Positions 1-32,000 of a stretch of 32,000 nt of DNA are shown here, piece after piece; within the stretch, counting starts at the first letter, position 1, and each line of letters starts with the position of its first letter. The stretch is from Nitrosopumilus ureiphilus (GTDB taxonomy: Archaea > Thermoproteota > Nitrososphaeria > Nitrososphaerales > Nitrosopumilaceae). A program made the position numbers and the translations under genes. The stretch lies in NCBI RefSeq assembly GCF_013407185.1, contig NZ_CP026995.1:1868954-1900953 (forward strand). Reading direction: 5' to 3'. The notes under the pieces were generated by a model that saw nothing but the letters and a program-made list of their open reading frames with translations, searched no databases and was not told the origin of the DNA.

Positions 1-5
1 AAAAT

Positions 6-764
6 TTATCTAGATTTTAGCAAAGCTTTGTGAATTTTTGAACCATATTGTAATGCTTTCTTTCGTTTTGTACATGAAAGTTCTGGAACTTTGATGTCAC
101 TAGCTAATTTTCGTATAATATGTTTACGATACAAATCTTCAGAATCATGAATTTTTTCAGAGATAGGAATAGTTTTTGCATATTCAATAAATTTTTGAGA
201 TAATAAAGGTTGGAGAATTTTTACTCCAAATTCAGATGCAACAAGATTTACAGACTTCATCATTTTTAATTCATTGTCTAATTTAGATTTCATTACTTTA
301 AGAATTTGAGATTCGCCTCCAGAAAATGCTTCACGATAGGCATTGTAACCACAAAATAATTCATCTATTCCATTAGCTGTAATTACTGTATCAAGTCCTA
401 AGCTGTTTGCAAGTTTAGAAACATAATAAAAAGCAATACAGTTTTCATTCCAAGATAAATTTTCAGTTTGAATTTTTTGATTTATTTTTGAAGAAACAGC
501 AGAAAAAGTCTCTGAATCAATCTCTAAAACATGGTGAGGGTACTTTAGATATTCATTGATTTGTTTTGCAAATAAAATATCATGTGAATCAGGAAATCCA
601 ATAGTCAACAGGGTAACATCAAAATTCATGTCTGAGCATATTTTTGAAATTAATGTACTATCCACCCCCCCAGAAAAAGCAATTCCAATTTTCTTTTCTT
701 TAACAGTCTCTGAAATAGAATTTTTGATATTTTCAAGCAATTTTTTATTTGACTTATCCATCAT
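6..764 (-). CDS. PP-loop ATP pyrophosphatase, asparagine-synthase-like (adenine nucleotide alpha-hydrolase superfamily)
   Basis: 252-aa ORF with an N-terminal PP-loop motif (IGIAFSGGVDSTLISK). The exact subfamily cannot be resolved by eye. Confidence 0.7.
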   Translation of the reverse strand: MMDKSNKKLLENIKNSISETVKEKKIGIAFSGGVDSTLISKICSDMNFDVTLLTIGFPDSHDILFAKQINEYLKYPHHVLEIDSETFSAVSSKINQKIQTENLSWNENCIAFYYVSKLANSLGLDTVITANGIDELFCGYNAYREAFSGGESQILKVMKSKLDNELKMMKSVNLVASEFGVKILQPLLSQKFIEYAKTIPISEKIHDSEDLYRKHIIRKLASDIKVPELSCTKRKKALQYGSKIHKALLKSR

Positions 765-834
765 CTTTCACATCAGAAATCCCATAGAAATGTAATGAAT
801 CAATCTTTTAATTTAACATTATATCTTAAACAAT

Positions 835-1113
835 ATGATGCGATTATCCAAAGCAGATATTGATGAAGAATTAAAGAATTTACCTGGATGGAGTGTTGAA
901 AACGAAAAACTTCACAAAGAATTTCAATTTGAAAGTTTCAACCAGGCTTTTGGTTTTATGACTAGAGCAGCTATGGAGATTGAAAAAATGAATCACCATC
1001 CAGAATGGTTTAATGTATACAATAGAATCACTATAGAACTAACAACTCATGATGCTGGAGGTATCACAAAAAATGATGTTAATCTTGCCAAAATTCTAAA
1101 TTCTTTGGCATAG
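835..1113 (+). CDS. pterin-4-alpha-carbinolamine dehydratase (PCD/DCoH family)
   Basis: 92 aa, the typical size. It has the family signature LPGW...F.F..F..AF.FM..VA..AEK.NHHPEW.NVYN.V...L.THD..G.T..D...A. Confidence 0.85.
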
Positions 1114-1182
1114 TTGTAAATGAAGCATTTCAGGCATATCCATTACAGAATTTATATTATATCCAAAGTCAAATGACTTCAA

Positions 1183-1998
1183 ATGGCAACAAGCCCTACA
1201 ATTCTAGATTCAGATTTTCGCTATATCGATAAAAAGGGGAATTTACTCAAAACCAGAACAGAATTGACAGTAGCACAAATGTTAACATTTCTTGAACGAG
1301 AATATCAATACAATCACAAGATCACATTGAAGAATGGAAATGAAGTCTTAGTTGATTTTAAAACAGAAAAAGGATTGATCGAAGTGATTGATACTGATGA
1401 AGATATTGAAAAATATAAACAAATCAAAGAAGACTTTCCTCAAGATAAAGTAATGGCAATAGGACATGCAAAATACGTTGCACAGATTAAAGAATTGCAA
1501 GATATTGTATTTTATGATAAAACACCACAAACAGGTTCGATATTTTTAGAAGATGCGTCATTCTCATTTGATTATGCACATATCCTTCCATTAGTTGAAA
1601 AATGTTCGATATTACACGGACATACATCTTCGGTAATGGTAGAACTCGTAGGACAGATGAAAGATAATTTACTTTTAGATTTTGGAGAGGCTAAAAAAAT
1701 TATCAAAGAAGTTGTAAATGTATTTGATCATAAATTTTTCATCAATAGAAAATATCTCAAGAAAGAAGATGATTCTCATTACTACATTCAATTCGAAGGT
1801 CCTAAAGGAATGTTTGATTTACAAGTTCCAAAAAATACCACATATCTTTTAGAAGGAGAAGCCACCGTAGAGAATCTCTCAAGTGAAATTATAAAATTAT
1901 TAGCGCCAAAAATGCCATCAAATGTAGAAGCAGTTGGTGTTTACATCTATGAAGGTTACAATAAAGGATCTCATATTATTTCAAATATTTCAAGATAA
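1183..1998 (+). CDS. 6-pyruvoyl-tetrahydropterin synthase (PTPS/QueD)-like protein with an unassigned ~125-aa N-terminal domain
   Basis: 271 aa. The C-terminal half carries PTPS-type motifs (FSFDYAH...CSILHGHTSSVMVEL...FDHKFF). I do not recognise the N-terminal domain. Confidence 0.65.
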   Translation: MATSPTILDSDFRYIDKKGNLLKTRTELTVAQMLTFLEREYQYNHKITLKNGNEVLVDFKTEKGLIEVIDTDEDIEKYKQIKEDFPQDKVMAIGHAKYVAQIKELQDIVFYDKTPQTGSIFLEDASFSFDYAHILPLVEKCSILHGHTSSVMVELVGQMKDNLLLDFGEAKKIIKEVVNVFDHKFFINRKYLKKEDDSHYYIQFEGPKGMFDLQVPKNTTYLLEGEATVENLSSEIIKLLAPKMPSNVEAVGVYIYEGYNKGSHIISNISR

Positions 1999-2005
1999 GT
2001 AAGAA

Positions 2006-4324
2006 ATGGAACCTAGAATATCAGAAAAAGCATGGAATCCAGAATTAGAAAAGGAAATTCTAAAACAATGGGAAGATGAAAAGATTTATGATTTTACACC
2101 CCAAGAGAATAATTATACAATAGATACTCCACCTCCATATCCTTCGGGCAGACCATGGCATATTGGAGCAGCTGCTCATTATTCTCAAATTGACATGATT
2201 GCACGTACTGCAAGAATGACTGGAAAAAATGTCTATTTTCCTATAGGAATAGACAGAAATGGATTACCAGTTGAACTGTACACTGAGAAAAAACACAATA
2301 TTAGAATGAGGGAAACAGAAAGAGGCGAATTTCTAAATCTCTGTAGAGAAGCACTGGATGATTTGGAAGCTGAAATGATTCTCATTATGAAAAGTTTGGG
2401 AATTAGTGGTGATTTTGCAAATTACTATAGAACAGATTCGGAAGAATATAGGAGTCTTACACAATCAACATTCATCGAGTTATGGAAAAAAGGACAAGTG
2501 TATCTAGCAAACAGACCTAATAATTATGATTGGGTTTCAGGCACAACCATTGCAGATGCAGAAATTACATACGAAGATTTATCCACAAAACTAGTATACA
2601 TGAAATTCAAAATAAAAGACACAGATCAAGAAATAATTATTGCAAGTACAAGACCGGAATTACTTTGTGCATGTAGAACCATCATAGTCAATCCTGAAGA
2701 CGAGAGATACATACAGTATATTGGAAAAAAAGTAATTGTTCCAATAACAAATGTTGAGGTTGAATTAAAAACACATCACTCTGCAAAGCAAGAATTTGGT
2801 TCAGGAGCTGTTATGGTATGTAGTTATGGTGATCAAAACGATGTGGCATTGTTTAGAGAATTAGAACTAGATGAGATCGTCGCAATTGGATTAGATGGAA
2901 AAATGACAGAAGTTGCAGGAGAATATGCAGGATTAAAACCAAAACAAGCAAGAACAAAAATCATAGAAGATTTAGAAACTAAAGGATTTTTAGAAAAAAT
3001 TGAAGATATTATTCACAGAACACCAATTTCGGAGAGAAGTAAGATTCCAATTGAAATTATTCCAATGGAAGAATATTATCTAAAGCAAAAAGAAGCAGTT
3101 GAAAAAATCAAAAAATTAGGGCAAGAAATAACATTTCATCCATCAATGCATAAACAGATTCTGATGAATTGGTTAGAATCTATTAATATTGACTGGCCAA
3201 TTTCAAGAAGAAGGTATTATGGTACTGAAATCCCAATTTGGTACTGTAAAAATTGCTCAGAGCCCCATGTTCCTGAGCCTGGAAAGTACTACAGACCTTG
3301 GAATGAAAAATGTCCAATTAGCAATTGTATGAAATGTGATTCTACTGAATTTATTGGTGAGGAACGAACCTTTGACACATGGATGGATTCAAGTGTATCT
3401 CCACTCTTCATTTGCAAATTTAACAGAGATAAAGAATTTTTTAAAAAAGTATACCCAGCCTCGATTAGACCTCAAGCAAAAGATATTGTTAGAACATGGT
3501 TATACTATACACTTCTAAGATGTGAGCAGTTAACAGGGGAAAAACCATGGTCTGAAGCATGGATTATGGGATATGGTTTAGATGAAAAAGGAATGAAAAT
3601 GAGCAAGAGTAAAGGAAATGCAATAGATCCATTACCAGTAATTGAAAAATTGGGTGCGGACACTTTTAGATTCTGGAGTGCAAGTGAAATTAATCACGGG
3701 TATGATTTTAGATGTAATGAACAAAAAATTGAATCAAGTAAAAAATTTCTCAGTAAATTATGGAATGTATCAAGATTTTTGTCTAGTTTTCCTGTAATTA
3801 AATCAGGAAATATTACAGCATCAGATAAATGGATTTTATCAGAATTAGATAATTTAGTAAAAGAATGCAAGAAAGGATATGATGAATACAACTTTTTCAT
3901 TCCTGCAATTGCAATAAGAGAATTCACATGGAATTTATTTGCAGCACATTATATCGAGATGGTAAAAGCAAGAGCTTATGGAATTGATTTCACTGATGAA
4001 GAGAGAGACGGAGCAATATTTACACTGCATAAAACATTATCAACAGTTTTAAAACTTCTAGCTCCAATCACTCCGTTTATTACCGAATATTTATGGAAGA
4101 TTTTGTATTCAGAAAAAAGTATTCATAAAGAAAAACAAGTTGATTCTGAAAATCTTGAAGAACAAAGTAACATCACTAAAGAAATTACTGAATTTAATTC
4201 GAAAGTTTGGAATGAGAAAAAAGATCAAGGACTATCATTAAAAGATTCAATTAAAATTGAAATTCCTGCTATTCTAGAACCATTCAAAAAAGATTTGAAA
4301 TCCATGCATAATTTGTTGGATTGA
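2006..4324 (+). CDS. valS: class I aminoacyl-tRNA synthetase, most likely valyl-tRNA synthetase
   Basis: 772 aa with a HIGH-like region (PWHIGAAAHY), an exact KMSKS (GMKMSKSKGN), a CP1 editing-size insert, a zinc knuckle (WYCKNC...CMKCDS) and FDTWMDSS. Size and motifs fit archaeal ValRS better than IleRS or LeuRS. Confidence 0.7.
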   Translation: MEPRISEKAWNPELEKEILKQWEDEKIYDFTPQENNYTIDTPPPYPSGRPWHIGAAAHYSQIDMIARTARMTGKNVYFPIGIDRNGLPVELYTEKKHNIRMRETERGEFLNLCREALDDLEAEMILIMKSLGISGDFANYYRTDSEEYRSLTQSTFIELWKKGQVYLANRPNNYDWVSGTTIADAEITYEDLSTKLVYMKFKIKDTDQEIIIASTRPELLCACRTIIVNPEDERYIQYIGKKVIVPITNVEVELKTHHSAKQEFGSGAVMVCSYGDQNDVALFRELELDEIVAIGLDGKMTEVAGEYAGLKPKQARTKIIEDLETKGFLEKIEDIIHRTPISERSKIPIEIIPMEEYYLKQKEAVEKIKKLGQEITFHPSMHKQILMNWLESINIDWPISRRRYYGTEIPIWYCKNCSEPHVPEPGKYYRPWNEKCPISNCMKCDSTEFIGEERTFDTWMDSSVSPLFICKFNRDKEFFKKVYPASIRPQAKDIVRTWLYYTLLRCEQLTGEKPWSEAWIMGYGLDEKGMKMSKSKGNAIDPLPVIEKLGADTFRFWSASEINHGYDFRCNEQKIESSKKFLSKLWNVSRFLSSFPVIKSGNITASDKWILSELDNLVKECKKGYDEYNFFIPAIAIREFTWNLFAAHYIEMVKARAYGIDFTDEERDGAIFTLHKTLSTVLKLLAPITPFITEYLWKILYSEKSIHKEKQVDSENLEEQSNITKEITEFNSKVWNEKKDQGLSLKDSIKIEIPAILEPFKKDLKSMHNLLD

Positions 4325-4326
4325 GC

Positions 4327-5016
4327 TTATTGGATCTCTAAAATTCCATGAGTAATCAAGTATTGGATTCCCTGAATGAATGCCACATCATCTATTTGTC
4401 CATCAGCCCACCATCCAGCATTATTCTTAATCCATGATGGAATCCCACTTCCAGATGATTCTCCTGATTCTGTTTGAGGAATAGTCATAATATTCTCAAT
4501 AATCAAGTATTGGATTCCCTGAATGAATGCCACATCATCTATTTGTCCATCAGCCCACCATCCAGCATTATTCTTAATCCATGATGGAATTTCAGATTCC
4601 GTTGAAAATGTATTTAATGCATCGGTTCCTATAATATCAATTACTGAATCACCAGAAAAAAATGGAATTACAAGTGTTCTAGAATTTGAATTTGAATTTA
4701 TTTCTGCATAATCAGTTTCAAAGCCATCAACTAAAATGAAAAATACATCATCTGACGTATCAAATTTTGCATCTAATAGATTCCTTGGAATAGTAATTTC
4801 AATAGTCCCATCAGATGTCGTATCCATTGTTATGATTAATTCAATAAAATCAGGATCTAAGAAGATCGATTCAAGAATCCCATTTTCAATATTATAATCA
4901 ACATCAAACGAATCAACAGAAACAGAACCTATCTCACCAAAAGAGAAAGAAGGAAATGAAAACAAAAGAATTGAAAAAATGAAACCGTATAAGAAAAATT
5001 TATTTTTCGTGATCAT
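4327..5016 (-). CDS. secreted protein with two C-terminal copies of a ~35-aa 'IPSWIKNNAGWWADGQIDDVAFIQGIQYLI' module
   Basis: 229 aa with an N-terminal signal/anchor (FFLYGFIFSILLFSFPSFSFG). It has two identical C-terminal modules and starts 2 nt downstream of the preceding secreted-protein gene. Confidence 0.7.
   Translation of the reverse strand: MITKNKFFLYGFIFSILLFSFPSFSFGEIGSVSVDSFDVDYNIENGILESIFLDPDFIELIITMDTTSDGTIEITIPRNLLDAKFDTSDDVFFILVDGFETDYAEINSNSNSRTLVIPFFSGDSVIDIIGTDALNTFSTESEIPSWIKNNAGWWADGQIDDVAFIQGIQYLIIENIMTIPQTESGESSGSGIPSWIKNNAGWWADGQIDDVAFIQGIQYLITHGILEIQ
4353..4590. repeat. perfect 91-bp direct repeat (4353-4443 and 4500-4590), offset 147 nt, inside the CDS
   Basis: The two copies are identical base for base on reading. 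They encode the duplicated WW-module. The offset of 147 nt equals 49 codons. Confidence 0.9.
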
Positions 5017-5018
5017 TA

Positions 5019-6176
5019 TTAATTCCCGCTAATGCCGACATCTTCAGTTAATTCAACAGTTATTTCATTACCAGTAGAATTATCTGGTGAGTCATCTGTT
5101 GATGAAACGGTTCTAGTTAAAGTTCCAGTTCCATCTAAAAACCACAAACCAGAAATTTTACTTTGAGGTCCTAAAATTGAAACTTTAGTGGAATCTTCAA
5201 TATCACCTATAGGGAAATCAGCATTTAATGAAATTTTAAGCATAGAATGTACTTCTTCAAGAACATCATCTTCTAGGAATGCAAGAATTACAAGTGAATC
5301 TTTTGCTCCAGAATTTCCTGCAGTTCTAGCTTTTCCAAAACCACAATTGTAAGGAATACCATCTACAGAAATATAACAATCTTGTAATTCCAATTTTAGA
5401 TTAGATTTACTCTTGTCAAATGTATTGAAATTCATAAAACCTTCAAGAGTAGATGATTGAGTTTTATCATGGATTTCTGTTGCCTCAACTGAATCAAAAA
5501 CAAGATTATATGTTTCAGTTGTAGTTGATGCACCAATTTTATCACCTAAATAATCACCATCATTAATTTTATCAAGAATTTTTTGTGTTCTATAATCTAA
5601 TTTTTCTTGTTTTTCTTCAAGTTTTTTACGAATTTCTTCTGATTTTTTACCAAGTTTATCTGTTAATTTTGGGACATCAGTTGAAAGATTTTCAGCATCT
5701 CCTGAAAAATCAGATTCAATTCTATTTTGATATTTTTCTTTAATTTCTCTTAATTTCTCTTCATATTTATTTATTTTTTCAGATAATTTTTCCGCAAGTT
5801 TTTTTCTATCAAAATCTAGCTTTCTTTTCTTTTCTTCTAGTTTTTGTTTTCTTTCTTCAGCTTTTTGTTTTTTCTCTTCTTCTAGTTTTTGTTTTCTTTC
5901 TTCAGCTTTTTGTTTTTTCTCTTCTTCTAGTTTTTGTTTTCTTTCTTCAGCTTTTTGTTTTTTCTCTTCTTCTTTTTCTTTTAGTGTTTGTTTTCTTTCT
6001 TCAGCTTTTTGTTTTTTCTCTTCTTCTTTTTCTATTTGTTTTTGATATGCATCTGAATCTTCTCTACTTACAGAAAGATTATCATCTGCAAAAGAATCTT
6101 CAATTGAAAATTGTCCAAGAATCCCTCCTAACAAAATTGAGGTCAAAATACCAGATAACACAAATTTTTTGTCCAT
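5019..6176 (-). CDS. secreted/anchored protein with a charged EEEKKQKAEERKQKL coiled-coil repeat region and a beta-rich C-terminal domain
   Basis: 385 aa with an N-terminal hydrophobic segment (FVLSGILTSILLGGILGQF) and long K/E-rich repeats. It probably forms an operon with 4327-5016. Confidence 0.7.
   Translation of the reverse strand: MDKKFVLSGILTSILLGGILGQFSIEDSFADDNLSVSREDSDAYQKQIEKEEEKKQKAEERKQTLKEKEEEKKQKAEERKQKLEEEKKQKAEERKQKLEEEKKQKAEERKQKLEEKKRKLDFDRKKLAEKLSEKINKYEEKLREIKEKYQNRIESDFSGDAENLSTDVPKLTDKLGKKSEEIRKKLEEKQEKLDYRTQKILDKINDGDYLGDKIGASTTTETYNLVFDSVEATEIHDKTQSSTLEGFMNFNTFDKSKSNLKLELQDCYISVDGIPYNCGFGKARTAGNSGAKDSLVILAFLEDDVLEEVHSMLKISLNADFPIGDIEDSTKVSILGPQSKISGLWFLDGTGTLTRTVSSTDDSPDNSTGNEITVELTEDVGISGN
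5836..6030. repeat. 45-nt (15-codon) tandem repeat: three perfect units (5836-5970) plus a diverged unit
   Basis: The unit tctagtttttgttttctttcttcagctttttgttttttctcttct recurs at 5836, 5881 and 5926. It is in frame and coding, with no CRISPR-like spacers. Confidence 0.85.
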
Positions 6177-6234
6177 TTTATTAGCTCGGCTAGATAATCA
6201 TTAAAAAGAATTGCTTACAAATCATCATTTTGGG

Positions 6235-6852
6235 TTAATTTTTGAAAGATTTTACAAGATTGATGAAATATTTGTGTAGTGAAATATCTTTTGTGAGTTC
6301 AGGGTGAAATGCAGTTCCAATCACATTACCCTTTTTCACTGCAACAACACGATCATTGAATTTTGCTAATATTTCCACATCAGAACCAACATCAGAGACA
6401 GATGGTGCTCGGATAAACACTCCATTGAATTTTGGGATATTAATTGAATCTAAAGAAACATCAGCTTCAAATGATTCTTTTTGTCGTCCAAATGAATTCC
6501 TCTCTAATTTAATATCAAGTATATTCAAAAGAGGTTGATCAGTTTTACCTACAATACGATCACTTGCAGTATTTGATAGTATTATCATTCCAGCACAAAT
6601 TCCAAGTACTGGCATCCCATTTTCAATTTTTTCCTTTAGAACCTTTAGTGATCCATTTACCAAAGAAAGTTGGCCTATAGTAGTACTTTCACCACCAGGA
6701 ATTATCAAACCATCCAACTGTGAGATATCCTCAGGAGTTTTAACGGATCTTACTTTTCCGTCTATTCCCAATTCATCTATTGCAGCTTTTGCAGATAAGA
6801 TATTTTCTTGAACATCTCCTTGGATTGATAAAACACCAACATCAAGACTCAT
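6235..6852 (-). CDS. pdxT: pyridoxal 5'-phosphate synthase, glutaminase subunit
   Basis: 205 aa with the motifs [17 protein letters not shown], the nucleophile region GICAGMIIL and AFHPELT. There is a 4-nt stop/start overlap with pdxS. Confidence 0.9.
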
Positions 6853-7817
6853 GATGAGCCACCACGATCTTGCATACGTAACTCTAATGTTTTTACATCC
6901 AAGCCTATCATAGATTGTCTTTCATCAATCATTTTTTGTGCTTCTTTTACTTTGTCAGATTCATTCCAAAAAGTCGTAGCCAAAACTATTGCTCTTGCTC
7001 TTTCTTTTGCATCATCTGCATTAAAAATTCCAGAACCTACAAAAATTCCATCACATCCAAGAGACATCAAATATGCAGCATCTGCAGGCGTTGCAATTCC
7101 ACCAGCTGCAAAATTTACAACAGGCAATCTTCCAAGTTTTGCAGTTTGTTGAACAATATCATAAGATACTTTGAATTCTCGTGCAATTCTAACTAAATCT
7201 TGATTATCGCCAGAATCATAGATTGCCTTTATTATTCTTAATTCATCATTTACTTTTTTAATATGGGTTACTGCTTCTGCAACATTTCCAGTACCTGGTT
7301 CTCCTTTTGTTCGAATCATTGATGCACCTTCCTCAATTCTTCTTAAAGCTTCAGCTAAAGATCTAGCACCATTAACAACAGGTGTTGTAAAATCCCATTT
7401 CCAAATATGATGAAATTCATCAGCAGGTGTAAGAACTTCTGATTCATCTATCATATCAACATCAGTTTCTTGAAGAATTAATGCTTCATTCACATGGCCA
7501 ATTCTACATTTGGCCATAACTGGAATTGTAACAGAATCCATTATATCTTCAATAATTCTAATACTTGCAGTTCGTGCAACTCCACCAGCTTTTCTGACTT
7601 CTGATGGAAGTTTGTCTAAAACCATTACAGATACTGCCCCAGCCTCTTCAGCAATTTGAGCTTGCTCTACAGTTGTAACATCCATTACTACTCCATTTTT
7701 TAGCATATGAGCAAAACCTCGTTTAACGGTAGAAGAACCACGCAAGGTATCAATAGAGTTTATTTTATCTGAAACTATTCCTTTGGCATCTAATCGTTCA
7801 CCAGATAACGGAAGCAT
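6849..7817 (-). CDS. pdxS: pyridoxal 5'-phosphate synthase, synthase subunit
   Basis: 322 aa with [35 protein letters not shown] and [17 protein letters not shown], typical of PdxS/SNZ. It lies upstream of pdxT. Confidence 0.9.
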
Positions 7818-7847
7818 GTTCTAATTTTTACTAAAGACTATTTGTAC

Positions 7848-8381
7848 CTATTCACTAATTTCAGAAATAATCTGATCAAGTTCAGATTGAACCATAATAA
7901 TTATTGGAGGAATAAAATCTGAAGTAGCGTTTTGTTCAGGCCAATGAATTTGATTTACACGACCGTTGAGAGTAATTTTTACATTTGATTTCTGATACTC
8001 AGTTGCATTTTCTAGAATTGAAAATGATTCAGATGGAATAGCAATAAAACCAGTTTCTTTAATTAGTGCTTTTAATTTCTCTAGTTTTTCTTTATCAAGT
8101 TTTGAACGAATATCAGGCTGGAGGTATCCTTGTTCGGTTACCGAATATTTGATATCACCATCATTTTTAATATAAAGAATTTCAGTTTTTTGTGCTCCAA
8201 CTCTCTCTGTAATACCGTAAGAAATTTTCTTTAACTGGTGTTTCGTATATTCAATTTCTATTTTATCAGCAGAATTTGCCGCAGAAGTTGGGATTTCATT
8301 TTTAGTAAGTAATGGAACTGAAATTAAAATCGCCACAATTACAGGAATTGCGCCTAATGCCAAGTAAATTGGTTTCACCAT
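7848..8381 (-). CDS. membrane-anchored hypothetical protein
   Basis: 177 aa with a single N-terminal transmembrane segment (IYLALGAIPVIVAILISVPLL). No family recognised. Confidence 0.55.
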   Translation of the reverse strand: MVKPIYLALGAIPVIVAILISVPLLTKNEIPTSAANSADKIEIEYTKHQLKKISYGITERVGAQKTEILYIKNDGDIKYSVTEQGYLQPDIRSKLDKEKLEKLKALIKETGFIAIPSESFSILENATEYQKSNVKITLNGRVNQIHWPEQNATSDFIPPIIIMVQSELDQIISEISE

Positions 8382-8471
8382 GATTAACTAACAAATACAA
8401 ATTGATGTTGATTGCAAATAAATCTTGGTTAAAAATAACTTAAAATTCAAGTCTTTTTCATTCTTGTTTGT

Positions 8472-8625
8472 GGGGTCGTAGCCTAGCCTGGTAGGGCGAC
8501 AGTGTCTACGAAAAAGATCACCGCTAAGGGCTCCAAAGGTTAACTAAGCTAAACTGACTCACGGATGATGTAAGTTTGGAGCTGTAGTGACCCGTAGGTC
8601 GCCGGTTCGATTCCGGTCGGCCCCA
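8472..8625 (+). tRNA. tRNA-Trp(CCA) with two predicted introns (8501-8527 at position 28/29; ~8538-8590 at 37/38 or 38/39)
   Basis: Hand-folded. Acceptor GGGGTCG/CGGCCCC, T arm GCCGG-TTCGATT-CCGGT. After removing 27-nt and 53-nt inserts, the anticodon arm is ACGGG-CTCCAAA-CCCGT with variable loop AGGTC, giving a canonical 74-nt cloverleaf. Confidence 0.75.
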
Positions 8626-9106
8626 CGTACTATACGGGTTCATATGGTAAAAGCTAGAATTTATTTTTAGAACATAATCTTCAAAAATCTTGGTTAAAAT
8701 TCACCAAAAAATTGTTATGCAAAAATTACTAGTTTTTGATTTTATTGTATCTAGAGTTCAAATTGTAATGAGAGCATGATGTTATTGGGGTATAGACAAG
8801 CCCCTCTCATTTGACCATTAGTGAAAACTATGTGGAAATCAAAGCACAAAGATAACAATTTACATCACAAAAAAATGTAGGGACTTGAACTGATTAGAAA
8901 AAGCCCCTCGAGAGAATTTAATTTCAAATCTTGATCGTAATATGTAAAATAAAATGTTCTTTTTGACTTTCCGTTTTAAAAAATATCAAAAAATTAGGTT
9001 TAATTCAAATTATACTACAAAAAAACTTATTTCAAATTTTTTCAATTAAAAACACATGATCTGCTAAAAATAATGAATTTATGTGTAAAAAAATTAAAAA
9101 ATATTC

Positions 9107-9547
9107 TCAGGGATAATATTCACTTAATACCACTGATTTAGATATTCGATTAGAATTACTTGTAATCTTACCTTGATGTAAAGCATCAGTAACTACTTTC
9201 ATCAAAATTGTACGGTTCATAGGTTTTGAAATAAAGCTAAAGGCACCTAATTTCATCAGATAATTGATTGTGGTTTGATCATCTTTCCAAGCACTAATCA
9301 TAATCACTCTTGTATCCTTATCATTTTTTCGAATATATTCTAAAACTTTTGAACCATCAAGATTTGGCATCACATAATCCAATAAAATCAAATCCGGCCG
9401 ATATTTTACATATAACTTTAATCCCTCTACTCCATCTTTTGCTTCACAAATTCGAGCAAGTCGTACAGATTTCTTAATTATATCATGACAAAATGATCTA
9501 AATACTTTAGAATCGTCAATTATTAAAATAATCGGATATTTTCGCAT
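9107..9547 (-). CDS. stand-alone response-regulator receiver domain (CheY-like)
   Basis: 146 aa with ILIIDDS, the phospho-acceptor context DLILLDYVMPNLDG, VIMISAW and FISKP. It has no output domain and there is no adjacent kinase. Confidence 0.85.
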   Translation of the reverse strand: MRKYPIILIIDDSKVFRSFCHDIIKKSVRLARICEAKDGVEGLKLYVKYRPDLILLDYVMPNLDGSKVLEYIRKNDKDTRVIMISAWKDDQTTINYLMKLGAFSFISKPMNRTILMKVVTDALHQGKITSNSNRISKSVVLSEYYP

Positions 9548-9749
9548 AATTAATAATTATTTTTAAATAATTTAGTAAGCAGTTTGACTTTTTTAAACAA
9601 TCACTGAAATTTATGTAAAACCAATTTGAAACCAGATATTTTATTTCATGACAGTCACATACACATTCTTCTACACATTCTTCTACACATTTCATCCTAA
9701 AGCAATCATCACATAGGTTTCGTGGGTTTTGAATCATATTTTCAAACAA
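9516..9749 (-). CDS. possible small Cys-rich protein (uncertain)
   Basis: 77-aa ORF with 7 Cys in 21 residues (CDDCFRMKCVEECVEECVCDC). Its 3' part runs through AT-rich promoter-like sequence and overlaps the receiver-gene start by 32 nt. Confidence 0.25.
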   Translation of the reverse strand: MFENMIQNPRNLCDDCFRMKCVEECVEECVCDCHEIKYLVSNWFYINFSDCLKKSNCLLNYLKIIINYAKISDYFNN

Positions 9750-9797
9750 TTTGAATTCAAATAATACAAATTAAAGATAGAATTTAAAATTAATCAC

Positions 9798-10088
9798 ATG
9801 CCTACAAACATGCATCTAAACGCATTAAATGAACTTCAATATATGAAAAACCCATCCTTTGTAATCTTTGAGTTCAATAGCAATGCCATAGTTGATTTTG
9901 CAGAAGATTTAGAAGAAGCTCAAGGAAAATGTAAGATTGCAAATTCTGTGGGCTCAAATTGCAAATTCTTTGAGACGTCAATTTACACCATAGAAAAAAT
10001 ACGCAAGGCAACAAAAGATGTGGATACGAATCATCCTCAGCAAGGAATTGTTATCCCTGGTCTTGATATGAATTTCAGACAAGATTAG
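9798..10088 (+). CDS. hypothetical protein
   Basis: 96-aa ORF with no recognisable motif. Confidence 0.4.
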   Translation: MPTNMHLNALNELQYMKNPSFVIFEFNSNAIVDFAEDLEEAQGKCKIANSVGSNCKFFETSIYTIEKIRKATKDVDTNHPQQGIVIPGLDMNFRQD

Positions 10089-10164
10089 AACATAAATTCT
10101 TGAATTGTCGCGATTTAGGTTTTTTTGGAGAATTAGTGCAAAATCTATGCGGCTAACTATGAAT

Positions 10165-10365
10165 TTAATCTAATTTTACAATTCCTTGTTGAACCAAGTA
10201 TTTGATTGCATTAAGCAATTCATTCTCTGAAACTTGATCTTGTCCATACCATACAAAGATGTTCTTTACCCACTCGGGAATTTTAGATGATGATTTACTT
10301 TCCAAATTTCCATCATAATCTCTATGCCCCTTTGTGTTCCATACGAAGCAAGCTAATAGTTTCAT
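10165..10365 (-). CDS. small protein or fragment carrying one copy of the WW-module (IPEWVKNIFVWYGQDQVSENELLNAIKYLVQQGIV)
   Basis: 66 aa. The C-terminal 38 aa align with the duplicated module of 4327-5016. It has no signal peptide, so it may be a remnant. Confidence 0.45.
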   Translation of the reverse strand: MKLLACFVWNTKGHRDYDGNLESKSSSKIPEWVKNIFVWYGQDQVSENELLNAIKYLVQQGIVKLD

Positions 10366-10454
10366 TTATTTTGTCATATTTTTCTAATTTATGATTCTAA
10401 AATAGAATGGAGCTTTGTTGATTCTCTGACGAAAATATTTTCCAATCTTTTCAG

Positions 10455-10595
10455 CTAGTGATCTTTTTCTTTAGCATTGGCTATTAGATTCTCCAATGCA
10501 TGTGAACGGTTGGCAAACCTTTTCTTCTTGATTCCATCGTCAATCCATTTTATAAGATCCGCATCAATTGACACTGAAAATTTCTCCTTCTTCAC
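10455..10595 (-). CDS. ribbon-helix-helix (CopG/Arc/MetJ-type) DNA-binding protein, GTG start
   Basis: 46-aa ORF below the ORF-track cutoff, translated by hand as VKKEKFSVSIDADLIKWIDDGIKKKRFANRSHALENLIANAKEKDH. It shows the classic beta-strand plus two-helix pattern and is a paralogue of 14785-14922. Confidence 0.6.
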   Translation of the reverse strand: MKKEKFSVSIDADLIKWIDDGIKKKRFANRSHALENLIANAKEKDH

Positions 10596-10772
10596 TCTAA
10601 ACTCCTGCCAACTTGTGGATTAATACCAATGCGAATTATTCCAAATATGGAACTGAAATCATCACAAACCATGCGTAACAGATGAATTCATACAGGCTCA
10701 TTTTTATAAACGAGTGATACATAGTACTACACAGTAATATACAGTAACACGGATGTATGAACATAAGATAAA

Positions 10773-10952
10773 ATGAGCAATTCTAAAAGAGATACTGAGG
10801 AAGAGGTTTTAGGACCATTAGTAGAGGTGGAATGGAAATTCAAGTTGGACAAGACTATCTACAGAGAGTATCTCACTATGGAGCAATATGAGAACCTTAA
10901 GGAGATTCCGATAGTAAAATACTGCAAAATTATTGATGAAAAAAGATATTGA
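10773..10952 (+). CDS. hypothetical 59-aa protein
   Basis: Hand-translated ORF (MSNSKRDTEEEVLGPLVEVEWKFKLDKTIYREYLTMEQYENLKEIPIVKYCKIIDEKRY). A TTTTTATAAA TATA-like box lies ~65 nt upstream. Confidence 0.3.
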   Translation: MSNSKRDTEEEVLGPLVEVEWKFKLDKTIYREYLTMEQYENLKEIPIVKYCKIIDEKRY

Positions 10953-11286
10953 TGATCATTTAGGCGGTACAGGTGCTAGTCTCATTTCGCTCTATAATGC
11001 TCATATCGATAAGCCTAGACTTTACACGGGATTCTATTAGGGAATCAAGATTCACATCAGTAACTATTACTGGTGACCTCGGATCTACATTTTTTGGAGT
11101 TTCATAAACAATTACAAAATTAGATAGAATAATCGTTATCACGACACTGAATAATTATAACTATTGTTTTTTTATCCATTTTCATAATATTCTCATGTTG
11201 CTTTTTTAATGTTATGAAATGAAAAAATATTCTAAGAAGATAATAAAAGAGTAGCCTAATACAATACTAGTAATTTTTTTCATGCA

Positions 11287-11475
11287 ATGACATCCAGAAA
11301 ATATACTGTTTTTACAATTGCACTGACAATAATAGCCGCTAGTGTTTTTGCAATGACATATACAACGCTCAACGCAATCGCCTAGGACAAAAATGTATCA
11401 GACGCTCCAGAACCACCCGTAATAGGAAAGAATGTTCTAAAACATGGAATAAGTAAAGGGTTCAATTATTTTTAG
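11287..11475 (+). pseudogene. possible remnant of a secreted/membrane protein gene interrupted by an in-frame TAG
   Basis: The signal-anchor-like MTSRKYTVFTIALTIIAASVFAMTYTTLNAIA ends at a TAG (11383-11385). The same frame then continues for 29 more codons (DKNVSDAPEPPVIGKNVLKHGISKGFNYF). Confidence 0.3.
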
Positions 11476-11594
11476 AAGTATCACCAAATGATATGCTTTA
11501 CTATTAATGAGACATACAGTTTATTTTTGTCAGCAAATAAACAGAATAATTATTCACAATCACAAATTAAATTTTTTATTTAATTATCTCACCA

Positions 11595-13145
11595 CTAACC
11601 AACTTTAACAAATTTTCCTACAGACGGAACATCATTCCCGTCAAGAATGAATAACATGTAATACCCCGGAGGCGCAAATGTGTTATTTTTTGGACTAGAT
11701 ACGGTCAAGATATTTGCTGTTTGATTTATAATTGGCAACATAAGACAGCGTTGATCCATATTGTTGTTGTGTGTTGTAGATGATATCTTTATCAAAGAAA
11801 CTTTTTGAATACTTGATGCATCATCTGTATGTATTTCATAATTATTATTGTAAGACATTGTAGGTAGTTCTATATCCTGAATTTTGGGTCTTGTAGGATT
11901 ACATTGTAGTTTTGGAGGAGTTATAATTTCAATATTGTGCTCAAAATTCTCTTTTGGTGCAAAAACGGATCTTACCCAATTATGACCTGTACTTCCAGCA
12001 ACCACTACTTCTCCACTTGGTAAAAGAACTGCAGAACCATGGTACAGCCTATCTCTTTTTAGATATGACACAACTTTCCATGTTTCATTACGTGGATCAA
12101 ACAAGTGAACTTCCCTTACTGCAATATCATTATCATCAGCTTGTCCTTTTGCAGCACCATTTGTAACTAAAACTGTCCCATCAGGTAAAAGTATGGAATC
12201 ACACAAAAAGCGGCGTATATGTTCAGTTGTTTTTTTCCAACCTGAAGAATTAGCAGGATTATTTAGATCAGCTGTAAATATTTCGGGAGTTTGTGTTGCA
12301 TCTGTATTTTTATCAGGATGTAACTTGGTACTTCCACCAACAAGTAGTATCTTGGCAGTATCTGTTTCATGTTCAAGGGGTAAAAGTACACAGGAGCCCA
12401 TTCCAGGATATGTTCGGGTTCCTGGAGTTTCTGTTTTAAATTTGGCATCAGTAATAAATTTTTTTTCTGCAATATTCCAAATATGTGTAGTTTCTTCTGA
12501 ATGCACAAAAAGAGTTCCACCCGGCAAAACCTGCAAAAATGGATACATTTTGATTTCATCAATAAACTTTACAGGAGTTGAGAGTTTATTGGCTACAGGA
12601 TCAAATATCTCATAATCTAAATTCATGGCACCAAATAATGCATGATGTGCATGTGAATACGTGCCTGATACTATCAATGCTTTGCCATCAGGTAATGTAA
12701 CACATGTGGGATACCATCTTGCTTTTGGCATTCCTGGTTTGTATCTTTGCCATCGTTGATTAGGATCAATATCGGGATTAGGATCAAAAGTATGAATATC
12801 ATGATCTGCTGCAGGTTTTTTTATAATTTTTAACACTAATTGCAGAAATCCTGGTAGAGACAATACAATTGTTGCAGGATGATTATATGTGGACTGGCCA
12901 CCTGCAACAAACAATCGTCCATCCGGAAGAAAACAATGACCAGAACAAAACAAATTCCTTCCTAGTTTTGGATTAATTGGATTACGTGGATCTTCAGGAT
13001 CCCATAGACTAGATTCACCTTTTGTCCAGTTCCAAATATTTTCATGATCACCAGAAAACAACAATACTTTTCCAGTTCGTAAAAGTGCTAGATGTACAGC
13101 TATGGATTCTACTTCATATGTAGCATTCTGATGATCTATTTCCAT
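11595..13145 (-). CDS. copper radical oxidase (galactose oxidase / glyoxal oxidase-like; Kelch beta-propeller plus C-terminal E-set domain)
   Basis: 516 aa. Family ligand contexts are all present: FCSGH (Cys of the Tyr-Cys cofactor), ARWYPT, RLYHGS and TTHNNNMDQR. No N-terminal signal peptide. The start overlaps the tyrosinase stop by 10 nt. Confidence 0.85.
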   Translation of the reverse strand: MEIDHQNATYEVESIAVHLALLRTGKVLLFSGDHENIWNWTKGESSLWDPEDPRNPINPKLGRNLFCSGHCFLPDGRLFVAGGQSTYNHPATIVLSLPGFLQLVLKIIKKPAADHDIHTFDPNPDIDPNQRWQRYKPGMPKARWYPTCVTLPDGKALIVSGTYSHAHHALFGAMNLDYEIFDPVANKLSTPVKFIDEIKMYPFLQVLPGGTLFVHSEETTHIWNIAEKKFITDAKFKTETPGTRTYPGMGSCVLLPLEHETDTAKILLVGGSTKLHPDKNTDATQTPEIFTADLNNPANSSGWKKTTEHIRRFLCDSILLPDGTVLVTNGAAKGQADDNDIAVREVHLFDPRNETWKVVSYLKRDRLYHGSAVLLPSGEVVVAGSTGHNWVRSVFAPKENFEHNIEIITPPKLQCNPTRPKIQDIELPTMSYNNNYEIHTDDASSIQKVSLIKISSTTHNNNMDQRCLMLPIINQTANILTVSSPKNNTFAPPGYYMLFILDGNDVPSVGKFVKVG

Positions 13146-14365
13146 CGTCTTTTTGTAAATGGTGACAACAAAAATGCAGATGTTCTAGCAAGTGCAACAA
13201 ATGGGAGAACGATAGAATATTTCATGATTATTTTAAATGGTTTGTTTTTTCTCATTTGGTCTGCAATGGGAGGGGAAAATTTGTAGTAAATGTTCAAAAT
13301 AAATTCAAATGTTTTTTTGAATTTACTTTTTAATACAACATCATCTCTGAATTCTCGCAAAAACTGAACTGGTGGTTCTAATTCAGAACCATATGCTGCT
13401 GTTGCAATAAAACATCTTTGTCCTGAAGGATTAGGAGTTGGATTTGGAGAAGGGTTAGATATAGGCCATCCACTGCTTCCAGATACATCATCGTAAACAT
13501 AGTCTAGGGCTTCAATATCTAAAACATCTCTTGGTCTTCGTATGTCTGATGCGTCAATTGAGGGCAACAATGGCGTTGCATTACTTATGTTAGTAAAAGA
13601 GTCCCCTCCATCCCATGGCCACATTCTATCATCTAATTTGTGACCGACATTACCTGTATTGTTGGGATTATAGTTATCAGTTCCAGGATGAGTCAGTTGC
13701 CATTTTGCCCAAAGCCTGTCAATATTTGCATGGTGTAAAAAGAAGATAGGATCATTAGGCGAGGTCATTCGGGTCATATGTCCTCCAACTCTCATGTGGA
13801 CAGTTCCATGAGGACCTTCCAATGCAGGTCTAAAACCATGGAAGTTATTTTCATTAAGGGAATTATTTGCCTCAGTTGCAGGAAGTGTTGAAGGATTCAT
13901 GCTATTGTTTCGAAGTAGTGTGGTTCCATGATTACCCTGATCAAGTTGTGGATCTACTTGCCATCCATCAGGGTTTTGTGGTGTTGGAGCTTCAGAAAGA
14001 TATCCTGAAGTTTGCAATCCCATGGTACCCAAAAAATCAACAGTAAAGACATCATCAGTATCAGATGAAACTCCAGATTCCCACTTCCAATAGGGTAAAG
14101 AAACATCAGGATCTACTTCCTGCAGTGCCTTTTCAAATCTTAAGATGAATTCTCTATGCCATGCAAGAAATGCAGGACCGCCATGTCCGCCGTCCCCACT
14201 GGCTGCACCCAGTCTGCTAATAACACCATAATGAATTGCAACAAACTCATCATATACATTAGTAGTGTGCCCAGGTTTTACAGTCTTCTTTAGTGTGATT
14301 ATTGCATTCATGAGTTTTGCTTTATCTGGGGCAGGCAATGTTGCAGCATTTCGTCTTGTATGCAT
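13136..14365 (-). CDS. tyrosinase (type-3 dicopper oxidase) with Pro/Asn linker and C-terminal CFIATAAYGS module plus hydrophobic tail
   Basis: 409 aa. CuA: IHYG...HGGPAFLAWHREFILRFE. CuB: HGTVHMRVGGHM...DPIFFLHHANIDRLWAKWQ. Linker SNPSPNPTPNPSGQR, then CFIATAAYGSELEPPVQFLREFRD and a hydrophobic C-terminus. Confidence 0.85.
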   Translation of the reverse strand: MHTRRNAATLPAPDKAKLMNAIITLKKTVKPGHTTNVYDEFVAIHYGVISRLGAASGDGGHGGPAFLAWHREFILRFEKALQEVDPDVSLPYWKWESGVSSDTDDVFTVDFLGTMGLQTSGYLSEAPTPQNPDGWQVDPQLDQGNHGTTLLRNNSMNPSTLPATEANNSLNENNFHGFRPALEGPHGTVHMRVGGHMTRMTSPNDPIFFLHHANIDRLWAKWQLTHPGTDNYNPNNTGNVGHKLDDRMWPWDGGDSFTNISNATPLLPSIDASDIRRPRDVLDIEALDYVYDDVSGSSGWPISNPSPNPTPNPSGQRCFIATAAYGSELEPPVQFLREFRDDVVLKSKFKKTFEFILNIYYKFSPPIADQMRKNKPFKIIMKYSIVLPFVALARTSAFLLSPFTKRRWK

Positions 14366-14565
14366 TAGCTGTTTTCTCCTTCATCTATGATTGATTTTGC
14401 AAGATCTTCCAGTGTAGAAAATTCTCGATAAGGTAAAACATCATATGCAAAATATTTTTTTGTGTCATCATCAAAATTGCATTGTATTTTTTCATCATCA
14501 ATATACAAGACATTTGTATCATATTCAGCTTTGATTATTTTGTTCTTGTAAGATTCTGATGACAT
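14365..14565 (-). CDS. small acidic Tyr-containing protein, first gene of the copper-oxidase cassette
   Basis: 66 aa. Its stop overlaps the tyrosinase start (TAATG). No motif recognised. The position is analogous to tyrosinase helper ('caddie') genes, with no sequence similarity claimed. Confidence 0.5.
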   Translation of the reverse strand: MSSESYKNKIIKAEYDTNVLYIDDEKIQCNFDDDTKKYFAYDVLPYREFSTLEDLAKSIIDEGENS

Positions 14566-14660
14566 AATTTAGTAGAGTATGACTGTAATACATAAGGATT
14601 ATGCAATTCAAGGAAAATCATATTTATTTGTTTATTACCCATCACAAAATAATAACAAGA

Positions 14661-14741
14661 CAAACAGGATAACAAAACCTGTTACAATTAGTTGAGAGTT
14701 CAAACCTGTTGAGGTTTGGTTGTACGAGTCTCGAGGTTTGT
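14661..14741. promoter_or_regulatory. cluster of palindromic/half-site motifs upstream of the copper-oxidase cassette
   Basis: AACAGG-N9-CCTGTT (14663-14683); a perfect 18-bp palindrome CAAACCT-GTTG-AGGTTTG (14701-14718); and a third AGGTTTG at 14734-14740 next to the palindrome CGAGTCTCG. The cluster lies 100-175 nt upstream of the ATG at 14565. Confidence 0.45.
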
Positions 14742-15483
14742 TAAAATGAAATGTTTAGAATAAAAATGAAAATTTAATTTTTACTTATCCCTCATCCATT
14801 AATTTTTGAATAGCATATTGAATACAATGCGATCTATTTGCAAATATTCTTTTTTCAATTTTTTTGTCTATCCACTCAAGTTGATCTTTTTCAAGTGCTA
14901 TACTTACAGGGTTTTTTTCCATTTTTCATAATTCCATCATTGAATTATGAATGATTAATTTCTAGTAACATTTAACTAGTATTAATAATTATTAATATTC
15001 ATTAATAATGGTTAATAATCAATATGATGAAAATGAGATGAAAAAGAAACATTTGGAATTGGAAATTAGACTAAAAGAATTTTTCAAAAATTACAAAACT
15101 CATTCTGAGAGACTCTCTAAAAATCAGTGATCATAAGATATCTTCAAAAAATTATTCCACAACATTTTCTATCTATGAAATCACAAAACGAGCTTTGTTT
15201 ACAGAGTTCATTATGAATGAAGATGAATCAGAAGGAATCATAATTTGTGAGAAATGTATGACAATATGGAAAAATTATTATGAATATTTATCAAAACACT
15301 TTGAGAACATAATTTTATATTTTAGATTGGAAAACATTCATCATAATCAGGCATAGGATTTATGAAAATCGTTCTCATGTTATTTACAGAGTTCTTCATT
15401 TTAGAATTACGATATCCAAAAAACCAGAATTTGTTCAAACCCTAATAGGTTTGGTTTAGTGAACCGTGGCAGGTTTGAACTCT
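14695..15483. repeat. 14-bp inverted repeat pair (AGAGTTCAAACCTG at 14695-14708; its reverse complement at 15470-15483) bracketing a 789-bp segment
   Basis: Exact 14/14 match read directly. A third partial copy, GTTCAAACC, at 15433-15441 forms CAAACC-N6-GGTTTG. The segment contains the RHH gene and short broken plus-strand ORFs. Confidence 0.6.
14785..14922 (-). CDS. ribbon-helix-helix (CopG-type) DNA-binding protein
   Basis: 45-aa ORF below the track cutoff: MEKNPVSIALEKDQLEWIDKKIEKRIFANRSHCIQYAIQKLMDEG. It shares VSI...WID...FANRSH with 10455-10595. Confidence 0.6.
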   Translation of the reverse strand: MEKNPVSIALEKDQLEWIDKKIEKRIFANRSHCIQYAIQKLMDEG

Positions 15484-15658
15484 ACTTGTTATTTTCCAGT
15501 TTCTTTTGATTATACAGAATGTTTTTCTTTTTTAGATCGTCTAGTGTTCTGCCCAACTCCTCGACATAAATTGGCTAAAGATTCTCATTATTCTTGATTA
15601 ACCCAAATCACGTAAATCCAATCATGGATATTCGTGTATGAACCTGATTAGTCATAAC

Positions 15659-15684
15659 GTTTGATTCCAGTTGTCCCACGTAAA
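15659..15684 (+). repeat. degenerate direct copy of the tRNA-Trp 3' end (att-like)
   Basis: GTTTGATTCCAGTTGTCCCACGTAA aligns to tRNA positions 8605-8629 (GTTCGATTCCGGTCGGCCCCACGTA) with 20 of 25 identities and one 1-nt gap. Three of the four substitutions are C-to-T or G-to-A changes. Same orientation; 7 nt from the aconitase stop. Confidence 0.45.
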
Positions 15685-15690
15685 ATTTTG

Positions 15691-17964
15691 TCATCTATTT
15701 CTTAAAACATTAAGTGCAGAACCAGCTTTAAACCATCCAATCTGAGATTGATTGTATGAATGATTAAGTAAAATTTCATCTTTACTTTCATCTCTATGTG
15801 AAATAATACATTTTACTTGTTTGTGTGGTTCCAACTCATTTAATTCTATAAGACTAATTTTATCATCTTCTAAAATTTTTTCATAATCATCTGGATTGCT
15901 AAATGTAAGTGCTAAAATTCCTTGTTTTTTCAAATTCGTTTCGTGAATTCTAGCAAGGCTTTTGGTGATTACTGCTGCACATCCTAAATATCGAGGAGAC
16001 ATTGCAGCATGCTCTCTACTGCTACCTTCACCATAATTATTATCACCTATGATTACCCATCTCATTTGTTTTTCTTTGTATTGTCTTGCAATATTTGAAA
16101 ATGTTTCAAGTTGGTTATTGAGAATGTTCTTACCTTTGCCTACTTCATCATTAAATGCATTGACTGCTCCCAAAAGCATGTTATCACTCAAATTATCTAA
16201 ATGACCTCTAAGTGACAACCATGCGCCAGCAGGAGAAATATGGTCAGTAGTACATTTTCCTTTGGCTTTAACCAGAATTGGTAAATCAACAAAGTCTTTG
16301 CCATCCCATTTTGAAAATGGTTCTAAAAGTTGTAGTCTTTTACTGTTAGGATCAATAATTACTTCAACATCATTTGATTTTTCAGGAGGCGCAATGAAAA
16401 TTCCTTCAGGAATCATAAATCCATTCTCAGGAACTTCTGGTGCAGGTTTGGGAGGGTCTAGTTTGAATTTTGTTCCATCAGAAGCTGTAAGTTCATCTTT
16501 CAATGGATTAAAGGACAATCTACCGCCTAAAGCTAATGCAATAATCATCTCAGGACTGCCAATAAAGTTCAAAGTACTACGATGACCGTCATTTCTTCCT
16601 GGAAAATTTCTGTTAAAGGTAGTAACAATGGTGTTTTTTTCTTCATTTTGTAATTCAGGTCTATTCCATTGTCCAATGCAAGGCCCACATGCATTTGCCA
16701 GAACGGTTGCACCAATTTCCTTAAGAGAGTCCATCTGGCCATCTCTTTCTATGGTTCCACGAATTTGTTCAGAACCTGGAGTAATTAACAAAGGAACTTT
16801 AGACTGGATTCCTTTTTCTTTTGCTTGTTGAGCTATACTTGCAACTCTGGACATGTCTTCATAAGAGGAATTGGTACAACTTCCAATCAATGCAACCGAT
16901 ATTGGATCAACATAATCATTTGATTTTACATCCTCACCTAATTCTGAAATTGTTCTAGCCAAATCAGGAGTATGAGGTCCAACAATATGGGGCTCTAATG
17001 TAGAAAGATTGATTTCAATCACCCTGTCAAAAAAGATTTCGGGATTTAATTCAACTTCAGGATCTGCTACAAGTAATTCTTTACTTTGATTTGCTAATTC
17101 AGCAATTTTTTCTCTGTTTGTATATTTTAGATAAGTTTCCATTCTTTCATCATATGGAAAAATTGAACAAGTTGCACCAATTTCTGCTCCCATATTGGTA
17201 ATAGTAGCTTTACCAGTACAACTGATAGATTTTGTGCCAGGACCAAAATATTCTACAATAGAATTAGTTCCTCCAGAAACCGTTAATTCTTCTGCAACTT
17301 TTAGTATGATATCTTTAGGTGCTGTCCATCCATTAAGTTCTCCAGTTAATTTAACACCAATTTTTTTTGGGTAAAGTAACTCCCAAGGAAGTCCTGCCAT
17401 AGTTTCAGCTGCATCTAATCCACCTACACCAACTGCAATCATTCCCAGTCCACCAGCATTTGGAGTGTGAGAATCCGTACCAATCATCAGGCCTCCTGGA
17501 AATGCATAATTTTCAAGAACTACCTGATGAATGATTCCAGCCCCAGGTTTCCAAAAACCACACCCATGTTTTGCAGCTGCAGATTGCAAGAATTTGAAAA
17601 CCTCGCTATTTTCATCAAGGGAAACCTTCATGTCAACATCACCTTGAACTTCAGCTCTAATCAGATGATCACAATGGACAGTTGTTGGCAAGGCAGATTG
17701 TTTAAGTCCGGCTTGCATAAATTGAAGCATTACCATTTGACCTGTTACGTCTTGTAATGCAACTCTGTCAGGTTTAAGAAAAACATAATCTTTTCCGCCA
17801 GTAAGAGTTTTGTCAGGAATTTCATAAAGGTGTCCAGATAAAATTTTCTCAGTAAGCGTAAGAGGTCTTCCAGTGACGTTTCTATATTTTACAACATTTT
17901 CTTTAATTTTTGAATAGACATTTGAAACAAGTTCAGGGGTAGTATCTATATCCACAGAAAACAT
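15691..17964 (-). CDS. acn: aconitate hydratase (aconitase)
   Basis: 757 aa with aconitase family motifs (IGTDSHTPNAGGLG, GSCTNSSYEDM, NACGPCIGQW, NRNFPGRNDG, the swivel domain with GDNNYGEGSSREHAA). Confidence 0.92.
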   Translation of the reverse strand: MFSVDIDTTPELVSNVYSKIKENVVKYRNVTGRPLTLTEKILSGHLYEIPDKTLTGGKDYVFLKPDRVALQDVTGQMVMLQFMQAGLKQSALPTTVHCDHLIRAEVQGDVDMKVSLDENSEVFKFLQSAAAKHGCGFWKPGAGIIHQVVLENYAFPGGLMIGTDSHTPNAGGLGMIAVGVGGLDAAETMAGLPWELLYPKKIGVKLTGELNGWTAPKDIILKVAEELTVSGGTNSIVEYFGPGTKSISCTGKATITNMGAEIGATCSIFPYDERMETYLKYTNREKIAELANQSKELLVADPEVELNPEIFFDRVIEINLSTLEPHIVGPHTPDLARTISELGEDVKSNDYVDPISVALIGSCTNSSYEDMSRVASIAQQAKEKGIQSKVPLLITPGSEQIRGTIERDGQMDSLKEIGATVLANACGPCIGQWNRPELQNEEKNTIVTTFNRNFPGRNDGHRSTLNFIGSPEMIIALALGGRLSFNPLKDELTASDGTKFKLDPPKPAPEVPENGFMIPEGIFIAPPEKSNDVEVIIDPNSKRLQLLEPFSKWDGKDFVDLPILVKAKGKCTTDHISPAGAWLSLRGHLDNLSDNMLLGAVNAFNDEVGKGKNILNNQLETFSNIARQYKEKQMRWVIIGDNNYGEGSSREHAAMSPRYLGCAAVITKSLARIHETNLKKQGILALTFSNPDDYEKILEDDKISLIELNELEPHKQVKCIISHRDESKDEILLNHSYNQSQIGWFKAGSALNVLRNR

Positions 17965-18111
17965 TGAGCTTCTCCTAGATTTAATAATTTACAATTTAAA
18001 GATTGGAGAAAAATAGCAAGATATCCACCAAATTCCTTAACAATTATAAGCGAAAAGCATGTTTTATTACATTGTTGGGGAGTAGTATGTTTTTAGGAGT
18101 GATTTGCAAAT

Positions 18112-18744
18112 ATGGTCAATAAAGGTTTTCCAAAATTTGGAATGTCACAGGCCGGAGCTTTTGTCGCAGCATTAAAGAATTACAATTTACCAGATTTTAT
18201 TCTAGTTTTAATTGCTAAAGAATGTAAATCAGATCTTCTTGAAAGAGGCAGAATTGATGATAGATTACAAAGTATGAATGATGATGCCTTAGAATTACTA
18301 CACAAAGTTTTTGTGGGTTGTGAGGAAGATGATGCAGGAAAATACGCACAGTATAGATTCTATGCATATGTATCAAGTATGTATCATAAATGTGAAGTTC
18401 TGGTTAACGAAACAATTCCTGGGGCATCAGGAAAAAATCACAAGATTCCTGTTGCAGTAAAAAATAATGGAATGTACATTTCAGTTGCATATAACAAAGC
18501 AACGGGCAATCCTGTTAACAAAAAAGAAACTAATAGATTTTATGAAATGGTAGACGATATTAAAAAAGGAGATCATGGAACAATGCTAGCTGATGCAATT
18601 TATGGTTCTTCAGTAGGATTTAGAGGAGATGCATTAGTTGAGCTTGAGAACTTGAGCAAGTCAAGAACAAATGATCCTGAAAATAAATTAGATTTCAAAA
18701 CAGCAAACTTTGAAAACAACATCTATTCAGTTACAAAGTGTTAA
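18112..18744 (+). CDS. hypothetical protein
   Basis: 210-aa ORF with normal-looking composition. No family recognised. Confidence 0.55.
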   Translation: MVNKGFPKFGMSQAGAFVAALKNYNLPDFILVLIAKECKSDLLERGRIDDRLQSMNDDALELLHKVFVGCEEDDAGKYAQYRFYAYVSSMYHKCEVLVNETIPGASGKNHKIPVAVKNNGMYISVAYNKATGNPVNKKETNRFYEMVDDIKKGDHGTMLADAIYGSSVGFRGDALVELENLSKSRTNDPENKLDFKTANFENNIYSVTKC

Positions 18745-18757
18745 TTTTAAAAATTAT

Positions 18758-19324
18758 TTACAAATTTAATTGAGAAATATCGATTGTTAGAAACATAGGT
18801 TTACCATTAGTTTTTTGAAAGTCTTCACCATACTGCTCAAATTCTAATTGTTCAAAGAGATGTTTTGTCCAAATATCATGAACTTCTTGGATGAATTTTT
18901 TGTGTCCAAGTTTTCGTAAAAACTCATGGAGTAAAATATGAGATACAGTAGTACAGTTTTTTTCTGCAAGAAACAACATATCATTTGCTTGTTTAGGAGG
19001 TTGCCAAAATACCAATCCAAAATTTTCAGCATGATATCCATCACAGGTACAATCAGTCCATAATGGTTTGAAATGAGTAAGGTAAAAATGATAGATGTCT
19101 TTTCCTCTTTGTTCGTGATCACGTACAAATGTATGAGTATCTAGTCTTTGAAGAACACTTCTTGGTTTTGTAATCAATTCGTCGCATTGAACTTCATAAT
19201 CTATACCAAATTTTTTTTTAATCCATAATTTGTAAAATTGGCTCATTTTTTTAATATACTCAAATTCAAATTTTCGTTTTTCACGATCTTCTTCTTTTAC
19301 AACAAAAATAAAATGTAAAATCAT
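18758..19324 (-). CDS. hypothetical protein (His/Cys-rich core, possible metal site)
   Basis: 188 aa with WTDCTCDGYH and SHILLHEFLRKLGH. The spacing is not a canonical HExxH, so no peptidase call is made. Confidence 0.55.
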   Translation of the reverse strand: MILHFIFVVKEEDREKRKFEFEYIKKMSQFYKLWIKKKFGIDYEVQCDELITKPRSVLQRLDTHTFVRDHEQRGKDIYHFYLTHFKPLWTDCTCDGYHAENFGLVFWQPPKQANDMLFLAEKNCTTVSHILLHEFLRKLGHKKFIQEVHDIWTKHLFEQLEFEQYGEDFQKTNGKPMFLTIDISQLNL

Positions 19325-19342
19325 AATAAGAAAAAAGGGTGT

Positions 19343-19597
19343 TTATGTTTGGCCTTCAATACCCATTAGGGTAAGAGTTGAACGAATTTTTTCGATTTTT
19401 CTGATCTTCCAAGTAATTGTTTCTCTTAGTTTTTCTACAGTATCAGATTCAATTTTGGCCAAAATATCATATGCACCAAAAGTTCCATGAACTTCCTTCA
19501 CACCTTCTAAGCCTTTGAGTTGCTGAATAATAGCTTCCTCAGAGCCTAGTTCACAGTTTATTAAAACATAAGCTGTTGCCATATTTTCGTTAAACAA
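19343..19597 (-). CDS. stand-alone Lrp/AsnC-type ligand-binding (RAM) domain protein
   Basis: 84 aa. The pattern AYVLINCELGSEEAIIQQLKGLEGVKEVHGTFGAYDILAKIES is typical of the AsnC C-terminal domain. No HTH. Confidence 0.75.
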   Translation of the reverse strand: MFNENMATAYVLINCELGSEEAIIQQLKGLEGVKEVHGTFGAYDILAKIESDTVEKLRETITWKIRKIEKIRSTLTLMGIEGQT

Positions 19598-19625
19598 ATC
19601 GACTATATCAATAAACCGATTGGAG

Positions 19626-20063
19626 TTATTTTTGAGAAATATTTAAGATAGCATCCCAAAGTGGCTTTGGAACAGGCATTACGGATAATCTAGAAATTCT
19701 AATTAGTTCCCAATCTTTGAATTTTTTATCTTTTTTCATTTCATCTAATGTTACAGGACGTTTCAATGTTTTTTTATATTTTACATCTACAACAATAAAA
19801 CGTTCATTATCCTCTTTTGGGTTCGGATAAGGTTTTGATGTTATTTGCATTATTCCAACAGCTTGTCTCTCATCACCAGTATGATAAAATAAAACAAGGT
19901 CACCAGATTTCATTTCTTTCATATGTTTTAATGCAAGATTGTTATGAACTCCATCCCATACGGTTATTTTTTCTTTTTTTAGTTGCTCAAAGTTGTATCC
20001 TCTTGGGCCGCTGGGTTCTTGTTTTGCCAACCAATAGTGTATCATTTGATTTTTCTGTATCAA
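19626..20063 (-). CDS. EVE (PUA-like) domain protein
   Basis: 145 aa with YWLAKQEP...W.GV.N..A...MK.MK.GD.VLFYHTG....VG, characteristic of EVE/DUF55. Confidence 0.8.
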   Translation of the reverse strand: MIQKNQMIHYWLAKQEPSGPRGYNFEQLKKEKITVWDGVHNNLALKHMKEMKSGDLVLFYHTGDERQAVGIMQITSKPYPNPKEDNERFIVVDVKYKKTLKRPVTLDEMKKDKKFKDWELIRISRLSVMPVPKPLWDAILNISQK

Positions 20064-20095
20064 GGGATGTTTTATCTTTTAAAAAAATTAATGTT

Positions 20096-20280
20096 CCCCG
20101 GTTCTGACTCGCACAAAATCATGGGTACATAGCCATAAGCCTCCTCGCGTTCTGAAACCGGGGTTGCCCATAATGTAGCACGCCTGGGTGAATTAGAAAT
20201 CATTGGTATCATAACGATCGACATCATCCTAATCCGTCTGCGTGCCTGCTCTTGGGCGATTATAATGGAACTATTCCTAC
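20096..20280 (-). ncRNA. candidate structured non-coding RNA, class unknown
   Basis: A ~185-nt island at ~50% GC (30/60 hand count at 20101-20160) in a much more AT-rich background. 8-bp stem 20096-20103/20156-20163, plus three nested helices (20166-70/20253-57, 20178-83/20240-45, 20192-96/20229-33). One pair is G-U only on the minus transcript. Confidence 0.4.
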
Positions 20281-20359
20281 TAAAAACCATTTAGTGAATT
20301 ACTATATTAAAATAATTTTTTAAAATTAAAAATAAATTTCTAAGAAATACGGAATTTGT

Positions 20360-20620
20360 ATGGAAATCAAAAATACAGGAATTTTTTTTATTGGAATTAT
20401 AGTTTTGATTTTAGGATTATTGATTATTATTTTTGATTATCCACAAATCGAGCTTTTTGAAAAGATGGATACAGAGTCATATTACTTGATGAATGAAGAA
20501 AAGAAGGATTTTCATCAAAGATTGATTTTTGAATTTTCTATTGGAATAGTAATTTTAGCATTAGGTATTTTGTTACTAATTATATCATTACTAAGAAGAT
20601 TTGAAAAGGAAGTCAGATAG
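20360..20620 (+). CDS. small two-TM membrane protein (hypothetical)
   Basis: 86 aa with two clear hydrophobic helices. Its 3' end overlaps the convergent pheT by 30 nt, which lowers confidence. Confidence 0.45.
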   Translation: MEIKNTGIFFIGIIVLILGLLIIIFDYPQIELFEKMDTESYYLMNEEKKDFHQRLIFEFSIGIVILALGILLLIISLLRRFEKEVR

Positions 20621-22255
20621 AGAGATTTCAAATCCAACTACTTTAGATTGAATTTTGTAATTTTCAATAACTTTTGAATTAATTTCCCCAATAACCCCTA
20701 GAGGTGCATTATTTACAATAACTGTTGCACATCGTCCTTCTTCAAATAAAGAATCAGACGAAGTCTTTGTTTCAAGATCAGTTCCGAATCCAATCTTTAA
20801 TGCAGATTGTAATATGGATTTGATTTCAGTAAAATTTGCATCTTTATGTGCACTAATCCCAGAAAAATTAATTTTTTCAGAAATGGGATCATCTAATGAA
20901 AACACACTACCAGTTTCAAATAATTTTTGAGGATAAGATTCATGTATATTTCTAGAAAGATTTTCTAATAATCCAGGGAGAATAGAGTTGCGTAAAATTG
21001 TGTGCTCTTGACTTTTTGAATCAAGTACTGAAAGAATTTTTGAAGGATTTCGTCCAGTCATATCATATAATACTCGTTTACTTGTTAAACTCGAATTCAA
21101 TGCCTCAAGATAACCAAGACCAATCATGATCTGATCAAGGGATTTCAATTTATTTGAGACAGGGTTTATTCGACCAATAGTTTGTGAAGGTGAGAATGTT
21201 GGCTCTAGATTTTGAATTCCATACCCCAGGGCAATTTCTTCTACCAAATCCATTGGCCCAAATATATCAAATCTATATGCAGGAATTGTGCAAAGAATGT
21301 TTTTACCCTTAGATACAGCATTCAATCTTGATTTTTTCAGAGATGAGATAATTTTTGATGTACTAAGATCCAAGCCAAGTGTTTGATTGGCTAAATCAGG
21401 ATTAATAGATATTTTCTTTGGTTCAAATTTTGGAGATGAATTTTTCGAACCAGATATTTGGACATTCTCTAAAGTGAATCCAGCACTTTGTAAAATGGTT
21501 GCAATGACTGAAAGCATATCTTCAGCATCTTCTTTATGGATTCCGGTTACTTCAACAAAGAGATTCTTTGTTTTAGTAGTAACTGTTGTTATATTTGCAT
21601 TAATAATAGGAGGAAAAGAAACAGTTTTTTGATTTGCATCCAAAATTAGAGGCACTTGTGAAGAACTTCCAAGAATTGACCCATATTCTTTTCCTACATA
21701 AACAGTGTTTAGTATTTCAGAAATAGACATCTCAGTATCAGAATTTAATGGAACGAATTTATGATTTCTATTGGTGGTTGTGTAAACAAGAGGAAAAGTG
21801 ATTTTATCTAGATCATGTATTCCAATTGAAGATTTCTTTCTTTTTCTCCCAATTCCAAAATGAAGATCTTCTTGCATCACCATAAGTTGTTTGATAATTT
21901 TATCATCAATTTTTCCATTTTTTGCAACAATACCAGTTACAAAAGGTCGAATTTTTGACACTGAGGGTTTTACAGAAATTCTATACTTGTTGGATTTTTT
22001 TATATTTAGTTTAATTGCACCTGTTTTGATTCCAAGTAATCCTTGCAAACCTAGTGCAATTCCAAAATCAGTAGAGTAGTCAGGTCTATTGGGACTATAC
22101 TCAATTCGGACTAAATCCTTGTCTTCAGATTCAACATCTAATCCAAGAAAGGGTAAAGAATCAGAAATTTGTTTTTTTGTAACTTTGCCAACTAATTTTT
22201 GAAGACTGGAATAAGATAATTCAACTACTGGCATTTCGTAGCACTCCTTAACCAA
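20591..22255 (-). CDS. pheT: phenylalanyl-tRNA synthetase beta subunit (archaeal type)
   Basis: 554 aa with the B3_4/B5-type layout (LVRIEYSPNRPDYSTDFGIALGL, IHDLDKI). It lies downstream of and overlaps pheS. The true start may be the MPVVEL Met 7 codons in. Confidence 0.9.
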   Translation of the reverse strand: MVKECYEMPVVELSYSSLQKLVGKVTKKQISDSLPFLGLDVESEDKDLVRIEYSPNRPDYSTDFGIALGLQGLLGIKTGAIKLNIKKSNKYRISVKPSVSKIRPFVTGIVAKNGKIDDKIIKQLMVMQEDLHFGIGRKRKKSSIGIHDLDKITFPLVYTTTNRNHKFVPLNSDTEMSISEILNTVYVGKEYGSILGSSSQVPLILDANQKTVSFPPIINANITTVTTKTKNLFVEVTGIHKEDAEDMLSVIATILQSAGFTLENVQISGSKNSSPKFEPKKISINPDLANQTLGLDLSTSKIISSLKKSRLNAVSKGKNILCTIPAYRFDIFGPMDLVEEIALGYGIQNLEPTFSPSQTIGRINPVSNKLKSLDQIMIGLGYLEALNSSLTSKRVLYDMTGRNPSKILSVLDSKSQEHTILRNSILPGLLENLSRNIHESYPQKLFETGSVFSLDDPISEKINFSGISAHKDANFTEIKSILQSALKIGFGTDLETKTSSDSLFEEGRCATVIVNNAPLGVIGEINSKVIENYKIQSKVVGFEISLSDFLFKSS

Positions 22256-23613
22256 TTCAAATTATTATTGTAAAATTCCCTAACATCATCTAACTCATAT
22301 TTTAGCATTGCAATTCTTTCAATACCACCACCCCAAGCCAAAACAGATTTTGATATACCAAGGGGTTTTGTTACTTCAGGTCTGAAAATTCCCATTCCAA
22401 ACAATTCAATCCATTTTCCTAATCTTTCATTATACACCATAGTTTGTAGAGATGGTTCTGTATATGGAAAGAATGTTGGCCAAAATTTGATTTTTGTAAT
22501 TCCTATTCGTTTGTAAAATTCTCGTTGAATTCCCATTAAATTTCTTAGAGTGGCATCTTTTCCAACTACAACACCCTCAATTTGATTAAATTCTACTAGA
22601 TGCTTGTAACTAACTTTTTCATTTCTAAATACACGTCCCAATGAGAAAACCCTTGCCTCATCGGGTTTATTTTCTGCAAGATGTTTAATAGTAACACAAG
22701 TAGTATGAGTTCTCAAAACCATTTTGCGTGCCTCATTAATATCCCAATGATAACGCCAATTCTTTTTGTGAGATTCAGACACTTTTTTTATTTGTTCAGA
22801 ATTTGCAATTTTTTTAGCAGACACACCATCAAGATAAAATGTATCCTGTAGTTCTCTTGCAGGATGGTCTTGTGGGGTAAATAATGCATCAAAATTCCAA
22901 AAACTAGATTGAGTCATATTCCCTATAATTTCTGAAAATCCTAAAGTGACAAAAATTTCACGTATTTCATCAATTGTGTCTTTTAAAGGATGAGTTCTTG
23001 CGACAAACACTTGGGGAACTTTGGCTTCAACATCTATTGCTCCCGAGGAATTTGAAATTTCTAATAATTTTGCCGAATCAGTCAGAGTTATTTCTTTAGT
23101 TGTAATAACATCCTCAATAATAAAATCAGGTCTTTTCAAAAGTCCTAATAGATCATTTTTATCAATTTCATTTAGAGGTATTTGGTTAGCACCTATTTGC
23201 TTGAGAGTTTTTTCACCAGGAAGTTCTGATGGCAAATTTTGAAGTGAGATTTCTTCAGAAGAAGTTTGAACCCAATTATTTTTTCTAGCTAATCCTATAG
23301 CAGGTCCAAAAATATATCCCAGCTCTTTTTGTAGTTCAGATAATTTTCTAGGTCCATCTTTTAGTAAATTTAGTAACCTTCTTTCAGGCAATCCTTTTTG
23401 AAAAGATTCAATTCCATTTTTACCTAAACTAATTATACTTGTTTTTGATTCATCTACAATTGCTAATTCTTTGAGTTTTAACCATTCAATTCCTCGTCGA
23501 ATTTGATCTGGTGAAAGTTTAGTTGATTTTTCAAGTAGTTCAGGAGTTTGTTTTGGATTATCTTTTAGAGAACTGATAATTTTTTTTTCAATATCATGAA
23601 AAACTTGTGACAA
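22225..23613 (-). CDS. pheS: phenylalanyl-tRNA synthetase alpha subunit (archaeal type)
   Basis: 462 aa with class II motifs (HPARELQDTFY; RVFRNE; WGGGIERIAMLKY). Confidence 0.92.
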   Translation of the reverse strand: MSQVFHDIEKKIISSLKDNPKQTPELLEKSTKLSPDQIRRGIEWLKLKELAIVDESKTSIISLGKNGIESFQKGLPERRLLNLLKDGPRKLSELQKELGYIFGPAIGLARKNNWVQTSSEEISLQNLPSELPGEKTLKQIGANQIPLNEIDKNDLLGLLKRPDFIIEDVITTKEITLTDSAKLLEISNSSGAIDVEAKVPQVFVARTHPLKDTIDEIREIFVTLGFSEIIGNMTQSSFWNFDALFTPQDHPARELQDTFYLDGVSAKKIANSEQIKKVSESHKKNWRYHWDINEARKMVLRTHTTCVTIKHLAENKPDEARVFSLGRVFRNEKVSYKHLVEFNQIEGVVVGKDATLRNLMGIQREFYKRIGITKIKFWPTFFPYTEPSLQTMVYNERLGKWIELFGMGIFRPEVTKPLGISKSVLAWGGGIERIAMLKYELDDVREFYNNNLNWLRSATKCQ

Positions 23614-23664
23614 TAGCAGAAAGTTCGAAAAAGACTTTTTAAACCTTAACCTAAGTCAAATTGA

Positions 23665-24777
23665 ATGTCAGCTGATGACTTTATTGTGACTCCTTGGCAT
23701 GTTGAAGGAGATATTGACTATGATAAACTAATCAAGAAATTTGGGACTGAAAAAATTTCATCTGATTTACTAGGAAGAATCAGGAGTGTAGCGGGAGAGG
23801 ATCATTTCATGCTCAGACGAGGTATTTTCTTCTCACATAGAGAAATGAACAGAATTTTGGATGACTATCAAAAGGGAATTAAATTTTTTCTATACACAGG
23901 AAGAGGACCTTCAGGTCATACTCATATTGGGCATCTAGTGCCATGGGTATTTTCAAAATGGCTTCAGGAAAAATTTGATGTTAACATGTATTTTCAGCTT
24001 ACAGATGATGAGAAATTTTTTTCAAAACCCAATCTAACTTTAGAAGAGACGCATAAATTCGCTTATGAAAATGCTCTTGATTTTATTGCATTAGGTTTCA
24101 AACCAGATAAAACAAAAATCATCATCAATACTGAAAATATTCAAACACTTTATCCAATTGCAGCTCAAGTTGCAAAGAAAATTAATTTTTCTAATACAAA
24201 AGCAACATTTGGTTTTACAAATGAAACAAACATCGGAATGATTTTCTACACATCATTGCAATCAGCACCATGTTTCATTGAAGATAAACCAGTTTTGATT
24301 CCATTAGGAGTGGATCAAGATCCTCATTTTAGATTAACAAGAGATATTGCCCCAAAAATTGGAAAGCCAAAACCCGCATTAATTCACAACATAATGATTC
24401 CTGCATTAGAAGGTCCTGGAGGAAAAATGTCAGCTTCGGCAGATAATGGAACGATTTACACGACTGATGCACCAAATGTGGTAAAGAAAAAAATCAACAA
24501 ACATGCATTTTCGGGAGGTCAACCAGATGTTGAACAGCATAGAAAGATTGGTGGAAATCCAGATATCGATGTTTCATATCAATACTTGAGAATATTTTTT
24601 GAACCAGATGATAATAAATTAAAATCAATTTATGAAGATTATAAATCTGGAAAATTACTCTCAGGAGAATTAAAGGCAATTTTAATTGAGAAAATTAATG
24701 GTTTTCTATTAGTTCATCAAGAGAAAAGGGAAAAAGCAAAAGACAAGATTCATGAATTTCTTTTGGAGAATAAATGA
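23665..24777 (+). CDS. trpS: tryptophanyl-tRNA synthetase (archaeal/eukaryotic type)
   Basis: 370 aa with YTGRGPSGHTHIGHLVPW (the HIGH region) and KMSAS. Size and motifs fit TrpRS rather than TyrRS. Confidence 0.85.
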   Translation: MSADDFIVTPWHVEGDIDYDKLIKKFGTEKISSDLLGRIRSVAGEDHFMLRRGIFFSHREMNRILDDYQKGIKFFLYTGRGPSGHTHIGHLVPWVFSKWLQEKFDVNMYFQLTDDEKFFSKPNLTLEETHKFAYENALDFIALGFKPDKTKIIINTENIQTLYPIAAQVAKKINFSNTKATFGFTNETNIGMIFYTSLQSAPCFIEDKPVLIPLGVDQDPHFRLTRDIAPKIGKPKPALIHNIMIPALEGPGGKMSASADNGTIYTTDAPNVVKKKINKHAFSGGQPDVEQHRKIGGNPDIDVSYQYLRIFFEPDDNKLKSIYEDYKSGKLLSGELKAILIEKINGFLLVHQEKREKAKDKIHEFLLENK

Positions 24778-25055
24778 AAATCAACATTACATTTGATGAC
24801 AAATATGAGGTTCAAAAATTTGCAAGTCTCATATTTATAAAAGAAGGAAAAGAGACATACATTACATCAATTCTGAATATCATAAAAAATGAATTGGTTA
24901 TTTCATTGAAAGATAAATCAGCTCATAGTATTTTGTTCAAAAATGAGGAAAATGTGGAAAAATTTGCAGATTTTATTCAATCAGTACTTGATAAAGAACA
25001 CAAAATAATTTCTACCAAAGTCAATGAATTCAATATAGAAATTATTAAGGAATAA
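24774..25055 (+). CDS. hypothetical protein
   Basis: 93 aa. ATGA stop/start overlap with trpS suggests co-translation. Confidence 0.5.
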   Translation: MKINITFDDKYEVQKFASLIFIKEGKETYITSILNIIKNELVISLKDKSAHSILFKNEENVEKFADFIQSVLDKEHKIISTKVNEFNIEIIKE

Positions 25056-25201
25056 TCTTAGAACCAAATGCAGTATAGAGTGCTACTATACCAACCACTA
25101 TAATCAAAGAAATTCCCAGTGCTTTAAAATCGCCATTCATGGTATTATTCTAAAATAATTATAATTAAAGTGTTAATAAATTATCAAGAATGATTTTAGG
25201 A

Positions 25202-26185
25202 TCATCTAGGAAAATATCTACTTTTTTTAGGTTTAGGTTTTGAAGAATATTCTTTTGGTTTAGATACAGGTTGCCTTATTTCGTTACAGTTTAAGCATAG
25301 AACTCTAAGTTCCTTCTTAGCAAGATCAGGTTCAGAAATATATTTTCCCCATGAAGACGCAGCACCACCACGTCCAAGACTGTCTGAAGTATCATCAAAT
25401 ATGTGGCTAATTCCTAAAGCTCTTTCATCTTTAAATCCACAACTAGAGCAGGTTTTGCCACCCAAAATTTCAAATAATTTTTCTTTTAGAGTAGCATAGA
25501 ATTTTTCTGAACCACCAGAATAGAAACTCTCTTGTTTTTTTAAAAATTTATCACCTTTTGATTTTTTAGATCTGGAATCAGTTCTAAATGATTCTTGAGC
25601 TTTAGAAGATCTTGAATATCTATCATTTCCTGAATCTTGTGGTTTGTTTTGTCTGAAACAGTCATTACAGTAAACAGGTTTGTCAGTTCTTGGTACAAAT
25701 GGAACTTGGCATTGAGTTCCACAATCCGCACATGTTACAGTGGTAGATTCTCCTTGATTATCATCTCTGGAATATCTATCATCTCTGGAATATCTTGAAC
25801 TTCTATCATCTCTGGAATATCTTGAACTTCTATCATCTCTGGAATATCTTGAACTTCTATCATCTCTGGAATATCTTGAACTTCTATCATCTCTGGAATA
25901 TCTTGAACTTCTATCATCTCTGGAATATCTTGAATTTCCTGAATCTTGTGGTTTGTTTTGTCTGAAACAGTCATTACAGTAAACAGGTTTGTCAGTTCTT
26001 GGTACAAATGGAACTTGGCATTGAGTTCCACAATCCGCACATGTTACAGTGGTAGATTCTCCTTGATTATCATCTCTGGAATATCTATCTTTACTAGAGT
26101 TTCTAAAAGAACGATATGGCCCATTGTCTCTTTTTGAAGTTCGCGAATTTTTTTTATCTGAATACTTTGATTTGTAAAGTTCCAT
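25202..26185 (-). CDS. zinc-ribbon repeat protein: two identical CxxC-x17-CxxC domains, RYSRDDRSS repeats, and a C-terminal CxxC...H...CxxC (HNH-like arrangement) domain
   Basis: 327 aa. TVTCADCGTQCQVPFVPRTDKPVYCNDCFRQNKPQDSGN occurs twice, with exactly 17 residues between the CxxC pairs. There are five RYSRDDRSS units. The C-terminus is CSSCG...ISHIF...LCLNCN. Confidence 0.75.
   Translation of the reverse strand: MELYKSKYSDKKNSRTSKRDNGPYRSFRNSSKDRYSRDDNQGESTTVTCADCGTQCQVPFVPRTDKPVYCNDCFRQNKPQDSGNSRYSRDDRSSRYSRDDRSSRYSRDDRSSRYSRDDRSSRYSRDDRSSRYSRDDRYSRDDNQGESTTVTCADCGTQCQVPFVPRTDKPVYCNDCFRQNKPQDSGNDRYSRSSKAQESFRTDSRSKKSKGDKFLKKQESFYSGGSEKFYATLKEKLFEILGGKTCSSCGFKDERALGISHIFDDTSDSLGRGGAASSWGKYISEPDLAKKELRVLCLNCNEIRQPVSKPKEYSSKPKPKKSRYFPR
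25625..26089. repeat. perfect 156-bp direct duplication (25625-25780 and 25934-26089), offset 309 nt
   Basis: The copies are identical on reading. They encode the duplicated zinc ribbon and flank the 27-nt array. Confidence 0.9.
25778..25939. repeat. 27-nt (9-codon) tandem repeat, five perfect units plus a partial unit
   Basis: The unit atcatctctggaatatcttgaacttct starts at 25778, 25805, 25832, 25859 and 25886. It is in frame and encodes RYSRDDRSS. Confidence 0.9.
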
Positions 26186-26257
26186 TATATACTAAAGTAA
26201 TGTTACTTGATTATAGATACTTACGGATTAAATTTGTGCCTAAAATAAAAAATCACT

Positions 26258-26596
26258 TCATACTAGGGATTTATCCATTTCAGTAGACATTATTTCTTGA
26301 ACTTTAAGAAAATAGAGTTTTGTAGAATAAGGCATTTCATTTAAATTATTGTCAACTGCAATCATGAAATATCTAACTGCACGTTTTGATATATCTAAAT
26401 TAAATTTCATTGAAAGAATAGGATCTTGATGTACTTTGATTTTATCCTGAAGCCATGGAGGGGCCATCTCAATTGTTTCTTTGATAATTTTATCATACCA
26501 ATATGAGAGATTTTGTGGATGCAGTCCCTGTTTAAGATTTGATACATCAGTATCAATTTTTTTCATCATGTGGTTGATGATGGCCATGAGGCTCAA
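26258..26596 (-). CDS. hypothetical protein
   Basis: 112-aa ORF; no family recognised. Confidence 0.5.
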   Translation of the reverse strand: MSLMAIINHMMKKIDTDVSNLKQGLHPQNLSYWYDKIIKETIEMAPPWLQDKIKVHQDPILSMKFNLDISKRAVRYFMIAVDNNLNEMPYSTKLYFLKVQEIMSTEMDKSLV

Positions 26597-26639
26597 TCCA
26601 ATAATTTTGTTTTATTACGATTACTCAAAGTTAGACAAG

Positions 26640-27116
26640 CTACTTGTCAATTGAAAGCGAGTTTCCCTCAATGTCAATTTCAGAGTTTTTTATTCGAGTA
26701 GTAGAGATTCTTTTTCCGTCTTTTGCCAAAAACATAGGAACCGTAATAATTTGAACAGGTGGAAGATTCTTTTCTGCCCTTAATTTATTTAAAATATTTC
26801 CTTGATTGCTAGTTTCATCACTAACAACTAATGCTTGAACTTTTTTTTCTAAAACTGCAGGTCCAAAATCATTATTCAGTTTACTAATTTGAAAAGAGTT
26901 ACTCGGATATTTTTTTAAAAGTATGGTGGTCAAATTTTCAAGTCGTTTTTCATATTTGTGAAGTGGGAGCTTTCCCTTTTTTTCAGCAAGTTCATCACTA
27001 GTTAATCCAATAATCACTTTATCTGAAATATCAAATGCGTTTGAAAGTAGCGTTAAATGTCCTTTATGTATAATATCGAAAGTTCCACCCATTGCAACAA
27101 GAGAAAATTTAGACAT
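26640..27116 (-). CDS. coaD: cytidylyltransferase-fold enzyme, most likely archaeal phosphopantetheine adenylyltransferase
   Basis: The conserved domain begins at MSKFSLVAMGGTFDIIHKGHLTLL...VIIGLTSDELA. I place the start at the Met at 27114-27116 (158 aa), not at the track's 27371. Confidence 0.7.
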   Translation of the reverse strand: MSKFSLVAMGGTFDIIHKGHLTLLSNAFDISDKVIIGLTSDELAEKKGKLPLHKYEKRLENLTTILLKKYPSNSFQISKLNNDFGPAVLEKKVQALVVSDETSNQGNILNKLRAEKNLPPVQIITVPMFLAKDGKRISTTRIKNSEIDIEGNSLSIDK

Positions 27117-27420
27117 GCATATGTGTGAACTACCACTCGCCAAAGCATCGTGGCTTTCTGCTTCATCGAGCCTCAAAGTTGCTTTCGCAGACGTTTGTGG
27201 TTGTGGCTCTCGCATCCCTTGGTCGGGGATTGTCTTTTCAGACTCAGGCGTTTGTATTTTGATGATTCCCACAGTTCCTATGGTATCATATGTCATTGGT
27301 TTTCTTACACGCATATTGTATTTGAATATTTGATTGTGTTTTGCTTTGAGTTGTGATGTGTTCGCTCTCATCCAACTCTAAAGGGTTTTGGGTTTTCCCG
27401 CTCACATTCCATCAACAATT
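27117..27420 (-). ncRNA. candidate structured non-coding RNA (~300 nt), class unknown
   Basis: 61/120 GC (hand count, 27121-27240). Three overlapping frames are open here (26640-27371 extension, 27115-27333, 27150-27356). Minus-strand GNRA hairpin UGC-GAAA-GCA (27180-27189), hairpin 27214-18/27226-30, and a 7-bp long-range pairing 27172-78/27344-50. Confidence 0.35.
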
Positions 27421-27462
27421 CTTGCTGCGTTTAAACGGTAGAATACTTTTGATTATTCTAAT

Positions 27463-28533
27463 TTAGTTTATCAGGATTAGAACAAATGGCCCCTGTTCTG
27501 ATATTGGAATATTATTTCTATCCCAAACAAATGTTTCAATGAAAAATAATCCCTTTTTTTCTGGAATCCAATCTATTGATTGGGACTGAGGCCCATTTCC
27601 AATAAATCGTCCATCAAATTTTCCAATAAACTCAACATATGGGGGTTCTCCAGATTCTTTGATTTGCACATAGTATGTGTATGGAGTTTCAGCAGGAATT
27701 TGTTTGCCAGAAAATTCCACCAGAGTTTTACTTTCTATGTTTACAGTTGAGCCTAGTTTAATTTCAGAGAGACTGTTTCCATTTGTATCTTTTACAGAAA
27801 CATTAGAAATTGAAACTAATTTTGTCATAGATTGAGGAGCAGGAATTTTTACATCAACAAAATTAGAATTAAAAATATTAGATTCTGCAAATAACAAAAA
27901 TCCTACAGATCTAGGATCAATTTCTTCATTTATCTCAAAAGGTACTTCAGTGTTTGGCTCTACATTACCTAGTTCAATGGCAGAAACCCCAAGAATTCGT
28001 GGTGGCTCAAAACCATCATAAAATGCAAGGTAAACATTAGCATCAGTATTAGGAGCTCCTCCATTTTGGAGTACTCCTGAAAATCTTAAAGATGTATCCA
28101 AAAATATCTCACTTGAATAAACTGACAATCCCTTTTGTTTGTCTTCTGAAGGATCAAATCCCAAAAGAGAGACAGATGCCTGAGTTATGTTAGGGTCAGG
28201 AGTTTGAGAACGAATTGCATATGGAGATTTTCCATTTGCTGGAATTACTTTAAGTGTTGTATGACCTTGAATGACTTCCAAAGGAATAGGATCCAAATCA
28301 TCATAAAATTTCACTTGAATTAGTACATTGGTTACAGAAGATAATGAATCATTGTTTTCAACTGCTCCAACAACAACAGTATAACCCTCTGAATCCTGAT
28401 AAACAAAAGGAGTCTCACTAGTTAGAGATACAGAAAGAGTAGGTAATGTGTCAGATTTTTCTTCAGAGTAAGATTGGGATAAAGGAACTAAAAGTAAAAT
28501 CAAAAACATACCCAAAACAAGTTTTTGCATCAA
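27463..28533 (-). CDS. secreted hypothetical protein
   Basis: 356 aa with a signal peptide (MMQKLVLGMFLILLLVPLSQSYS) and beta-rich composition. Confidence 0.65.
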   Translation of the reverse strand: MMQKLVLGMFLILLLVPLSQSYSEEKSDTLPTLSVSLTSETPFVYQDSEGYTVVVGAVENNDSLSSVTNVLIQVKFYDDLDPIPLEVIQGHTTLKVIPANGKSPYAIRSQTPDPNITQASVSLLGFDPSEDKQKGLSVYSSEIFLDTSLRFSGVLQNGGAPNTDANVYLAFYDGFEPPRILGVSAIELGNVEPNTEVPFEINEEIDPRSVGFLLFAESNIFNSNFVDVKIPAPQSMTKLVSISNVSVKDTNGNSLSEIKLGSTVNIESKTLVEFSGKQIPAETPYTYYVQIKESGEPPYVEFIGKFDGRFIGNGPQSQSIDWIPEKKGLFFIETFVWDRNNIPISEQGPFVLILIN

Positions 28534-28659
28534 ATGTCTTTGCTAAAAGAGATTAATTTCATTTAACATAACATATAGTGAACAAGAAAGGTAACATCGG
28601 TTCACCTAGTTGACACTAAAAATAGAAGAATAAAAAGAGATTAAAAAATAGATGTAATT

Positions 28660-28761
28660 TTATTTTCTCTTTGCGGTAATTGCTAACCAGTAAATCAAAC
28701 CTGGAGTCAAACCGACAATGAGTGGAATAAATACCGGCCATGCGTCTGCTGCACTTGTCAT
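28660..28761 (-). CDS. possible 33-aa single-TM micro-protein
   Basis: Hand translation: MTSAADAWPVFIPLIVGLTPGLIYWLAITAKRK. GC is higher than the surrounding intergenic DNA. No further support. Confidence 0.3.
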   Translation of the reverse strand: MTSAADAWPVFIPLIVGLTPGLIYWLAITAKRK

Positions 28762-28837
28762 AAGAAAAAACGGAAACTTATCCTATTTAAATCCATCCAG
28801 CAGTCTGAAATTCAGCATAGATCGGATTAGTAAAAAG

Positions 28838-28911
28838 TGGACCGGACGGAATTTGAATCCGTGACCCCCCGCGTGCAAGGCGGGTATACTACCAGGCTAT
28901 ACTACCGGCCC
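28838..28911 (-). tRNA. tRNA-Ala(UGC)
   Basis: 74-nt cloverleaf: acceptor GGGCCGG/CCGGTCC with the G3:U70 Ala identity pair, anticodon arm CCCGC-CTTGCAC-GCGGG, T arm ACGGA-TTCAAAT-TCCGT. Confidence 0.9.
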
Positions 28912-28991
28912 ACATGAAGATTGGATATCGTGTGGATTTTAATTGTTGTCTTCTTGGCAAGAATTTTATTTGAAAACAAGGTTGTTTCTTT

Positions 28992-29546
28992 ATGGTACTT
29001 TTAGAGTCTCAAGTCAAACTAAAAACAGGAAGTATTGCACCAGATTTTGAATTATTGGGAATTGATGATAAAAAACATTCACTATCTGATTATAGTAATT
29101 ACAAAGGAATTTTGGTAATTTTCATGTGTAATCATTGCCCATATGTTAAAGCCAAGGTTGATGCATTAAATGAGTTATATGAAAAATTTGGAAATGAAAT
29201 TGCAATAATAGGAATTAACAGTAATGACTCTACAGACTATCCAGAAGATAGTTTTGAAGCAATGAAAAAGACAGCAAAAGAAAAAGGATTCAAGTTTGAT
29301 TATCTAGTAGATGAAACACAAGAAGTTGCCAAGAAGTATGGTGCAATGTGTACTCCAGATCCCTTCCTATTCAATAGTCAAAAACAATTGGTTTTTCATG
29401 GAAGAATCGACAACGCTATGAAACCCGATGATGCCGCTACTGAAAAGACAATGATCAACAATATGCAAAAATTATTGTCTGGTGAAAAAATTGAAAAAGA
29501 TTTTGACCCATCAATTGGCTGTTCAATCAAGTGGAAAGAAAATTAA
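28992..29546 (+). CDS. thioredoxin-fold thiol-disulfide oxidoreductase (AhpC/TSA-redoxin family)
   Basis: 184 aa with a CxxC active site in the context VIFMCNHCPYVKA. The layout is typical of the redoxin family. Confidence 0.8.
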   Translation: MVLLESQVKLKTGSIAPDFELLGIDDKKHSLSDYSNYKGILVIFMCNHCPYVKAKVDALNELYEKFGNEIAIIGINSNDSTDYPEDSFEAMKKTAKEKGFKFDYLVDETQEVAKKYGAMCTPDPFLFNSQKQLVFHGRIDNAMKPDDAATEKTMINNMQKLLSGEKIEKDFDPSIGCSIKWKEN

Positions 29547-29579
29547 ACTTAAATGAGTCCTGCCTAGAGATTTGTTCGT

Positions 29580-29654
29580 GGGCTCGTAGCTCAGCTTGGC
29601 TGGAGCGTTCGACTGATAATCGAAAGGTCATGTGTTCGAATCACATCGGGCCCA
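29580..29654 (+). tRNA. tRNA-Ile(GAU)
   Basis: 75 nt: acceptor GGGCTCG/CGGGCCC, anticodon arm TTCGA-CTGATAA-TCGAA, T arm ATGTG-TTCGAAT-CACAT. Confidence 0.9.
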
Positions 29655-29661
29655 TTTTTCA

Positions 29662-30597
29662 TCATTTTAGATTTTCAGAAATTGTTTTGGACCATTGTAA
29701 TATATCATCTAGTTGATCAGATAGTAGATCAGAATTAATTTTTGATTTTTTAGGTGTTTTACCACAAAGTACCAATTTCATATTTTTTCCAGATTTTTCT
29801 TTACTGGGATTAATAGAATTCGCAAAAAAGTTTAACCCTTCATTAGAATGAGAGAATATTATCACTAATAAAATTCCGGGTTTTTGTTTCCAGATTTTTC
29901 CAACCAATTTTTGAAAATCTAGATCAAATAAGACATCAATTGCTGAAGACATATCACCAAGATGAGAGACCTTCCAGCCATTGGAATGATATGCTGCAGA
30001 CGCAGCTTCAGAAATCAGGACACTTTGTGAATCAGCTGCAATTATCACTACATTCTTTTTTGGATCAGATACGACCTGAATTTGATTGAATATTTGAAAT
30101 GATTTTGAAATTGTAGTTTTTAAGAGATTAAGTTCTGAAGCTCCAATTTTTCCTGCATCATACAAATTTTGCACATAGTCAACAGCAGGAAAAATTATTT
30201 CAAGAATTAAACGATTAGGGGTTGCTCCAGAATGCAAACAATTTCGAATTAGAGAATGAGCTTGTCCATCTGTACCTTTTACTAAATATTCAAGATAGGT
30301 AGGGGCTACTTTGAAATAATCATCAGGGAAGTTGAAAGATTCTTGGCCTGGTTCTAAAAACCACAAAGTGACATTTCCAATATTTTTTTGTCGGAGTAAT
30401 CCCTCAGCTGCAAAAACTTTGAGATATTTAGACATTGTAATTCTATTGATACCAACTTTTTTAGAAATCTCCATTCCAGACATTCCAGTATCAGAATCTT
30501 CTAAAGATGAAATCAGTTTTTCTCTAATTGATTCTGTGGAATAACCTCTGCCCATGATGTTTTTGCATGATGGTATTGTATAAAGACTAATTTTCAT
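29662..30597 (-). CDS. transcription regulator: winged HTH plus B12-binding-like (helical bundle + Rossmann) domain
   Basis: 311 aa. The HTH is MSGMEISKKVGINRITMSKYLKVFAAEGLL. The middle region YLEYLVKG..GQAHSLIRNCLHSG...ILEIIFPAVDYVQNLYDAGKIGASELNL and KNVVIIAADSQSVLISEAASAAYHSNGWKVSHLG match B12-binding domain architecture. Confidence 0.65.
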   Translation of the reverse strand: MKISLYTIPSCKNIMGRGYSTESIREKLISSLEDSDTGMSGMEISKKVGINRITMSKYLKVFAAEGLLRQKNIGNVTLWFLEPGQESFNFPDDYFKVAPTYLEYLVKGTDGQAHSLIRNCLHSGATPNRLILEIIFPAVDYVQNLYDAGKIGASELNLLKTTISKSFQIFNQIQVVSDPKKNVVIIAADSQSVLISEAASAAYHSNGWKVSHLGDMSSAIDVLFDLDFQKLVGKIWKQKPGILLVIIFSHSNEGLNFFANSINPSKEKSGKNMKLVLCGKTPKKSKINSDLLSDQLDDILQWSKTISENLK

Positions 30598-30669
30598 TTA
30601 CATGTGAGGCTATTTTTAAAATAAAACATTAAATACTAAGTACTTTATTGTACGGTAAGGAAAAGTAAA

Positions 30670-31056
30670 TTGCCAAAAGCAGGATTCAAATCAATTACAG
30701 TTTCAGAAACAGTTTATGATAAATTCCATCAAGTTTATCAAAACAGCAAAGACGACCTTACAATGAAAGGGGTCAATAGTTTTTCAGGCTATGTAACTTA
30801 CATGCTTGAGGAGATGATGCAGAAAGATAAAACTTTTGCAAGATATGCTCCCAAGATTGAAAAAATTTCTGTTGATGATGATCGTGTCATTCTAAAAGAT
30901 AATATTAAAAATAGAATCGCAGAAGTTGCAGTTCAAAAAGGGGAGTTGTTCTGTCAATTATGTGATGAAAAAGATTGTGTACATGTTGGGTTTGTTTTCT
31001 CACTGCCAGATGTGTATGAAGTCCTTAACTCTAGAGGAATAAAACATCCAAAATAG
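30670..31056 (+). CDS. hypothetical protein with RHH-like N-terminus and Cys/His C-terminal patch (TTG start as in the track)
   Basis: 128 aa. KSITVSETVYDKFHQVY resembles an RHH beta-strand/helix. CQLCDEKDCVH lies near the C-terminus. Confidence 0.45.
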   Translation: MPKAGFKSITVSETVYDKFHQVYQNSKDDLTMKGVNSFSGYVTYMLEEMMQKDKTFARYAPKIEKISVDDDRVILKDNIKNRIAEVAVQKGELFCQLCDEKDCVHVGFVFSLPDVYEVLNSRGIKHPK

Positions 31057-31061
31057 AAAAG

Positions 31062-31183
31062 TGGAGGAGGTGGGATTTGAACCCACGAACTCCTGAGAGA
31101 CAGGATCACCCATTATTTGATCTTAAGTCCTGCATGTCCAAAAACACAAAGTGCTTACTTTGGCCAGGCTTGATTACTCCTCC
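31062..31183 (-). tRNA. tRNA-Leu(UAA) with two predicted introns (31136-31157 in the D arm; 31107-31121 at 37/38)
   Basis: Hand-folded: acceptor GGAGGAG/CTCCTCC, T arm GTGGG-TTCAAAT-CCCAC, anticodon arm CAGGA-CTTAAGA-TCCTG after removal of a 15-nt insert. D stem ATC/GAT is restored by removing a 22-nt insert. Long variable arm. Confidence 0.8.
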
Positions 31184-31274
31184 AAAAGTGTAGAAATCTG
31201 TGTGAAATTTAACAGTTTAGAAGAATATTGGTCAGAATGAAGAATTATAAGGATTTTCTACAGAGAATTTTTGT

Positions 31275-31348
31275 GCTTCGATAGCTCAGCCTGGTAGAGC
31301 GTTACATTGGTAATGTAAAGGTCGCGGGTTCAGATCCCGTTCGAAGCT
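31275..31348 (+). tRNA. tRNA-Thr(GGU)
   Basis: 74 nt: acceptor GCTTCGA/TCGAAGC, anticodon arm TTACA-TTGGTAA-TGTAA, T arm GCGGG-TTCAGAT-CCCGT. Confidence 0.9.
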
Positions 31349-31349
31349 T

Positions 31350-32000
31350 CTAATAATTTTTTATCAATAATTCAAAGTGACCTGTTCTCTTTTTAGAGTT
31401 TGAATTAATTGAACGATTTGCCTTAATCTTGAATATTTTCCAAGGTTTGGTTGTAAACATATCTGCCACTTTTTGAGAGTTAGAATTCGATAAAAGAACG
31501 TTACATCCTTTTGAGTCTAATTTCATACAAAGTTCTACCAATCTGCTAAGATCATCATATGTGAAATCCTTGTTTGTATAGCTAGTGAAATTAGATGTAT
31601 CACTCACTGGTTGATAGGGCGGATCAAAATATACAAGATCATCTCTTTTGGCATCTCTTAGAACGGCCTCAAAATCACGACATTTGATCGAGATTTTACT
31701 TGAACGTAAAATGCGACTAACTGAACAAAGATTTTCTTCGTTTACAATATTTGGATTGGTGTATTTTCCTAAAGGAACGTTGAATTTTCCTTTACTGTTT
31801 ACACGGTATAATCCATTGAAACATGTTCTATTCAAAAAGATCAATCGGGATGTTTTTTCAATTTGGCTTCTAGGATTACTTTCTCGAATAGAGTAATAGT
31901 ATTTCTTGGAATTTTTTTGATAGTGTTTTTCATGATTTTTTAGGGAATTTATTAGATCATCTATTTTATCGCGAATTGTTGTATAGGATAAAACTAAATC
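31350..32000 (-). CDS. Dam-type (D12 class) N6-adenine DNA methyltransferase, 5'-truncated by the window edge
   Basis: FLNRTCFNGLYRVNSKGKFNVPLGKY and the catalytic FDPPY are present. I translated the frame upstream of the track's TTG (31844) and it stays open to position 32000 (..YYYSIRESNPRSQIEKTSR-LIFLNRT..), so the gene starts outside the window. Confidence 0.8.
   Translation of the reverse strand, partial: DLVLSYTTIRDKIDDLINSLKNHEKHYQKNSKKYYYSIRESNPRSQIEKTSRLIFLNRTCFNGLYRVNSKGKFNVPLGKYTNPNIVNEENLCSVSRILRSSKISIKCRDFEAVLRDAKRDDLVYFDPPYQPVSDTSNFTSYTNKDFTYDDLSRLVELCMKLDSKGCNVLLSNSNSQKVADMFTTKPWKIFKIKANRSINSNSKKRTGHFELLIKNY

Follow-up and report, generated by a model that had tools for sequence, protein, structure and literature searches.

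It was found that the 7-kb stretch between the tRNA-Trp gene and the aconitase gene of Nitrosopumilus ureiphilus is a real but ordinary genomic island. The window, which is the whole stretch of DNA analysed here, is 32,000 nucleotides in length, and its features are listed in Table 1. The island very likely results from the integration of a mobile element at the tRNA-Trp gene, with later loss of the integrase gene and with mosaic cargo, the element being of the kind known as thaumarchaeal cryptic integrated elements (CIEs). Today it is probably a decayed and immobile member of these known elements. Its origin is settled by a comparison with 80 Nitrosopumilaceae genomes, in which the synteny with aconitase holds in 80 loci. 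Loci are cited below by number, such as L001.

Table 1. Features of the tRNA-Trp/aconitase region in the window (positions counted from the first nucleotide of the window).
Feature	Position	Strand	Remarks
tRNA-Trp(CCA) gene	8472-8625	+	Spliced form called by ARAGORN
tRNA-Trp exons (predicted)	8472-8500, 8528-8537, 8591-8625		Predicted introns 8501-8527, 8538-8590
attL direct repeat	8605-8629	+	tRNA-Trp T-loop to 3′ end plus CGTA; GTTCGATTCCGGTCGGCCCCACGTA
IR-R, element-side terminal inverted repeat, 16 nt	8630-8645	+	CTATACGGGTTCATAT
AT-rich non-coding stretch	8646-9106	.	25% GC; place of the integrase in intact elements
Stand-alone response-regulator receiver, 146 aa	9107-9547	-	Pfam Response_reg, E = 4.6e-26
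ORF, 96 aa	9798-10088	+	No family match
ORF, 66 aa	10165-10365	-	C-terminal ~40 residues match a short domain repeated in many Nitrosopumilaceae loci
RHH-like small protein, 46 aa	10455-10595	-	No Pfam match of its own
ORF, 59 aa	10773-10952	+	Weak NitrOD1 match, PF18549, E = 4.3e-5
GlxA/glyoxal-oxidase-like radical copper oxidase, 516 aa	11595-13145	-	Pfam Glyoxal_oxid_N, GO-like_E_set
Tyrosinase, 409 aa, with C-terminal CFI-box-CTERM domain	13136-14365	-	Pfam Tyrosinase, E = 6.6e-41
ORF, 66 aa	14365-14565	-	Stop overlaps the tyrosinase start
RHH (CopG-like) small protein, 45 aa	14785-14922	-	Pfam RHH_1, E = 0.0028, below cut-off
IR-L, element-side terminal inverted repeat, decayed copy	15636-15651	+	GTATGAACCTGATTAG
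attR, degenerate direct copy of the tRNA-Trp 3′ end	15659-15682	+	GTTTGATTCCAGTTGTCCCACGTA
Aconitase, conserved flank outside the island	15691-17964	-	Pfam Aconitase, E = 2.8e-138

Insertion at the tRNA-Trp Gene

In 57 of the 80 relatives, the tRNA-Trp gene lies only 3-18 nt after the aconitase stop codon, which is the empty site that the first-pass annotation of this DNA had suggested looking for. The empty sites include L003 and L005, with 94% identity in aconitase. The window tRNA-Trp gene is 96-100% identical to the aconitase-adjoining gene of the relatives, and the segment to the right of attR (AAATTTTG and the aconitase stop codon) is homologous to the spacer of the empty site in L003. 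The unspliced gene was called by neither ARAGORN nor Rfam because it has two introns. When these were cut out in silico, ARAGORN called a tRNA-Trp(CCA) of 74 nt. The insertion lies at the tRNA 3′ end with the gene restored; the tRNA-Trp gene is intact and the island starts at 8626-8630.

The same site is occupied in at least 17 relatives, by unrelated insertions with different cargo. In several of them, perfect copies of the tRNA 3′ end, 19-30 nt in length, adjoin aconitase. The attL segment is perfectly duplicated in L001 (26 nt), L076 (30 nt), L066, L016, and L062, next to aconitase in each case. L001 is the closest relative (96% identity in aconitase), and has the same island end with its perfect copy at the same place, while the two islands have only 65 nt in common. 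L076 has an integrase-less island with near-perfect inverted repeats in addition to its perfect direct repeat.

In the window itself, the alignment of attL and attR gives 20 identities in 25 positions with one 1-nt gap, and the five differing positions include the T-loop. Three or four of the four substitutions in attR are GC-to-AT transitions, depending on the placement of the gap, and attR ends 7-8 nt short of the aconitase stop codon (15691-15693). The repeat described in the first-pass annotation is real, and so is its position beside aconitase. Its local score is 14. When the 7 kb was shuffled 300 times with dinucleotides preserved, the mean was 8.0 and the maximum 11, and none of the 300 shuffles reached 14. 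Thus, the repeat outscores shuffled controls, and a chance probability of a few percent, as had been guessed, understates the significance by far. With the 23 kb downstream as the reference, a score of 14 is reached in a fraction of 0.003; the better-scoring matches farther downstream are probably the T-arms of other tRNA genes. The insert is therefore bounded by tRNA-derived direct repeats, as a tRNA-targeted island is.

Inverted Repeats and Integrase

A 16-nt inverted-repeat pair just within the direct repeats is common to the islands at the tRNA-Trp/aconitase site. IR-R is kept directly after the tRNA in L016, L076, L078, L081-L092, L096, and L097. Beyond this site, it is found after tRNA-Pro and tRNA-Arg; after tRNA-Val, it is present as a variant. 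The window IR-R matches the inverted sequence of 15636-15652 at 13 of 16 positions (shuffle fraction 0.0055). The window IR-L aligns with ATATGAACCCGATTAG, which lies equally far from the tRNA copy in L001, L042, L046, L016, L062, L076, L053, and L078, and it has 3-4 mismatches to the consensus. Both repeats stand at fixed distances at the two island ends across loci, and the conserved end motifs are absent from the empty sites as host sequence. In L078, an internal junction consisting of IR-L, the direct repeat, and IR-R was found, as expected for a tandem of two elements. Thus, this junction reveals the attP layout. I infer that the inverted repeats serve for integrase binding and/or as the integrase promoter.

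The tRNA-Pro element of L093 has an IR-L-like 16-mer at 15156-15171; the tRNA-Pro similarity beside it, as a candidate attR, is no better than in shuffles. A likeness of IR-L to the anticodon-stem/variable region of tRNA-Trp appeared in gapped alignment only, and was not relied on because the ungapped similarity is poor. The pattern of IR-L, tRNA copy, and IR-R that a free or circular form would have gave no match in viral or metagenome contigs, nor did the attL pattern in viral contigs.

In metagenome and genome contigs, an ORF for a tyrosine recombinase of 440-520 aa begins about 30 nt past the tRNA-side repeat, and the same integrase family occurs together with the IR-R motif at tRNA-Pro, tRNA-Arg, and tRNA-Val. 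PF00589 matches were obtained for 16 of 20 family members (best E = 8e-8), with catalytic-domain scores mostly under the curated cut-off, and the SAM-like N-terminal domain PF02899 for 11 of 20. The match to the archaeal XerA of NCBIfam (XerA_Arch, E = 1e-8) is below its cut-off. R173, K201, R291, W313, and Y323 are invariant in the family. By this signature and the N-terminal domain, the integrase of the homologous islands is a tyrosine recombinase. The family profile had no sequence match among solved structures (PDB) and no relative among IMG/VR viral contigs.

The integrase lies at the homologous tRNA-adjoining position of other occupied sites, in various states. The attL-adjoining ORF is intact in L084, L088, L092, L096, and L097, frameshifted or fragmented in L091 and L081-L083, reduced to stubs of roughly the first 50-100 residues in L016 and L078, and fully gone in L076 and the window. 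An old and decayed insertion, as proposed earlier, fits this series. The reported lack of an integrase also stood up, both in tblastn with the family integrases and in the Pfam search of the 10 main ORFs. In a tblastn search of the window for integrase remnants at E up to 10, only the tRNA/IR-R part (8587-8658) was matched, apart from noise; the noise was a coiled-coil similarity in an unrelated gene at 5.4-6.1 kb. Among the scanned ORFs of the islands in L002, L010, L016, L042, L046, L048, L062, L066, L076, and L078, Pfam found no integrase; the scan of these ten gave cargo only, plus one DDE transposase, which is internal cargo of L076. At no single locus was an intact integrase seen together with both ends of the element, as a complete element would have them. 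Since the window has no integrase sequence, the link of the island to the integrase is made through the conserved ends and the homologous sites. Likewise, the window island is a remnant and not a complete member, because the integrase is present only at homologous sites elsewhere.

Cargo and Composition

The stand-alone receiver, the short ORFs, and the two paralogous RHH-like genes that had been described are all present; the RHH-like proteins share 42% identity (BLASTP, E = 1e-11). The C-terminal domain of the ORF at 10165-10365 gave tblastn matches of 23-47% identity in more than 30 loci. The match of the ORF at 10773-10952 to NitrOD1 (Nitrosopumilus output domain 1) has 23.9 bits against a cut-off of 25. 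As for the copper-oxidase cassette, a pair of copper oxidases does exist, but they are a tyrosinase and a GlxA-like radical copper oxidase rather than multicopper oxidases. In NCBIfam, the former matched a MelC2-like family (E = 5.5e-50, below cut-off) and CFI_box_CTERM (E = 1.5e-21), and the latter matched GlxA (E = 1.2e-62, below its cut-off). The small ORF at 14365-14565 is kept upstream of the tyrosinase in L094 and L095. The cassette (11598-14789) is 97.7% identical to the contig L095, and the similarity ends exactly at the stop codon of the GlxA-like gene.

Exact-sequence look-ups of the window tyrosinase and GlxA-like protein gave no record, and no RHH, receiver, or oxidase genes were found in the integrase-bearing islands. 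By Pfam, the window island has no transposase and thus is not of the IS or DDE transposon class. Neither Cas1 nor PolB was found in the 10 main window ORFs (short ORFs left out) or in the island ORFs scanned at other loci. Across species, the cargo of this site includes copper oxidases, ion channels, methyltransferases, and restriction or defence genes. L042 and L046 have only part of the gene set of the larger L096 island (FGase and gamma-glutamyl transpeptidase; MS channel).

The whole island has a GC content of 32.5%, the same as its flanks. With 39.4% in the tyrosinase gene and 35.9% in the GlxA-like gene, the cassette stands above the mean of 20 flanking ORFs (32.2%, sd 2.1), and the tetranucleotide z-score rises up to 5 over 12-14.5 kb, compared with a maximum of 2.2 outside the island. 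Thus, it is only the oxidase cassette that deviates in composition. A deviation of the cassette had been noticed from the sequence alone and is real, but the value of 42% GC was too high for its genes, and the island as a whole does not deviate.

Origin and Mobility of the Island

The empty sites, the significant repeat, the perfect copy in L001, and the integrase at homologous sites together bear out the tRNA-targeted integrative element that had been proposed. The following course of events is very likely. A CIE-kind mobile element would have entered the 3′ end of the tRNA-Trp(CCA) gene in a Nitrosopumilus genome by site-specific recombination. Its att site would have had 20-30 nt in common with the tRNA 3′ end, reaching from the T-loop to 4 nt beyond the discriminator base. 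This copy would have been flanked by the 16-nt inverted-repeat pair, with the integrase gene about 30 nt beyond the right-hand repeat. The recombination would restore the tRNA, giving attL, then IR-R, then the integrase, and would leave IR-L and then attR, the partial tRNA copy, beside aconitase. Later, the integrase would have been deleted in the window genome, right up to IR-R, while attR and IR-L gathered AT-biased substitutions. The content would have turned mosaic, with the receiver, the two RHH-like regulators, and the operon of tyrosinase and GlxA-like copper oxidase. In this scheme, the insertion and its ends, the empty sites, and the family and place of the integrase were demonstrated, and I infer both the recombinase mechanism and the present-day immobility.

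The island is probably a mosaic and not the intact cargo of a single element, and the present cargo may not have been brought by the element that made the ends. A stricter form of this idea, for which the chances are about even, is that only the ends derive from an integrative element while the present cargo, the oxidase cassette included, came in later events. These would be tandem integration of further elements with subsequent internal deletions, or a swap of island content among strains, with homologous recombination acting in the conserved flanks. The L001 island, so different behind the same end sequence, the abrupt stop of the L095 similarity, the deviant composition of the cassette only, the tandem in L078, and the gene subsets in L042 and L046 all speak for it. 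However, an internal att-like junction was not found in the window island (best score 11, against a shuffle mean of 12.4), and the window has no second integrase stub.

A broader reading, to which I would give a rather low probability, joins a Nitrosopumilaceae-wide hot spot at the tRNA-Trp/aconitase site with a modular att site and with integrase-less islands movable in trans. Here, a tRNA 3′ segment that can be exchanged would lie between the two members of a fixed inverted-repeat pair, ATATGAACCCGATAGG ... CCTATCGGGTTCATAT, and this segment would set the target (Trp, Pro, Arg, or Val) for one integrase family. The islands of the window and L076, both of which have kept both repeats, would still be movable in trans. 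If so, such islands would be a vehicle by which ammonia-oxidising archaea shuffle accessory genes, such as those for copper oxidases and defence systems.

For the window island taken by itself, continued mobility is less probable still, with a same-family integrase encoded elsewhere moving it in trans. It has kept both inverted and both direct repeats despite the integrase loss, and the well-preserved ends of the integrase-less L076 island agree with such a state. Nevertheless, 5 of 25 positions disagree between attL and attR of the window, its IR-L has 3-4 mismatches, the graded integrase stubs elsewhere point to plain decay, and a circular junction was not found in viral or metagenome contigs.

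It was also considered whether the integrase is of the SSV-type "suicidal" kind, with the att site inside an ORF that is split on integration and with ATGAACCCG at attR as the start codon. In eight attR ends, as read by eye, an ATG or GTG stands in the reading frame of the tRNA copy. In L083, L087, L088, and L078, the frame runs on without a stop across this copy and into the integrase. This possibility is very remote and was rejected, since neither frame nor spacing is conserved and stops intervene: IR-R and the conserved TKPET codons are 29-33 nt apart, depending on the locus, 7 of 13 loci have an in-frame stop between the tRNA copy and the integrase start, and the homologues begin with ATG at M-T/P-S/T-K-P-E-T. 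Equally improbable is an ancestral region without any insertion, in which the 25-nt similarity is due to chance or to a stray tRNA-like T-arm; many tRNAs do share T-arm sequence and the similarity is imperfect, but the shuffle tests, the 57 empty sites, the perfect L001 copy at the same place, and the conserved element ends refute it.

This locus is a clean and well-bounded example of the gain and loss of accessory genes in streamlined ammonia-oxidising archaea. One tRNA gene is a docking site with different cargo in roughly one in five to one in four of the species sampled. For annotation, 8626-15682 counts as flexible genome, and its operon of tyrosinase and GlxA-like oxidase as strain-specific. 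The conserved inverted repeats with a tRNA-specific core provide a signature for finding islands, and the sites of the integrase, in metagenomes.

Comparison with Known Elements

Among the mobile elements of archaea, SSV-type elements and casposons are, like the present one, able to target tRNA 3′ ends. The integrase ORF of the homologous islands is unsplit, unlike that of SSV-type elements. Casposons have terminal inverted repeats plus a duplication. In contrast, the duplication here is an element-borne tRNA copy, different for each tRNA target, and the scanned ORFs, having neither casposon protein (Cas1 or PolB), set the island apart from that class.

Integrase sublocations within tRNA genes were reportedly described by Williams in 2002. 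As in the classical tRNA-linked islands and integrative elements of bacteria and archaea, the block of identity extends from the T-loop region until just after the 3′ end of the tRNA, and the tRNA gene is therefore regenerated. The integrase of classical islands likewise adjoins the tRNA-proximal att site, and old islands lose it while their att copies decay. The differences are the host, which is here a mesophilic ammonia-oxidising archaeon, and the tRNA, which has two introns.

Cis-mobilizable elements (CIMEs) are integrase-less derivatives of bacterial ICEs flanked by att sites. The window island resembles them in being bounded by att sites, in having no recombination genes, and in occupying a site where integrase-bearing relatives are found as well; another likeness, seen in L078, is tandem accretion. 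Unlike in CIMEs, the window attR is degenerate, and mobilisation in trans is hypothetical here.

The closest likeness is to the CIEs, thaumarchaeal elements that have tyrosine recombinases as integrases (Krupovic et al. 2019, Environ Microbiol, PMC6563490). CIEs and the islands described here are both inserted at the 3′ ends of tRNA genes, intron-containing ones included, and have short att direct repeats. In both, the integrase stays intact after integration and the cargo is variable and mostly uncharacterised. NitNF5-E1 is a CIE of Ca. Nitrosopumilus adriaticus at tRNA-Val(TAC), and its att sequence, AATCCCCGTGGGCCCAT (PMC6563490, Table S2), is the tRNA-Val end that precedes a same-family integrase in L099. 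The window island differs from the CIEs in having no integrase. Systematic analysis of integrase-gene contexts was one of the three search strategies of that survey (PMC6563490), and this strategy would presumably be unable to find an integrase-less copy. Surveys seeded with integrases can thus miss decayed islands. In the text and the supplementary tables of PMC6563490 considered here, tRNA-Trp does not appear as a target. This intron-containing tRNA gene, itself missed by standard finders, may be added to the thaumarchaeal targets listed there.

Empty and occupied tRNA-Trp sites in Nitrosopumilaceae

It had been proposed in the first-pass annotation that the island between the tRNA-Trp gene and the aconitase gene of the window is a tRNA-targeted integrative element. 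This interpretation is supported by empty sites in relatives, the statistics of the direct repeat, and conserved ends. The comparison covered 80 genome loci surrounding aconitase orthologues (85-96% identical to the window's, from Nitrosopumilus, Nitrosarchaeum, and other Nitrosopumilaceae genomes), and the window genes and the tRNA were mapped onto each; these and the other related genome or metagenome loci carry the handles L001-L099. In 57 of the 80 loci, tRNA-Trp lies 3-18 nt after aconitase and is followed by a 177-aa gene, PdxS, and PdxT, with less than 400 nt from aconitase to the 177-aa gene. Two of these empty sites, L003 and L005, have an aconitase with 94% identity to that of the window. 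Nine loci have 0.4-9.4 kb inserted between aconitase and tRNA-Trp, and 8 further loci have non-syntenic DNA past aconitase as far as the data reach. The occupied tRNA-Trp sites carry different cargo in each locus. The closest relative, L001 (aconitase identity 96%), has the island-end sequence of the window and a perfect repeat, but only 65 nt are common to both islands. To the right of the window attR, AAATTTTG and the stop codon are homologous to the empty-site spacer of L003, which is exactly what insertion at the tRNA 3′ end predicts. The frequency with which the tRNA-Trp site is used across Nitrosopumilaceae is new relative to the literature examined.

Coordinates of the island features, their flanks, and related loci (window positions unless a locus is named)
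Feature	Position	Remarks
AAATCTTGGTTAAAA, first copy	8420-8434	
tRNA-Trp	8472-8625	acceptor stem, D-arm, T-arm, CTCCAAA anticodon loop
tRNA-Trp intron 1	8501-8527	27 nt, inferred
tRNA-Trp intron 2	8538-8590	53 nt, inferred
Integrase tblastn match	8587-8658	tRNA end + IR-R
attL	8605-8629	
IR-R	8630-8645	CTAWWCGGGTTCATAT, directly past tRNA; also in L076, L016, L078
AAATCTTGGTTAAAA, second copy	8685-8699	exact; 60 nt inside the island
~40-aa domain	10165-10365	IPxWIKNNAxWWxxGxISDxEFxxxIQYLxxxGII
Stand-alone receiver protein		cargo
Two paralogous RHH-like proteins		cargo; ~45 aa
NitrOD1-like ORF		weak match; Nitrosopumilus-specific Pfam domain
Short ORFs		cargo
Oxidase cassette	11598-14789	one strand; 66-aa ORF, tyrosinase with CFI-box-CTERM, GlxA/glyoxal-oxidase-like radical copper oxidase
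Tyrosinase C-terminal domain	within 13136-14365	~90 aa; NCBIfam CFI-box-CTERM
66-aa ORF	14365-14565	stop overlaps tyrosinase start
Hairpin-like pair	14698-14721; 15433-15456	GTTCAAACC..GGTTTGGTT
IR-L	15636-15651	ATATGAACCCGATTAG, reverse complement of IR-R; ~8 nt before aconitase-side tRNA copy
attR	15659-15682	
Aconitase	15691-17964	
Cassette match	L095:1-3190	Logan contig
Internal junction	L078:6844-6903	IR-L, tRNA-Trp 3′ copy, IR-R
Domain fusion ORF	L091:7007-7333	flipped orientation
Island without integrase	L076:12263-17530	5.3 kb
Methyltransferase and helicase region	L097:15384-21344	Nitrosarchaeum genome
tRNA-Pro(TGG)	L093:9883-10001	integrase directly behind
tRNA-Arg(TCG)	L098:250-369	integrase directly behind
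tRNA-Val(TAC)	L099:2500-2629	integrase directly behind

The tRNA-Trp gene

The window is AT-rich (32.5% GC) and, judging also from the Nitrosopumilus-specific Pfam match and the aconitase identities, derives from a Nitrosopumilus-like ammonia-oxidising archaeon. No tRNA was called near 8.5 kb of the window by ARAGORN and Rfam, because the gene has two inferred introns; the 74-mer spliced by removing both is recognized as tRNA-Trp(CCA) by ARAGORN. Intron 2 has CTGA, GATGATG, and GTGA motifs recalling box C/D, as well as a complement of the anticodon loop (TTTGGAGC), and gave no significant match in Rfam. Among the empty-site loci, the spacing is either 164-186 nt or 250-265 nt, and thus the intron content of tRNA-Trp may differ among relatives. 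Each of 36 related loci has a single copy of the 15-mer AAATCTTGGTTAAAA at about 35 nt on the upstream side of tRNA-Trp, and the 15-mer is therefore probably part of the tRNA promoter. The 26 nt surrounding its two copies in the window are 85% alike.

Direct and inverted repeats at the island ends

The claim that the 3′ end of tRNA-Trp reappears beside aconitase was reproduced, with 20 of 25 identities and one gap between attL and attR. Depending on gap placement, 3-4 of the 4 substitutions are GC-to-AT, the pattern that neutral decay would give in an AT-rich genome. The similarity also withstood shuffling: the observed score of 14 exceeds the best score (11) among 300 shuffles of the 7 kb that preserved dinucleotides, and 14 was reached in a fraction of 0.003 against the 23 kb downstream. 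Perfect aconitase-side copies of the tRNA 3′ end were found in L001 (26 nt), L076 (30 nt), L066 (~23 nt), and L016/L062 (~20 nt); the copy is decayed in L042, L046, and L078 and almost absent in L002/L004.

Just inside the direct repeats, a conserved motif is common to all islands, forming an inverted-repeat pair (IR-R and IR-L) that matches at 13 of 16 positions in the window (shuffle fraction 0.0055). Decayed IR-R versions were found in L042, L046, L079, and L067, while IR-L is also present in L001, L042, L046, L016, L062, L076, and L053. In L078, IR-L, a tRNA-Trp 3′ copy, and IR-R are joined as one internal junction. Thus, its 9.2-kb island consists of two elements in tandem, as such integration would produce, and the junction shows the layout of the element's own attachment site. 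No internal att junction was detectable inside the window island. Near its aconitase-side end, a non-coding hairpin-like pair was seen whose two copies are 79% alike.

A divergent integrase family behind the tRNA

When metagenomes were scanned for a tRNA-Trp end followed by IR-R, 11 contigs matched; all of them are attL junctions, and a conserved ORF starts about 30 nt past IR-R in them. Full-length copies of the ORF are present in L084 (518 aa) and L088. The databases hold 64 related proteins of 440-520 aa; PF00589 is precomputed for about half, and one of the 64 has the NCBI name site-specific integrase. In individual scans, Phage_integrase matched 16 of 20 relatives (best E = 8e-8) and a SAM-like N-terminal domain 11 of 20, while NCBIfam archaeal XerA gave E = 1e-8, below its cut-off. 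No match was found in the PDB at the sequence level. The alignment has invariant R173, K201, R291-H292, W313, and Y323, with a CxxC...CxxC zinc ribbon past the catalytic tyrosine. By these sequence features, the family is a divergent tyrosine recombinase. IR-R includes ..TTCATATAC.. and ends 26-30 nt upstream of the integrase start codon, so that it may also contain a putative integrase promoter.

In the complete or long contigs L092, L096, and L097, the order is PdxT, PdxS, the 177-aa gene, tRNA-Trp, IR-R, integrase, and more than 10 kb of cargo, including MS channel, FGase, and GGT genes in L096 and restriction-modification and helicase genes in L097. The L097 island looks like a defence island; N6/N4 methyltransferase, NOV_C, SNF2 helicase, and MmeI-type genes were seen there.

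Is the integrase gene split by integration, as in the SSV type, with the attachment site inside its ORF? At eight attR ends, the IR-L ATG shares a reading frame with the tRNA copy, and at some attL ends the frame is open through into the integrase, but the conserved TKPET codons lie at varying distances from IR-R (29-33 nt), an in-frame stop lies between the tRNA copy and the integrase start in 7 of 13 loci, and most homologues start at ATG-T/P-S/T-K-P-E-T. Such splitting is thus highly improbable and was rejected; these features indicate that the integrase is left intact, with attP just upstream of it.

Integrase loss and the state of the window copy

The first-pass annotation found no integrase in the island and regarded the insertion as old and decayed, and both points agree with the present analysis. 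Searched by tblastn with the integrases, the window gave a match only at the tRNA end and IR-R, and the 461 nt after IR-R are non-coding with 25% GC. Every stage of integrase loss is present across the loci: the gene is intact in L084, L088, L092, L096, and L097, frameshifted or fragmented in L091 and L081-L083, reduced to stubs of roughly the first 50-100 residues in L016 and L078 and of a few dozen nt in L089, and wholly gone in the window and L076. In L076, the direct repeat of the island is perfect over 30 nt and its inverted repeats are nearly so; genes for a HAD hydrolase and an IS6/IS240-like DDE transposase lie within this island. Judging from its attR, which differs at 5 of 25 positions, and its decayed IR-L, the window island is most likely fixed and immobile.

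Cargo of the window island

The reported content, namely a receiver, short ORFs, two RHH-like genes, and a copper-oxidase cassette, is all present. The reported compositional deviation holds for the cassette and not for the rest of the island. Since its genes overlap on one strand, the cassette is an apparent operon. It is 97.7% identical to L095; the match breaks off precisely at the stop codon of the GlxA-like gene, and L095 continues with a 192-aa ORF missing from the window. Other Nitrosopumilus genomes have tyrosinases at 38-50% identity, and the C-terminal domain recurs in L048, L066, L098, and L050. Thus, the cassette seems to circulate within the flexible gene pool of Nitrosopumilaceae. 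The 66-aa ORF, which might encode a putative MelC1-like helper protein, is kept upstream of the tyrosinase in L094 and L095. None of the window cargo was seen in integrase-bearing islands, and the window island is therefore probably a mosaic. The ~40-aa domain occurs in tandem in many Nitrosopumilaceae loci, and a copy is fused onto the end of a broken integrase ORF in L091.

Comparison with known integrated elements

Homologous integrases lie directly behind tRNA-Pro, tRNA-Arg, and tRNA-Val genes, and the IR-R motif CCTATCGGGTTCATATAC lies between tRNA and integrase, exact in L093 and L098, in a variant form in L099. Its presence behind four different tRNAs indicates that IR-R belongs to the element, while the segment that the repeats flank is specific for each target tRNA. 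tRNA-Trp is absent as a target from the text and the examined supplementary tables of PMC6563490, and is thus new relative to the literature examined. Also counted as new is the conserved pair of inverted repeats flanking a tRNA core that is specific to the target, although PMC6563490 may already describe this pair. The att of NitNF5-E1, the cryptic integrated element of Ca. Nitrosopumilus adriaticus, is listed in that paper (Krupovic et al. 2019, PMC6563490), and the tRNA-Val att of L099 is the same as this listed att, which assigns the integrase family to the cryptic integrated elements known from thaumarchaea. The window feature belongs to a known class, in a decayed form.

Follow-up and report, generated by a model that had tools for sequence, protein, structure and literature searches.

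The intron of pre-tRNA-Trp reportedly acts as a box C/D methylation guide in Euryarchaeota, the described examples being sR50 of Pyrococcus and the intron of Haloferax volcanii (Clouet d'Orval et al. 2001; Singh et al. 2004). For efficient methylation the archaeal box C/D RNP needs both the C/D and the C'/D' motifs, together with a fixed spacing. In H. volcanii the tRNA-Trp intron guides Cm34 and Um39 (PMC4090602, PMC7714728). The first of these modifications limits C34 to pairing with G, so that tRNA-Trp does not read UGA (PMC7668247). In reviews to 2024 (PMC11408192) the element is still credited to Haloferax and other euryarchaea. The Sulfolobus intron, also a tRNA-Trp intron of a TACK lineage, is compared here by its published description. 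The 65-nt intron of Sulfolobus solfataricus is without consensus boxes, is complementary to positions 34 and 39, and is found as a very abundant circle (Danan et al. 2012, PMC3326292). The tRNA-Trp of S. acidocaldarius has Cm34 (Wolff et al. 2020, PMC7668247). In at least one lineage, then, the modification is found alongside a boxless version of the intron, the causal link between the two being unproven. Our literature searches found no report of a tRNA-Trp intron guide in ammonia oxidisers.

The gene presented here lies in a stretch of 32,000 nucleotides (the window) from Nitrosopumilus ureiphilus, at positions 1868954-1900953 of the contig. The genome is a single contig of 2.17 Mb, 99.8% complete, with 32.5% G+C. 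It encodes the archaeal amoA and therefore belongs to an ammonia-oxidising archaeon; the order is Nitrososphaerales. The earlier note on the window had described a tRNA-Trp gene interrupted by two introns, and every one of its coordinates checks against the sequence. The gene and its surroundings are composed of the following segments.

8412-8451, + strand: AT-rich upstream block TTGCAAATAAATCTTGGTTAAAAATAACTTAAAATTCAAG with the TATA-like element TTAAAAATAA, conserved ahead of tRNA-Trp in congeners.
8472-8500, + strand: exon 1, tRNA nucleotides 1-28 (acceptor 5' strand, D arm, G26, A27, C28), from the ARAGORN cloverleaf.
8501-8527, + strand: intron 1, 27 nt, at a non-canonical site between nucleotides 28 and 29, with a bulge-helix-bulge.
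8528-8536, + strand: exon 2, nucleotides 29-37 (G29 G30 G31 C32 U33 C34 C35 A36 A37), including the anticodon CCA, from ARAGORN.
8537-8589, + strand: intron 2, 53 nt, at the canonical position 37/38, a putative reduced box C/D-type guide; ARAGORN reports the intron.
8590-8625, + strand: exon 3, nucleotides 38-73 (A38, anticodon-stem 3' strand, variable loop, T arm, acceptor 3' strand and discriminator A73; CCA is not encoded).

The boundary of intron 1 at 28/29 is unique, while the second intron has two equivalent placements, 8537-8589 (37/38) or equally 8538-8590, because an A flanks either end.

The gene is absent from the default ARAGORN output and from the Rfam search of the window, where the tRNA model gives no call. 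With introns enabled, ARAGORN miscalls it in the raw window as tRNA-Gln(ttg) with a 70-nt intron. These results could point to a pseudogene that has been disrupted, or to an artefact produced by fitting introns by hand. When intron 1 is excised in silico, ARAGORN finds tRNA-Trp(cca) with a 53-nt intron, and when both introns are excised it gives a perfect 75-nt cloverleaf of tRNA-Trp(cca) with G1-C72 and A73. The two-intron structure, the exon boundaries and the Trp identity first read from the letters agree with this check. Against a pseudogene, ARAGORN predicts no second tRNA-Trp among the 46 tRNA genes that it lists for the whole 2.17-Mb genome; of the 112 genomes of the family that were sampled, 110 have the two-intron gene; the same gene, with compensatory changes, is present in other families of the order; and the promoter-like upstream block is conserved. 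We regard a pseudogene or artefact as very improbable. The block at 8412-8451 is presumed to be the promoter of the tRNA-Trp gene, and it also precedes tRNA-Trp in congeners whose gene is intronless. Since standard tRNA finders miss or mislabel the gene, annotations may show such genomes as being without tRNA-Trp.

Introns at non-canonical positions are reportedly known in archaeal tRNA genes. Compared with the tRNA genes of Thaumarchaeota and Thermoproteales that have several introns or non-canonical ones (Sugahara 2008; Chan 2011; tRNAscan-SE 2.0, doi 10.1101/614032), intron 1 is an ordinary member of the class, and like other members its bulge-helix-bulge uses part of the D-stem strand. In the minimum free energy fold of the precursor, the 5' bulge consists of A27 and C28 followed across the splice site by A8501, and the 3' bulge consists of A8526 and A8527 followed by G8528. 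The central helix between them has 4 bp (GGCG 8495-8498 with CGCU 8522-8525, one of them a G-U pair), and the inner helix is formed by 8502-8507 with 8515-8521. The central helix is constant in about 45 distinct relatives, and in the inner helix the two strands change together from lineage to lineage, in a compensatory manner (GUG/CAC, GUU/AAC, GUA/UAC, GCA/UGC, AUGA/UCAU). Other Thermoproteota families have an intron at the same 28/29 site with the same end, CGYUAA before the G of the exon, so that intron 1 is old. The splicing endonuclease of Thaumarchaeota is of the broad-specificity type (PMC4090602). The genome has two splicing-endonuclease paralogs (PF01974), as expected for a broad-specificity heterotetramer, and two RtcB genes (PF01139).

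It is intron 2 that should be compared with the euryarchaeal guide. The segments that are relevant to this comparison are as follows, all of them within the intron or at its 3' end.

8542-8553, + strand: D' spacer AACUAAGCUAAA, a putative former C39 guide, lacking complementarity to this genome's tRNA.
8554-8557, + strand: box D' CUGA, invariant across Nitrososphaerales, kink-turn partner of box C'.
8558-8564, + strand: kink-turn loop CUCACGG; C8558-G8563 closes the C helix, with G8564 as L1 of the loop.
8565-8571, + strand: box C' AUGAUGU, kept in every lineage; AUGAUGA or GUGAUGA in other phyla.
8572-8583, + strand: D spacer AAGUUUGGAGCU, the 12 nt after C', of which 8575-8582 pairs with G31-A38.
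8584-8587, + strand: GUAG in the box D slot (G with C35, U mismatched with C34, A with U33, G with C32).
8587-8590, + strand: GUGA, a possible displaced box D variant, overlapping the 3' splice site (UG before A38).

The core of intron 2 can be aligned with the tRNA-Trp introns of Thermoplasmata, Aciduliprofundum and Geoglobus, all of which have canonical boxes. The sister family Nitrosocaldaceae was sampled as well, including Candidatus Nitrosocaldus schleperae and Candidatus Nitrosothermus koennekii. The Nitrosocaldus intron, containing in order GGGUCAU, CUGA, AUGAUGU and CUGGAGC, aligns with the Thermoplasmata intron, which reads GGGUCAU, CUGA, CGU, AUGAUGA, AUAACUGGAGCG and AUGA; the core GGGUCAU-CUGA-loop-AUGAUGN-...CUGGAGC is nearly identical in the two. 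The earlier note had suggested that the euryarchaeal C/D guide may be present here in a divergent or degenerate state. The core alignment and the missing terminal boxes support this suggestion, and by these features intron 2 is homologous, in reduced form, to the tRNA-Trp intron guide of Euryarchaeota. Rfam searches at gathering and permissive settings matched the locus to none of the snoRNA or sRNA families and produced nothing beyond weak, spurious matches, and a search of the whole genome with RF00095 (snoPyro_CD) did not match the intron but gave one other C/D candidate elsewhere. We consider it probable that the locus is a functional single-copy tRNA-Trp(CCA) gene with two spliced introns, the second of which descends in reduced form from the euryarchaeal guide.

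The first part of the intron to be considered is the pair of D' and C' boxes. A D'/C'-like arrangement of CTGA (8554-8557), seven nucleotides and ATGATGT (8565-8571) had been pointed out before; it is present, it is kept in all the families that have the intron, and it is a real, conserved kink-turn. The predicted sheared pairs are G8567·A8557 and A8568·G8556, followed by U8569·U8555 and then by G8570-C8554. The first and the penultimate nucleotides of the loop, which are the expected -1b/-1n closing pair of a kink-turn, covary: among 27 distinct loops, C-G occurs 18 times, U-A 7 times, and U-G and U-U once each, these counts coming from related genomes and not being independent. This covariation indicates selection on the fold. 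In more distant Thermoproteota a short stem, CC-GUAA-GG or CCC-CGU-GGG, takes the place of the kink-turn loop. The D'/C' motif was not present in the other intron-containing tRNA genes inspected in this genome, and the pattern CTGA-N(3-12)-RTGATG arises in 0.16% of 200,000 shuffles of the intron.

The D spacer follows box C'. The segment TTTGGAGC at 8575-8582 is perfectly complementary to G31-A38, just as had been described, and such an 8-mer complement appears in 0.11% of 200,000 intron shuffles. In addition, U8583 is able to wobble with G30, which gives a total of nine contiguous pairs, one of them G-U, to nucleotides 30-38. The run of pairing to nucleotides 31-38 is 8-10 bp in most of the lineages sampled. 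The residue opposite C34 is G8579, nucleotide 8 of the spacer; the corresponding residue is nucleotide 9 in lineages with a 13-nt spacer. Counted back from box D in a 12-nt spacer, nucleotide 8 is the fifth, which is the position of the methylation target. This geometry is common to most of the lineages compared, including Thermoplasmata, Geoglobus, Hadesarchaea and Bathyarchaeota, with the exception of Aciduliprofundum, in which the spacer is longer and the partner of C34 is at nucleotide 11. The duplex at nucleotide 34 has the correct spacing from C', and the duplex at nucleotide 39 is absent in this genome and its family.

The pairing of the D spacer was also said to extend to 11 bp across intron 1, through ACAG at 8499-8502. 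The extension exists in the sequence, but it is not conserved outside part of the order: sequences with CUGC as the tail lose the outermost pair, and in one family (f14) the extension is absent. We treat it as incidental. This pairing is of some importance for another explanation, in which the kink-turn hairpin would act in something besides methylation guidance, either as an L7Ae-dependent chaperone of the anticodon loop for ordered splicing or by keeping the circular intron stable for a different use. Such a role would be in keeping with the ability of the D spacer to reach ACAG 8499-8502 across intron 1, with the mutual exclusion of the guide and splice conformers described below, and with the unusually stable circles formed by tRNA-Trp introns in Haloferax and Sulfolobus (PMC3326292). 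However, the pairing across intron 1 is unconserved as noted, the geometry of the spacer is an exact match to a methylation guide, and no other target is indicated. We consider this role improbable.

The bases that follow the D spacer are CUGA in Aciduliprofundum and Geoglobus, AUGA in Thermoplasmata and GUAG in the present gene. The statement that no D box could be found at the distance set by the N+5 rule is borne out, since the slot is occupied by GUAG and the nearby GUGA is displaced. GUGA lies 3 nt too far downstream for N+5, and counting from it would place N+5 opposite G31 and not C34. In two other Thermoproteota lineages (L114, L127) GUGA is at the canonical distance, and in family f28 (L117, L119-L122) it is 3-4 nt further downstream, as here. 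The same site reads CUGA in Nitrosothermus and GCGA, GAGA, GUUA or GUCA in five lineages.

GUAG has another assignment in the structure of the precursor. In the splice motif of intron 2, nucleotides 32-35 (CUCC) pair with GUAG 8584-8587 to form the central helix, in which three of the four pairs are made and C34 is mismatched. The bulges are A36 and A37 with A8537 on one side of the helix, and U8588 and G8589 with A38 on the other. The inner helix, of 3-4 bp, is formed by GGUU 8538-8541 and AGCU 8580-8583. The pattern G-Y-R-G and the C34 mismatch are kept in nearly all of the Nitrososphaerales sequences sampled, where R, the partner of U33, is A or G. The motif is a relaxed bulge-helix-bulge conserved across the order. 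The C34 mismatch in the helix nevertheless counts against our preferred explanation of intron 2 as a spliced, reduced guide. It had been proposed as an alternative that the features of the intron are simply splicing-motif structure. This accounts only for GUAG-UG 8584-8589 and AGCU 8580-8583, and it is insufficient because the kink-turn and the UUUGG of the guide are left unexplained. Under cloverleaf constraints the predicted energy of the guide conformer is -43.9 kcal/mol and that of the splice conformer is -38.3 kcal/mol, and the two conformers are mutually exclusive.

The second guide arm of the intron, the D' spacer, is in a different state. In lineages that guide position 39, this spacer pairs with the end of the intron and with A38-C39-C40-C41 onward, with runs that are mostly 8-10 bp. 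Pairing runs of 8-10 bp to the tRNA were found in Nitrosocaldaceae, in family f4 and in L094, a single lineage of f14, and the Euryarchaeota examined also have a guide for nucleotide 39, as do Bathyarchaeota, Hadesarchaea and two further lineages of Nitrososphaeria. Nucleotide 39 is paired to the fifth nucleotide upstream of D' in 12 of the 13 lineages compared. Compensatory changes are seen in this guide: U41 is matched by A, and introns ending in UU or AA before the A of the exon have AA or UU, respectively, in the guide. In the family of the window, Nitrosopumilaceae (f1), no pairing run in the register that places spacer position 5 opposite nucleotide 39 was found in any of about 40 distinct sequences, and the sequence of the spacer varies between genera. 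By these comparisons the D' guide has decayed in this family. Of the two targets named in the earlier note for Euryarchaeota, C34 and U39, the second must be modified: position 39 is C39 here, not U39, and it would be guided only in the sister families. A new target of the D' spacer was considered and rejected. The best rRNA match is 10/12 in 23S (G000:1348850), about what is expected by chance (approximately 0.17 by our own calculation), and a new target is further disfavoured by the register of a shared CUAAGCU block, which differs between genera.

The terminal box C is also missing. No RUGAUGA was found in the intron 5' of the D' spacer, nor in the nearby exon, and the box is impossible here because the intron has only AGGUU (5 nt) ahead of its D' spacer. 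The remark that no proper terminal C box could be found is explained by this short space. The room before the D' spacer is 3 nt in Nitrosocaldus, compared with 11-13 nt in Euryarchaeota, in which a box C is present as AUGAUGA, GUGAUGA or AUGAUUA. The Hadesarchaea, Bathyarchaeota and other Nitrososphaeria sampled likewise have a non-canonical D slot and too little room for box C. Two substitutes for the terminal motif were tried and rejected. A terminal kink-turn built from G37-A(i1) and GUGA, with the anticodon stem as C helix, would have a 5-nt loop and a G-G clash at 4b/4n, and in this genome position 37 is A, so that the first sheared pair loses its G. A box C created by circularisation (GUG·AGGUU, i.e. 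GUGAGGU) matches at five of seven positions and has no partner D box; a D-like CUGU would set N+5 on A36, and this candidate is unsupported.

The lack of a terminal C/D kink-turn and the non-functional D' guide speak against guide function in this genome. A second possibility is that intron 2 is a relic which guides nothing, its kink-turn and spacer persisting for the sake of a fold accepted by the endonuclease, or by inertia. The loss of box C, the absence or misplacement of box D and the decay of the D' guide throughout the family would all be natural in a relic. There is also a tendency for the D' and D spacers to pair with each other, by which the D spacer would be sequestered; in the shuffle test the trend is consistent in this family but weak (z from -0.2 to -2.9, mostly about -1.5). 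However, a relic would not be expected to keep the D spacer nearly invariant in the family despite diverging flanks, and this includes the UUUGG that is unused by the splice motif. The covarying closing pair of the kink-turn and the retention of the C34 partner at nucleotide 8 of the spacer also argue against it, as does Sulfolobus, where the tRNA-Trp intron is boxless and Cm34 does occur (PMC3326292, PMC7668247).

The distribution of the gene among relatives bears on the same question. Of the 46 species sampled in the genus, 28 have the two-intron gene and 16 gave short matches to the tRNA body only. All eight of the sequenced short-match loci (seven from one draw of relatives and one common to both draws) have an intronless tRNA-Trp with different stems and the same upstream block. 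A 1.2-Mb genome of a neighbouring genus has an intronless tRNA-Trp too. A crude pattern search for a stand-alone C34 guide in the intronless genomes found none, its pattern matches lying inside coding regions. Intronless congeners without a detected guide suggest that the function of the intron is dispensable. This parallels H. volcanii, in which deletion of the tRNA-Trp intron is viable and without growth phenotype (PMC4090602). Both the repeated losses without a detected replacement and the H. volcanii deletion are favorable to the relic explanation. Taking the two sides together, we find it unlikely that intron 2 is only a relic, and retain the explanation of a reduced guide that keeps its arm for position 34.

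The comparison with the euryarchaeal guide can now be made in detail. The two have in common the intron at 37/38 of tRNA-Trp(CCA), the D'/C' kink-turn, a spacer after C' whose pairing bridges the 5' exon-intron junction and sets C34 at the canonical position, and guide duplexes that are alternative folds to the splice motif. The sister families share one more feature with it, a spacer before D' that spans the junction of the intron and the 3' exon with nucleotide 39 at N+5. The differences are as follows. Unlike the euryarchaeal guide, the present intron is without box C and has GUAG, rather than CUGA or AUGA, in the D slot, where it doubles as a strand of the splice helix. In canonical Euryarchaeota the splice helix is made by a second copy of GGAG downstream of box D, and here there is no such separate copy. 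The intron is only 53 nt long, its D' guide has been lost in the family, position 39 is C39 and not U39, and the gene has an extra intron at 28/29. The Nitrososphaerales intron has been compacted, and its D slot has been turned into a strand of the splice helix.

Relative to the Sulfolobus intron, the one described here has a fully canonical internal D'/C' kink-turn documented, and only its position-34 arm survives. Circularisation and stability have been shown for the Sulfolobus intron.

The retained guide arm, together with a D slot that doubles as a splice strand, suggests that the RNA can switch between conformers. In the mechanism that we propose, the D'/C' kink-turn would bind L7Ae and then Nop5-fibrillarin; the gene of Nop5 adjoins that of fibrillarin in the genome. 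The precursor would alternate between the guide conformer, with 8575-8582 paired to nucleotides 31-38, and the splice conformer. C34 would be methylated in cis or in trans, after which both introns would be removed, the splicing endonuclease cutting each at its bulge-helix-bulge motif and RtcB performing the ligation. The excised intron 2 may then be circularised. As to whether C34 is still 2'-O-methylated without a terminal kink-turn, the features of the intron leave the chances about even.

The reduced form is documented here in ammonia-oxidising archaea; the boxless intron of Sulfolobus was already noted in 2012. The finding extends the tRNA-Trp intron guide beyond Euryarchaeota, to ammonia oxidisers, Bathyarchaeota, other Nitrososphaeria and Hadesarchaea, and such an occurrence argues that the element is very old in Archaea. 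Since the internal kink-turn and the spacer geometry are kept and the terminal boxes are lost, the question arises whether a second kink-turn is needed for guided methylation in vivo. Congeners with a two-intron gene and congeners with an intronless gene at the same locus provide a natural experiment in which Cm34 could be compared directly. It is possible, though we hold it rather doubtful, that a guide with the internal C'/D' kink-turn alone is a functional architecture, in which the splice helices or the tRNA body replace the terminal C/D motif. If this is true, a single kink-turn would be enough for L7Ae-Nop5-fibrillarin to methylate C34 and, in lineages that retain the second arm, C39. 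The reduced form would then be the norm for the tRNA-Trp introns of Thermoproteota and Hadesarchaea, and Nitrosopumilaceae would be midway through its loss.

The two-intron tRNA-Trp(CCA) gene of N. ureiphilus is not readily found by the usual programs. With introns enabled, ARAGORN calls window positions 8472-8626 as tRNA-Gln(ttg) with a 70-nt intron, and the tRNA-Trp gene at this position is detected neither by ARAGORN with default settings nor by the Rfam tRNA model. Automated annotation could therefore list this genome as one without tRNA-Trp.

A degenerate direct copy of the tRNA-Trp 3' end, CGTTTGATTCCAGTTGTCCCACGTA, is located at window positions 15659-15684. The sequence found on its 3' side is the one which in relatives directly adjoins tRNA-Trp downstream. 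From this arrangement, the gene seems to have received an insertion of about 7 kb (window 8626-15684) at its 3' end, in the manner of an integrative element.

The D' spacer of intron 2 (8542..8553), a decayed former C39 guide, shows a 10-of-12 match to the 23S rRNA gene outside the window (G000:C1:1348850), with 8 of the matching positions in an unbroken run. The N+5 position of this match would fall on G, the chance expectation for a match of this type is approximately 0.17, and the register differs between genera, i.e. it is unconserved.

Box C/D-like sequences also occur elsewhere. Outside the window, L105 (G000:C1:107172-107226) is a candidate for a stand-alone box C/D sRNA, with the features GUGAUGA ... 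CUGA, a terminal stem GGC/GCC and a degenerate D' (UGAA); its score against RF00095 (snoPyro_CD), 38 bits, is under the cut-off. This candidate thus places canonical terminal boxes in the N. ureiphilus genome. In two loci from another genus of the same family (L070, L075), AUGAUGA or AUGAUCA lies in the intron 1 loop, within a GATCA palindrome. This is probably a chance occurrence rather than a box C that has moved there.

One metagenome-assembled genome of the same order (G040, locus L026) contains a pair of tRNA-Trp-like genes, spaced about 250 nt apart, at about 1230-1460 and 1500-1700. Each has its own D'/C' intron, of differing types, and the T loop of the downstream copy seems to be interrupted by a third insert. 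Because this assembly is 77% complete with 3% contamination, the pair could possibly be chimeric.

In many congeners (L018, L020-L025, L028), an intronless tRNA-Trp is found behind the conserved upstream block that also precedes the N. ureiphilus gene. The same block lies 5' of an intronless tRNA-Trp in a neighbouring genus with a 1.2-Mb genome (L100). Both the anticodon stem (AUGGU/ACCAU) and the T arm of the intronless gene are unlike those of the two-intron N. ureiphilus gene. The pattern resembles the outcome of gene replacement, or of intron loss followed by divergence. The intron-bearing and intronless species provide a natural comparison.

Follow-up and report, generated by a model that had tools for sequence, protein, structure and literature searches.

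The window, by which we mean the whole 32 000-nucleotide stretch of DNA that was analysed, contains a cassette of three minus-strand genes encoding proteins of 66, 409 and 516 residues, which were refound by ORF calling at the coordinates and on the strand originally claimed (Table 1). Each start was placed at the first ATG, GTG or TTG past the preceding in-frame stop, and no in-frame start codon lies farther 5' for any of the three. A missed start could therefore not add a signal peptide and turn these into ordinary secreted enzymes, a possibility raised in the original prediction, and none of the three proteins has an N-terminal signal peptide. Both junctions, read directly from the sequence, overlap as predicted, and a GGAG is found ~11 nt 5' of the tyrosinase ATG. 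The A+T-rich stretch 5' of the cassette is presumed to hold its own promoter; at 14709-14734, 3' of the upstream ribbon-helix-helix (RHH) gene, it contains a hairpin and, after it, a T-rich run. Elsewhere in the neighbourhood are genes for a response regulator, PdxS/PdxT and aconitase, as well as small ORFs. The host is, as had been suspected, an ammonia-oxidizing archaeon, namely Nitrosopumilus ureiphilus, with proteins of which the 66- and 516-residue products are 100% identical.

Table 1. Features of the cassette and its 5' flank, numbered from the first nucleotide of the window.
Feature	Position	Strand	Basis
A+T-rich intergenic stretch, 219 nt, 5' of the cassette	14566-14784	minus	sequence
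Helper gene, 66 aa	14365-14565	minus	ORF calling
Helper stop/tyrosinase start overlap, TAATG (1 nt)	14363-14367	minus	read from sequence
Tyrosinase gene, 409 aa	13136-14365	minus	ORF calling
CFI-box-CTERM domain of the tyrosinase, aa 318-409	13139-13414	minus	NF041770
Tyrosinase stop/oxidase start overlap, 10 nt, ATGGAAATAG	13136-13145	minus	read from sequence
Copper-radical oxidase gene, 516 aa	11595-13145	minus	ORF calling

The tyrosinase and its caddie-like helper

On the evidence of alignments, the 409-residue protein is a MelC2-type tyrosinase with a complete catalytic residue set. It matches PF00264 (Tyrosinase) at 6.6e-41 (141.5 bits; cut-off 22.6) and tyrosinases of known structure in the PDB at 2e-42 to 1e-39, the NCBIfam MelC2 model aligns with it from residue 1 to residue 1, and it is 36% identical to the Streptomyces MelC2 enzyme. 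The two copper sites noted originally are borne out, because six histidines (His45, His61, His70, His186, His190 and His212) fall in the ligand columns occupied by His38, His54, His63, His190, His194 and His216 of the Streptomyces enzyme. The catalytic core spans approximately residues 1-300 and is followed by a Pro/Ser-rich linker and a C-terminal CFI-box domain, which is discussed below. The absence of a signal peptide, which had been seen as odd, is real, but it is not anomalous for a tyrosinase of this type, which to our knowledge never carries a signal of its own; the melD tyrosinase of Streptomyces is likewise intracellular (PMC2758597).

Active archaeal tyrosinases have been documented from N. 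koreensis and N. salaria (PMC5722948, PMC11608171). The former, Tyrosinase-CNK or NkTYR of Candidatus Nitrosopumilus koreensis, resembles the present enzyme by its published description (archaeal, ~410 residues), has an aggregation-prone C-terminal extension of ~110 residues and, produced in Escherichia coli, acts on L-tyrosine (PMC5722948). It differs in having been studied alone, as a biocatalyst, with no helper, CFI-box or oxidase neighbour mentioned in either of these two papers.

The 66-residue acidic protein, previously considered an unknown, corresponds in structure to MelC1, the tyrosinase caddie protein of Streptomyces, as judged from its predicted fold. Its AlphaFold model (pLDDT 90.7) has the β-sheet core and C-terminal helix that characterize the caddie fold, and in a Foldseek search of the PDB the matches ranked 1-21 were all caddie/MelC1 chains (TM 0.83, rmsd 1.9 Å, probability 1.00), the probability falling to 0.21 or less after rank 21. 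In sequence the helper is weakly similar to the caddie (pairwise E 4e-4; hhalign probability 35%), and Pfam MelC1 (PF06236) matched none of 11 helper-family members at E <= 10. The family comprises 41 clusters, in which Leu44-Pro45-Tyr46 and Ala56 are invariant, and both hhalign and hmmsearch place Tyr46 on Tyr98 of the caddie, the sequence of which was verified. The plug-and-release mechanism of Tyr98 is documented for Streptomyces (PMC6312201), and by analogy we propose that Tyr46 is an active-site plug. In contrast, the copper-transfer residues His82, Met84 and His97 of the caddie align with Gln28, Asn30 and Pro45 of the helper, which starts with MSSESYKNK and has no Tat signal peptide. With neither a Tat signal nor copper-transfer residues, the helper would serve as a plug or chaperone only; it would not be an export vehicle and is probably not a copper donor.

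A helper-family gene lies immediately 5' of a tyrosinase gene in every context examined, archaeal and bacterial, and with a MelC1-like helper in this position the first two genes make up an operon of the melC/melD kind, its caddie stripped down. In the Streptomyces melC operon (MelC1 and MelC2; PDB 1wx2 and 6j2u), the helper gene likewise directly precedes that of a signal-less MelC2-type tyrosinase, and the helper fold, the conserved tyrosine (Tyr98 there, Tyr46 here) and the six histidines correspond, whereas the Streptomyces caddie possesses a Tat signal peptide and a His-rich loop, both of which are missing here; the CFI-box domain, the third coupled gene and the archaeal host are peculiar to the present cassette. 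The melD operon (MelD1 and MelD2; PMC2758597) is by its description similar in having a helper without a Tat motif, overlapping helper and enzyme genes, a non-secreted enzyme and a proposed role in defence against phenolics, but it has much longer helpers, no CFI-box and no copper-radical oxidase partner. The third comparison is with NE1242 of Nitrosomonas europaea, deposited as an 'uncharacterized protein' (PDB 2jv8), which belongs to the same family (E = 1e-6 against the family profile), has the Leu-Pro-Tyr motif and is encoded directly 5' of a tyrosinase. That tyrosinase has a PPC domain, and its gene is followed by those for haem peroxidases and a lipoxygenase rather than for a copper-radical oxidase. 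A solved but unannotated structure thus gains a function, and caddie-type helpers, which a review presents for Streptomyces tyrosinases only (PMC11608171), are extended to archaea, Nitrosomonas and Nitrospira. Tyrosinases from archaea already serve in biocatalysis unaccompanied by their native helper, and co-expression of it might alter their yield or activation.

The copper-radical oxidase and the CFI-box domain

The 516-residue protein, named 'glyoxal oxidase [Nitrosopumilus ureiphilus]' by NCBI, is, from its sequence, a GlxA-like copper-radical oxidase with a complete ligand set. All four of the catalytic motifs listed in the original prediction (FCSGH, ARWYPT, RLYHGS and THNNNMDQR) are present, and the architecture is that of a kelch propeller with a C-terminal E-set domain (Glyoxal_oxid_N, 5.2e-23, 82 bits; GO-like_E_set, 6.9e-26, 90.9 bits; Kelch_6, 42 bits). 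The profile searches suggested at the outset thus gave matches exceeding the Pfam gathering scores for PF00264, Glyoxal_oxid_N and GO-like_E_set. The best match of known structure is GlxA of Streptomyces (SCO2837; PDB 4unm) at 2.4e-39, with which the oxidase shares the propeller, the E-set domain and the tryptophan beside the cross-linked tyrosine; Cys67, Trp144-Tyr145, Tyr368-His369 and His459 align with the GlxA motifs, the tryptophan column being fixed by the entry for the W288A variant (5lxz). These residues are invariant among the archaeal homologues, and we predict a Cys67-Tyr145 cofactor with Trp144 stacking on it, an axial Tyr368, and His369 and His459. The protein is nevertheless not GlxA itself: against the GlxA equivalog model NF052501 it scored 212 bits, compared with a cut-off of 800, the best stretch covering model positions 271-644 only. 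It lacks the N-terminal membrane anchor of GlxA and its cslA neighbour (near the cassette there is neither a glycosyltransferase like cslA nor any other gene of envelope function), and a region of ~100 residues between the first propeller blades is missing (residues 90-130, against 114-246 of GlxA). The N-terminus, MEIDHQNATYEV, falls at the first propeller strand, with no signal peptide or transmembrane anchor, and the stop-to-stop frame would add only 13 residues, none encoded by a start codon. The nearest clade of oxidases is entirely without signal peptides, and His-rich N-termini are frequent in it.

The description of the cassette as being without export signals holds for the N-termini but not for the C-terminus of the tyrosinase, which bears a targeting-type CFI-box-CTERM domain (NF041770; 1.5e-21, 75.9 bits, cut-off 40; residues 318-385). 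The domain opens with CFIATAAYGS, its cysteine being invariant and the consensus CFIATAAYGS...LR.FRD...YY.FSP conserved, and closes with a hydrophobic helix (residues 383-403) and the basic tail KRRWK. Its model has four helices (pLDDT 87), for which no fold relative was found in the PDB. At E <= 1e-3, 11 868 cluster representatives match the domain; most of the domains joined to it are of extracellular type (subtilases, PKD, matrixins), and 99 of the best 150 matches have the hydrophobic terminal helix. From these features the tail is probably a membrane tether of the tyrosinase. The helix is moderately hydrophobic (a Kyte-Doolittle mean of ~1.8 over 17 residues, estimated by hand) and contains a conserved arginine, and it may pack on the domain instead of spanning the membrane. 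One oxidase of the same family (P0103) bears a CFI-box of its own, which suggests a shared location for the oxidase and the CFI-box tyrosinase.

Conservation of the tyrosinase-oxidase linkage

Of the 23 archaeal loci that could be evaluated, 16 have a tyrosinase no more than ~3 kb from the oxidase, and in none of ~45 bacterial-type or more distant loci is there one beside it. The full trio, the co-occurrence of which had been proposed as a test, is found in the window and again in L004, L015, L024, L027, L033, L038 and L052. The recurrence outside the window of this arrangement, in which the tyrosinase gene overlaps that of the oxidase, shows it to be more than chance; the same junction overlaps by 4-17 nt in L004, L015, L027 and L038. 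Because the helper is absent from ten tyrosinase-oxidase loci and the tyrosinase from seven archaeal oxidase loci, neither partnership is obligatory.

We consider it unlikely that the linkage reflects co-location only. In that case the shared mRNA would provide for a common copper supply or a CFI-box membrane scaffold, the two enzymes would have unrelated substrates, and neither H2O2 nor redox cross-talk would connect them. The seven loci lacking a tyrosinase agree with such an arrangement, as do L036, where the oxidase gene overlaps by 4 nt with a preceding gene for a 712-residue protein that has FN3 and a CFI-box but is no tyrosinase, and the Chloroflexi relatives of the oxidase, which occur alone or as tandem duplicates. 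However, a tyrosinase without a CFI-box still adjoins the oxidase in L001, L002, L032 and L033, and adjacency is kept in rearranged orientations in L009, L010, L029, L040 and L043, which indicates a link to the tyrosinase itself.

The cassette is therefore best described as a melC/melD-type tyrosinase operon with an added, translationally coupled, GlxA-like copper-radical oxidase, and the oxidase is an archaeal member of a signal-less clade genetically tied to a tyrosinase. The original prediction could name no pathway; this no longer applies to genes 1 and 2, which form an operon of known type, but it stands for the pairing, because our literature search found no paper on a tyrosinase paired with a copper-radical oxidase, nor any on an archaeal copper-radical oxidase.

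Proposed mechanism and role of the cassette

The overall model that we favour, and to which we give about an even chance, is of a caddie-gated, membrane-associated tyrosinase beside an oxidase whose H2O2 primes it. The helper would dock on the newly made tyrosinase, with Tyr46 entering the substrate pocket, and would shield the dicopper site, the enzyme being inactive until copper is loaded; as in Streptomyces, the first turnover would then oxidize Tyr46 and release the helper. With the tyrosinase held at the membrane by the CFI-box tail, the oxidase, presumably made from the same mRNA, would oxidize an alcohol or aldehyde and convert O2 to H2O2 beside it. Hydrogen peroxide is known to convert met-tyrosinase to oxy-tyrosinase and to abolish the lag phase (PMC11608171), and here it would turn the resting met form into the active oxy form and would thus be consumed locally, not released. 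In return, the oxidase may be maintained in the radical state by the tyrosinase or by the quinones which that enzyme produces. Copper-radical oxidases require an oxidizing partner, with which they are genetically paired in fungi (PMC9770985, PMC12951238). The likeness that we infer to the fungal AlcOx-peroxidase pair (PMC9770985) is that an oxidase is genetically paired with a redox metalloenzyme that handles H2O2 and/or activates the oxidase. The partner there is a haem peroxidase, whereas here it is a type-3 dicopper enzyme. GlxA and DtpA of Streptomyces form a further copper-radical oxidase and peroxidase tandem. The likeliest job of the cassette would be to remove or cross-link phenolics and alcohols at the boundary of the cell. 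If true, the relay would be a new way to pair two copper oxidases and would explain how a peroxide-sensitive ammonia oxidizer affords a peroxide-making enzyme; the paradox of H2O2 production in such a host, as raised in the original prediction, and the roles suggested there are speculation.

Cytoplasmic detoxification, as described for Streptomyces melD, would place all three proteins inside the cell, the tyrosinase removing phenolics that enter or arise there (such as nitrification inhibitors of plant or humic origin, or phenols formed by ammonia monooxygenase) and the oxidase the matching alcohols and aldehydes. The lack of signal peptides on all three proteins and throughout the nearest oxidase clade, often with His-rich N-termini, is consistent with this, as is the Tat-less helper, which is like MelD1, the partner of an intracellular and protective MelD2 (PMC2758597), and the named members of the helper family are all from nitrifiers. 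Against it, related tyrosinases carry FN3 modules, CFI-box partners are mainly of extracellular type and the neighbouring CFI-box protein in L038 has a clear signal peptide. An internal source of H2O2 would also be costly, these archaea being described as largely lacking catalase (PMC6593220), and we hold intracellular detoxification, too, to be unlikely.

It is very unlikely that the cassette serves envelope or biofilm matrix chemistry, with the oxidase modifying a surface glycan, as GlxA does in Streptomyces morphogenesis, and the tyrosinase tanning the matrix by cross-linking surface proteins through their tyrosines. GlxA is indeed the closest solved relative of the oxidase, the FN3 and CFI-box modules point to the cell surface, and an archaeal tyrosinase cross-links proteins in vitro (PMC11608171); moreover, the host comes from marine sediment and has candidate biofilm genes (PMC12448741). 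Yet no tyrosinase and no galactose/glyoxal oxidase figures in the account of those genes, envelope genes are missing from the neighbourhood, and a known export route for signal-less proteins is wanting. That the small acidic protein is the substrate or precursor peptide of a new pathway, matured by both oxidases, is most improbable: it is made first and has six tyrosines, and the caddie tyrosine of Streptomyces really is oxidized by the tyrosinase (PMC6312201), but its model is a compact caddie-fold domain, not a leader-core peptide, and some members of its family accompany tyrosinases that have no oxidase partner.

The favoured model of a caddie-gated tyrosinase primed by oxidase-derived H2O2 can be extended, in a form that we think quite unlikely, to a nitrifier-specific module of two copper enzymes, in which a minimal caddie gates the membrane-tethered tyrosinase, the signal-less oxidase supplies H2O2, and phenols and primary (aryl) alcohols are removed; hydroxylamine could then be the natural activating signal, and the CFI-box would be a new device placing signal-less enzymes at the membrane. 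Such phenols and alcohols are the two classes of dead-end product that ammonia monooxygenase forms from aromatics and alkyl groups, as in Nitrosomonas co-oxidation, and phenolic nitrification inhibitors share their chemistry. Hydroxylamine, the product of ammonia monooxygenase, triggers release of the caddie in vitro (PMC6312201).

Gene layout and the two copper enzymes

In the ORF listing, in which each ORF is taken from the first start codon past its upstream in-frame stop, the three minus-strand ORFs of the cassette fell at the very positions claimed in the original prediction, and both claimed overlaps were present in the sequence: a TAATG stop/start between the helper and tyrosinase genes, and a 10-nt overlap, ATGGAAATAG, between the tyrosinase and oxidase genes. 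A missed upstream start was ruled out, because all three ORFs already use the first start codon after an in-frame stop. None of the three frames offers an earlier start that could add a signal peptide, and the absence of N-terminal signal peptides from the cassette proteins stands. The helper and the oxidase are 100% identical to proteins of Nitrosopumilus ureiphilus, the source of the window. In a promoter and terminator scan, the sigma-70 counts equalled those of shuffled sequences, the sigma-70 model being inapplicable to archaea.

Positions of the cassette genes and of other features in the window and in related genomic loci (L numbers)
Feature	Location	Positions	Strand	Length (aa)	Basis
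Caddie-like helper gene	Window	14365-14565	minus	66	ORF listing
Tyrosinase gene	Window	13136-14365	minus	409	ORF listing
CFI-box-CTERM domain of tyrosinase (aa 318-409)	Window	13139-13414	minus		NF041770 match
Oxidase gene	Window	11595-13145	minus	516	ORF listing
Ribbon-helix-helix ORFs	Window	14788-14922; 10458-10595	minus	45-46	
Response-regulator receiver	Window	9107-9547			
Small ORF, output-domain match	Window	10773-10952			
ORF ending in IPEWVKN motif	Window	10168-10365		66	
ORF with two IPEWVKN motifs (4333-4602)	Window	4327-5016			
IPEWVKN motif, tyrosinase C-terminus	L033	4697-4819			
Membrane protein	L004	3209-3982			
Membrane protein	L002	3909-4739			
Membrane protein	L015	5183-5977			
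Membrane protein	L024	3968-4855			
His-rich oxidase N-terminus	L009	5959-			
His-rich oxidase N-terminus	L010	5410-			
His-rich oxidase N-terminus	L031	2773-			
His-rich oxidase N-terminus	L040	2588-			
His-rich oxidase N-terminus	L041	4947-			
CFI-box protein	L038	6503-7987			
CFI-box protein	L036	2734-4872			
Caddie-like gene with tyrosinase remnant	L019	3006-3619			
Caddie-like gene with tyrosinase remnant	L020	943-1547			
NE1242 gene cluster	L094	6001-12216			

The 409-aa protein matched the Pfam Tyrosinase model (6.6e-41) and aligned with Streptomyces MelC2 from its first residue at 36% identity; H45, H61, H70, H186, H190 and H212 fell on the Streptomyces copper ligands H38, H54, H63, H190, H194 and H216, confirming the copper sites that had been recognized from the sequence. 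Streptomyces His194, the counterpart of H190, is the one that stacks on Tyr98 of the caddie protein MelC1. The missing signal peptide had been regarded as an anomaly. To our knowledge, MelC2-type tyrosinases never carry a signal peptide of their own, and a signal-less tyrosinase is therefore ordinary. Expression of two Nitrosopumilus tyrosinases has yielded active enzymes (PMC5722948, PMC11608171), one of them with an aggregation-prone C-terminal extension of ~110 residues (PMC5722948); neither paper mentions a helper for archaeal tyrosinases.

Both enzymes already carry annotations in public records, the 516-aa protein as a 'glyoxal oxidase'. The latter matched Glyoxal_oxid_N and GO-like_E_set, and its best match among solved structures is GlxA, the radical copper oxidase of Streptomyces (4unm, 2.4e-39). 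The motifs that had been picked out as catalytic all aligned with catalytic contexts of GlxA: FCSGH with the motif bearing the cofactor Cys, ARWYPT with ARWYPT (the Trp column being fixed by the W288A variant entry 5lxz), RLYHGS with RNYHSG, and STTHNNN, which covers the first five residues of the claimed THNNNMDQR, with SASTHVT. Residues C67, W144, Y145, Y368, H369 and H459 are invariant among the archaeal homologues. The protein was rejected as a GlxA equivalog: its score is 212 bits (cut-off 800) and it has no N-terminal anchor. Unlike GlxA, it has no glycan synthase gene nearby, and a GlxA stretch lying between residues 114 and 246 is missing from it. The nearest oxidase clade, archaeal and Chloroflexi, is entirely without N-terminal signal sequences, and signal peptides are present in more distant relatives; the signal-less clade appears to be new. 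Many archaeal oxidases open with His-rich tails, for example the Nitrososphaeraceae-type MSDNHHNGRHSHE and MNHHDNNDHNNNHD, which may be metal-binding; the window oxidase has merely a short form (MEIDHQN).

The small helper protein and its genomic context

The 66-aa acidic protein had been noted as part of a trio for which no pathway could be named, and Pfam and NCBIfam scans of it returned sub-threshold noise only (DUF2442, ISP3_C, SAR2788). Among solved structures, a profile built from its ten nearest relatives hit one, 2jv8 (E = 1e-6), entered as 'uncharacterized protein NE1242' of Nitrosomonas europaea, and an enlarged-alignment search brought the family to 41 clusters of 64-85 aa, among which Leu44-Pro45-Tyr46 and Ala56 are invariant. 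The confident AlphaFold model (pLDDT 90.7) has seven strands and a C-terminal helix, and in a Foldseek search against the PDB ranks 1-21 were all Streptomyces caddie MelC1 chains (TM-score up to 0.83, rmsd 1.9 Å, 65 columns, probability 1.00), the matches listed after rank 21 having a probability of 0.21 or less. The sole solved sequence relative, 2jv8, was absent from the best 50 Foldseek matches for this model.

When the family profile was compared with a verified caddie sequence, hmmsearch and hhalign agreed on the register: the invariant Tyr46 aligns with caddie Tyr98, EVYKGRRIQ stands opposite ESYKNKIIK in the caddie–helper alignment, and Gln28, Asn30 and Pro45 take the places of His82, Met84 and His97, with which the caddie transfers copper. 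Tyr98 of the Streptomyces caddie occupies the tyrosinase pocket, and its oxidation by the enzyme frees the caddie (PMC6312201). The caddie fold and the conserved Tyr place the small protein as a caddie-like tyrosinase helper. Because the family neither matches the Pfam MelC1 model PF06236 nor carries a Tat signal, we use 'caddie-like' for it and do not assign it to PF06236. A literature search on NE1242 found no paper that mentions it, and the recognition of both the small protein and NE1242 as caddie-like appears to be new.

In all the contexts examined, the next gene downstream of the small one encodes a MelC2-type tyrosinase, both on archaeal contigs (L015, L024, L004, L027, L033, L038 and L052) and on bacterial ones [L017, L021/L022 (Nitrospira), L023 and L025/L094 (Nitrosomonas)]. 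At L019/L020 only a short tyrosinase remnant (~60 codons) is found 3' of the bacterial caddie-like gene, an apparent decay of the partner enzyme. Given a caddie-like protein encoded upstream of a MelC2-type tyrosinase, genes 1 and 2 of the cassette constitute a melC-like operon, for which the nearest described arrangement is the Streptomyces melD operon, with a helper lacking a Tat motif, overlapping genes and an intracellular tyrosinase that is protective against phenolics (PMC2758597).

The bacterial helper-linked tyrosinases have a PPC domain and no copper-radical oxidase neighbour. On the N. europaea chromosome (L094), NE1242 is followed by a tyrosinase-PPC gene, an animal-type haem peroxidase, a lipoxygenase and a second peroxidase, an order from which it follows that the bacterial version pairs the tyrosinase with H2O2-using enzymes and the archaeal version with an H2O2-making one. 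Among the collected proteins of the helper family (P0001-P0041, P0312-P0327), all named members come from nitrifiers (Nitrosomonas europaea, N. communis, Nitrosomonas sp., Nitrospira sp. and Nitrosopumilus), most members being metagenome sequences without an organism name.

Linkage of tyrosinase to oxidase and the CFI-box domain

With the oxidase as query, we searched one genome per species and then metagenomes, annotating the loci by tblastn and HMMs. A tyrosinase lay within ~3 kb at 16 of the 23 archaeal-type oxidase loci (at least 53% identity, low G+C, enough flank), these 16 including near-duplicates from related samples, and at none of the ~45 bacterial-type or more distant loci. In 11/16 it was the immediate upstream neighbour, with the strand shared, and in five it was rearranged (L009, L010, L029, L040 and L043); the remaining seven archaeal loci had no tyrosinase, and at L036 the oxidase is preceded by a different CFI-box protein. 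The neighbourhood conservation raised in the original prediction is borne out by the full trio, which occurs in the window and recurs at L004, L015, L024, L027, L033, L038 and L052. Bacterial-type oxidases are single or tandem duplicates; the closest bacterial relatives, of Anaerolineae type (L006, L008, L045-L048), are tandem duplicates with no signal peptide and no nearby tyrosinase. A literature search found no paper in which ammonia-oxidising archaea are linked to a galactose or glyoxal oxidase, and the conserved tyrosinase–oxidase coupling in archaea appears to be new.

The description of the cassette as lacking export signals holds for the N-termini but not for the C-terminus of the tyrosinase, which bears a CFI-box-CTERM domain that had been missed (75.9 bits for NF041770, cut-off 40). 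The domain starts CFIATAAYGS and finishes with a terminal hydrophobic helix (aa 383-403) and then KRRWK. It is very widespread, with 11,868 cluster representatives matching at E <= 1e-3; modelled alone, it is predicted to form four helices (pLDDT 87), and a fold search of this model against the PDB found no relative. Its partner modules are mostly of extracellular type (subtilases, FN3, PKD, papain, matrixin), but tyrosinases and one member of the window oxidase's family carry it as well. Among the best 150 of the 11,868 representatives, 99 have the hydrophobic terminal helix, and a hydrophobic N-terminus is found in only 32 of 87 long members. The CFI-box could act as a sorting signal or anchor proteins in the membrane by their C-termini; in the tyrosinase it is probably a membrane tether. 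It sits on extracellular-type enzymes, many of them without an N-terminal signal peptide; further CFI-box proteins are encoded at L038 and L036. A literature search found no paper mentioning the CFI-box.

Proposed mechanism and neighbouring ORFs

In the mechanism that we propose, Tyr46 of the helper would plug the tyrosinase until the enzyme is copper-loaded, and its oxidation would then free the helper. The tyrosinase would be held by a membrane tether, and the oxidase, made from the same mRNA, would generate H2O2 beside it, which would turn resting met-tyrosinase into the active oxy form. H2O2 is known to bring about this conversion and to abolish the monophenolase lag (PMC11608171), and copper-radical oxidases require an oxidising partner, the fungal genes being paired with one (PMC9770985, PMC12951238). 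These archaea are described as largely without catalase (PMC6593220), and a local peroxide relay would ease the puzzle of an H2O2 source in such cells. Our best guess at the role is that phenolic and alcoholic compounds are removed or cross-linked at the boundary of the cell.

Two paralogous ribbon-helix-helix (CopG-like) ORFs, ~40% identical, flank the cassette. They were rejected as members of the system, being absent from all other loci; they therefore probably lie outside the module, and may delimit a segment that was inserted. The cassette is closely followed downstream by a lone response-regulator receiver and a small ORF that weakly matches 'Nitrosopumilus output domain 1'. At several archaeal loci a 257-295-aa protein, in which a hydrophobic N-terminal segment is accompanied by a long helical region, is encoded upstream of the helper or tyrosinase, preceding the helper in L004, L015, L024 and L052; it has no Pfam match, and it was rejected as a cassette component for want of a homologue in the window. 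A motif of ~40 residues, IPEWVKN...ELLNAIKYLVQQGIV, is found in two window ORFs and forms the C-terminal end of the tyrosinase at L033; it seems to be a further C-terminal module that these archaea interchange.

Follow-up and report, generated by a model that had tools for sequence, protein, structure and literature searches.

An archaeal tyrosinase with a C-terminal CFI-box tail from a clade lacking both signal peptide and membrane anchor

Organization of the tyrosinase locus

The window, the whole stretch of 32,000 nucleotides of Nitrosopumilus ureiphilus DNA that was analysed, contains the gene of a copper enzyme, a tyrosinase, of this marine ammonia-oxidising archaeon, together with two closely packed neighbours:

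14365-14565, minus strand: 66-aa NE1242-family small protein, overlapping the tyrosinase gene by 1 nt and translationally coupled to it
13136-14365, minus strand: whole gene of the 409-aa tyrosinase with CFI-box tail (stop codon 13136-13138)
13466-14365, minus strand: catalytic type-3 copper domain, aa 1-300 (PF00264)
13415-13465, minus strand: flexible Pro/Asn/Ser linker, aa 301-317, of low pLDDT and variable among orthologues
13211-13414, minus strand: CFI-box-CTERM domain match, aa 318-385 (NF041770)
13139-13240, minus strand: last helix, aa 375-403, between a basic cluster (MRKNKPFK) and a basic end (TKRRWK); best 19-aa dG +4.8
11595-13145, minus strand: 516-aa GlxA/galactose-oxidase-like radical copper oxidase (NF052501, PF07250, PF09118)

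The product of the central gene is a type-3 copper protein, with a match to the Tyrosinase family PF00264 (aa 36-223, E = 6.6e-41) and the six copper histidines of CuA and CuB (H45, H61, H70, H186, H190 and H212), which are invariant across 66 homologues. Its catalytic domain was modelled with high confidence (AF2 pLDDT>92), and its fold resembles those of the Bacillus megaterium and Streptomyces tyrosinases (Foldseek TM about 0.77-0.79). The score against the MelC2 equivalog NF047834 was 170.1 bits, under the 450-bit cut-off, so the enzyme is not a MelC2 equivalog; PF12142 was likewise under its cut-off at 14.7 bits. The first-pass annotation had described the protein as having no N-terminal signal peptide, and we came to the same view because only five codons precede the ATG before an in-frame stop and no 12-aa window within the first 40 residues exceeds a hydropathy of 0.98 (compared with 1.6-2.4, in a 19-aa window, for eight CFI-box paralogues of the same genome). 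A candidate Tat leader at the N-terminus (TRRNAATL) was rejected: the segment lies inside the conserved tyrosinase fold (pLDDT 94-98), where it is aligned to the MelC2 profile from position 1 onwards.

The 66-aa gene lies directly upstream of the tyrosinase in six of six Nitrosopumilaceae tyrosinase-CFI loci, and the pair recurs in Nitrosomonas europaea and in a gammaproteobacterial MAG (2/2 bacterial loci). Its assignment to the NE1242 family rests on a full-length profile match (PDB 2JV8, NE1242; E = 2e-10, positions 3-62) and on adjacency to a tyrosinase. The small protein, which has no Tat leader and gave no match to MelC1 or known Pfam families, is a putative partner of the tyrosinase as judged from sequence and gene order, and the orphan structure 2JV8 gains a genomic context in this role. 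A literature search on 'NE1242' returned no paper. On the other side, the GlxA-like gene shares its first 10 nt with the 3' end of the tyrosinase gene; its product lacks a signal peptide and transmembrane (TM) helix and matched NF052501 at 212 bits, under the equivalog cut-off, in addition to PF07250 and PF09118. A homologue of this oxidase, P0262 (31% identity), bears a CFI tail of its own. Matches in the window to a copper-regulon palindrome taken from elsewhere in the genome were no commoner than expected by chance, with none near the cassette, around which no convincing repeats or att-like sites were found.

The CFI-box domain of the tyrosinase

Beyond the catalytic domain, at 13139-13459, the first-pass annotation had read a linker, a module opening with CFIATAAYGS and a hydrophobic end, and the segments in question (SNPSPNPTPNPSGQR, CFIATAAYGSELEPPVQFLREFRDDVVL, YYKFSPPIADQM and IIMKYSIVLPFVALARTSAFLL) are all present at aa 303-409. 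Its reading of the module as a catalogued 'CFI-box' C-terminal domain was right, since aa 318-385 gave a family match far above chance to NF041770, CFI-box-CTERM (75.9 bits, curated cut-off 40; E = 1.5e-21; profile positions 1-65 of 69). The domain opens at the invariant Cys318 and ends 24 aa before the stop, in agreement with the Cys-led C-F/L-I-A-T-A-A/T-Y-G-S consensus and C-terminal position of the family; C, T and Y are invariant, and R-x-x-R-D and Y-Y-x-x-S-P nearly so. CFI-box-CTERM is a very large family, catalogued but unstudied: the tyrosinase tail as query matched 11,679 representative clusters (50% identity), and a literature search on 'CFI-box' found no paper. Viral origin of the tail was set aside, since comparisons with PHROGs, made for the tail, for the small ORF and for a set of class II examples (see below), gave no match covering the tail.

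The tail alone was predicted as a helical unit (AF2 pLDDT 87.3, pTM 0.72) with helices at 319-324, 330-344, 350-373 and 375-403, the last only starting within the domain, and Foldseek found no PDB relatives (best E 1.7). The invariant Cys opens the domain and an invariant Thr stands four positions further on, which would suit a self-processing module in which the Cys attacks the preceding peptide bond (an N-to-S acyl shift of the Hedgehog/intein or Ntn type) and releases or transfers the enzyme. We consider this improbable, as the predicted fold is all-helical, in contrast to Hint and Ntn folds, and lacks a structural match, and as the residue preceding the Cys is highly variable.

In fungal, plant and Verrucomicrobium pro-tyrosinases, a C-terminal extension caps the active site until it is removed. 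A latency lid of this kind would follow the precedent of these enzymes, and the tyrosinase of Candidatus Nitrosopumilus koreensis has been engineered by deletion of its C-terminal extension (PMC5722948); however, that enzyme is active at full length (PMC5722948) and appears to be of a non-CFI type. Furthermore, the same tail occurs on unrelated enzymes, and the linker that carries it is disordered (pLDDT about 50-57 over aa 301-317, below 50 at residues 309-316) and differs in length and sequence between orthologues. AF2 gave no confident placement of the tail on the core, the tail helices reaching pLDDT of only 73-78 in the full-length model. A lid therefore has very little probability in our estimate.

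A clade without signal peptide and anchor

Eight further CFI-box proteins were found when the genome was surveyed for other carriers (class I); in each, a signal peptide is followed by the passenger, then by the CFI domain and finally by a real TM helix with a basic end. Their CFI domain lies outside the cell. This canonical surface-protein architecture is typical of the family, although it forms no part of the NF041770 HMM. The tyrosinase lacks both of its outer elements, the N-terminal signal peptide and the distal TM helix with basic end, and its tail stops before the position of the class I TM (92 aa against 120-130 aa, about 30 extra residues in class I). Its last helix aligns with the non-anchor helix of class I proteins (dG 4.8-7.1) rather than with their real TM (dG 0.1-2.6). 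The hydrophobic end recognized in the first pass does form a hydrophobic helix, but a weak one (Kyte-Doolittle 1.68, summed Hessa dG +4.8 kcal/mol) with a central Arg, and from this alignment it appears not to be the membrane anchor of the CFI-box family. The idea of a surface-sorting signal raised there is likewise only partly supported: it fits the eight paralogues and the distant CFI-box matches, which also bear signal peptides, and the clade of the tyrosinase departs from this picture. The charge before the last helix is +4 in the tyrosinase versus −2 to 0 in the class I paralogues of the same genome, and +2 after it.

The short tyrosinase tail marks a separate clade of CFI-box tails (class II), which on the tail tree parted from the signal-peptide-bearing tails in just one change. 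The family is therefore not uniform: one clade has shed both signal peptide and membrane anchor. Its carriers, almost all without a signal peptide and without the distal TM helix, comprise at least ten passenger types, among them subtilases with propeptides, papain-like proteases, GH-like enzymes, M10, M64, FN3, PKD, He_PIG and an amidase with a PG-binding domain. In some class II proteins the tail comes after a Zn-ribbon (CxxC) domain. The first-pass annotation had also considered that the motif might be common in cytoplasmic proteins; the class II carriers come close to this, being almost all leaderless and anchorless, although they are only putatively cytoplasmic.

The class II tail has moved among at least ten enzyme families and is under stronger constraint than the enzymes attached to it (69% conservation for the tail compared with 52% for the catalytic domain, the tail being higher in 94% of pairs). 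Tail phylogeny is independent of passenger family and clusters by lineage, which together with the stronger conservation of the tail points to a shared interaction partner or surface. The dedicated processing enzyme envisaged in the first pass did not emerge: at four other class II loci and in the rest of the window, neighbouring genes are unrelated or housekeeping genes, with no conserved neighbour, processing enzyme or sortase. Of 61 family genomes sampled, only 2 contained the class II tail; this scarcity and the lack of a conserved neighbour make a dedicated secretion machine unlikely.

Placement of the enzyme in the cell

Taken together, family membership, the absence of a leader and TM helix, the clade, strong conservation and a helical fold of the tail are shown by the analysis. 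The tail is probably neither a cleavable, sortase-type sorting signal nor a transmembrane anchor, nor does it seem to be an active-site lid. The account that we favour, though tentatively, is that the enzyme remains on the cytoplasmic side and is held there by its tail. Here a genuine CFI-box domain of four helices and about 85 aa would fold on its own and hang from the enzyme by the flexible linker; the last, amphipathic helix with its basic flanks might hold the enzyme at the inner membrane face and/or place it in an oligomer or on a docking partner shared with other proteins. Cytoplasmic-side placement seems most likely because no export signal is present in the tyrosinase, in its NE1242-type partner or in the putatively co-transcribed radical copper oxidase, and by the positive-inside rule the +4/+2 flanks would suit attachment to the cytoplasmic leaflet. 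A classifier of sequence composition, trained on the N. ureiphilus genome (cross-validated AUC 0.92), gave 0.25 for the tyrosinase and 0.13 for the GlxA-like protein, compared with at least 0.997 for held-out class I passengers; other class II passengers had intermediate medians of 0.1-0.9, which are not clearly cytoplasmic and count against this placement. Zn-ribbon domains, as found before some class II tails, are typically cytoplasmic, and cytoplasmic tyrosinase-like enzymes with leaderless helpers have precedents in GriE/GriF and NspE/NspF.

Several observations run counter to a cytoplasmic placement. Class II passengers are mostly of exoenzyme or surface types, the Pro/Thr/Asn-rich linkers resemble the stalks of archaeal surface proteins, the class I CFI domain is extracellular, and ammonia-oxidising archaea normally keep copper oxidases extracytoplasmic. 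A second possibility is that the class II tail is itself an export or anchoring signal that works without a leader, by general machinery or by self-insertion, so that folded leaderless exoenzymes end up outside, tethered by their tails. We regard this as doubtful, though as the main rival of the favoured account. Nearly all passengers come from families that normally work outside the cell, several independent members per family have consistently leaderless N-termini, and their linkers are PT-rich; sister tyrosinases, also leaderless, are fused to FN3, PPC or P-domains. The extreme conservation of the tail is as expected of a recognized signal; with a basic n-region, a moderately hydrophobic h-region and a polar end, the tail also bears a loose resemblance to a signal peptide read from the C-terminus, and TatC is present in the genome. 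However, the tail contains no predicted TM, its distribution is patchy, neither co-occurring machinery nor a neighbour emerged, the tyrosinase and the GlxA-like protein are cytoplasm-like by composition, and Zn-ribbon passengers exist; moreover, we know of no leader-independent export route of this kind in archaea. That class II tails constitute a C-terminal signal for an export or surface-tethering route independent of N-terminal signal peptides, in ammonia-oxidising archaea and some bacteria, is unlikely in our judgement. If true, such a route would carry folded tyrosinases, radical copper oxidases, subtilases, papain-like proteases and glycosidases out of the cell.

Alternatively, the tail could be purely an oligomerisation or docking module in the manner of dockerins, with no membrane link, joining a common partner or forming homo-oligomers on either side of the membrane. 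The CFI domain does occur in all four combinations of signal peptide +/− and TM +/− (24/20/34/98 of 176) and also as a stand-alone protein, internally or repeated. Signal-peptide-bearing proteins of the Dehalococcoidia type have 82-aa tails that are not hydrophobic (dG 10-14), and tails group by lineage and not by passenger. The conserved polar C, T, R-x-x-R-D and Y-Y-x-x-S-P residues suggest an interaction or ligand site. Yet no partner was found, the gain in hydrophobicity and the basic flanks specific to class II point to lipid and not protein, and the tyrosinase is the only class II protein in its genome; docking without any membrane link is therefore rather unlikely. Which of these accounts holds bears on where ammonia-oxidising archaea place their tyrosinase and radical copper oxidase.

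Comparison with known systems

The tyrosinase tail shares with canonical NF041770 proteins the same HMM, the Cys-led motif, the positions of R-x-x-R-D and Y-Y-x-x-S-P and a C-terminal location after a low-complexity linker. It differs from them in lacking a Sec-type signal peptide, the ~30 extra residues and the true TM with basic end, in the basic cluster that precedes its more hydrophobic last helix, and in belonging to a separate clade.

With Streptomyces MelC2/MelC1 (for example, PDB 2ZMX) and the Bacillus (Priestia) megaterium tyrosinase, the enzyme has in common its fold, its leaderless N-terminus and the presence of a small helper gene just upstream, whereas the helper is unrelated to MelC1 and has neither a Tat leader nor a His-rich copper site, and MelC2 lacks a C-terminal module. 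From the same archaeal family comes Tyrosinase-CNK of Candidatus Nitrosopumilus koreensis, which is ~415 aa long and has a C-terminal extension of roughly 110 aa; this extension was called aggregation-prone (PMC5722948). Judging by residue numbering, it appears to be of an unrelated, beta-rich P0058 type and not a CFI-box, as R293, H294 and P303 fit a P0058-like sequence at a one-residue shift.

The proposed mode of attachment recalls amphipathic helices of the MinD/FtsA type and tail-anchored proteins, which are also leaderless and have one moderately hydrophobic, basic-flanked helix in the last 35 residues; in the tyrosinase, unlike these, the helix comes after a conserved folded domain of ~55 aa and is a borderline case, too polar to be predicted as a TM. 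No genuine Get3/ArsA was found in the genome, where the only match to PF02374 was a P-loop match of 25 bits.

The NE1242 locus of Nitrosomonas europaea shares the small-protein homologue, the gene order and the spacing, and its tyrosinase is likewise leaderless with a C-terminal addition. That addition consists of two PPC-like repeats in place of the CFI-box of N. ureiphilus, and the N. europaea locus has a third gene upstream, which encodes a protein with a signal peptide.

Tyrosinase cassette and its genomic setting

The tyrosinase is the central gene of a minus-strand unit of three, the cassette, in a genome made up of one 2.17-Mb contig with a G+C content of ~32%, assigned to the Nitrosopumilaceae from its named homologues. 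The cassette is bracketed by two small ribbon-helix-helix (RHH) ORFs.

14785-14922, minus strand: RHH (CopG-like) ORF, 45-46 aa, upstream of the cassette
14365-14565, minus strand: 66-aa ORF, its stop sharing one base with the tyrosinase ATG
13136-14365, minus strand: tyrosinase ORF with CFI-box tail, 409 residues
11595-13145, minus strand: GlxA/galactose-oxidase-like radical copper oxidase, 516 aa, sharing its first 10 nt with the end of the tyrosinase gene
10455-10595, minus strand: RHH (CopG-like) ORF, 45-46 aa, on the other side

The RHH ORFs are paralogues (42% identical, E 1e-11), and the upstream one is a candidate that could regulate the cassette. Two copies of a short palindrome, GTTCAAACC-N-GGTTTGGTT, are present (14698-14721 and 15433-15456), one of them in the gap that separates the cassette from the RHH gene; the element may serve as terminator or operator. 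Outside the cassette the window carries housekeeping genes (for example aconitase, Phe-tRNA ligase subunits and PdxS/PdxT). G+C is higher at 12001-14000, the cassette region (0.376), than in the flanks (0.30-0.33), and no tyrosinase-CFI gene was found in the three congeneric genomes sampled, as would fit an accessory cassette that may have been acquired. The tyrosinase and GlxA-like oxidase genes, overlapping here, recur in Nitrosopumilus sp. b2 (L037 425-2017) at a distance of two genes.

Residues 36-223 of the tyrosinase match Pfam Tyrosinase (E 6.6e-41), and alignment of 66 homologues revealed no variation at the copper histidines H45, H61, H70, H186, H190 and H212; the AlphaFold model of the core has a pLDDT >92 up to residue 300. 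The missing N-terminal signal peptide, remarked on in the first-pass annotation, was borne out by a hydrophilic N-terminus and a frame open for only five codons upstream of the ATG. Neither neighbouring protein, the 66-aa product or the GlxA-like oxidase, has a signal peptide or transmembrane (TM) helix.

The CFI-box tail and its canonical counterparts

All strings quoted in the first-pass annotation were located, at residues 303-409, and its tentative assignment to a catalogued 'CFI-box' C-terminal domain was right: residues 318-385 match NCBIfam NF041770 'CFI-box-CTERM' with 75.9 bits (E 1.5e-21; curated cut-off, 40 bits). A genome-wide profile search placed this family at 10 sites, all above the cut-off, eight of them canonical (class I) proteins and one a fragment. 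Read from the N-terminus, each of the eight canonical proteins has a Sec-type signal peptide and then a passenger that varies; GGGC-LIATATYGSELAPQVQQLRELRDN... comes next, followed by a helix of moderate hydrophobicity (VKVAITPMISSLSILNYV), an acidic loop and a strong TM helix with a basic end behind it. The tyrosinase tail (92 aa versus 120-130 aa in the canonical proteins) stops where the acidic loop would start, and its hydrophobic end aligns with the first, non-anchor helix. The observation and family assignment of the first-pass annotation were confirmed, and its interpretation was supported in part. Net charge just before this helix is +4 in the tyrosinase versus -2 to 0 in the paralogues.

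Insertion energies (dG, Hessa scale summed over the best 19 residues, kcal/mol)
Tyrosinase tail: +4.8
50 related tails: median +5.3, range 1.1 to 11
Homologous helix in paralogues: 4.8 to 7.1
True TM of paralogues: 0.1 to 2.6
Signal peptides of paralogues: -2.8 to 0.4

The leaderless, anchorless tail is a new variant within an already catalogued family, and 'CFI-box' was found in no paper of the library searched. The fragment (C1:480555-480773, L010), a class I tail lacking the Cys motif and with a truncated TM, is probably a gene remnant.

Among 21 tyrosinase-CFI proteins the tail has a mean pairwise identity of 69.1% versus 51.8% for the catalytic part, and is the better conserved in 94% of pairs; Cys, Thr and Tyr are invariant, and R-x-x-R-D and Y-Y-x-x-S-P nearly so. 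Modelled alone (113 sequences; pLDDT 87.3, pTM 0.72), the tail is predicted to form four helices (residues 319-324, 330-344, 350-373 and 375-403), with no structural match in the PDB. A lid over the active site is very improbable, given the disordered linker (301-317) in the full-length model and the same tail on unrelated enzymes.

Leaderless tails and their possible location

Searching with the tail alone retrieved a tight group (tails of 87-97 aa, at least 57% identical to the query) on passengers that include two kinds of tyrosinase, a tyrosinase joined to FN3, five subtilases, one papain-like protease, a PF16656/PF25608 protein and a family based on an unassigned ~140-aa domain. Screening of 1.84 billion representatives, in which the whole CFI-box family comprises 11,679 clusters, added GH-like enzymes, Zn-ribbon proteins and a GlxA-like oxidase (P0262) that bears its own leaderless tail and is 31% identical to the window's oxidase. 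All examples tested of this clade (class II) passed the NF041770 cut-off. No full-length member of the tight group has an N-terminal hydrophobic segment, nor do ~88% of the 100 nearest representatives; the leaderless N-terminus is common to independent members within each enzyme family, and most remoter tails come with signal peptides. Across 176 non-redundant proteins, 98 had neither signal peptide nor TM, 34 a TM only, 20 a signal peptide only and 24 both.

In a maximum-likelihood tree built from 66 tails over 80 columns, one change separated 42 leaderless from 24 signal-peptide rows (branch support 91/69; 93% of bootstrap trees; matched by 0 of 500 label shuffles), the rows having been picked by closeness to the query, related sequences not being independent, and P0215, P0239 and P0255, near hits whose N-termini are hydrophobic, having been omitted. 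Within the leaderless clade tails do not group by passenger family (a tyrosinase and a subtilase pair with support 100/89), indicating that genes have swapped the module. Since the G+C content of one carrier contig is 59%, the clade also extends beyond the Nitrosopumilaceae. Metagenomic proteins include stand-alone CFI-boxes of ~100 aa in which only a few residues precede the invariant Cys (P0219, P0231, P0237, P0277) and proteins with two CFI motifs, one internal (P0233, P0263, P0265, P0275); the CFI-box therefore need not be an appendage at the C-terminus.

Tentatively, we favour a cytoplasmic-side tether or assembly module. Pointing to this side are the lack of leader and TM in all three cassette proteins, the basic residues on both sides of the last tail helix, the existence of Zn-ribbon carriers and the absence of a conserved neighbour at the class II loci examined. 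A composition classifier trained on the genome's own exported versus cytoplasmic proteins (cross-validated AUC 0.92) likewise scored the tyrosinase 0.25 and the GlxA-like protein 0.13, with held-out class I passengers at 0.997 or above. Of the 61 family genomes sampled, just 2 yielded a class II tail, making dedicated machinery unlikely. Leader-independent export is the less probable reading; it would suit the mostly exoenzyme or surface passengers of leaderless carriers (S8, C1, M10, M64, FN3, PKD, He_PIG, an amidase with a PG-binding domain), the Pro/Thr-rich linkers, the extracellular position of the homologous class I domain and the intermediate classifier scores of the remaining class II passengers. 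The genome encodes TatC, no cassette component has a twin-arginine leader, and no genuine Get3 was found in the genome. A pure docking or oligomerisation role appears improbable, and self-processing more improbable still.

The upstream gene and known tyrosinases

Directly upstream of the tyrosinase, an ORF of 59-77 aa is present in all six Nitrosopumilaceae tyrosinase-CFI loci examined, with invariant positions including Y6, K7, I22, D23, D32, Y46, L52, L55 and D61; the window's 66-aa version is acidic. Its profile matches PDB 2JV8, 'uncharacterized protein NE1242' of Nitrosomonas europaea (E 2e-10). In N. europaea and one gammaproteobacterial MAG, a gap of 17-40 nt separates a homologue from the tyrosinase gene downstream of it, whose product is leaderless and ends in PPC-like repeats. 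Neither the non-CFI tyrosinase of Nitrosopumilus sp. b2 nor the short tyrosinase type is preceded by the gene; the small protein therefore partners this lineage of tyrosinases irrespective of the CFI tail. Both bacterial loci carry a third gene before the NE1242 homologue (L038 2399-2992, L039 2429-2911). Its product, of 160-197 aa, bears a signal peptide, in one case with an RR pair in the n-region, and might be an export or carrier component missing from the archaeal cassette.

The modelled core overlays the tyrosinases of Bacillus megaterium and Streptomyces at TM scores of 0.77-0.79. The Nitrosopumilus koreensis tyrosinase is active both full-length and after removal of its C-terminal extension 304-415 (PMC5722948); judging from residue numbering, this extension would be the non-CFI, P0058-type domain, unrelated to the CFI-box. 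The small upstream protein is unrelated to MelC1, and its invariant Tyr46, part of a PY motif, might play a role similar to that of the caddie tyrosine.
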